A stretch of 38,782 nt of DNA from Eubacteriales bacterium (GCA_045638125.1 JAZUAS010000085.1:1-38782); one strand, 5' to 3'. Counted from the first letter of the stretch, positions 1-38,782 are shown. Program-made: numbers and translations. Notes: generated from the sequence alone by a model not told the origin.

Positions 1-380
1 CGAGTGAGGGAAGCGAGAACGGTCGGAGGCAACAGTGCAAGCAAGGCAAAGCCTTGCGCGATACTTCACTTTAAGATAAACGCAAAGAGCGAGATGCCAC
101 CCAACAGGGTGGTTTTTTTATTGCGGAGAAGCGAGATTCGAAGGTGAGAACCGCGTAGCGGTGAGAGAGGGAGAATTCGCCCACGCCGCCGGTGGCGGAT
201 GAAGTGGGCGAATTCGAGTGTCAGCCTCCCCGTGAGCGCGACCGAACGACGAGTGAGGGAAGCGAGAACGGTCGGAGGCAACAGTGCAAGCAAGGCAAAG
301 CCTTGCGCGATACTTCACTTTAAGATAAACGCAAAGAGCGAGATGCCACCCAACAGGGTGGTTTTTTTATTGCGGAGAAG
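1..380. repeat. Tandem direct repeat, 249-bp period, made of GC-rich hairpins (REP/MITE-like, possibly tRNA-linked)
   Basis: 1-131 is repeated exactly at 250-380. The unit contains inverted repeats GAATTCGCCCAC/GTGGGCGAATTC (173-184/204-215), GCAAGGC-AAA-GCCTTGC, and CCACCC-AACA-GGGTGG plus a T tract. Confidence 0.85.
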
Positions 381-439
381 GGAATTTCTAGCAAATAAAA
401 CCCTCTTTGCAATAAAATCACTATATTTCAACATTCCTA

Positions 440-468
440 TTGCGCTTTTGTATATTCTATGCTATAAT
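440..468 (+). promoter_or_regulatory. sigma-A promoter for the M13 peptidase gene
   Basis: TTGCGC-N17-TATAAT with extended -10 TG. Confidence 0.7.
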
Positions 469-512
469 GAGTTATCAAAACAAAAACACTTGCATTAGAA
501 CAGGAGACGTTT

Positions 513-2411
513 ATGGCAAACATCAGAATTCAAGACGACCTTTACACATTTGTCAACCAAGAAACCCTCGACAAGCTGGTCATTCCCGAGGACAGACCCA
601 TGACAGGCGGCTTTGCAGAGCTTGACATCGGCGTTGAAAAGATTATGCTGGAAGAGTTTGCTACCATGTCGGAGAGCAGATCCTATCCCAACGAATATTT
701 GAAGAGAGCCTGCGAGCTTTACGCTATCGCCAAGGACGCAGATAGAAAAGAGAAGCACGGAATCACTCCCGCGATTAAAAATCTTGCCATTCTCGACGAA
801 ATAAAGTCGGTGGAAGACTTCAACCGACTTTTCATGACTCTCGCTCTCAAGGACATTCCCACACCTATAAAAGTCGGCGTTGAAACCGACATGAAGAACA
901 CTAAGCGCCGCTTGGTTTACATTCAGGGCGCCGGCGTTATTCTTCCCGACGCATCCTACTACAAGCCCGAAATGGCGGCGCAGAAGGAGCAGATCCTTGG
1001 AATCTGGACAAGCGTGGCAACGGCGGTTATGGCAAATACACCTCTTGCCCCCGAAGACCAAGCAAAGTACATAGCCGACACTCTCGCATTCGACGAAATT
1101 CTTGCAGGCCTTGTAAAGACCCAGGAGGAATGGTCGAGATACGTTGAAATGTATAATCCCACCGACGCGGACAAAGTTGCCGAAATGCTTTCCACAATCG
1201 ACTTTGCCGCTATTATGAATGACCTCTTTGGTCACGTTCCCACAACGATAGTTGTTACCGAGCCCAGATATTTTGGCGCGTTTGCAACAGTTTTCAATGC
1301 AGAAAACCTTGAACTGTATAAGCACTGGGCATACGTCACCGGACTTTTGAACTTCTGCTCTTACCTCTCCGAGGAGCTTCGCGATCTTGGCGGCGCGTAC
1401 TCTCGCGCTCTCATGGGCGTGGCTCAAATGCAGTCGATAGAGAAGTTCGCATACAACACGGCGTCCGAAATGTATTCCGAGCCCGTGGGCATCTACTACG
1501 GCGAAAAATATTTCGGCGAGGAAGCAAAGAAGGACATCACCGAGATCGTTTATCAGATCATCGATACCTACAAGGAGAGAATCAAGACCAACGATATTCT
1601 CGGCGACTCATCCAAGGAAAAGGCTATTTTGAAGCTTTCGAAGATGGGCGTTAAGATGGGTTATCCCGACAAGGTTAGAGCAATCTACGATAAGCTCGTA
1701 TTCAATCCCGATGACTCGCTCTTCGACATTATGCTTTCACTTAATGCGATCGTAAAGCAGAATATGATCGACAAGCTTGATAAGCCCACCGAGCCCGAAA
1801 ACTGGCAGATGCCCGGACACATGGTAAATGCCTGCTACGACCCTTTCGTAAATGATATTACATTCCCTGCGGCGATCCTGCAGGCACCCTTCTACTCACT
1901 CAAGCAGACCAGAAGCGAAAACCTCGGCGGTATCGGAAGCGTTATCGGACACGAAATCTCTCACGCATTCGACAGCAACGGCGCAAAATGCGACGAAAAC
2001 GGTAACATCAACGATTGGTGGACAGAGGATGATTTCAAGCGTTTCGGCGAAAAGGTACAGCAGATGATCGAGCAGTTTGACGGCATCGAGCTTCCCTGGG
2101 GCAAGGTAAACGGCGCGTTTATCGTCAGCGAAAATATGGCGGATAACGGCGGTATGGCGGCAACTCTTGACATTATGTCGAGAACCGATGGCGCATCCTA
2201 CAAGGAATACTTCTTCAACTGGGCAAAGATCTGGTGCATGAAGGCAAATCCCGAACTTTTACAGCTGCTTCTTTCGGTCGACGTTCACGGCCCCAGCATC
2301 CTTCGCGCAAACATTCCTCCCAGAAACTTCTCTGAGTGGTATGCCGCTTTTGACGTAAAGGAAACCGATCAAATGTATATTGAACCCGATAAGCGTATAA
2401 TTATCTGGTAA
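513..2411 (+). CDS. pepO: M13 family zinc metalloendopeptidase (PepO/neprilysin-like)
   Basis: 632 aa; VNACY, GHEISH (HExxH) and ENMADNGG motifs; RBS AGGAGA at 502-507; no signal peptide. Confidence 0.93.
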   Translation: MANIRIQDDLYTFVNQETLDKLVIPEDRPMTGGFAELDIGVEKIMLEEFATMSESRSYPNEYLKRACELYAIAKDADRKEKHGITPAIKNLAILDEIKSVEDFNRLFMTLALKDIPTPIKVGVETDMKNTKRRLVYIQGAGVILPDASYYKPEMAAQKEQILGIWTSVATAVMANTPLAPEDQAKYIADTLAFDEILAGLVKTQEEWSRYVEMYNPTDADKVAEMLSTIDFAAIMNDLFGHVPTTIVVTEPRYFGAFATVFNAENLELYKHWAYVTGLLNFCSYLSEELRDLGGAYSRALMGVAQMQSIEKFAYNTASEMYSEPVGIYYGEKYFGEEAKKDITEIVYQIIDTYKERIKTNDILGDSSKEKAILKLSKMGVKMGYPDKVRAIYDKLVFNPDDSLFDIMLSLNAIVKQNMIDKLDKPTEPENWQMPGHMVNACYDPFVNDITFPAAILQAPFYSLKQTRSENLGGIGSVIGHEISHAFDSNGAKCDENGNINDWWTEDDFKRFGEKVQQMIEQFDGIELPWGKVNGAFIVSENMADNGGMAATLDIMSRTDGASYKEYFFNWAKIWCMKANPELLQLLLSVDVHGPSILRANIPPRNFSEWYAAFDVKETDQMYIEPDKRIIIW

Positions 2412-2447
2412 AAAATAAAGGGGAGCTTCGGCTACCCCCTTATTTTT
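2411..2447 (+). terminator. Rho-independent terminator
   Basis: AAAAATAAAGGGGAGC-TTCG-GCTACCCCCTTATTTTT hairpin right after the stop codon. Confidence 0.75.
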
Positions 2448-2472
2448 CGCAAACAAGAGGGTGTTTTTACAC

Positions 2473-2501
2473 TTGACAAAATCGGGAGCGTGTGCTATAA
2501 T
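2473..2501 (+). promoter_or_regulatory. sigma-A promoter for ktrB-ktrA-pgeF
   Basis: Perfect TTGACA-N17-TATAAT with extended -10 TG. Confidence 0.85.
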
Positions 2502-2510
2502 TTAGTAAAT

Positions 2511-2550
2511 AAGGGGGCCAGCTGACTGAAGGGGATGCAGGTCTCTTTTT
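2511..2550 (+). promoter_or_regulatory. Structured 5' leader, candidate ion-sensing riboswitch or attenuator
   Basis: AAGGGGGCC (2511-2519) and GAAGGGGA (2528-2535) can each pair with GGTCTCTTTT (2540-2549), which runs into a T tract, upstream of a cation transporter. Confidence 0.4.
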
Positions 2551-2588
2551 GCTTTAAATATTTGCTTTAAATAATTCAAGGTGGTTTT

Positions 2589-3950
2589 ATGACTCAAAAA
2601 AAGAAATTTACCTTATCCACAACGCAAATGATTCTGCTCAGCTTTCTTGCGGCAGTCTTGCTTGGCAGCGGACTTTTGTCACTGCCCATAAGCGCGGCTG
2701 ACGGCAAAGCCGTACCTTATATAGACGCACTCTTTACCGCCACCACGGCGACCTGCGTGACGGGACTTGTGACTCTGCCCACCGCAACTACTTGGAGCAC
2801 ATTTGGGCAGATAGTCATACTCGTCTTGATACAGATCGGCGGTCTTGGTGTTATCACCGTAATGTCGGGCTTTATGCTGATGCTCCACAGAAAAATGGGG
2901 ATCGGTGACCGCTTGCTGGTTCAGGACGCATTTAACCTGAACACGATGTCGGGACTTGCAAAATTCATCAAGAGCGTTCTCATAGGCACGTTTATCATCG
3001 AGGGCTTGGGCGCTCTGCTCTATATGACGGTTTTCGTCCCCGAATTTGGCATTAAGGGAATATGGTTCTCGGTTTTCACCTCGATCTCGGCATTCTGTAA
3101 CGCAGGAATTGACATCATCGGAGAAAACAGTCTCTGCAATTATGCTACGAATCCGATGGTCAATATCACCACCTCTTTTCTCGTCATTCTCGGCGGTATC
3201 GGATATATCGTTTGGTGGGACGTTATAAGGGTGATCAAAAGTCGCGCCACGCGCAAAAAAAGACTTTTCAAGCACCTCACGCTCCACAGCAAGATCGCTA
3301 TTATATCCACTCTCTGTCTTCTGATCGGCGGCGCGATGCTGATACTCGTTTGCGAATATAACAACCCTCAAACTATTGGAGAGATGTCTCTGTTTGACAA
3401 AATACAGGTGTCTTTCTTCCAGTCGGTAACCACAAGAACTGCAGGATTTGCCTCGATTCCACAAGAAAATCTGACCGGCACGGGAGCTATCGTGTCGCTT
3501 ATGCTGATGGTGGTAGGCGGCTCGCCCGTAGGAACGGCAGGCGGCATCAAGACCGTTACGGTCGTTGTGCTGATATTCTCGGCAATCTCAACCATAAGAA
3601 ACAAAAAAGAAACCTCGCTCTTTAACCGCACCGTATCGGGTGGGTCTATCCGCAAGGCACTGGCGGTGGTCGTAACGTTCTTTGCCGTTATGCTCACCTC
3701 GTCTGTTTTGCTCTCGATGTTCACGGACGCACCTATCATCGACGTAATATATGAATCTGTAAGTGCAACGGCTACGGTCGGGCTTTCCCGAAATCTGACC
3801 TCAAGCCTTAATACGGTAGGGAAGCTTATCATTATCGCCACGATGTATTTCGGACGAATCGGCCCTATTTCACTGGCGGTAGCACTTGGCGGAAAGAGCA
3901 AAAATCAAAATATAATTTCAGAGCCTGTGGAAGAAATAAGCATAGGTTAA
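2589..3950 (+). CDS. ktrB: Ktr/Trk-type K+ (Na+) uptake membrane subunit, KtrB/NtpJ type
   Basis: 453 aa polytopic protein with four pore-loop motifs (TCVTGL, FCNAGI, TTRTAGF, ATVGLS), plus GTAGGIK and MYFGRIGP. Confidence 0.92.
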   Translation: MTQKKKFTLSTTQMILLSFLAAVLLGSGLLSLPISAADGKAVPYIDALFTATTATCVTGLVTLPTATTWSTFGQIVILVLIQIGGLGVITVMSGFMLMLHRKMGIGDRLLVQDAFNLNTMSGLAKFIKSVLIGTFIIEGLGALLYMTVFVPEFGIKGIWFSVFTSISAFCNAGIDIIGENSLCNYATNPMVNITTSFLVILGGIGYIVWWDVIRVIKSRATRKKRLFKHLTLHSKIAIISTLCLLIGGAMLILVCEYNNPQTIGEMSLFDKIQVSFFQSVTTRTAGFASIPQENLTGTGAIVSLMLMVVGGSPVGTAGGIKTVTVVVLIFSAISTIRNKKETSLFNRTVSGGSIRKALAVVVTFFAVMLTSSVLLSMFTDAPIIDVIYESVSATATVGLSRNLTSSLNTVGKLIIIATMYFGRIGPISLAVALGGKSKNQNIISEPVEEISIG

Positions 3951-3963
3951 AGGAGATTTGATT

Positions 3964-4614
3964 ATGAAGAAAAATAAAGCATACGCGGTCTTTGGACTCG
4001 GAAGATACGGCATGGCCGTTGCTCGCGAACTAGTAGATAACGGCGCAGAGGTAATTGCGATCGACGACAATCAAGAAATAGTAAACGATGCCGCAACATA
4101 TCTCCCTATATGCAAATGCGCCGACGTTACCGACGCAGAGGTGCTTATGCGCCTTGGAATATCAGAGCTGGATACCGTCATAATCTGTATGGCAGGTAGT
4201 CTCGAAGCCAGCGTAATGGCGGTAACACTTTGCAAGGAGCTTGGTGTTAAAAACGTTATCGCAAAGTGCGGCAGCGAAATGCACCAAAAAATACTTTTGA
4301 GAGTAGGAGCAGATCAAGTAGTGTTCCCCGAGAACGAATCGGGAATAAGACTTGCCAAAAATCTTCTTTCCTCGGGATTTATTGATATGATCTCGCTTTC
4401 CAAGGACGTGTCCTTGATTGAGACAGAAGTAAAGGACGAGTGGGTAGGCAAAAACCTCATCGATCTGAATCTTCGCAAAAAATACGGATTTAATATCGTC
4501 GCCATCAAAAAGGGCGAGGACGTAAACGTAAGCATTAATCCCGAGACACCTCTTGAGGGCGAAACGACGCTGATAGTTATAGCAAACACCGCAAAGCTCG
4601 GGAATTTGAAATAA
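3964..4614 (+). CDS. ktrA: Ktr K+ uptake regulatory RCK subunit (KtrA/KtrC type)
   Basis: VFGLGRYG Rossmann motif, GADQVVFPE, C-terminal RCK_C domain. ATG at 3964 follows RBS AGGAGA; the ORF track starts at TTG 3958. Confidence 0.9.
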   Translation: MKKNKAYAVFGLGRYGMAVARELVDNGAEVIAIDDNQEIVNDAATYLPICKCADVTDAEVLMRLGISELDTVIICMAGSLEASVMAVTLCKELGVKNVIAKCGSEMHQKILLRVGADQVVFPENESGIRLAKNLLSSGFIDMISLSKDVSLIETEVKDEWVGKNLIDLNLRKKYGFNIVAIKKGEDVNVSINPETPLEGETTLIVIANTAKLGNLK

Positions 4615-4634
4615 TCTCGCAAAAGAGGACTTTT

Positions 4635-5429
4635 ATGTTTATAAAATCAACCACTCTTCGCTCGCCTCACGCCTTTGCCACTCGCCAAGGGGGAATCAGC
4701 GAGCTCCGACACACCCAATCGTTAAATCTCGCCTTTGGTAGGGGAGATAGCGATGAAACAGTCATAAAAAACCTTGAAATCTTTGCCAAAAACGTGGGGT
4801 TTGATCACAAAAACGTCATTTCTCTGCCGCAGATACACTCGGACATCATCTACAAGGTAGACAAGAATGATTGCGGCAAGGGATATTTCATTCGCGACGG
4901 AATCGACGCCGGCGACGGATATATCACCGATCGCGAGGGCGTCGTTCTCGGAGTTAAGACCGCAGATTGTGTTCCGATCCTTTTTGAAGCCGAAAGGGAT
5001 GGCAAAATAGTTGCCGTGGGTGCAGTCCATGCAGGCTGGCGGGGAAGTGTGGCAGGGATCGCGCCAAAATGTGTGTCGATGATGTGCGAAAGCTACGGGG
5101 TGTCGCCCTCCGACATCAGAGCTTGCATCGGCCCTTGTATTCACAAATGCTGCTACGAGGTCGGAGAGGATCTTTTGTCCTCGGTTGCCGACGCTTTGGG
5201 CGAAGAGCTTGCCGCAAAATTTGTGACCGCTCGAGAGGGATCGGAAAATAAATACTCCTGCGATCTCGTCGGTTTAAACCAATATTTACTGACCGATTGC
5301 GGAATTTTGCCCGAAAATCTTGACGTGGTCGACTGTTGCACTTGCTGCGAGCCCGACACCTTCTTTTCTCACCGATATTCAGGTGGGCTTCGCGGAACTA
5401 TGCTCAACGTGATATTAATGCAGAGTTAA
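4635..5429 (+). CDS. pgeF: Peptidoglycan editing factor PgeF / YfiH-family purine nucleoside phosphorylase
   Basis: QIHS, TADCVPI, HAGWRG, IGPCI..CCYEV, CTCC and FFSHR motifs. Confidence 0.92.
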   Translation: MFIKSTTLRSPHAFATRQGGISELRHTQSLNLAFGRGDSDETVIKNLEIFAKNVGFDHKNVISLPQIHSDIIYKVDKNDCGKGYFIRDGIDAGDGYITDREGVVLGVKTADCVPILFEAERDGKIVAVGAVHAGWRGSVAGIAPKCVSMMCESYGVSPSDIRACIGPCIHKCCYEVGEDLLSSVADALGEELAAKFVTAREGSENKYSCDLVGLNQYLLTDCGILPENLDVVDCCTCCEPDTFFSHRYSGGLRGTMLNVILMQS

Positions 5430-5475
5430 CACAATCGGGTTTCCAAGCAATTAAAAGTAAAATTTGCCAATCTTA

Positions 5476-5504
5476 TTGACAAAAGCGTCATTAACTGCTA
5501 TAAT
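5476..5504 (+). promoter_or_regulatory. sigma-A promoter
   Basis: TTGACA-N17-TATAAT with extended -10 TG. Confidence 0.8.
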
Positions 5505-5566
5505 TAGACTGTATATGCCAAACGCATAGGGCGGTTGAGCATAAATTTAAGAAAAGAGGTTTTATT

Positions 5567-5947
5567 ATGGACGACTATAAGAACATTTACACTAACAACG
5601 ATCAAAATTCCGAGTTCAACACTCCCGCAGAGCCTCCCAAGGGCGAAGCTATCAAGACCATGGTATTTGGTATCCTTTCCATATATCTTGGTTGGTTCAC
5701 TCCATTTAGCATCGTAGGTTGGATTTTTGCAGCTCTCGCAAGAAAATGGTCTCTCCCTATAATTGCGAATTACCCCTACACCAGTGCGCACAATTTTGCA
5801 AAGGTTGGTCGTGTCACGGGAACTGTCGGCTTGTGGCTTTCTATCGTTGCTACTGTAATTTGGGCATTGTTAATAATCTTCTACATTGTGTACATCGTGT
5901 TCGTAGTTATGATAATGGGTATGAGCATGGGTATGGACTTGTACTAA
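5567..5947 (+). CDS. Small membrane protein of unknown function (DUF4190-like architecture)
   Basis: 126 aa; polar N-terminus, hydrophobic segments with MVFGILSI and A.VGR..G.VGL pattern; RBS GAGG; own promoter and terminator. Confidence 0.75.
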   Translation: MDDYKNIYTNNDQNSEFNTPAEPPKGEAIKTMVFGILSIYLGWFTPFSIVGWIFAALARKWSLPIIANYPYTSAHNFAKVGRVTGTVGLWLSIVATVIWALLIIFYIVYIVFVVMIMGMSMGMDLY

Positions 5948-5963
5948 AGCATTAAACACATAC

Positions 5964-6000
5964 ATAAAAAATCGGAGACGAAAGCGTCTCCGATTTTTAT
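5964..6000. terminator. Bidirectional Rho-independent terminator
   Basis: AAAAATCGGAGACG-AAAG-CGTCTCCGATTTTT between convergent genes. Confidence 0.85.
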
Positions 6001-7946
6001 TATTCAAGCTCCTCGTAAATCTCAAGAAGCCTTTCTTCTATTTCGGTCTTTCGGGCATCAAGCTCGGCGACCTTTTTGTAGTCCGTGGCGGCTTCGCCAC
6101 ACATTTGGGCATCGATCTCCTCGATCTCACTTTCCAGTTTTTCCATCTCGGCAGTAAGACGCTTTATGCGAGCTTCCTTCTTTCTTGCCTCCGCCGCCTC
6201 CTGCTTGTTGCGGAGATATTGCTCCTTTTGACTTCCTGCCGCCACCTTTGCGGCTTCGGATTGCACCGTCGCTCCGAGACGCTCCTTGCGTGCATTTGTA
6301 AACTCGCGGAACTCGGTATAGGCGTTGCCCTCTCGGGTGATCTGATAGTCGAACATATCGCCGTCAACGTAGCCGTCGGGCTTCAGCTCGATTATGCGGC
6401 TTGCCAGCTTTTCGATGAAATAACGGTCGTGAGAAACGGCGATTATAGTGCCGTCAAACTCTTCAAGTGCCGATTCAAGAGCCTCGCGAGAGTCGATGTC
6501 AAGGTGGTTGGTAGGCTCGTCGAGGATAAGCAGGTTCATGTGCGACAAAATCAGCTTTGAGAGGGTAAGTCTTGCTCTCTCGCCACCCGACAGCATCTTT
6601 ACCGTCTTGAATACGTCCTCGCCGAAGAAATTGAACCAAGCGAGGGTGCTTCTTATCTTCTGCTCGGGCAGGGTGGGGTAGTGATCCCAAAGCTCGTCGA
6701 TGACGGTCTTGTTGGGGTCAAGATTTTGGTTTTCCTGATCGTAGTAGCCAACCTCAACGTTGTATCCGTCCTCAACCTTTCCCGTCAAGGGAGTGAGGGT
6801 CTTCATCAAAATTTGTATAAGGGTGGATTTTCCGCAACCGTTAGGGCCAATGATGAGAAGTCGGTCATTTTTCTTTACGAGGAAGTCAAGCCCCTCGAAA
6901 AGCTTTTTCTGACCAAAGCCCATGGAAAGATTGGTGATCTTCATCACCTCGTTGCCGCTGGCAATGGCAGAGGTGAATTTCATGCGAATCGATCTCTGCT
7001 CGGTCTCGGGCGCTTCCAATTTTTCCATTTTGTCGAGTAGCTTTTGGCGCGACTCTGCGGCGATTATATTGCGCTCGCGATTCCACTGGCGCTGCTGTGC
7101 GATGTAGGCCTCCTGCCTTGCTATCTCCTTTTGCTGCTCGCGGTAGTGCTTGGCGTATATTTCCTTGTCGATGCGTCTCTGCTCCATACTGCGGGTGTAA
7201 TTTCCGTTGTAGAGCTTGGCTTTGTGGTGCTCGATGGCAAGCGTTTTATTGGTCACACGGTCGAGGAAATAACGGTCGTGTGAGATCACCATTACGCACT
7301 TTTTATACTGAACGAGGTAGTTTTCAAGCCAACCGAGGGTTTCGATGTCAAGGTGGTTGGTCGGCTCGTCGAGCATCAGAATGTCGGGCTCTCGACAAAG
7401 CTGAACGGCAAGGGCAAGTCTGGTTCGCTGACCCCCGGAGAGAAGCGCGACATTTTTGTCTATGGCTTCGTCATCAAAGCCTAATTTCTGCAATATCGAA
7501 CGGCATCTTCCGCGGAATTCAAGGCCGCCGTCGCGAATGAATCTTTCGTTGAGCACCATATACTCGTTGGTGTATATGCGATGCTTTTCGGCGTTGGAGT
7601 GATCGTTCAAAAGACCTTCAAGCTCGGCAAGTCTCTTTTCGGCGGCGAGCAGGTCGGGAAAGGCAGCAAACATATGCTCAAGGGCGGTGTTTCCCTCGGC
7701 TTCGCCGTCCTCGTCAAATGCACCGTACTGCGAGAGGATTCCCACGGTCTTACCCTTGGAAATATACACCTCGCCCTCCTCGGCATCGTATTCTCCGGTT
7801 ATAAGCTTGAAAAGTGACGTTTTTCCGCTTCCGTTGGACCCTATGATGCCCAACTTATCGTTTTCTTCAAGAGAAAAGGAGATTTTTTCAAGTATTGTGG
7901 TCGTACCGAACCGTAGTGTCAGGTCGTTTACGCTTATCGCTATCAT
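6000..7946 (-). CDS. ABC-F family ATP-binding protein (YdiF/Uup-like ribosome-associated factor)
   Basis: 648 aa; two ABC domains (GSNGSGKT, LSGGQ, LDEPTNHLD; GPNGCGKS, LSGGE, LDEPTNHLD), no TM segments, C-terminal coiled coil. Confidence 0.93.
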   Translation of the reverse strand: MIAISVNDLTLRFGTTTILEKISFSLEENDKLGIIGSNGSGKTSLFKLITGEYDAEEGEVYISKGKTVGILSQYGAFDEDGEAEGNTALEHMFAAFPDLLAAEKRLAELEGLLNDHSNAEKHRIYTNEYMVLNERFIRDGGLEFRGRCRSILQKLGFDDEAIDKNVALLSGGQRTRLALAVQLCREPDILMLDEPTNHLDIETLGWLENYLVQYKKCVMVISHDRYFLDRVTNKTLAIEHHKAKLYNGNYTRSMEQRRIDKEIYAKHYREQQKEIARQEAYIAQQRQWNRERNIIAAESRQKLLDKMEKLEAPETEQRSIRMKFTSAIASGNEVMKITNLSMGFGQKKLFEGLDFLVKKNDRLLIIGPNGCGKSTLIQILMKTLTPLTGKVEDGYNVEVGYYDQENQNLDPNKTVIDELWDHYPTLPEQKIRSTLAWFNFFGEDVFKTVKMLSGGERARLTLSKLILSHMNLLILDEPTNHLDIDSREALESALEEFDGTIIAVSHDRYFIEKLASRIIELKPDGYVDGDMFDYQITREGNAYTEFREFTNARKERLGATVQSEAAKVAAGSQKEQYLRNKQEAAEARKKEARIKRLTAEMEKLESEIEEIDAQMCGEAATDYKKVAELDARKTEIEERLLEIYEELE

Positions 7947-8029
7947 TATTTTGTCCTTTTTGTATAATTTGTGTACTCGTTTTTATAATTTATGTCCGTA
8001 ATTTACACCTTAAAAAATTGTTATATTCC

Positions 8030-8058
8030 TTGACTTTTCACATCTATTACTGTATAAT
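8030..8058 (+). promoter_or_regulatory. sigma-A promoter for the gpsA operon
   Basis: TTGACT-N17-TATAAT. Confidence 0.7.
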
Positions 8059-8075
8059 TATTTTGACTACATAAC

Positions 8076-8104
8076 ATTTTATCATTTTTACTCGATTTTG
8101 TCAA
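8076..8104 (-). promoter_or_regulatory. sigma-A promoter for the ABC-F gene
   Basis: Minus strand TTGACA-N17-TAAAAT with extended -10 TG. Confidence 0.7.
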
Positions 8105-8129
8105 CGAAAACTTATGAAAAGAGGTTTTT

Positions 8130-9101
8130 ATGAACATGAAGGTTGCGGTAGTCGGCTGCGGCAGATGGGGCTCTCTTATAACCTGGTATCTTGCCGAGAA
8201 AAGGGCGCTTGACGTAACGCTTTACGGTCGCGATGGCTCGAAGCATATACAAAGGTTTATAGAGGAGAGAAGAAACGATCTTCTAACGCTTCCGGATAGC
8301 GTAAAGGTCACCACAAGCCTTGATTGTCTCAGAGAAGCCGACGTCATCATAATTTCAATAAATTCCCAGGGGCTTTCGGCGTTTATGCAGGAGATTCGCC
8401 CTCTGGGACTGAAAAATAAGATCTTCGTCCTTTGTATGAAGGGAATAGACATCGTCACGGGTCGCCGTCTTTCCGAGGTGGCAGAGGCAGGAACAGACAC
8501 ATCCAACAAGATCGCGGTCTGGATCGGTCCCGGCCACGTTCAAGAATTTTACGCCGGCATTCCTAACTGTATGGTTATCGACAGCCATGACGACGAGGTC
8601 AAGAGAATGCTGGTCAACGCCTTTTCAAGCGAGCTTATCCGCTTTTATTACGGCGAGGATATGATCGGAAACGAGATCGGCGCGGCGGCGAAAAATGTCA
8701 TCGGAATTGCCGCGGGTATGCTTGACGGATACGGTCTTTCCTCACTGAAGGGCGCGCTTATGTCGAGAGGCTGCCGCGAGGTGGCAAGACTTATCTCGGC
8801 TATGGGGGGCAACGAGCTGTCAGCTTACGGTCTTTGTCACCTTGGCGACTATGAAGCGACTGTGTTTTCGAAATTTTCCCATAACAGAGAGTTTGGCGAA
8901 AGGTTCGTTAAGGGCGAGAGAATGGAGAAGCTTGCCGAGGGATATTATACCGTAAAGGCACTTATGACCCTTTCGAGGGAGCACGCCGTGGATATGCCGA
9001 TATGCCGTGCAGTTTATGAGATCATATACGAGGGCAAGGACGCAAAAGACGTATTGAGCGGTCTGTTTGAGCGAAGCATCAAGACCGAATTTTATAAATA
9101 A
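8130..9101 (+). CDS. gpsA: NAD(P)H-dependent glycerol-3-phosphate dehydrogenase
   Basis: VVGCGRWG, CMKGI, GPGH, EIGAAAKNVIGIAAG, LGD and AEGYYT motifs. Confidence 0.9.
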   Translation: MNMKVAVVGCGRWGSLITWYLAEKRALDVTLYGRDGSKHIQRFIEERRNDLLTLPDSVKVTTSLDCLREADVIIISINSQGLSAFMQEIRPLGLKNKIFVLCMKGIDIVTGRRLSEVAEAGTDTSNKIAVWIGPGHVQEFYAGIPNCMVIDSHDDEVKRMLVNAFSSELIRFYYGEDMIGNEIGAAAKNVIGIAAGMLDGYGLSSLKGALMSRGCREVARLISAMGGNELSAYGLCHLGDYEATVFSKFSHNREFGERFVKGERMEKLAEGYYTVKALMTLSREHAVDMPICRAVYEIIYEGKDAKDVLSGLFERSIKTEFYK

Positions 9102-9121
9102 CAAATAACCGGAGGTTTACC

Positions 9122-10981
9122 ATGGGAAGAAAAATTTTTGAAGAAAAGAATTACAACGTTTCCGAGTGCGTTATTCCTTACGAGGAGTTCAAGCTCTTCT
9201 CGGACAGAAAAGAGGGCTTTTCTCTGAATCCGAGATACAAAGACAGAGCAATAGCCGAGGCAGAAAAGCTGCTTGGCAAAAAATACTCGGTGTTGACCGC
9301 CTCGGATTTTCTTATTTACACAAGGACGGGCAACCGATCGATATATCAGGACCAGTTCAATCCCCGCCGACTCGATCTTATTCAGCTGACCGTTGCCGAG
9401 GCTTATGAAAGAAAGGGAAGATTCGTAGATAAAATTCTCGACCTTGTTTGGATGATACTTGAGGAAAGCACCTGGGTGCTTCCCGCTCACATCAATCCCA
9501 ATCCCAACGATAAGACCCACTCGCTCCCTTATTCCTACGAGGGCGGACGCAACTATTCCGACCTTTACGTTGGAAACACGGGCGCGACCTTGACCTTTAC
9601 GTGGTATCTCCTTCGCGAGGAGTTTGACAAGATCTCTCCCGTTATAAACAAAAGAATAATCGAAAACCTCCGTGATAGAGTCATATATCCGTTTATTAAC
9701 CACTGGCACGAATTTCCATGGCTTGGCTACGGCCCCTACAACTGGTTAAATAACTGGTGTCCTCACATTGTAGCCGAGACACTTAACACCTGCGCTCTTG
9801 CCATTGACGACAAGGAGACGAGAGACAAGGTGGTAGAGATCGCTTTAATGGCTCTTGATAAGTTTACCGAGCTTTATTCTCCCGACGGCGCGTGCGACGA
9901 GGGCCCCGGATACTGGGAGGGAGCAGGAGGAGCGCTTTACGAGGCTTGTCTCGTGCTTTACGATATGACCGCGGGTAAGATAAACGCATTTGAGGACGTT
10001 CTTCTCAAGAGCATGGTAGAATATTTCCCGAGAATGTACGTTGCAAACGGTCATTTCCTCAATTATTCCGACGCTCACACGAAAACGAGCATAAATTTCC
10101 CGTGGGGCTACGATTGGGGTAAAATGTGTAACAGCGACCTTGTAATGAATTTCTGGGAGTTCAAAAGCGAGATCAGCGAGGATCTCGGCAAGGTCACGTT
10201 TTCAAGCTACTCCTGCTGGAGATATTACCGCGATCTTTGCGCTCCCGATCTTGCGAGACGCGATTTCAAGGCGGCGCTCAAGTCCTATTTCCCCAGCCTG
10301 CATCTGGCGGTCAGCCGCGAGAGCGAGATCCCCGAGGAGGGACTTTACCTCTCGATCAAGGGCGGACACAATTCGCTCAGCCACAACCATAACGATACCG
10401 GTGACTTTACGGTTTTCTGCGACGGCGAGCCGATATTCATAGATGCCGGAGTAGGCGACTACACCAGACGAACCTTTGATGCGAGCAGATATACAATCTG
10501 GTCGATGAACGGAGAGCATCACAACATTCCTACCATAAACGGGGTCTTCCAGAGCAACGGCAGAAGCTACGCCTCCAAGGACGCGGTTTACGACGAGCAG
10601 ACAGGCGGACTTTCGATCGACCTGACTGACGCATATCACGCAAGTGCCGCTATCGAGGAATACAGAAGAGAAGCGGTGATCAAAGACGGAAAAGCAGTCG
10701 TTACTGACGCTATAACCTCAAAAATCGACGGAGAGATCATTTTCAATCTGCTCACGATCTCCGAGCCCAAGCTTCTCGGCAAGGGCAAGGTGGAGGTCAA
10801 CGGAAAAATCGTGGATTTTGACCCCGCTCTTGACTTTTCCTTTGATATTCCCGATTGCACCTGGGAGGAAACTCGTGCGTTGCCCTCACAGTGGGGAATC
10901 GAGAAGTTTTACAGAATAAGACTTCGCGGCAGCCTTAAATCGGGAGAAAAGCATACGTTCGTGCTTGCCGTCAACAAGTGA
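9122..10981 (+). CDS. Heparinase II/III-like protein (polysaccharide lyase-type fold), paralog 1
   Basis: 619 aa; NNWCP, DEGPGYW, SHNHNDTGDF, DAGVGDY and HNIPTING motifs; no signal peptide. Confidence 0.8.
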   Translation: MGRKIFEEKNYNVSECVIPYEEFKLFSDRKEGFSLNPRYKDRAIAEAEKLLGKKYSVLTASDFLIYTRTGNRSIYQDQFNPRRLDLIQLTVAEAYERKGRFVDKILDLVWMILEESTWVLPAHINPNPNDKTHSLPYSYEGGRNYSDLYVGNTGATLTFTWYLLREEFDKISPVINKRIIENLRDRVIYPFINHWHEFPWLGYGPYNWLNNWCPHIVAETLNTCALAIDDKETRDKVVEIALMALDKFTELYSPDGACDEGPGYWEGAGGALYEACLVLYDMTAGKINAFEDVLLKSMVEYFPRMYVANGHFLNYSDAHTKTSINFPWGYDWGKMCNSDLVMNFWEFKSEISEDLGKVTFSSYSCWRYYRDLCAPDLARRDFKAALKSYFPSLHLAVSRESEIPEEGLYLSIKGGHNSLSHNHNDTGDFTVFCDGEPIFIDAGVGDYTRRTFDASRYTIWSMNGEHHNIPTINGVFQSNGRSYASKDAVYDEQTGGLSIDLTDAYHASAAIEEYRREAVIKDGKAVVTDAITSKIDGEIIFNLLTISEPKLLGKGKVEVNGKIVDFDPALDFSFDIPDCTWEETRALPSQWGIEKFYRIRLRGSLKSGEKHTFVLAVNK

Positions 10982-11012
10982 GAACTTTAGATTTTAAAAG
11001 AAAGGCAAAAAT

Positions 11013-12872
11013 ATGGGAAGAAGAATTTTTGCGGAATCAAATTATGATGTAAAATCTTTGGTGCTGCCCATCGAAGAATTTAAGCTCTTTTGCGACAGAG
11101 AAAACGGTTTTTCTCTCCGCGAGGACGGCCGCGATGCGGCAATAAAGAACGCCGAAGAGCTGCTTGATAAAAAATATCCTGCTATCACCGCCACCGATTA
11201 TCTTGTTCGCTTCAGAACGGGTGATAGAGCATATTTCGAGGATTTGTATTTCGAGCGCAGAAAGGATCTTTTAGCACTCATTCTTGCAGAGGTATATGAA
11301 AAGAGCGGAAGATTTACCGACAAGATACTTGATCTCGTCTGGATGCTTCTTGAGGAGAGCACTTGGGTCATTCCCGCTCACCTCAACCCCTCCCAGGCGG
11401 ATACCACACACAAGCTTCCCTATGCATACGAGAGTAAGAGAGACTACATAGATCTTTTCGCAGGCGCAACCGGCGCTATTATGGCATGGACATGGTATCT
11501 CTGCCGTGACGAATTTGAAAAGATATCTCCCGTTATAAATAAGAGAATTTTGGAACAGCTTCACGACAGAATTATCGTTCCGTTCACTGAGCACACCGAC
11601 ACTCTTGCGTGGATGGGCAACGGAAAATTCCATTGGATCAACAACTGGTGTCCTTGGGTAACGTCAAACGTGCTTACCGTGTGCGCGCTTACAACAAAGA
11701 ATCTTGACACGCGCCGCCGCGTAGTCGAGATCGCCTTTGAGGCCCTTGATAAATTCACGGACCGTTATGCCGAGGACGCGGCTTGCGATGAGGGCCCCGT
11801 ATATTGGGGGGCGGCTTGCGGCGCGCTTTATAACGCCTGCCTCGTGCTTTACGATATGTCGGGCGGCAGCATCAACGCTTTCCGTGATCCTTTGATGAAG
11901 AAGATGGGAGAATTCTATCCCAAGGCATACGTCTGCGAGGGAAGATTCCTTAATTTCTCAGATGCACGCAGTAAGCACTCCGTAACAAGCTCCTGGGGAT
12001 ACGATTGGGGAACACTCAGCGACAGCACTCTTATGAAGGATTTCTGGGAGTTTGCGTACAATGACGGCGCAGATCAAACCGACAGAGTGGAATTCAATAT
12101 GCCCTATCGCTTCTTCCGAATGCTGGGAGCAGATCCCATTCCTAAAAGAGACAGCTTTTTAGCGGAGAAAAACGTCTTTTTCCCAAGCCTTGATCTCTCT
12201 ATGTGCCGTGACGATACCGACCCTCAAAAGGGACTTTATCTCTCGCTCAAAGGTCACCACAATGCGGCAAGCCACAACCATCTTGACGTCGGCAACTTTG
12301 TAGTGTTCTGCGACGGAACGCCTATTTTCATCGATGCGGGCGTGGGAACATACACAGCGAGAACCTTTAACAACGAAAGATACACAATCTGGTCGATGAG
12401 ATCGGAATATCACAATCTGCCGACTATCAACGGAGTTGACCAGCGCCCCGGAAAAGTCTATGCGGCAAAGAACGCACAGTTTGACGAGCAAAGCGGCAAG
12501 CTGACTCTTGATCTGACGGGTGCTTATCCCGCAGAGGCGGAGATCTCCTCTTTTATCCGAAGCGCGGTAATCGAGGACGGCAAGGCTATAATTTGCGACA
12601 ACCTGGTCTCGGACAAGGATGGCAACGTAACCTTCAATCTGCTCTGCAACACAGAGCCCGAAAACATCGAGAAGGGAAGCTTTACCATTCACGGCAAGAC
12701 CGTGCAATTTGACGAGCGCCTTGCTCTTTCGGTAGACTCCCCCGATTGCTCATGGGTTGAGACGAAAAAGATCCCCACAAGCTGGGATTGCGAAAAATTA
12801 TACAGAATAAAGCTTTCCGCTTCTCTCAAGGCAAACGAGGCGAGCACTTTTACGCTTGCAGTAAGCAAATAA
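11013..12872 (+). CDS. Heparinase II/III-like protein, paralog 2
   Basis: 619 aa; NNWCP, DEGPVYW, SHNHLDVGNF, DAGVGTY and HNLPTING; colinear with the upstream paralog. Confidence 0.8.
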   Translation: MGRRIFAESNYDVKSLVLPIEEFKLFCDRENGFSLREDGRDAAIKNAEELLDKKYPAITATDYLVRFRTGDRAYFEDLYFERRKDLLALILAEVYEKSGRFTDKILDLVWMLLEESTWVIPAHLNPSQADTTHKLPYAYESKRDYIDLFAGATGAIMAWTWYLCRDEFEKISPVINKRILEQLHDRIIVPFTEHTDTLAWMGNGKFHWINNWCPWVTSNVLTVCALTTKNLDTRRRVVEIAFEALDKFTDRYAEDAACDEGPVYWGAACGALYNACLVLYDMSGGSINAFRDPLMKKMGEFYPKAYVCEGRFLNFSDARSKHSVTSSWGYDWGTLSDSTLMKDFWEFAYNDGADQTDRVEFNMPYRFFRMLGADPIPKRDSFLAEKNVFFPSLDLSMCRDDTDPQKGLYLSLKGHHNAASHNHLDVGNFVVFCDGTPIFIDAGVGTYTARTFNNERYTIWSMRSEYHNLPTINGVDQRPGKVYAAKNAQFDEQSGKLTLDLTGAYPAEAEISSFIRSAVIEDGKAIICDNLVSDKDGNVTFNLLCNTEPENIEKGSFTIHGKTVQFDERLALSVDSPDCSWVETKKIPTSWDCEKLYRIKLSASLKANEASTFTLAVSK

Positions 12873-12896
12873 AAGCAAAAATAAGTCTCTATATAA

Positions 12897-12926
12897 CGAA
12901 ACACCCCCGACATCGGGGGTGTTTCG
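12897..12926. terminator. Terminator hairpin between convergent genes
   Basis: CGAAACACCCCCGA-CA-TCGGGGGTGTTTCG perfect inverted repeat. Confidence 0.8.
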
Positions 12927-12928
12927 CT

Positions 12929-13939
12929 TTATTTGTTCTTATATTCTTGATTTTGAGGTTTATTTTTAGATTTATTCGACTTTTTCCCGAATATATTTAT
13001 GAGCAAGACTGCAACTCCCGCCGCAAAACCGCCGATAACAAGAATTACTCCGGCTATTTCTCCTGCCGAAACGGTTGCCCATGGCAGATCTCTCCAGACG
13101 GGACGTATCTGCGCTCCGCTCTTTGCCGCGTCAAAGTGCTTGTCAAGTGACGTTATTTCCCAAGAATTGTTAGATACGTCCTGCCAACCCCAGAAATATT
13201 TTTCCTCTGTGTTTACATACCTCGGGAGAGCGTATCCTACTATGTAGTCACTGTCAAGGGGATAGGATTTTACCGCAACGCAATCTCCGACGGACGGAGA
13301 CCCCATGCTCCTATTGGCGTTTCCCTCGATTGTGTAGACGTTATTTTCGTCCGAAAAAAGAACTATGCCAACGTGGGAAGAATCCACCTTGATGCTTGGG
13401 TCGTTTATGTCCTTGAAAAATATTATGTCTCCCATCTGCGGCTGATACCCTTGCTTTTCTCGGTAAATTCCACTTTCAATACACGCTCTGCGCCACTGCC
13501 AGCAGCTTCGGTAGGTTGCTGCACCTGTCTGTCCGCTCTGCTCCTCGCTGACTCCTGCGTGACGCAAACACCAAGTAGCAAAGCTGGCGCACCAAGAATA
13601 TCCGTAGCTTACGCCGTTGCCTTGACCGTTATCAAGCTTTCCAAACATGAGGTTATATTCAACGTAATCACGGCTTCCCGTGTCAAGTGCTCCGCCAAAA
13701 TCATTGTCACTGTCGCCCTCGTGGTAGCCAAGCTGGGATAGCGCCACCGCAACCACGTCGATGGCCTGATCGCCGCCCAAGGGAACGTCCTTCAGATTTT
13801 CGTAATATTTACTGCTTTTATACGCCTCTGACATCTCGTATAGGTCACCTGTTGCTTGCGCGTCGGGAGCAAGAAGACCCGAGATGCCCAAAGAGATACA
13901 GAGCGCCGCCACTGCCGCGGCGATCTTTTTTATATCCAT
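12929..13939 (-). CDS. Secreted, C-terminally membrane-anchored CHAP-domain amidase/peptidase
   Basis: Start reassigned to MDIKK (13939, RBS GGAG); signal peptide; SWCASFATWC and SHVGIV...YTIEGN CHAP motifs; C-terminal TM helix followed by a basic tail. Confidence 0.82.
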   Translation of the reverse strand: MDIKKIAAAVAALCISLGISGLLAPDAQATGDLYEMSEAYKSSKYYENLKDVPLGGDQAIDVVAVALSQLGYHEGDSDNDFGGALDTGSRDYVEYNLMFGKLDNGQGNGVSYGYSWCASFATWCLRHAGVSEEQSGQTGAATYRSCWQWRRACIESGIYREKQGYQPQMGDIIFFKDINDPSIKVDSSHVGIVLFSDENNVYTIEGNANRSMGSPSVGDCVAVKSYPLDSDYIVGYALPRYVNTEEKYFWGWQDVSNNSWEITSLDKHFDAAKSGAQIRPVWRDLPWATVSAGEIAGVILVIGGFAAGVAVLLINIFGKKSNKSKNKPQNQEYKNK

Positions 13940-13984
13940 TCTTTTTCTCCAAACAGTTAAATAGCTATTTGCCCATGTGTTTTT

Positions 13985-14013
13985 ATTATACCATTTTTGC
14001 ATTTTCTTGTCAA
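13985..14013 (-). promoter_or_regulatory. sigma-A promoter for the CHAP gene
   Basis: Minus strand TTGACA-N17-TATAAT with extended -10 TG. Confidence 0.8.
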
Positions 14014-14133
14014 TAAAATAAGAGCCTTCATGTAAAGTAAAATTTTCTCACTAATTAATATGCTCGTCCTGCCCGATAATAGTAGTAAAACCAAAAAGTT
14101 TCGCATTTTTTTGCGAAGGACAGGAGGATTTTT

Positions 14134-15213
14134 ATGAAAAAAATAATCAGTTATATATTGATCGCTTGCACCCTTTTGAGTCTACCGATATTTACCGTAT
14201 CCTGCACTCTGGGTGGCGGTCAGGCAGACGTTCACGTCTTTTACTACACTTATAGCGATCCCTTTATTTCAAACGTGAGACAGTCTATGGACAAGATGCT
14301 CAAGGACGCAGGAGTGAGCTTCCAGGATTACGACGGCAACGGCAACCAGACCACCCAGACCGAGCAGATCCAAACCGCCATCACGGCAGGTGCCAAGGCT
14401 ATTATAGTTAATATAGTAAACACAGGCTCCGACGACGCGGCGAACGGTATCGTGTCGCTGGCAAAGAATGCGGGAATACCCGTCATTTTCTTTAACCGCG
14501 AGGTTTCCGACGCAGTAGTCAAGAGCTACGATAAGTGCGCCTTTGTTGGAACAGACGCCAAGGAGGCAGGTATTCTTCAAGGACAGATGATCGGAGAATA
14601 CGTGTCTAAAAACTTCTCTCAAATAGACATCAACGGTGACGGCAAGATCTCTTACGTCCTTTTTAAGGGCGAGGAGGGCAACAACGAGGCGATATACAGA
14701 ACGCAGTACAGCGTTGAGGAAGCAAACAAAATACTCACCCGTGACGGCAAGAGCAATCTCGTCTTTTACGACGCGGGCAACCCCAACAAATACCTCGTTG
14801 ACCGAAACGGTCAGTGGTCCGCGGCGGCAGCTAACGAATATATGACCACGGCGCTGACATCGTTCAACGAAAACAAGGGAAATATGATAGAGCTTGTTAT
14901 CTGCAACAACGACGGAATGGCAGAGGGCGCTATTTCGGCACTCAACTCCGCAGGATATAATACAGGTGCGGAAAAGAGCCGTCAAATTCCGGTTTTCGGC
15001 GTTGACGCCACCGCGGCGGCGGTCGATCTTATAAGCAAGGGCAAGATGACGGGTACTATCAAGCAGGATTCGGCAGGTCTTGCTGAGGCGGTGACCAAGA
15101 TCGCGGCAAACTCTCTTACAGAGGGCAAAGCCATGAGCGACGGTCTTGAAAAGTACAACGTAGACGAAAACGTTTTCAAGGTAAGAATACCTTATTCCCA
15201 GTATCTGGGATAA
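14134..15213 (+). CDS. mglB: Galactose/glucose (methyl-galactoside) ABC transporter substrate-binding lipoprotein
   Basis: Lipobox-like TVSC, IPVIFFNRE, DINGDGK Ca-binding loop, CNNDGMAEGA, VFGVD and MTGTIKQD; RBS AGGAGG. Confidence 0.88.
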   Translation: MKKIISYILIACTLLSLPIFTVSCTLGGGQADVHVFYYTYSDPFISNVRQSMDKMLKDAGVSFQDYDGNGNQTTQTEQIQTAITAGAKAIIVNIVNTGSDDAANGIVSLAKNAGIPVIFFNREVSDAVVKSYDKCAFVGTDAKEAGILQGQMIGEYVSKNFSQIDINGDGKISYVLFKGEEGNNEAIYRTQYSVEEANKILTRDGKSNLVFYDAGNPNKYLVDRNGQWSAAAANEYMTTALTSFNENKGNMIELVICNNDGMAEGAISALNSAGYNTGAEKSRQIPVFGVDATAAAVDLISKGKMTGTIKQDSAGLAEAVTKIAANSLTEGKAMSDGLEKYNVDENVFKVRIPYSQYLG

Positions 15214-15239
15214 AAAATACCGAGGGGCAGGACGTAAGT

Positions 15240-16742
15240 ATGCAGAAAAGATCAGATATTTTGCTGGAAATGAAGAATATATCCAAGAGCTTTCCGGGTG
15301 TCAAGGCGTTGGATAACGTTTCGCTGACGGTGAGACGCGGAACCGTCCACGCGCTGATGGGTGAGAACGGAGCAGGAAAAAGCACGCTTATGAAATGTCT
15401 TTTCGGCATAAATTCGGGGTTTAGCGGAGAGATATTTCTTGAGGGCAGAAAAGTTGCCTTCAAGAACCCCAAGGACGCTCTTGAAAACGGCGTGGCTATG
15501 GTGCATCAAGAGCTGAATCAGGCGACAAAGCGCAACGTCATGGACAACATCTGGCTTGGCAGATACCCCACAAAGCTTGGCTTTATAACGTCCGAGAGGG
15601 AGATGTATCGAAGAACCAAGAAGATCTTTGATTCCCTTGGCATCTCTACCGATCCCCGAAAAATCATGAGCCGAATGTCGGTGGCAGAGAGACAGATGGT
15701 CGAGATCGCCAAGGCGGTGTCCTACGACGCGAAGATAATCGTGCTTGACGAGCCGACAAGCTCGCTGACCGAGCGCGAGGTCGGTCATCTTTTTGAAATA
15801 ATCGACACTCTGAAAAAACGCGGTTGCGGAATCATCTATATCTCACACAAGATGGACGAGATCCTGAAAATATCCGACGAGATCACGGTAATGCGCGACG
15901 GAAAGCATATCGCCACAGAGACGGCGGGGGACATGACTATGGAAAAGATAATCAAGCTTATGGTGGGCAGGGAGCTGACCCAGATGTTCCCCGAAAAGAC
16001 GAATTCGCCGGGAGACGTTCTTTTGCAAGTGGAAAATCTTTCCTCAAAGCATAATCACGTTGAGGACGTAAGCTTTTTCATTCGTCGCGGCGAGATCGTC
16101 GGCTTGGCAGGTCTTGCGGGAGCGGGACGAACCGAGGTCATCGAAAATCTTTTCGGCATATCCGAGCGTCTTGGCGGAAAGCTGTATCTTGACGGAAAAG
16201 AGATCAGAAACCGCACCCCACGCGAGGCTATCCGAAACGGATTTGCTCTCTTGACCGAGGAAAGACGCGCTACGGGCATCTTCGGCAACCTCGACATTAG
16301 GGAAAACACAACAATATCGAGTCTTCGCAAGCATTTGAAGCTTGGAGTGCTGTCCGAGAGATCGCGCCGCCGCGACACCGCTTGGTCTATCGGCGCGATG
16401 AATATCAAAACCGCGTCTCAGGAGACGGAAATAAGGCTTTTGTCGGGCGGAAATCAGCAAAAGGTGATCCTCGGCAGATGGCTTTTGACCGAGCCCGAGA
16501 TATTGATGCTTGACGAGCCGACCAGAGGCATCGACGTAGGCGCGAAGTTTGAGATCTATCAGCTTATCGACTCGCTCGCCGCCAAAGGTAAGGCGGTGAT
16601 AGTCGTGTCGGGCGAGCTGCCCGAGCTGCTCGGCATCTGCGACCGAATCTACGTTATGTCGGGCGGCAAAATAGCCGGCGAGGTGGCAGCCCGGGACACA
16701 ACCCAAGAGGAGATTATGACTTTAGCGGCGAAGTACGTCTAA
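15240..16742 (+). CDS. mglA: Sugar ABC transporter ATP-binding protein (fused double NBD)
   Basis: GENGAGKST, MVHQELN, LDEPTSSL, LSGGNQQKV and DEPTRGIDVGAK motifs. Confidence 0.92.
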   Translation: MQKRSDILLEMKNISKSFPGVKALDNVSLTVRRGTVHALMGENGAGKSTLMKCLFGINSGFSGEIFLEGRKVAFKNPKDALENGVAMVHQELNQATKRNVMDNIWLGRYPTKLGFITSEREMYRRTKKIFDSLGISTDPRKIMSRMSVAERQMVEIAKAVSYDAKIIVLDEPTSSLTEREVGHLFEIIDTLKKRGCGIIYISHKMDEILKISDEITVMRDGKHIATETAGDMTMEKIIKLMVGRELTQMFPEKTNSPGDVLLQVENLSSKHNHVEDVSFFIRRGEIVGLAGLAGAGRTEVIENLFGISERLGGKLYLDGKEIRNRTPREAIRNGFALLTEERRATGIFGNLDIRENTTISSLRKHLKLGVLSERSRRRDTAWSIGAMNIKTASQETEIRLLSGGNQQKVILGRWLLTEPEILMLDEPTRGIDVGAKFEIYQLIDSLAAKGKAVIVVSGELPELLGICDRIYVMSGGKIAGEVAARDTTQEEIMTLAAKYV

Positions 16743-16778
16743 GGAAAGCGTGCGAGAACCTTGTTTTAAAGTTTTTGC

Positions 16779-16930
16779 GTCTCTTTTTCCAAAAAGAGAC
16801 CGCCGATCCAAGGGCGCGGAGCCCTTGGTCGCTCGTCGCAACGAGCGAAACTCCTTTTACCCTTTCCAAGCGCCCGAGGGGTGAATTTTCGCCTTCGGCG
16901 AAAAGAGGGGAACCACAAGTGGGGTTCCCC
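16779..16930. repeat. Multi-hairpin palindromic (REP/MITE-like) element inside the mgl operon
   Basis: Five consecutive inverted repeats: 16779-16800, 16808-16828, 16829-16848, 16886-16904, 16907-16930. Confidence 0.7.
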
Positions 16931-16994
16931 TTATGGTAGCATAAACTAAACTCTACCCACTACACATAAAACAACAAAAACGGAAGGTATCATT

Positions 16995-18044
16995 ATGACG
17001 TTACTGAAAAATTTCAAGAATGCCGACGCGCGCGAAAAAAGGGCGATCGTCAAGGAATTTCTGATAAACAACTCGCTCTATATTTTCCTTATCGCGGCGG
17101 TCGTGGTAATACAATTCTTACGCCCGCACTTTTTGTCCGCGGCGTCGATCGTCAATATCATTTCGCTCTCGGCGGCTAACCTACCTATCGCCCTGGGTAT
17201 CGCGGGAGCTATCATTCTGACGGGAACCGACCTGTCGGCAGGCCGTATCGTAGGTCTTGTCGCCTGCGTCTGCGCGTCTCTGCTTCAGGCAACGGGATAT
17301 GCGGGAAAGATGTTTCCGTCTCTTGCCGCTCTGCCTCTGCCTCTGGTTTTACTGATCGCCCTTGCAATAGGCGCGATCATCGGACTTATAAACGGCTTCT
17401 GCACGGCAAAATTCCACCTGCACCCCTTTATCGTCACACTTTCCACTCAACTGATCGCCTACGGCGCGCTTTTGATGTATCTGAATATCGGAAACAACAA
17501 TGGTCAGTCGATATCGGGGCTTGACCCGTCCTACACAAGCTTTATAAACGGAAGTATTCTGTCGATCGGAAAGACACCGATCCCAAATTTCGTCTGGTAC
17601 TCGCTTGCTCTTACGGCAGTAATTTGGTTTATCTGGAATAAGACAACCTTTGGTAAGAATATGTTTGCAGTAGGATCGAATCCCGACGCGGCAAACGTCT
17701 CGGGCGTTAACGTAAAGCGAGTTATTATGCTTGTCTTTATGCTCGCGGGTATTATGTACGGTGTTACGGGCTTTATCGAGGCGGCGCGAATCGGATCCAA
17801 CTCGGCGGCGACGGGACTAAACTACGAGCTTGACGCTATCGCCGCAAGCGTTATCGGCGGCGTGTCATTCGTCGGCGGTATCGGCTCGGTCGGCGGCGTT
17901 ATCGTGGGTGTCGTGCTTTTGCGACTTATCTTCGTCGGTCTTACCGCACTGAATATCGACGCCAACATGCAGTATATCATCAAGGGTCTTATCATTCTTA
18001 TCGCCTGCGCAGTGGATATGAGAAAATATCTTGTGAGAAAATGA
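16995..18044 (+). CDS. mglC: Galactoside ABC transporter permease
   Basis: GTDLSAGR, LHPFIVTL, FGKNMFAVGSN..AANVSGVNV and YELDAIAASVIGGVSF motifs. Confidence 0.92.
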   Translation: MTLLKNFKNADAREKRAIVKEFLINNSLYIFLIAAVVVIQFLRPHFLSAASIVNIISLSAANLPIALGIAGAIILTGTDLSAGRIVGLVACVCASLLQATGYAGKMFPSLAALPLPLVLLIALAIGAIIGLINGFCTAKFHLHPFIVTLSTQLIAYGALLMYLNIGNNNGQSISGLDPSYTSFINGSILSIGKTPIPNFVWYSLALTAVIWFIWNKTTFGKNMFAVGSNPDAANVSGVNVKRVIMLVFMLAGIMYGVTGFIEAARIGSNSAATGLNYELDAIAASVIGGVSFVGGIGSVGGVIVGVVLLRLIFVGLTALNIDANMQYIIKGLIILIACAVDMRKYLVRK

Positions 18045-18051
18045 TTTTTGA

Positions 18052-18183
18052 TCAGCCGTTCGGCTGAAAAGGGAGCTAGCGTGAAAGTCACTTCCCACTT
18101 GTAGGTAATTTAACTGTTTCACGCGCGAATTTTGCCCTCTGGCAAAATTCATCGATTGCTATTTGTGCCGCCGTCAGCGGCGG
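18052..18183. repeat. Cluster of palindromes (REP-like) downstream of mglC
   Basis: TCAGCCG-TT-CGGCTGA; GCGTGAAA...TTTCACGC; GAATTTTGCC-CTCT-GGCAAAATTC; CCGCCG-TCAG-CGGCGG. Confidence 0.55.
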
Positions 18184-18381
18184 AATGGAGATTTTATGAA
18201 AGATTTTAAGAAAAGAAACATTTATGAAAACGTGAAAATAAGCGTGCGCGGTGTAACTGCCTTTATTTTTGGCGGCTTGCTTTTGCTGGCAACGGTGTTC
18301 GTTATCGCGGTAGTCGGCACGTTTTAAAAACGGCTTTGGAACGGGCTGCATTATTGACGTTTGAGTTGTAAAATATGCGTG

Positions 18382-18426
18382 AAAAAAGCTTCACCAAAAG
18401 GGATATTCCCTCGGTGAAGCTTTTTT
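18382..18426. terminator. Bidirectional terminator at the left edge of the Rhs island
   Basis: AAAAAAGCTTCACC...GGTGAAGCTTTTTT. Confidence 0.8.
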
Positions 18427-18452
18427 GTTTTGCGATGCGATAATTTTATGCT

Positions 18453-18560
18453 CTATACGTTGGTCTTTCCGTTATAGGTGTTGTAAGTATAAGTGGCAAG
18501 GGTATTATCTACCGCCTTTATCGACTCCGTTTTCCCATAGTTATCATAAGTATATAGTTG
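18453..18560 (-). pseudogene. Rhs/YD-repeat remnant
   Basis: Hand translation of the minus strand gives YTYDNYGKTESIKAVDNTLATYTYNTYNGKTNV*; no start codon. Confidence 0.7.
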
Positions 18561-18571
18561 GCTAAAACAAG

Positions 18572-18603
18572 AGGAGGAGCAGGGAATTAACTCTGCTCCT
18601 CCT
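18572..18603 (-). terminator. Hairpin / probable terminator after the last immunity gene
   Basis: AGGAGGAGCAG...CTGCTCCTCCT inverted repeat followed on the minus strand by CTTGTTTT. Confidence 0.6.
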
Positions 18604-18720
18604 AGAATACAAATGATTCTTTAATTGGTAGATTATTTTAACATAATCTTATTGATATTAACACCTAAGAATACTAGCCAATCCACAAGAGACGCAAATA
18701 ATCATGAACAATAAATACTT

Positions 18721-18978
18721 TTACAATACATAATCAATGCTGAAATAGTTGAAATGGCTTTTGAATGAATACTTATCGTCAAATTCAAAATCCACCAATT
18801 CATTTATTGTTCCTGTGAACAGTATTTTGCTTGTATTTGATTCACATTGGTAAAGCTTGTATAATGTAGATATTTTACAATTATCCCAATCTGGTTGTAG
18901 GAAAAAATGTTTTTCATTTAAATGAAATTCGATTTCTCTGTGGCTTTCTAAATTCTCCAAAAAATCATCTAATTTCAT
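18721..18978 (-). CDS. Putative immunity protein for the upstream Rhs toxin
   Basis: 85 aa acidic/aromatic protein (REIEFHLN) directly downstream of the Rhs-CT; RBS not clear. Confidence 0.65.
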   Translation of the reverse strand: MKLDDFLENLESHREIEFHLNEKHFFLQPDWDNCKISTLYKLYQCESNTSKILFTGTINELVDFEFDDKYSFKSHFNYFSIDYVL

Positions 18979-19029
18979 AATTGTATTACTGTGACTAATT
19001 ACAACAGTATGCCTCCATTTCTAATGTTG

Positions 19030-20184
19030 TCAATCAAAATTTATTGGTTCAGATCTAATAGGTTTGTTAGGATTGCTCCAATCCCAAGTGTGTTTGTGAG
19101 GAAATTTGTGTGTATTATCACTATTAGGATGCCGGTAATCTATATCATATTCGGCCTTCCCATCCGGACCATAATGTCTAGTTTGTTTTTTGCCGTTTTC
19201 ATCGTGTAAATCTTGATCGGAATTTGGTTCTCCATCCGTAGGTAACTTATGGCCCTCTTTTGATTTGTCCTTGTTTGAATCAATATTATTTGTTTCGTCA
19301 AAAGTCAAAGTAGGGAGATCAGGAATAGACATAGTGGATGCTGTTTCTATAGCAAGTATCAGCAATATCCCACCATAAATTATATCACCTATTGGCAGAA
19401 CGGTATCGGCACAACAAAGCCACCACATAGTGCCAGCCCACCAACCAATAGTTTCTGCGTTTTCGCCAAAAGAGTCCGTGTATATAATAGGATTATTATT
19501 ACAATAAATATATAAATTTTGGGAAATCAGTCCTTGATTGGTAGAAACATATCTATCGGCATTAATGAATCTACCAGTATTAGGGTCATAATATCTACTG
19601 TTAAGATAATAGAATCCAAGGTCGTCGTCGTAATAATATCCTCGATAACGGAAAGGATTATACTGCGCCGCAGTGGAACCTCCACCGTTGTAATAAGTGG
19701 TAGTGCAATTACCCCAAGCATCATATGTGTAGCCGACAAGCTTAGTGCCACTTGCATTGTAGATGGCAATTATATCACCTTGGAGATTCTTTTCAAAGTA
19801 GAAAATATCGTAGGTATCTTCGGCATAGCTATTTGTGCGATATAGCATTCCCATAGGAGCGCCGACCTCGTCATAGAGGTAAATTATTAATTTATTACTC
19901 CACTGTTCGCTAACTATGCGAGTGCCTTCTAGTGTGTAATTGTGCTTAACGCCGCCGACGGTCTTACTTGTCCTTATACCTTCATCATTGTAAGTGAACG
20001 AATAACTAACGCCGCCCTTCGTTGCGGTAGCGAGTCTTCTGCCATCTTTCCAAGTGAATGTATATGCCGTGCCGTTGTTGTAAGAGAGGGGGGAATTAGG
20101 CTTGTCCGCCCCCACGGCTTGTGCCGTGGGGACACTGAAACACAAATTAAAATTGTGAAATATCGCAAAACATTTTAAATACAT
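19030..20184 (-). pseudogene. Headless Rhs repeat-associated core + C-terminal His-rich putative nuclease toxin (cassette 3)
   Basis: YTYDAWG, NPFRYRGYYYD, YYLNSRYYDP..GRFINAD and cleavage-type motif NPIIYTDSFG; CT contains RHYGPDGKAEYDIDYRH...PHKHTW. Rhs homology starts near 20095; the first ~30 codons are junction sequence. Confidence 0.85.
20104..20135. repeat. Cassette-junction hairpin A (REP-like)
   Basis: GTCCGC-CCCCACGGC-TTGT-GCCGTGGGG-ACAC; related to 23312-23347. Confidence 0.7.
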
Positions 20185-20191
20185 TTAGGAA

Positions 20192-20518
20192 CTATAAGGA
20201 TAAAATTAATTCTTCAAAATCACAATATGGCATTGTTTCTTTGAATTTATATCTAGGATCATCCGTTTGTAATCCCAATACGGTGATGTAATTTTTACAC
20301 CTAACGCATAATAGATAATAATCTCCATCCATAAAAAACAAAGTAAACGTTGCAAAAACATCCTTTTGGTTTTTTAAAACTTCATATTTCCAACCGGATA
20401 ATATATCTGAGATAAAATCATCCCAATCTTCGCTTGGGAATTTGCATTCACCCGAAATAACGTATATTAATCCATAATTTCGAACGTCTGATTTTGATAG
20501 ATCATAATATACTTTCAT
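20192..20518 (-). CDS. Putative immunity protein for cassette 2 toxin
   Basis: 108 aa; RBS AAGGAG; 19 bp after the toxin stop; FP..DW.DF...IL..W...FFMDG.Y pattern. Confidence 0.75.
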   Translation of the reverse strand: MKVYYDLSKSDVRNYGLIYVISGECKFPSEDWDDFISDILSGWKYEVLKNQKDVFATFTLFFMDGDYYLLCVRCKNYITVLGLQTDDPRYKFKETMPYCDFEELILSL

Positions 20519-20537
20519 AACGAAAATTCTCCTTACA

Positions 20538-21836
20538 TTATTTGGGAAATGCAGTTGTAATTGTTTTTTTTACGGTGTCTACCCAAATCCTAATTCTATT
20601 ATTACTTGAAAAACCTTCTATATAATATCTTATTCCTTCTTGAACTTTAAGTACCGAATCGGGATAATTTGTTCTAGCATTTTCATAGGCTTCACGAACA
20701 ATTTTTTCAATTACAATAGGAGTCATCCATTTTGGAAATTTATCTTTTTTAGGCGATTTGCCTGAGCTTGGATGATGCCTATCCATTATATGATCAATAT
20801 CAACTTTAATATCCTGCTCCTCTGGCAAAGGATTATCTTGTGATTCATCAAATAACACATTCCATATTATGCTAGCTTGCTGCTCGATGCCAACAAAAAT
20901 ATCACTGGTTGAATTAATTATTTCATTTGCCAGTGTATCGTTACTAGTACCTGCAACTCCAACAATCACTGCGACAACAATAATTCCAACAACTACAATT
21001 ATTTCATCAATAGGTCCCGTTACTAAATCATCTATAATAAACAACTGCCCTGTTGGATCGATATATGCAACAGGTGAATTGACACAATATGCGTACATAT
21101 TATAGCCTAATATGTGTTGATATAAGCTATCATCCGCATTAATGAACCTACCCGTATATGGATCGTAGTAACGGCTATTGAGATAGTAAAAATTGAGTTC
21201 AGAATCGAAATAGTAACCTCTGTAACGGAAAGGGTTATACTGTGCCGCAGTGGAGCCGCCACCGTTATAATAAGTGGTAGTGCAATTACCCCAAGCGTCA
21301 TATGTGTAGCCGACAAGCTTAGTGCCACTTGCATTATAAATTGCAATTATATCACCTTGGAGATTCTTTTCAAAGTAGAAAATATCGTAGGTGTCTGCGG
21401 CATAGCTATTCGTGCGGTATAGCATTCCAATGGGTGATCCAGCCTCATCATAGATGTAAATTATTAAGTTGTTGCCCCATTGTTCACTTATTATGCAAGT
21501 GCCTTCAAGGGTATATGTGTGCTTTACTCCGTCAACTGTCTTGCTTGTTCGTATTCCCTCATCGTTGTAGGTGAAGGAGTAATGGTAACCGTCCTGTGTC
21601 TCCGCTGTCGCAAGCCTTCTTCCGTCTGTCCAAGTAAAGATGTAGTTGTTTCCGCTAAAATAGATTATAGGATTTCCTATTGCATCATAATTGATCGTAC
21701 CTGCGCCGGTATTTGTTAATATGTCTCCCCAAGTACTGTCTCCGTATGTATAGTTGGTAGTCGAAGATGCAGTTCCAAGATTTCCGGTGGTATATGCATA
21801 GGTCTTTTTGCTCGTTCTGTTACCGTTGTTGTCGTA
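20538..21836 (-). pseudogene. Headless Rhs core + C-terminal EndoU-like RNase toxin (cassette 2)
   Basis: Rhs homology begins abruptly at YDNNGNR (21836); YDAIGNP, NPFRYRGYY and SPVAYIDPTG; CT has HIMDRHH...KDKFP...EAYEN...ITTAFP. Confidence 0.85.
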
Positions 21837-22079
21837 CCTTCCAACTTTCCTCTCTAAAAGGCAATTTTGTAACCGTACGATTAGAAAATCGTTGAAACCC
21901 TGCTGTAAGGGGAATGGAACTGTTATGTACCAGTAAGCATCGCGTTTGGTCACCCAAACACAGACTTGTCAGGAATATTCCTGAAACCTTTTAGGGCTTT
22001 GGATTATCCCAACAAACTGCCTTTTGTCCCCAAAAGGCGATGCTTGCTGGTATGATCTCTTTATTCTTCAGGATTGACT
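21837..22079 (-). mobile_element. Structured non-coding element, candidate transposase-less IS110-family left end (bridge/seek-RNA-like)
   Basis: 16-bp outer inverted repeat 21928-21943/22037-22052 (15/16) encloses several hairpins; a second stem with an internal loop spans ~21838-21920; ends in RBS-like GGAAGG fused directly to Rhs codons. Confidence 0.45.
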
Positions 22080-22469
22080 TTACTGTTTATGCAGAAGCAA
22101 ACACAAGTTACTTTCCCAAACCTCATCCCTACTCTTTTTTGCTTTTTCAATGCAAACATTTATTGCATTACAGATAGAATTATTATCTGTGTATTTTTGC
22201 AACCTATTTAAGATGCATAAAGCCCCCGGCCAATTCATATCTTGCAACCATTCTAACAATTCAACTAAATAAGGCTTAAGATTTTCATCGCTTTTCTCTG
22301 ATATGATTACAGCACAATTTTCCCATACATTTTTATTATGCTTTGGTGTTAACGGTTGTATAAATGGAATAATTGTTTCCGTATTTCTTGCTAAGGATAT
22401 TCCTTTGGATTGAATTTCAGAGGGCATCTGCCAATCGAGCATATCCATAATTTCTGTAATATCTACCAT
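22080..22469 (-). CDS. DUF5071-domain protein, putative immunity protein for cassette 1
   Basis: Start MVDITE at 22469 (RBS GGAGGT); WENCA..I....DE.L.PYL..LLEWLQDMNWPGA motif; 2 bp after the toxin stop. Confidence 0.78.
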   Translation of the reverse strand: MVDITEIMDMLDWQMPSEIQSKGISLARNTETIIPFIQPLTPKHNKNVWENCAVIISEKSDENLKPYLVELLEWLQDMNWPGALCILNRLQKYTDNNSICNAINVCIEKAKKSRDEVWESNLCLLLHKQ

Positions 22470-22471
22470 TT

Positions 22472-23326
22472 TTAATGACCTCCATCCCATTTAATGACAA
22501 CCGATTTAACCGCTTGTGTCCAAATCGAATCGGAACCTGCATTTATCCAGTCTTCCATTGTTGCACCTACTGGTCTTACACTCACATGGGTAGGACCGTC
22601 TTGAACAGCATAAACCACACCTGTCGCATTAAGCGCTTCAATTGTTGTCACTGCCGCACCAGGCATTGGAACAGTAGAGAAAGACAGACCGGAATACTTA
22701 TCCTTTGCTTTCGGTGTTAAATTTCCTGGATTCGTTCCACCATAGCGATATATTACTGTTGATGACGGCGGAGTTGTAGGTATTGCTTCCGATTTTTCTT
22801 CAGCCTTTGGTATTGATATAGAGGGAGCTGGTGCAGTTATAGCGGTATATGTTGCAATTCCTGCGCAAACCAACACACCACCCAGCAACAGAACCCCTGA
22901 TACTACATCCGCCAGACCCGGTGCAGGAGTGTCTACCTGTGAAACTCCTGCTGCAACCGCAAAGTAACCACTGGCTTTCAGAATTGTTTGTGTAAATGCA
23001 TCCCATAATTCTTTCCAAAAATTTCCCGTAGGATCAATTCTGTTAACCGGATTATTTCCACAGTAGACGAACATATTGTTTCCGATTAATCCCTGACCTG
23101 TTGATGTATATCCATCCGCATTAATAAATCTACCCGTATTAGAATCATAATATCTATTATTAAGATAATACAGGCCAAGGTCAGCATCATAGTAGTAACC
23201 GCGGTAACGGAAAGGGTTATACTGTGCCGCGCCTACGTTTGTAACGTGATTTGTGACAACATGAGCTCCCCAAGCATCATAGGTTATTGCTGTTCCGTTG
23301 AAATCAAATCCGTACGCCCCGACGGC
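22472..23326 (-). pseudogene. Headless Rhs core + C-terminal Tse2/ADP-ribosyltransferase-like toxin (cassette 1)
   Basis: The frame is open from 23326 (TYDAWG, NPFRYRGYYYD, YYLNSRYYD, GRFINAD, NNPVNRIDPTG); the ORF track only starts at internal Met 23074. CT has IYRYGG..NLTP..D..GLSF...DGPTHVSVRP. Confidence 0.85.
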
Positions 23327-23347
23327 TCATAGAGCCGTCGGGAAAAC
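23312..23347. repeat. Cassette-junction hairpin B (REP-like)
   Basis: GTACGC-CCCGACGGCTC-ATA-GAGCCGTCGGG-AAAAC; related to 20104-20135. Confidence 0.7.
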
Positions 23348-23358
23348 TTCTTGGACTC

Positions 23359-23844
23359 TTATTCAAGTATAATTTGTGAACCATCATGTAATGTAATTCT
23401 GCACAAATTGGAACTATATTCTATTGATTCAATAGAATCTGACAGGTTTCTAAATTTCCATTCGCAGTTTTGAGGCAAAAATTCAATTATTTCTGCTTCA
23501 CAAATAATGTAAATATGGTTTGATATGCATATTATGTCGGTGCAAATTGTGTGAAGTGGTTTTTTATCAACTATACTTCCGCTGACGCAATCGATCACAT
23601 AACAATTATCTGTAAGTCCAAACAAACTATAATGTTCATCCAACAACGTTAAAAATGGTATTTGATGTAACCCTACATCGGTTTGATTAAATAAAAGTTT
23701 AATTCCTGTTTCAATTTCTTCTGCAATAAAATGCTGGACAGGATAATATTCTGCATCATTAATGATTGGAATTTCATCACAAATTGAAAGATAATTTTCA
23801 TGTGTTATTTCAGCTATTTTCCAATTGTTCGCTCTAATCCTCAT
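23359..23844 (-). CDS. Hypothetical protein, probable orphan immunity protein (beta-rich)
   Basis: 161 aa; RBS AAGGAGG; AT-rich; located in the toxin/immunity island. Confidence 0.7.
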   Translation of the reverse strand: MRIRANNWKIAEITHENYLSICDEIPIINDAEYYPVQHFIAEEIETGIKLLFNQTDVGLHQIPFLTLLDEHYSLFGLTDNCYVIDCVSGSIVDKKPLHTICTDIICISNHIYIICEAEIIEFLPQNCEWKFRNLSDSIESIEYSSNLCRITLHDGSQIILE

Positions 23845-23947
23845 TTTATCTGCCTCCTTTAATGATAACCGTGGCTAATAGACCATCTCTCCAAATCGTG
23901 GTCATCATTCGCACACCACAGGGGCTTTTTCTACAAAATTGAAAATA

Positions 23948-24499
23948 TTATTCGGTTCTTTCAATAGTTACATCGATCTCTGCACTTTCTCCGATAAATT
24001 TCACGTAATAGCACTTCTCATTTTCTGCAAAAAAAGTTAGTTCATATTCTTGATCGATTGGTATGTCATATAAAATATTACATTCCTCGTCTGTAATAAC
24101 CATTCTGAAATTTCCGCTTTTTATAGAAGACATAAACTTATAGGTTACATTTTTATCGACACCCTTGTATGCGTTACATACATAAATACCGGTAAGCATG
24201 CCTGTCTTGGTTTTGATGTATGAACGATCGCAGTCTTCAAATTTACCCGATATTCTAACCTCGTTATCTTTTTTTGAGGATACGTTTCGCCTTATTATAC
24301 GATAATCTTCAAAATGCTTTTTAATTAATTCATCGGTGATATATACCGGCGTTTTATCGTCTCCGTTTGTGTCTTCAACTTGCATTGACAATTCATATTG
24401 GTGACGTGAAATCCATGCAAATGTTATTCCCAATATTGTTATTACGGTTAATACTGATAAGATTGTTATAATTATTATTTTTTTAATTTTTAATCCCAT
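23948..24499 (-). CDS. Membrane-anchored hypothetical protein with predicted extracellular beta-sandwich
   Basis: 183 aa; N-terminal basic + hydrophobic helix; RBS AGGAGG upstream. Confidence 0.75.
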   Translation of the reverse strand: MGLKIKKIIIITILSVLTVITILGITFAWISRHQYELSMQVEDTNGDDKTPVYITDELIKKHFEDYRIIRRNVSSKKDNEVRISGKFEDCDRSYIKTKTGMLTGIYVCNAYKGVDKNVTYKFMSSIKSGNFRMVITDEECNILYDIPIDQEYELTFFAENEKCYYVKFIGESAEIDVTIERTE

Positions 24500-24542
24500 T
24501 CTATAAAAAACTTCCTCCTATGCCGTATGAAAAAGCAACAGC

Positions 24543-25070
24543 TTACATACCTGCATTCATATAGTACTCATATCCAATTGACCAAAGGCACATGAGTATT
24601 ATCAAAAGCATAAATCCTGCTGAAGCTATGCCATACCATTTACTGGCTCTGTCCAAGTCTTCGTCTTCTTGCGTTATTTCGTTGGGATCGTCCGGATTAT
24701 AGAGCAAATTGAAATCATCTCCGACCCTGTAACTAAAAGAGCTTCTTCCAATGTCGTAGGTGTTTATATACGTCTTCCCGTTAACAACATATTTCACGAC
24801 AGGAAAATATGAGTGATTAATGGTTTTTGTGATAGCTTTTTCTACACGTATTATTTTGCCGCAAGCGTATTCTGTGCATCTTTTTAATTTTTCTTTATTG
24901 GAGAGACGTAAAGACGCAAACCCGAAACCCGCGGAAAATAGTAAGAACAAAAAGCTAAAAACAGGTGTCCACCCTATAACAGTCGTAATGACAAGAGCTA
25001 TAGCGGATACGGCATATACGATAATAAAAACAATGTATTTTGTGCTAATTTTCATTTTGGGTTTTTCCAT
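24543..25070 (-). CDS. DUF3592-like membrane protein
   Basis: Start MEKPK at 25070 (RBS GAGGTG); two TMs, G.I..V...YFPVVKY.VNG..Y...VGD...LYNPDDP, final TM. Confidence 0.75.
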   Translation of the reverse strand: MEKPKMKISTKYIVFIIVYAVSAIALVITTVIGWTPVFSFLFLLFSAGFGFASLRLSNKEKLKRCTEYACGKIIRVEKAITKTINHSYFPVVKYVVNGKTYINTYDIGRSSFSYRVGDDFNLLYNPDDPNEITQEDEDLDRASKWYGIASAGFMLLIILMCLWSIGYEYYMNAGM

Positions 25071-25435
25071 ATTATCACCTCTGTTTCTGACCAAATATCT
25101 CCAAGCCGTTTTTTGCCGCGCCAAAACATAATAAATTCGATAGGGAATCCCCACACTAGTGGCACATTTCTTAAGATTAATCTACCTATACTAGTTACAT
25201 CGCTATTGGACGTGGACACAACACGAAGCCTAAATATTTTTTTGCCGATACTGGCATTTTTGAAAACTATGTCTTTGCCAAGCACTAGTATCACAATTAA
25301 GAAAACAGTGATGTAACTTTTTATGGTTGGCTGAAGCACTGTCATTTGCAATAATTCCAAAACAATCGCACCCACAAAAGCAATAAGAGTCCAATCTATA
25401 AATGCAGCAAAAAATCGTCTTGTTGTTAATTTCAT
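25052..25435 (-). CDS. RDD family membrane protein
   Basis: RRFFAAFID, SIGKKIFRLRVV, RLILRN and RLGDIWSETEVI; RBS GAGGT. Confidence 0.85.
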   Translation of the reverse strand: MKLTTRRFFAAFIDWTLIAFVGAIVLELLQMTVLQPTIKSYITVFLIVILVLGKDIVFKNASIGKKIFRLRVVSTSNSDVTSIGRLILRNVPLVWGFPIEFIMFWRGKKRLGDIWSETEVIIWKNPK

Positions 25436-25505
25436 ATAGTATTACCTCATGATGATATTATTCTGCCAATCGATCTACACATTCAAGTATACTACCACTA
25501 TGATA

Positions 25506-25534
25506 ATTATACCATACGTTTACATTTATGTCAA
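25506..25534 (-). promoter_or_regulatory. sigma-A promoter reading into the Rhs/immunity island
   Basis: Minus strand perfect TTGACA-N17-TATAAT with extended -10 TG. Confidence 0.85.
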
Positions 25535-25578
25535 CATATACGCTCCCGACCGACGCCGGGGCTTTTTTCAAAATATTG

Positions 25579-25607
25579 TTGATTTTTAATTTTATATATG
25601 TTATACT
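25579..25607 (+). promoter_or_regulatory. sigma-A promoter for trkA-trkH
   Basis: TTGATT-N17-TATACT with extended -10 TG. Confidence 0.6.
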
Positions 25608-25664
25608 ATACTTGTCAAATTCTGCAAAGAAGAGGTTGCCTGCAAAAGCAGGCTGAATAATGCT

Positions 25665-27029
25665 ATGAAAATTGTAGTTATCGGAAACGGCTCGGTAGGA
25701 GACACTTTGGTCGGCGCTATATGCTCCGAGGGTCACAACGTAACCGTTATTGACGAGGATGCCGCCACTGTAAACGCGGTAGTAAATAAATACGACGTAT
25801 TCGGTGTTACGGGCAACGGAGCGTCGATAGACATCCAAAAGGACGCGGGCGTGCCTGATAGCGACATTGTTATCGCAGTCTCACCCGGAGACGAGCTGAA
25901 TCTGCTCTGTTGCATGGTGGCAAAGCAGCTCGGTGCAAAGCACACAATAGCGCGCGTGCGTGATCCTCGATATCTTAAGCAGATGTCATTTATGAGTAAA
26001 AATCTCGGAATCGACATGATAGTCAACCCCGAGCACGAGGCGGCAAGAGAGGCGGCGCGACTTATTCGTTTTCCTGCGGCGATGAAGCTCGAAAAGCTCG
26101 CGAGAGGACAGGTTGAGGTCGTGCAGATACACATCGGCGACGATCACCCCCTTGTCGGTCTGCCCTTGAAGGATTTTAAAAACAAATACAGTACAAACGC
26201 GCTCATCTGCGCCGCAGTCAGAGAAGATCAGGTCTTTATCCCCGGCGGTGATTTCGTGATTAACGCGGGCGATAGCATTTCTCTGGCAGGCTCACGTCAG
26301 GATATAAACGATCTGTTTGTCAAGATAGGACTTTTAGGCAAGCAGATAAAGAAGATCATGCTGATCGGAGGCGGACGCATATCCCGTTATCTTGCGGCCC
26401 AGCTTGGAAACGGCTACAAGCTGAAGATAATCGAAAAGTCCCCCGAAGCCTGCGAGCAGCTTGCGGAGCTTTTCCCCAAGACCACGATAATTCAAGGCGA
26501 CGCTACCGATCCCGATCTTCTCGACGAGGAGGGCATCGACAACACCGACGCTTGCGTCATAATGACCTCAAACGACCAGACCAATCTGATAATCTCTATG
26601 TTCGCAAGCTCCAAGGGCGTTAAAAAGGTCATTTCCAAGATCGCATCTCCCACCTACGTCAAGCTTTCCGAGGATGCAGGCGTGGATTCAAATATCACAC
26701 CCCAGTTCCTTATAATCGCGAAGGTGCTTCGATATTTGCGCGGTATTGCTAACAGGGGTGAGAAGGGAAGCAAGAGCGGACTCAAATCACTTCACAAGAT
26801 CGCGGACAACCGCGTAGAGGCACTTGAGTTTGACGTAGCCGAGGATTTCGAGGCTGTGGGCAAGCCCTTGAAGGAGATCAGGTGGAAGAAAAATCTGCTT
26901 ATTGCGGCGGTCATTCGCGACGGAAACGTTATTTACGCTCACGGTGCTACCACTCTTGAGGTGGGCGACAGCGTCATAATCATGACCACCAACCCCCAGC
27001 TCTGCGATCTGGAGGACACTCTTGCATAA
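25665..27029 (+). CDS. trkA: Trk system potassium uptake protein TrkA
   Basis: 454 aa with tandem RCK domains; VIGNGSVG and LIGGGRIS Rossmann motifs; DELNLLCC and HTIARVRDP. Confidence 0.93.
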   Translation: MKIVVIGNGSVGDTLVGAICSEGHNVTVIDEDAATVNAVVNKYDVFGVTGNGASIDIQKDAGVPDSDIVIAVSPGDELNLLCCMVAKQLGAKHTIARVRDPRYLKQMSFMSKNLGIDMIVNPEHEAAREAARLIRFPAAMKLEKLARGQVEVVQIHIGDDHPLVGLPLKDFKNKYSTNALICAAVREDQVFIPGGDFVINAGDSISLAGSRQDINDLFVKIGLLGKQIKKIMLIGGGRISRYLAAQLGNGYKLKIIEKSPEACEQLAELFPKTTIIQGDATDPDLLDEEGIDNTDACVIMTSNDQTNLIISMFASSKGVKKVISKIASPTYVKLSEDAGVDSNITPQFLIIAKVLRYLRGIANRGEKGSKSGLKSLHKIADNRVEALEFDVAEDFEAVGKPLKEIRWKKNLLIAAVIRDGNVIYAHGATTLEVGDSVIIMTTNPQLCDLEDTLA

Positions 27030-27056
27030 TTGCATAAAAAAGCGGGATAGTTAATT

Positions 27057-28571
27057 ATGAATTACAAAATGTTAAGATATATCGTGGGCAAGCTTTTGCT
27101 TGCAGAGGGTGCGCTTATGGCACTGCCCCTCGTCACGTCACTGATATACGGCGAATTTAAAATGCTTCACGCATTTCTCATTCCTATGGGCGCGCTATTG
27201 TTGCTGGGCTTGCTTTTTTCTCTGAAAAAGCCGGTGGACGATGCGTTGAGCGCAAAAGACGGATTTGTGGTCGTAGGTCTTTCGTGGATAATAATGTCGG
27301 CATTCGGTTGCCTGCCATTTATCATTTCGGGACTTATCTCAAACCCCGTCGACGCATACTTTGAGACCGTGTCCGGTTTCACCACAACGGGTGCCAGCGT
27401 TCTTTCGTCTGCGGACTTTGCCAAGCTCTGGAGCGAGGACTCAGCTCTTGGTCTACGCGGCATTTTCCTTTGGCGTAGCTTTACCAACTGGATAGGCGGC
27501 ATGGGAGTGCTTGTCTTCGTCCTTGCGGTAATGCCCCAGCAGGATATGAAATCCTCGCGGCTCGTGCATATAATGAGAGCCGAGATGCCAGGACCTAAGG
27601 TCGACAAGATAGTTGCTACTGTCAGAAAGACCGCTGTTATAATGTACGGCATCTATATCGCGCTTACCGCGGCTATGACGGTAATGCTCCTTTTCGGCGG
27701 AATGGATCTTTACGAATCTCTCTGCACCTCGTTCTCAACGGCAGGAACGGGCGGATTTGCAATTTGGAGCGACAGTATGGCTACCTTTAGCGGAACCGTA
27801 AAATACCCCGAATACTGTGTATGGGTAATTGCCGTATTTATGATAATATTCAGCATAAATTTCAACCTTTTCTATCTTGTGATCTCGGGAAAGATTGTTA
27901 CGGCTCTTTTGAGTGAGGAGCTTCGTTGGTTTGCATTAACGGTAGCTTGTGCGGTTGCGTTGATAACCGCAAACATCACTCAAGGCGCACTTGCCGTATA
28001 TGGCAATTTGGGAGACGGAATACGCCACGCCTTCTTCCAAGTATCGACGATCATATCTACCACGGGCTTTGCCACCGACGACTTTAATCTCTGGCCCAAC
28101 GCATCCAAGATGGTCTTGCTGGTGCTGATGTTTATCGGTGCTTGTGCAGGAAGCACGGGCGGCGGCATCAAGGTAAGCCGTATAGTTATTGCGTTCAAGA
28201 GCACCTGGTCTGAGATCAGACACATGATACACCCCAGACGCGTCAAAAAAATAATGTTTGAAAAAAAGAGCGTAGACAACGACACGGTGCGCGGAGTTTT
28301 CGCTTACATGGTAGCATACGTTTTGATCTTTTTTGCTTCGTTCCTCGTTATAGCGATATGCGACGGAAGGAGCATTGAAACAACCTTCTCTGCGGTAACT
28401 GCGTGCATAAACAACATCGGACCCGGATTCGGAGAGGTCGGCCCTGCCGGAAATTTTGTGAGTTTCACTTGGGTATCAAAGATAGTTCTGATACTCGACA
28501 TGCTGCTCGGCAGACTTGAAATCTTCCCCATTCTTTTGCTTTTCTACCCCACTGTCTGGAAAGAAAAATAA
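27057..28571 (+). CDS. trkH: Trk system potassium uptake membrane protein TrkH
   Basis: FETVSGFTTTGAS, WIGGMG, TAGTGGF, STTGF, GSTGGGIK, NNIGPG and GRLEIFP motifs. Confidence 0.93.
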   Translation: MNYKMLRYIVGKLLLAEGALMALPLVTSLIYGEFKMLHAFLIPMGALLLLGLLFSLKKPVDDALSAKDGFVVVGLSWIIMSAFGCLPFIISGLISNPVDAYFETVSGFTTTGASVLSSADFAKLWSEDSALGLRGIFLWRSFTNWIGGMGVLVFVLAVMPQQDMKSSRLVHIMRAEMPGPKVDKIVATVRKTAVIMYGIYIALTAAMTVMLLFGGMDLYESLCTSFSTAGTGGFAIWSDSMATFSGTVKYPEYCVWVIAVFMIIFSINFNLFYLVISGKIVTALLSEELRWFALTVACAVALITANITQGALAVYGNLGDGIRHAFFQVSTIISTTGFATDDFNLWPNASKMVLLVLMFIGACAGSTGGGIKVSRIVIAFKSTWSEIRHMIHPRRVKKIMFEKKSVDNDTVRGVFAYMVAYVLIFFASFLVIAICDGRSIETTFSAVTACINNIGPGFGEVGPAGNFVSFTWVSKIVLILDMLLGRLEIFPILLLFYPTVWKEK

Positions 28572-28600
28572 TTTTTTGATCCGACACAGCAGCTAAATCA

Positions 28601-28644
28601 GCATGATTTTTGGTGTGAATTGCATCATTATTGGTGTGAATTGC
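28601..28644. promoter_or_regulatory. Tandem 21-bp direct repeat immediately upstream of a -35 box (putative regulator site)
   Basis: GCATGATTTTTGGTGTGAATT / GCATCATTATTGGTGTGAATT (19/21); TTGGTGTGAATTGC exact at 28610 and 28631. Confidence 0.6.
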
Positions 28645-28645
28645 G

Positions 28646-28674
28646 TTGAAATGTGCAGAAACTTATGATAAAAT
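28646..28674 (+). promoter_or_regulatory. sigma-A promoter for tmk-yitT-lipoprotein
   Basis: TTGAAA-N17-TAAAAT with extended -10 TG. Confidence 0.65.
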
Positions 28675-28728
28675 TAAGGAGATGAAAGGGTTGTGATATT
28701 CTTTCATCTCTTTTGGAGATAATGGATT

Positions 28729-29358
28729 ATGAATAAACAACCGAAATTTATAGTTTTTGAAGGCATCGACGGAGCAGGCAAGACCACGCAGATAAATCTT
28801 TTGCGTAACTCGCTTGAAAAGCAGGGAATTGCCTGCAAGATCACCGCAGAGCCTACCGATATGCCCTCGGGCAGAGAGATCAGAGCCGCGCTGGGCGGAA
28901 AGATCTCGAGAACGCCCCTCGAAATGGCGGAAATGTTCGCCACCGACCGTGCGCTTCACAATACCGATCCCGAAAGTGGAATCGGCGGCATGATGCGTAA
29001 CGGATACACGGTCATAAGCGACCGATATTACTACTCGTCCTTGGCGTATCAAGGCTCGGTGCTGGGATACGATACCGTAGCAGCTCTCAATCTTGAAAAC
29101 CCAAGCATTCGCACCCCCGACCTTTGCATCTTTCTCGATCTTACTCCCGAAAAAAGTCTTGCGAGAATCGGAAGCAGAGGGGCAGAGACCGAGATATACG
29201 AAAACCTTGAATATTTGACTAAAACCAGAGCTATGTTCTTCGACGTTTTCAAAAAGCTTGAGCCGAGAGGCGAGAAGATCGCCGTAATCGACGCTTCGGG
29301 AACACCCGATGAGATAGCAGAGAGAATCCTTGCAACGGCTCTTGATATTTTTAGATAA
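28729..29358 (+). CDS. tmk: Thymidylate (dTMP) kinase
   Basis: FIVFEGIDGAGKTTQ, DRYYYSSLAYQG and PDLCIFLD motifs. Confidence 0.93.
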   Translation: MNKQPKFIVFEGIDGAGKTTQINLLRNSLEKQGIACKITAEPTDMPSGREIRAALGGKISRTPLEMAEMFATDRALHNTDPESGIGGMMRNGYTVISDRYYYSSLAYQGSVLGYDTVAALNLENPSIRTPDLCIFLDLTPEKSLARIGSRGAETEIYENLEYLTKTRAMFFDVFKKLEPRGEKIAVIDASGTPDEIAERILATALDIFR

Positions 29359-29373
29359 GCTTTGAGGTGTAAG

Positions 29374-30306
29374 ATGAAAAATAAACACAGCCAACCCGAA
29401 ATGCTTGCGACTTTAAAAAATATATGTCTCATCATACTGGGAACGCTTGTGCTTTCCTTTGGAACGTCGGTCTTTCTTCTGCAGTTTGACCTTGTAGCAG
29501 GCGGAGTTTCCGGAATGGCAATCGTAATCGAACACATCATTTCAAAGTACGTTCCCGCTCTTGGATTTCTATCCCTCGACCTCTTGATCACCATAATCAC
29601 TTGGGTGCTTTTCCTCGTGGGGCTTTTCGTTCTGGGGCGCTCATTCGCGTTAAAGACCCTTATATCAACGGTAGTCTATCCCATAGGTGTGTCGCTTTTT
29701 ATCCGTTTGGCTGACCCCACGGTGCTCGGCGGATTCTTTTATCTCAAGGGATATGACACCCACAGCGACGTAGCTCTTATTCTTGCCACTCTTTTAGGCG
29801 GCGTGTGCGTGGGATTAGGATGCGCTCTGACATTCATTGGTGGCGGATCTACGGGGGGAGTCGACATTATAGCGTTCATTATATGCAAGATTTTCAAGCG
29901 CGCTAAAAGCTCGGTGGTGTTCTTCATCATCGACGCGACGATCGTGCTTTGCGGAATGTTCGTTATGCAAAACCTCGTCATATCGCTTCTCGGCATACTG
30001 TCGGCATTCGTTTCGGCGCTGATGGTTGACAAGGTCTTTCTCGGGAGCTCGCGTTCATTCATCGCCCATATAATCACCGATAAGTACGAGGAGATAAACA
30101 AGGAGATCATAGAAAAGATCGACCGAGGCTCCACCATCATCGACGTTACGGGCGGATACACGGGAAAGAGCAAAAAAATGCTTATGGTGTCATTCAAGGT
30201 CAATCAATATTCCGAGATCCTAAACACCATAAATAAAAATGATAAAAATGCGTTTGTCACCATTCATCAAGCGCACGAAATAAACGGCGAAGGCTGGACA
30301 AGATAA
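29374..30306 (+). CDS. YitT family membrane protein
   Basis: AGGVSG, GGSTGGVDI, IDRGST....GGYTG and D.NAFV.I..A.EI.GEG motifs; start ATG 29374 after GAGGTG. Confidence 0.9.
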   Translation: MKNKHSQPEMLATLKNICLIILGTLVLSFGTSVFLLQFDLVAGGVSGMAIVIEHIISKYVPALGFLSLDLLITIITWVLFLVGLFVLGRSFALKTLISTVVYPIGVSLFIRLADPTVLGGFFYLKGYDTHSDVALILATLLGGVCVGLGCALTFIGGGSTGGVDIIAFIICKIFKRAKSSVVFFIIDATIVLCGMFVMQNLVISLLGILSAFVSALMVDKVFLGSSRSFIAHIITDKYEEINKEIIEKIDRGSTIIDVTGGYTGKSKKMLMVSFKVNQYSEILNTINKNDKNAFVTIHQAHEINGEGWTR

Positions 30307-30352
30307 TACAATTAAAAATCTCATTTTATCTGAGATAAGAAAGGACCCCCCT

Positions 30353-33300
30353 ATGAAAAAGAGAGCGTTAAATCTACTTGCTTTTGTGCTTGCCGCAATT
30401 ATGCTTCTCGGCTCTTTTGCCGCATGTAACGATTGGTCCGACGTAATCGAGACCGAGGGAACAAGCTCGTCATCAGAAGAAACGAGCAGTAGCTCCGAGT
30501 CCGCCACGTCCGGTAGCGAAAGCCGTGATGAGAGCGATACCGAGGAAAGCGGCTCCGAGGGGGGCGGAGATAACACTCCCTCTCTTGAGGATATCGACAA
30601 CGGTCTTCTTATCGGAAACGCAAACTCGCTGAAAAACGGCGTAAATGCGTATTTCTCTGACGGAAAGAGAACAGATTTTGTTCTTGAAAACCAGAACATG
30701 ACCCTTGAATACGCTCTTGCCGCATACAAGGAGCAGGAGATAACATCTTTGAAGAATAAAGAGGGTAAATCCTATATCGAAAGCACGGGCGACGTGTTCG
30801 TTAAGATGACTAACGGATACACCTTCTACTCCTCGGACTCCACCAAGGCAGCAGCCACCAACATTTACCGCTTCGGCTACTATATGTACGAGGCAAGATT
30901 TGAGGAGCAGGTATTTGGCAGCGATCTTATCATAAACGATTCCAAGAATATCGATATAAATAGGATCAAAACCAAAAACCACACGAAAACCTCGAAAAAC
31001 GACGACGGCAGTCTTCGTGTTATGATCACAAATACCACCGACCCGTTCATCGAATTCTCAAACTCCACCTTTGCGGCAGAGGACTACAACTTCCTCCAGA
31101 TCACCATGAAGGCAAGCACGACCAAGCTTTCCTCTTGCGGCTTCTACGTTTGGTTAGACGACAGAGCTCACCAGATAGCATACTTCACCATCCTCCCCGA
31201 CGGTGAATATCATACATACAATATCGATCTTAGGCAGCTCGATAATTACAGCGGTGACGTTACCCGTCTTCGTTTTGACTTCGAAAGCAATCTTGCAGTC
31301 AATGACATTTTTGAAATTTCCGAATTTAAGCTTGTCAACGGAGACGACTGCGGCAGACCCTCAAAGCTTGGTCTTAACCGCTCCTTCTTCGTATACTCCA
31401 ACAAGCTGCACCACGTTTTGCAGATAGCTACCGACCAGGTCGCTACCGAGAATATCGCTCTTGCGGGAATGGAAACCAAGATCGCAGAGGATACCGTCGC
31501 AAAGCTTATCGTTAAGGATAAGAACGGTCTGCACGAAACGCTTGAGGGTGTGGATTGGGATAGCGCGGAATACGTCGGATTTGACATCAAGGACGTAGGT
31601 GTATTCGGTTACATTCTTCCCGTCGATAACAGAGGAGATAAGCTTGAAGTAACCCTTGAGGACGGATATTATACCATAATTCAATCCCGAACCCCCGAAA
31701 ACAATACGATCCTTCCCTCCGCATATTACGACAGCAAGCTGGGTCGTTATATTCCCCTCGAGGGACTGGATAAGGAAAACTCCAACGGCAACGACTTCTT
31801 TATGGGTCAGCGCATATACACCGACGATAACCACGACTTTGAAAAATTCCTCCATGAGGCGCACATAGAGCGCAATCCTCTTACAAGCAAAAATTTCTTG
31901 GTCCCCAAGAACGGCGGCTCTTATGAAGCAAAGTTCACCTGTCCCAACTGCGGATTTATTACGGTTGACGCGATGCTGGTATGCGCACAGTGCTATGAGG
32001 AAGTAACCTTCTTAGTTGAAGAAAACATGTACTATATCGGATACGAGCCCCTGCGTGGTATATACCAGTTCTACGTACCCGAGTATAATTTCAGTGAGGC
32101 ATATTTCAAATTCCCCAACAGTCACATCGACCTCACCTTCCGCGTAATGGGTGACAATTATGACCGCGACATCTACGTTATGTCACTGGGACAGGGAATA
32201 GGATGTCTCGAGAGCGCCGTGCTGCTTGATGCAAACAAGATGATGCTCCCCGTACCGATCGAGGTCGGTAAGAACTACAGTGAGGGAGGAGGAGAGCGAA
32301 ATCTTTGGAACGTAGTGGACTACCAATACAGTGAAGCGATCTTCCCCATGGTCATCAAGGCAAAATCGCAGGACACATACTCTCTGCTTAATATCTATCA
32401 AAACTGGGGTCAGCATCCCTTAAAGCAGGTATCCTGGATACAGTTCTACGCACCTTATTATCACCTTTCAACCGGTGTTATAGAGACCAACTGTATAGTT
32501 CCTTATTACACCACAAGAAACTCCCGCGGTCTGGGAACACTTCCCGACCACAGAGCTATGTCTGCGCCCTTCCATGCAGGTGAGCCTCAGCACACCAGCG
32601 GAGGAAGTCACTCCTGGCTTCAGTACACCGACAAAAACGGTGTGTATAGCGCAACCGAGAACACTATCGATTACATCGACTCTTACGGACCCATTTATTC
32701 CGACGTTTACATGGAATATCTTTCCGACGACGGCAATATAAAGGTATCATACGTTCACACCGAGTTCCCGCAGACCGATGAAAACCGCGCATATTACGAA
32801 ATGACTTATGAGGTTCTCGGAGACGTTGGATTTAAGGACTTCAGCGAGGATTTCTGGTTCTACAAGGTCGGCGACAACGACCCCAAGGGAACGTATAAAA
32901 ACGTCGGTTATCTCAACGAAAACAACGAATGCGTTATAGTTGACGCCGCAAAGGGCAATGAATCGTTCGAATACAAGCTCGGTACAGAATGTCCCTATTT
33001 CTCATTCTTCAATATGCCCGATTATGACAAAGAAGCCATACACAACGAGGGATACGTAAACCTCTCGTTCCTGGTTTACAACTATAAGTTCATCATCGGA
33101 GGAAAAGAAGTAACTCCCAACTTCATTATCATCAATGAAGACGACCAGATCCGCATATCGCTCGACCTGACCGAGGTAGAGCTTAAGGCGGGCGACAAAT
33201 TTACCATCAACTGCATTTTGATGCCTTGGGGCTCTCAAGAATCCGTATATGATTCCGACGAGATTGCGGGAGACCAGAACGTTCGTGACGTAAGAGTCAA

Positions 33301-34945
33301 CACCCTTTTGAACCCCATCACCCCCACCGCGGTCGAAAACTGCAAGGTGATGGAAAGCGTTTTTGTTCCCAAGCTCAGAACCACAAACGGCAAGGACGCT
33401 ACGTTCACGCTCAAGGGCGGTCAGAATAACGTTGCGGTTCGTATATACGGATTCAACAAGCTTACCGCTCCCAAGATACAGGAGCTTGTTGACGGAGAAT
33501 GGGTAGATTACCAAGTCAGCTCGGCATACAAGCCCGATGACTTCGGAAATGCTCACTATTATGACGGCTACGGCGTTTATTACGACGAGGACGGCACCTT
33601 CTCCTACGCATTCATAGTTCCCATGGACTATACCGACGCCGACGGCAGAACCTTCCGTATTGCCGCAGACACCGATTTTGAGGGCTGGCCCGAAAAGCTT
33701 CCCGAGATCGAGGTTGAAGAGGTTGAGCTTCCCTTGAATCTCTACTACGGAGCAAGTGATCTTTATGACGCTATGCGACAGTCTTTCGGAAGGAACGTTG
33801 ATAAGATCATTCTGTCTCCCGACAAGACCTACACCTCGGTATTTGCCAACGGCGCTGTCGAAGCATACTTCCTGCCCTTCAGAGGCAACAACGGAACGAT
33901 CGTAACAGGACATTATTTCGTAATAAAATACCGTCTGCCTGACACCAACAACCAGAAATATCCTTACATCGAGCTCTGGACTAACACCGAGAACTCCGAC
34001 ACCAAGGGATCGAACTTTTCAACCGGTAAGGGCTTCATAAATGACGGAAAATGGCACGTTCTTGTCATGGACCTCTCTGCTTGGAACAAAAACAACTTCC
34101 AGCCCAACGGTAGCGGTGAGTATCTGGCGCAATATCTCCGTGTAGACCTCTTTAACGAAAGCTACGGCAAGGATAACGCTATCAATGTTGCGTATATGGG
34201 TATGCACGATGATCTCGATGAAATATTTGCACTCAATTCCGATCTCAACGAAATAATGGTTTTGAGGGGCAACAATGATCTCAAGACCTACGATTCCGAG
34301 GGCAACGAGATCAAAACTCCCGTCAATCCCGGTGAATCGACGGCTCCCATAGAGGGCTTTACCCTGTACTACAACGCTCCCTCGTTAACCACTAAGGCTC
34401 AAAACAGCGGCGGCGGACATAGCGGAAAGACCGTGATAAGCTCCGACAAGAAGTACGTAACGATACACCACGACACCGACCCGACAAGAAAGAGAACCGA
34501 AAGCTATTTCCATCTCTTCAAGGATAATACCACCGTTACGGGTCAGTATCTTGTTATCAAGTACCGTGCAAGCAAGCCGGCAGGTTATTTCCAGGTGTTC
34601 TCCAGTACCACGTCAAGCGGCGCCAGCAACGCGGATTGCTTCCACCTTGGATTGGAAAATAAAATGTTCCAAACAGACGGTGAATGGCATACCGTTGTAG
34701 TCGATATTTCCAAGCTGGTTGCCTCGTTCACACCTAACGACAACGGTGAATATGTTGCTACTTATCTCCGATTCGACCTGTTCAATTTCTCCGCGGCAAC
34801 CACAGATGAATATAGCGTCGACCTTGCCTATATCGGATTGTGCGACAACTACGAGGATGCTATTTCTCACGAGGAAAACTCCTATTTCTATGACGGCTCA
34901 AAAGCTATCAATGTAACAACAGGAGAGGTCATCTACCAGAAATAA
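30353..34945 (+). CDS. Large (1530 aa) surface lipoprotein of unknown function with CBM-like beta-sandwich repeats
   Basis: Lipobox FAAC, Ser/Glu/Thr-rich linker, recurring DG.(W/Y)H...D....LR.D motif, two C-terminal repeats; RBS AAAGGA. Confidence 0.8.
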   Translation: MKKRALNLLAFVLAAIMLLGSFAACNDWSDVIETEGTSSSSEETSSSSESATSGSESRDESDTEESGSEGGGDNTPSLEDIDNGLLIGNANSLKNGVNAYFSDGKRTDFVLENQNMTLEYALAAYKEQEITSLKNKEGKSYIESTGDVFVKMTNGYTFYSSDSTKAAATNIYRFGYYMYEARFEEQVFGSDLIINDSKNIDINRIKTKNHTKTSKNDDGSLRVMITNTTDPFIEFSNSTFAAEDYNFLQITMKASTTKLSSCGFYVWLDDRAHQIAYFTILPDGEYHTYNIDLRQLDNYSGDVTRLRFDFESNLAVNDIFEISEFKLVNGDDCGRPSKLGLNRSFFVYSNKLHHVLQIATDQVATENIALAGMETKIAEDTVAKLIVKDKNGLHETLEGVDWDSAEYVGFDIKDVGVFGYILPVDNRGDKLEVTLEDGYYTIIQSRTPENNTILPSAYYDSKLGRYIPLEGLDKENSNGNDFFMGQRIYTDDNHDFEKFLHEAHIERNPLTSKNFLVPKNGGSYEAKFTCPNCGFITVDAMLVCAQCYEEVTFLVEENMYYIGYEPLRGIYQFYVPEYNFSEAYFKFPNSHIDLTFRVMGDNYDRDIYVMSLGQGIGCLESAVLLDANKMMLPVPIEVGKNYSEGGGERNLWNVVDYQYSEAIFPMVIKAKSQDTYSLLNIYQNWGQHPLKQVSWIQFYAPYYHLSTGVIETNCIVPYYTTRNSRGLGTLPDHRAMSAPFHAGEPQHTSGGSHSWLQYTDKNGVYSATENTIDYIDSYGPIYSDVYMEYLSDDGNIKVSYVHTEFPQTDENRAYYEMTYEVLGDVGFKDFSEDFWFYKVGDNDPKGTYKNVGYLNENNECVIVDAAKGNESFEYKLGTECPYFSFFNMPDYDKEAIHNEGYVNLSFLVYNYKFIIGGKEVTPNFIIINEDDQIRISLDLTEVELKAGDKFTINCILMPWGSQESVYDSDEIAGDQNVRDVRVNTLLNPITPTAVENCKVMESVFVPKLRTTNGKDATFTLKGGQNNVAVRIYGFNKLTAPKIQELVDGEWVDYQVSSAYKPDDFGNAHYYDGYGVYYDEDGTFSYAFIVPMDYTDADGRTFRIAADTDFEGWPEKLPEIEVEEVELPLNLYYGASDLYDAMRQSFGRNVDKIILSPDKTYTSVFANGAVEAYFLPFRGNNGTIVTGHYFVIKYRLPDTNNQKYPYIELWTNTENSDTKGSNFSTGKGFINDGKWHVLVMDLSAWNKNNFQPNGSGEYLAQYLRVDLFNESYGKDNAINVAYMGMHDDLDEIFALNSDLNEIMVLRGNNDLKTYDSEGNEIKTPVNPGESTAPIEGFTLYYNAPSLTTKAQNSGGGHSGKTVISSDKKYVTIHHDTDPTRKRTESYFHLFKDNTTVTGQYLVIKYRASKPAGYFQVFSSTTSSGASNADCFHLGLENKMFQTDGEWHTVVVDISKLVASFTPNDNGEYVATYLRFDLFNFSAATTDEYSVDLAYIGLCDNYEDAISHEENSYFYDGSKAINVTTGEVIYQK

Positions 34946-35004
34946 GGCAGACGCTTGAATATACCAAACTAAAATCAGCTGCGCCTCATTAAAGCGCACT
35001 ATTA

Positions 35005-35048
35005 AATCAAAAATGCAGCAGGGCATTAGCACTGCTGCATTTTTGATT
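35005..35048. terminator. Bidirectional terminator
   Basis: AATCAAAAATGCAGCAG...CTGCTGCATTTTTGATT between convergent genes. Confidence 0.85.
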
Positions 35049-35064
35049 AACTTACCAACGTTTC

Positions 35065-35610
35065 TCAGCTCTCCATCTGTCTGCCGAGGAAGCTTGCTGC
35101 GGTCTGCACCAGCTTCTGCTCAACCGCTTCAGGCTGAGTCTCGCTATCGGAGGGTGCAAGAGCGGCTACGCATCCGACTATGTCGCCCTCGCTGATGATC
35201 GGCATGGCGCAGGTAACGAAATGGCTACCGCCATCACGAAGAGGATTGATCTTATCCTGCCCTGTGCGGTATGCGTACAAGCCTCTCGCCTCGATTATCG
35301 CCTCAAGCTCCTCGGAAAGCGACTTGTCTCCGTATTCCTTCTTGGAAACTCCCGCGCACGCTACAACGCTGTCTCGGTCGCAGATGACCACCGAGAGGTC
35401 ACAGGTCTTGTGCAGAGTTTCGGCATACTGCGCCGCAAATGCGGTCAGCTCGCCAATAGGCGAATATTTCTTAAAAATGACCTCTCCGTCGCGGTCGGTA
35501 AAAATTTCCAGAGGATCGCCCTCGCGGATTCGCATTGTTCTTCTTATTTCCTTGGGAATGACAACTCTTCCGAGGTCGTCAATTCTTCTAACTATTCCGG
35601 TTGCTTTCAT
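35065..35610 (-). CDS. spoVT: Stage V sporulation protein T (AbrB-like N-domain + GAF)
   Basis: MKATGIVRRIDDLGRVVIPKEIRRTMRIREGDPLEIF..., 181 aa, PIISEGDIVG; RBS AAGGAG. Confidence 0.96.
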   Translation of the reverse strand: MKATGIVRRIDDLGRVVIPKEIRRTMRIREGDPLEIFTDRDGEVIFKKYSPIGELTAFAAQYAETLHKTCDLSVVICDRDSVVACAGVSKKEYGDKSLSEELEAIIEARGLYAYRTGQDKINPLRDGGSHFVTCAMPIISEGDIVGCVAALAPSDSETQPEAVEQKLVQTAASFLGRQMES

Positions 35611-35676
35611 CTATTATAATTCTCCTTAAGCTTTTCTGTTCTTCGAGCTAAATGACCTAATTTTATTCGGCAAGGA

Positions 35677-35706
35677 TATTATTTGTAATCAAGGTGGAAA
35701 ATATAC
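35677..35706 (-). promoter_or_regulatory. sigma-G-type forespore promoter for spoVT
   Basis: Minus strand GTATA-N18-AATAATA; spoVT is a known sigma-G target. Confidence 0.65.
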
Positions 35707-35816
35707 AACTTTTATTTAGAAATAATTTCTTTTATCGCGGCAATACGCAGTAGATTGCGCTTTTTGCCATACGCAAATTGGGAAAAGTCGGGTTTTTGCA
35801 AAAATTAACCCCGATA

Positions 35817-35845
35817 TTGACAAATCTTCCTTGTGATGTTATAAT
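35817..35845 (+). promoter_or_regulatory. sigma-A promoter
   Basis: TTGACA-N17-TATAAT with extended -10 TG. Confidence 0.85.
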
Positions 35846-35891
35846 ATTAGTACGCTCATATCAAAAATTTAAATAAAGAGGGCAATTTTTA

Positions 35892-37823
35892 ATGAATTTT
35901 AAGAGTTTTTTGACGGGTAAGATACGAAAGTTAATATTGCTTTGCTTCGACATATCTTGCTTCGCCCTGATTGCCACCGGATATTACTTTGCCAACTCAT
36001 TATTGGATCAATCGATCAAATATTCTTTTTACAACTTTATGGCAAACTCGGGGATACTGCTTCTCTCAATCCTTGTGGTAAGATTTGCGCTTGGTGTTTA
36101 CGGCGCAGTGCTGAGATATACGAGAACGCTGAACTATCTTAAAACGATAATTGCTGACCTTGGGGGCTGCGCCATTGCAGTAGGCTTTTCTTGGCTTTGC
36201 AAGATATATCAAGGAGTTTGGTTTTTCGTTATAATCACCTCGGTATATATCATTGCCGAGCTTACGTCCAGATATATCTACCGACTCCTGTATAAGATGA
36301 AAAACCGTAGTACGGACACTTCTGAGATGGATCAGATAAACGTCGCTATCGTCGGCGCAGGTCAGCTTGGCGCTATGCTCGCTAACGAGCTATTATATAA
36401 GCCTCAGTCGATCTATAAGCCGGTAATGTTTATTGAAAAGAACGCCACTAAGTGCGGAAACAAGATCTGTGGCATCACCATATATCCCGAGGACGAGAAT
36501 ATTCACTCGGTTATCAAGAAGCACGGAGTAAAAGAAATATTCATCGCAATCTCCGATATGGATAACGAAACCGCTACGAGATTGTTTGAGTTTTACGGCA
36601 AAACCTCTTGCAAGCTTAAGGTGTACGATATTCCCGTAAAGGAATTTAAACGCGACGAAAGCGAGAGACGTACTCAAAAGGTCGAGATCCGTAATTTTGA
36701 GATCGAGGACCTGCTTTTCCGTTCGCCCTTAAAGATCAACAATCTTCAGACCGCGAGCTATTATTATAATAAGGTAGTACTTATCACGGGTGGCGGCGGT
36801 TCGATCGGAAGCGAGCTTTGTCGACAGATCGCCAAATGCTCACCCCAAAAGCTGATCATTGTCGACATATATGAAAACAACGCATACGATATTCAGCAGG
36901 AGCTTATTAGAAAATACGGTGAACGTCTCGATCTTTGTGTGGAGATCGCTTCGGTAAGAGACGTAGAGCGTCTTGATTCTATCTTTAATTACTACCGCCC
37001 ACAGATAGTATTCCACGCCGCAGCTCACAAGCACGTTCCTCTTATGGAGCATAGCGGATGCGAGGCTATCAAAAACAACATTTTCGGAACTAAAAATACG
37101 GCTGACTTGTCCGAAAAGTACGGCGTTGAAAAGTTTATACTTATCTCGACCGACAAGGCGGTCAACCCGACCAACATCATGGGCGCATCCAAGCGAATGT
37201 GCGAAATGATCGTCCAGAGCCGCAAGGATAGCGATACGTCCTTTGCCGCAGTGAGATTCGGCAACGTGCTCGGATCTAACGGCTCGGTCATACCGCTCTT
37301 CAAGCACCAGATAGAGCAGGGAGGTCCCGTAACTATCACGGACAAGCGCATAATCCGTTACTTTATGACGATTCCCGAGGCGAGTCAGCTCGTTATGGAG
37401 GCAGGCGCTATGGCAAAGCGCGGAGAGCTCTTCGTGCTTGACATGGGCAAGCCCATTAAGATCTACGATCTCGCCGTCAATATGATAAAGCTTTCGGGGT
37501 ATGAGCCCGACGTCGATATAAAGATCGAGGAGATAGGTCTGCGTCCCGGAGAAAAGCTTTACGAGGAGCTACTTATCAAAACCGAGGATCTTACAAAGAC
37601 GTCCAATAACATGATATTCATTGAAAACGATGCACCGCTCAGTCGTGAGGATATCGACGAAAGGATTTCGGCACTCTCACAGGTCGTTAAGGACACAAAG
37701 AATGATATAGCTTCTCCCGCAGTTAAAAATGCTATAAAGGCTGCCGTCCCCACCTTCGTTGATCCCGACGAGATCAACAAAGATGCCGCGGACGCCCCCG
37801 AAATGGCAGAGGCGATGTCTTAA
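35892..37823 (+). CDS. Membrane-bound nucleoside-diphosphate-sugar 4,6-dehydratase (CapD/PglF/WbpM family)
   Basis: Four N-terminal TMs, IVGAG, IEDLL.R, TGGGGSIGSELCRQ, FHAAAHKHVP, STDKAVNPTNIMGASK, VRFGNVLGSNGSV and GLRPGEKLYEEL. Confidence 0.93.
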   Translation: MNFKSFLTGKIRKLILLCFDISCFALIATGYYFANSLLDQSIKYSFYNFMANSGILLLSILVVRFALGVYGAVLRYTRTLNYLKTIIADLGGCAIAVGFSWLCKIYQGVWFFVIITSVYIIAELTSRYIYRLLYKMKNRSTDTSEMDQINVAIVGAGQLGAMLANELLYKPQSIYKPVMFIEKNATKCGNKICGITIYPEDENIHSVIKKHGVKEIFIAISDMDNETATRLFEFYGKTSCKLKVYDIPVKEFKRDESERRTQKVEIRNFEIEDLLFRSPLKINNLQTASYYYNKVVLITGGGGSIGSELCRQIAKCSPQKLIIVDIYENNAYDIQQELIRKYGERLDLCVEIASVRDVERLDSIFNYYRPQIVFHAAAHKHVPLMEHSGCEAIKNNIFGTKNTADLSEKYGVEKFILISTDKAVNPTNIMGASKRMCEMIVQSRKDSDTSFAAVRFGNVLGSNGSVIPLFKHQIEQGGPVTITDKRIIRYFMTIPEASQLVMEAGAMAKRGELFVLDMGKPIKIYDLAVNMIKLSGYEPDVDIKIEEIGLRPGEKLYEELLIKTEDLTKTSNNMIFIENDAPLSREDIDERISALSQVVKDTKNDIASPAVKNAIKAAVPTFVDPDEINKDAADAPEMAEAMS

Positions 37824-37869
37824 AACTGCTTTGACGCTCATGACACACCAAAGTAATCCAAAATAATTC

Positions 37870-37906
37870 AATCACCCCTCAAAGGCTTTTGAGGGGTGAT
37901 TTTTTG
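37870..37906 (+). terminator. Rho-independent terminator
   Basis: AATCACCCCTCAAA-GGCT-TTTGAGGGGTGATT followed by a T tract. Confidence 0.85.
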
Positions 37907-37986
37907 TCAAAAAGCTTCAAAACCCCGATTTTTTTGGCCTTTTGTATTAATTTTTGAAAAAATTTTAATTTTTTAACAAAAACCCC

Positions 37987-38015
37987 TTGACAAGCTTGTT
38001 TTTTGGTGATATAAT
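37987..38015 (+). promoter_or_regulatory. sigma-A promoter for rpoB
   Basis: TTGACA-N17-TATAAT with extended -10 TG and an AT-rich UP region. Confidence 0.85.
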
Positions 38016-38144
38016 TGTAAACTGCATTATAATCGCTTGCACTGTCCAATTTTAGGTGCAGGTCGGTCAAGTATCGACAAAAGCCAAGATTTTTCAAGGT
38101 TTTTCGGTGCTGACCAGTATTCATTGAATGGAGTGATTTATTTA

Positions 38145-38782
38145 ATGGTCAATGTAAAAGAGCAAAAACTCGGAAAAAACACGAGAATGTCCTTTTCGCG
38201 TTCAAGATTTAACCTTGAATTGCCCAACCTGGTAGAGGTCCAGACGAAATCCTTCGAGTGGTTTCTCAAGGAAGGACTTATGGAGGTACTGCGTGACGTT
38301 TCTCCTATCACCGACTACTCGGGTAATCTCTCGATAGACTTCATTTCTTATTCTATCGATACCAAGCCCAAGTATCCTGTCGAAGAGTGTAAGGAGCGTG
38401 ACGTAAACTATGCTGCGCCTCTTAAGGTCAACGTACGTCTTACCAACAAGCAGGCTGGCGACGTAAAGTACTCCGACATCTATCTCGGCGACTTCCCGCT
38501 CATGACCGACAACGGCACCTTCGTTATTAACGGTGCAGAAAGAGTTATCGTATCCCAGCTCGTCCGTTCTCCCGGAATGTACTATTCCTCCGAGGTCGAT
38601 AAGACGGGTAAGAAGACCTACGCCGCTCAGGTAATTCCTTACAGAGGCGCATGGCTTGAATACGAAAGCGACATTAACGGCGTTCTTTACGTCCGTATCG
38701 ACAAGAACCGCAAGCTGCCCTTGACTATGTTCATCCGCGGGCTCGGTCTTGTTCACAGAGAGGATAACTATAAGCTGTTCGG
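38145..38782 (+). CDS. rpoB: DNA-directed RNA polymerase subunit beta (5' part, runs off the window)
   Basis: Hand translation: [19 protein letters not shown]...[16 protein letters not shown]...YAAPLKV...[30 protein letters not shown]. Absent from the ORF track because there is no stop codon in the window. Confidence 0.97.

Follow-up and report, generated by a model that had tools for sequence, protein, structure and literature searches.

What is the 243-bp stretch of DNA that separates two genes of a toxin-cassette array at positions 21837 to 22079 of the window (the whole stretch of 38,782 nucleotides analyzed here), and how did it come to be joined to an Rhs gene whose first codons fall partway through a repeat? 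All genes near this spacer lie on the minus strand, in the order DUF5071 open reading frame (ORF) (22080 to 22490), spacer, and headless Rhs cassette (20538 to 21836). The DUF5071 gene encodes a protein of 136 amino acids (aa) that matches Pfam DUF5071 (E value, 9e-12; 45.8 bits against a cutoff of 27), and we infer that it acts as immunity protein for the cassette before it. The Rhs gene (cassette 2; 432 aa) opens mid-repeat at YDNNG and is made up of Rhs repeats (RHS_repeat), a core end (TIGR03696 Rhs_assc_core at residues 179 to 264; 63 bits against a cutoff of 32.5) with the motif YYLNSRYYDPNTGRFINAD, and a C-terminal toxin region that has no known family. The minus-strand ORF that follows it (20192 to 20518; 108 aa) matched no Pfam or NCBIfam family and, judging from its position, is probably an immunity gene. 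Orphan Rhs cassettes of this kind are usually thought to spread and to be swapped in through homologous recombination.

The preliminary description of this locus, made from the sequence alone, took the 243 bp to be noncoding and to be a bridge-RNA-like left end of an IS110 element fused directly to the Rhs gene. The fusion is real: the junction runs from ...GTTGGAAGG straight into TACGACAACAACGGT, which encodes YDNNG, and the cassette behind it carries the Rhs_assc_core domain. The noncoding character holds for a spacer beside DUF5071 and cassette 2, with the reservation that a GTG at 21953 opens a 471-aa frame (20538 to 21953) that crosses into cassette 2 through the leader described below; we take this frame to be a chance occurrence.

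A core of two inverted modules

Most of the structure in the spacer lies in a 125-bp core (21928 to 22052), which consists of two inverted, tail-to-tail copies of a module of ~62 nt that we named S. The parts of S are, in order, TACCAGCAAGCATCGC, hairpin A, RCAGAYTTGT, hairpin B, and AAACCYTTA. The same module is also found as a single copy, and single S modules stop at CCYTTA, with unrelated DNA beyond. The outer stem of 16 bp that had been described pairs TACCAGTAAGCATCGC (21928 to 21943) with GCGATGCTTGCTGGTA (22037 to 22052) at 15 of 16 positions, and the three hairpins said to be enclosed by it are present at 21944 to 21959, 21969 to 21984, and 22019 to 22038. Read through the core, arm U_A holds hairpin A (GTTTGG-TCAC-CCAAAC; 21944 to 21959) and hairpin B (TCAGGAATATTCCTGA; 21969 to 21984); the two modules meet tail to tail at a dyad center, AACCTTT-TA-GGGC (21985 to 21997), with its TA at 21992 to 21993; and arm U_B continues with a hairpin B, TTTGGATTATCCCAA (21998 to 22012), that is slightly degraded relative to the consensus TTGGGATTATCCCAA, and with hairpin A (GCCTTTTG-TCCC-CAAAAGGC; 22019 to 22038). 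Both hairpins A are supported by folding and by covariation. Between the core and the stop codon of the DUF5071 gene, 27 nt remain on the minus strand (22053 to 22079, as read from the sequence); in loci L023 and L065, the end of a DUF5071 gene also precedes the element, and the spacers there resemble that of the window, ending in ..AAGAGATCA directly before TACCAGC.

The 243 nt fold strongly as RNA on the minus strand (−77.2 kcal/mol; z = −4.96) and on the plus strand (−73.7 kcal/mol; z = −4.21), with none of 200 shuffled sequences folding as well in either case, which indicates a DNA palindrome rather than a structure specific to one strand. Minimum-energy and centroid folds both give a three-way junction of hairpins with loops of 4 to 6 nt. 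The outer repeat is the sole 16-nt inverted pair in the 38.8-kb window (at most 1 mismatch; spacing of 20 to 150 nt), and 10 first-order Markov resamples contained 0, 0, 1, 0, 0, 0, 0, 3, 0, and 0 such pairs (mean, 0.4), so that the repeat by itself is just mildly unusual. We take the structure to be real because its hairpins are nested and because other genomes conserve it. Across 81 distinct S copies, hairpin A cells were paired in 90.2% of cases, compared with 78.6% in shuffles (0 of 500 shuffles reached the observed value) and only 37 to 49% once the partners were slid against each other. Four hairpin A pairs were changed on both sides; because two sequence types dominate, the number of independent events behind this covariation is small. 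The palindrome of hairpin B is preserved through the variants GGAAT/ATTCC, GGGAT/ATCCC, GGAGT/ACTCC, and GGGG/CCCC. The hairpins of S are therefore maintained.

Homologous loci and the origin of transfer of Tn1549-family elements

A pattern derived from the window core was searched in species-representative genomes and gave 70 loci, nearly all from gut Clostridia or Oscillospirales of people, goats, buffalo, deer, and horses. We dropped three that share the pattern only (L012, L020, and L031) and three duplicates (L024, L029, and L060), which left 64 loci. An Rhs ORF lies within 3 kb in 45 of them, 5 of which also have a large serine recombinase; another 13 are in integrative and conjugative element (ICE) backbones, recognized by Toprim/DUF3991, DpnD/PcfM, NikA/MobC, MobA/VirD2 relaxase, and DUF3801 genes, and 6 have neither an Rhs ORF nor an ICE backbone. 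Among 26 full cores, mean pairwise identity was 96.2%, a value somewhat inflated since the search pattern lay within the core, and it was 60.2% over the adjoining 90 nt on the leader side and 52.7% over those on the other flank.

The same boundaries were seen in metagenomes. In all four animal-gut runs, contigs matching the core diverge from the window exactly at 21928 and at 22052/22053, so the core sits in other contexts in those samples. No contig of these runs (X1, X2, X4, and X6) spans the whole stretch, several bins of which were without cover, and the best sequencing run shares 0.31 of the sampled words, with no run reaching half. Summed word depths were 55 to 250 in the core bins and 0 to 24 in most flank bins; these sums pool many organisms and are not copy numbers. 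Of 60 relatives compared, three genomes (G049, G040, and G016) hold real core matches, and the match in G049, a genome from a different family, covers the core only, at 97% identity. BLASTN of positions 21900 to 22079 against a plasmid collection returned no match. The host genome, a metagenome-assembled genome of 1.86 Mb that is 83% complete, has one core copy, and extra copies recovered by profile or BLAST searches all lie within the same Rhs arrays. A miniature inverted-repeat transposable element (MITE) was rejected on copy number, given this single host copy and one strict match per genome in five other genomes.

At 9 of the 13 ICE loci, a NikA/MobC ORF on the same strand begins no more than ~155 nt downstream of the end of S and is followed by a MobA/VirD2 relaxase gene; in a tenth, the relaxase gene lies ~485 nt downstream of S, and the remaining three run off the contig. 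The ICE on contig C39 of G016, a genome from the genus of the host, encodes a PF03432 relaxase, a PF02534 coupling protein, PrgI, a PF12846 VirB4-like ATPase, and a CHAP hydrolase. In Oscillospiraceae, the combination of PF03432, PF02534, and PF12846 is given as the signature of the Tn1549 family in PMC12084326. The legend of Fig. S7 in the same paper places TATGCTTG'CT (the apostrophe marks the nick) after an inverted repeat in the Tn1549 origin of transfer (oriT) and describes that of Faecalibacterium mobilizable elements as TTGT-hairpin-AACCCTG'CT, both upstream of mobC; our predicted nick position is taken from this figure legend, that is, from a citing paper (PMC12084326). The ATGCTTGCT of the window is identical to the Tn1549 oriT string as printed in that figure (PMC12084326, Fig. 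S7).

In S, as in the Tn1549-family (MOBP7) oriT, an inverted-repeat hairpin is followed by ATGCTTG'CT, and a second hairpin has CTTGT before it and AACCC(C/T)T after it. In the window, the arm at 22037 to 22052, GCGATGCTTGCTGGTA, stands directly after a hairpin A and carries the nick sequence of the family. In a MOBP plasmid of Enterococcus faecium (L103), the Tn1549 string recurs without change upstream of an annotated mobC gene, followed by CTTGT-TGGGGAAATCCCCA-AACCCCTG in the same order of parts as in S, with which hairpin B of arm U_A is collinear; the likeness to this plasmid is one of shared motifs and part order only. Upstream of its mobC gene, a Subdoligranulum ICE locus (L102) carries a full S along with the opening bases of the leader, and the relaxase of this locus is 60% identical to that of the G016 ICE. 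Both types of hairpin A in the window occur at genuine ICE oriT positions: that of arm U_B is identical in loci L004/L044 and L051, and a near-identical counterpart of that of arm U_A, CTTTGGTCACCCAAAC (the first stem base is C, not G), is found in loci L011, L014, and L053.

Since S has the architecture of an oriT, the 16-bp “outer stem” can be read as two outward-facing nick regions on opposite strands. The first (22037 to 22052, plus strand; consensus GCGATGCTTG'CTGGTA) has columns that are at least 90% conserved across the 81 distinct S copies; its predicted nick falls between 22046 and 22047, and transfer from it would lead into the DUF5071 side. The second (21928 to 21943, minus strand; GCGATGCTTA'CTGGTA) faces the Rhs cassette, and the base immediately 5' of its predicted nick is A where the consensus has G (T at 21934 on the plus strand). 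In the alignment, this window arm is alone among the 81 distinct S copies in having T at column 7, and with a base change at the predicted nick this second region is probably impaired.

The window differs from a resident oriT in several respects. It has two copies in inverted, tail-to-tail arrangement, it sits in an Rhs toxin-cassette array, one of its copies is mutated at the predicted nick, and it has no mobC or relaxase gene nearby. Ten of the 13 ICE loci, and L102, have S upstream of mobC/nikA and a PF03432 relaxase gene, whereas the Pfam annotation of the 38.8-kb window contains no mob gene. What the window holds is therefore the site in orphan form and not the oriT of a resident element. 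Mobilizable elements that have no relaxase, only an oriT and an integrase, include the “oriT mimics” of staphylococcal plasmids.

A truncated leader and a probable mobilizable module in decay

The remaining 91 nt of the spacer (21837 to 21927, minus strand) are a truncated “leader A,” as seen in an alignment with 14 intact leaders. It starts with CATAACAGTTCCATTCCCC, the counterpart of which directly adjoins S in the Subdoligranulum ICE locus. Intact leaders end in a long hairpin and also have an outer helix, in which GCCTTT is the partner of the ribosome-binding site (RBS) AAGGAGGC; they are followed by a small ORF (MRKVKLI..; 65 to 119 aa) that belongs to no Pfam or NCBIfam family and then by a gene for a 575-aa protein with Resolvase, Recombinase, Zn_ribbon, and DUF4368 domains. 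The order S, leader, small ORF, recombinase was found in L059, L069, L063, L030, L070, and L024. The leader of the window breaks off partway along the left arm of the long hairpin. It lacks the right arm, the RBS, the small ORF, and the serine recombinase gene, and the window row violates nearly every consensus pair of the 14 intact leaders.

This comparison changes how two described features are to be read. A second long stem on the minus strand (TTCCATTCCCCT with AGAGGAAAGTTGGAA, and with ACGATT-TTCT-AATCGT inside) does form when the window is folded as a single sequence, but it is absent from the consensus of the 14 intact relatives, in which the partner of GGAAACAGTTGGAGGG is a complementary stretch further downstream, absent from the window. 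GGAAGG, which had been described as RBS-like, is instead the left arm of the hairpin formed by that pairing, and intact copies have their real RBS, GAAGGAGG, ~40 nt beyond it. Fusions of a leader to Rhs codons of the YD..GN type also occur in L050 and L065, and on contig C8 of G065 a truncated S is joined to Rhs codons; decay within the arrays is thus common.

We therefore consider it rather probable that the 243 bp are the DNA-level remains of a mobilizable module, that is, an orphan and partly decayed Tn1549-family oriT pair together with the stump of a leader. A deletion or recombination event would have cut the leader and joined its stump to the middle of an Rhs gene. Among the known systems that resemble it are three relaxase-less elements with an MOBP7-type oriT that are reported for Faecalibacterium in PMC12084326; intact relatives of our element likewise combine an oriT-like site, a large serine recombinase, and cargo without a relaxase of their own, and they differ in that the cargo consists of Rhs tips and immunity genes and in that the window copy has no recombinase. 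The window copy is probably a decaying remnant, as indicated by the substitution at its nick site, the loss of the recombinase, and the lack of a cognate relaxase among the genes found. The two PF03432 relaxases of the host are only 34 to 35% identical to the G016 ICE relaxase (in an assembly that is 83% complete), with no S in the stretches examined around them, and the best counterpart of the serine recombinase that the host encodes reaches 32.5% identity, again with no S in its vicinity.

The sequences themselves show the homology, the architecture, the contexts, the conservation, and the truncation; nicking, mobilization, and the origin of the pair we infer. Hairpin A would be bound by the relaxase and MobC/NikA of a Tn1549-type ICE in the same cell, with a nick introduced at G'C, and nicking would lead the adjacent DNA into a recipient, so that the flanking toxin/immunity cassettes could be mobilized in trans. 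The oriT lies beside Rhs cassettes in 45 of 64 species-level loci, is ~96% conserved where the DNA to either side is not, and is coupled to a serine recombinase in intact copies. This pattern, found in dozens of gut species, suggests that toxin/immunity cassettes may be mobilized in trans, by conjugation, by the Tn1549-family ICEs that are very common in the gut. In a literature search on oriT or large serine recombinases with Rhs, we found no description of an oriT pair, often with a recombinase, embedded in Rhs arrays. We can only speculate that gut Oscillospirales keep working Tn1549-type oriT pairs in their Rhs arrays, accompanied in intact copies by a serine recombinase of their own, which would let passing Tn1549-family ICEs export toxin-tip/immunity cassettes in both directions and recipients install them via the Rhs core or the recombinase. 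This broader proposal is doubtful at present; if true, polymorphic toxin tips would be exchanged by a system that is coupled to conjugation.

A possible recombination site, invertible segment, or RNA

An inverted oriT pair does not correspond to what a simple mobilization site requires, and flipped cores between shared flanks in different species are not obviously explained by a relaxase. Features reminiscent of a recombinase site (the TA dyad and the adjacency of a serine recombinase) and the promoter-like hexamers of S may point to other or additional functions. One such function is that of an attP-like or res-like site, which the linked large serine recombinase would cleave at its central TA, with single S modules as attL/attR-type products and the window as an unused or orphan site. 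The order S, leader, small ORF, and 575-aa recombinase gene in at least six relatives is consistent with this, as are the dyad symmetry about the TA (TCCTGAAACCTT-TA-AGGGCTTGGGA) and the many single S modules that end at CCYT-TA, with unrelated DNA after it. We nevertheless regard such a site as unlikely. Single S modules stand at the oriT position in ICE backbones with no serine recombinase within 3 kb, their junctions vary (L072 and L078 retain TTAAG(G) past the TA), and the G065 genome has no partner half-site anywhere. A 62-nt arm with two covarying hairpins also far exceeds what known serine-integrase sites need. For the outer part of S, an att site and an oriT are compatible; the window copy itself does not adjoin a recombinase gene.

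Two further candidates involving recombination were set aside. The arrangement on contig C39 of G016 (S at 1673 to 1741 and at 25041 to 25110) fits terminal inverted S copies, and an S-bounded element was rejected there because its right flank would be the ICE's own conjugation genes. A tip-swapping element at the end of the Rhs core, where the motif GGTACATAACAG precedes short tip cassettes, is suggestive, and attL and attR could not be defined for it.

The core could also be an inverton, a promoter or terminator segment that flips between the 16-bp repeats and thereby switches the downstream Rhs cassette or recombinase. Invertible promoters are well known from fimS, from the PSA-type loci of Bacteroides, and from the cwpV and flagellar switches of Clostridioides difficile, and the core shares with them a short segment, bounded by inverted repeats, that occurs in both orientations between shared flanks. 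Among the 28 double cores recognized by a regular expression (window included), the leader adjoins U_A in 12 (the window among them), U_B in 10, both in 1, and neither in 5, and the core is flipped between shared flanks in three species pairs (L030/L067, L046/L055, and L070/L015), which indicates repeated inversion between the 16-bp repeats. Within the core, GGGACA-16-GATAAT resembles a promoter and has a TG upstream of it; a hairpin resembling a terminator, with AGTTTGTT after it, overlaps this site. L059 has GTGACC-18-TATAGT with a TG across the edge between S and leader. Promoter and terminator candidates occur in both directions, and their number in the window is not above that in shuffled sequences (1 promoter-like site compared with a shuffle mean of 1.8).

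Both orientations are seen only between species, in contrast to known invertons. At the L067 locus, four metagenome contigs of independent origin match the reference genome exactly, so that 5 of 5 assemblies within one species have the core in a single orientation. Contigs from four runs contained no opposite-strand joint at the repeat edges, a weak argument in that contigs and consensus assemblies hide minority forms; two opposite-strand joints were seen elsewhere, in one contig each (21961/22020 and 21993/22177). The Pfam annotation of the window includes no dedicated invertase, and the repeats are already accounted for as oriT nick regions. We conclude that the inversions are evolutionary events rather than demonstrated switching, and a switch of this kind is improbable here. 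Inversion may have come about through template switching at the palindrome or through the recombinase; a relaxase-mediated route was rejected on strand bookkeeping, because cross-joined nicks would yield hairpin-ended strands and not an inversion.

The last alternative is that the region acts as a structured RNA, either the orphan IS110-type bridge RNA of the preliminary description or some other cis-regulatory 5' untranslated element of the Rhs cassette. The strong fold (z of −4.96) and the conserved hairpin and GCCTTT-RBS helix of intact leaders speak for an RNA, and intact relatives do resemble IS110 elements in having a structured noncoding stretch upstream of a recombinase gene. That gene encodes a large serine recombinase, however, and Pfam scans of the flanking ORFs at the 64 loci (37 cluster representatives and 150 singletons, together covering 361 of the 383 ORFs that were 80 aa or longer) gave no match to DEDD_Tnp_IS110 or Transposase_20. 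PF01548 was likewise unmatched in the 83%-complete host genome, in a search that was positive in 6 of 14 control genomes. The homologues adjoin nikA/mobC-relaxase genes in ICEs or a large serine recombinase gene instead, upstream of which they lie. Bridge RNAs have two large internal loops, which hold the target and donor guides, on one strand. No such loops were found in the folds of the window, in which the loops span 4 to 6 nt and both strands are equally stable, as expected of a DNA palindrome.

The guide-RNA reading thus fails. Further points against it are that both strands fold equally well, that Rfam gave no match for the whole window at gathering thresholds, and that the stem matches the nick region of the Tn1549 oriT. 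The motifs described as IS110-like (CAGTTTGTT and TGACAAGT) correspond to RCAGAYTTGT, the conserved spacer that separates one oriT hairpin from the other. What survives of the proposed insertion sequence scar is an orphan mobile element that lost its recombinase; its assignment to the IS110 family does not survive. A cis-regulatory leader fares no better in the window, where the leader consensus structure cannot form, and we hold any RNA function of the region to be very improbable. The case illustrates that strong structure and many hairpins between genes can belong to a site in DNA and not to an RNA, and that genome scans could easily mistake such elements for guide RNAs or invertible promoters. 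A lenient Rfam scan of 21600 to 22300 returned only DUF805b (E value, 0.16), within the DUF5071 ORF, which is taken as a chance match. Only 1 of 25 leader consensus pairs shows a compensatory change; in intact copies, the conserved hairpin and RBS helix make the leader plausible as an RNA regulator.

Leader type B and Rhs tip cassettes

The second leader type, B, follows S, the module of ~62 nt that resembles a Tn1549-family oriT, at L003, L009, L018, L019, L023, L033, L036, L039, L052, L055, and L079. The first part of this leader after S is a bidirectional terminator-like hairpin (TTTTTCGG..CCGAAAAA), followed by CCGGAGGG..CCCTCCGG and then by GGTACATAACAG, which runs directly into short Rhs tip cassettes (C-terminal toxin parts) that start with (Q)NPAETGLYY. 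In genome G065, the motif GGTACATA, found at leader B, is also present after the stop codon of the recombinase, and thus it is a recurring sequence, located both where tips begin and at the outer margin of S. This sequence pattern, recorded also at L059:5040-5060, suggests that the motif is a recombination joint.

The Rhs/recombinase region of G065 (contig C3, from L085:13185-19709 to L086:1-3443) consists, in this order, of a full-length Rhs gene (2174 aa) with a small membrane-protein ORF; a single S followed by the leader, the small ORF, and the serine recombinase; and a tip cassette (PT-HINT + Cytotoxic) accompanied by a DUF6980 ORF. This gene order places the recombinase unit between a tip that has been displaced and the Rhs gene that is expressed.

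In the window, three consecutive headless Rhs cassettes, i.e., gene pieces without a start, lie on the minus strand at positions 19030-23300. Small ORFs come after each of them, and the 38,782 nt contain no Rhs gene of full length. Positions 19555-19854 and 21132-21431 form a 300-nt repeat with 86% identity.

The small ORF and a variant locus

The small conserved ORF between leader and recombinase (MRKVKLI.., 65-119 aa; L059:3181-3378) has homologues in at least 15 loci and matched no family in Pfam or NCBIfam. Its RBS is predicted to be base-paired in the consensus structure of the leader. L038:865-2866 has the double core (two inverted S copies), the leader, and the small ORF, but the place of the recombinase after them is taken by an Amidase_2 gene and a holin gene of phage type (Phage_holin_5_2).

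A third leader type and a nick-like repeat array

A third type of leader, containing at least one copy of ACAGGGGACGGTTCTGT, lies beside S at L046, L054, L056, L057, L062, L068, and L072. Locus L005 (G039:C29, about 84,000-84,250) carries a tandem run of at least four units, each composed of a short hairpin and then the nick-like motif (G/A)YG(A/T)TGCTTGC, and the run may represent a multicopy array of nick sites. It is adjoined by a serine-recombinase-like frame with 25% identity to the S-linked recombinase.

Other genes in the window

A plus-strand ORF of 1530 aa (30353-34945) has no Pfam domain above threshold, its sole match being a weak, below-cutoff hit to New_glue (E = 0.0033). Two separate TrkH/TrkA gene pairs for potassium uptake are located at 2589-4614 and 25665-28571, and the presence of SpoVT (35065-35610) identifies the host as a Firmicute that forms spores.
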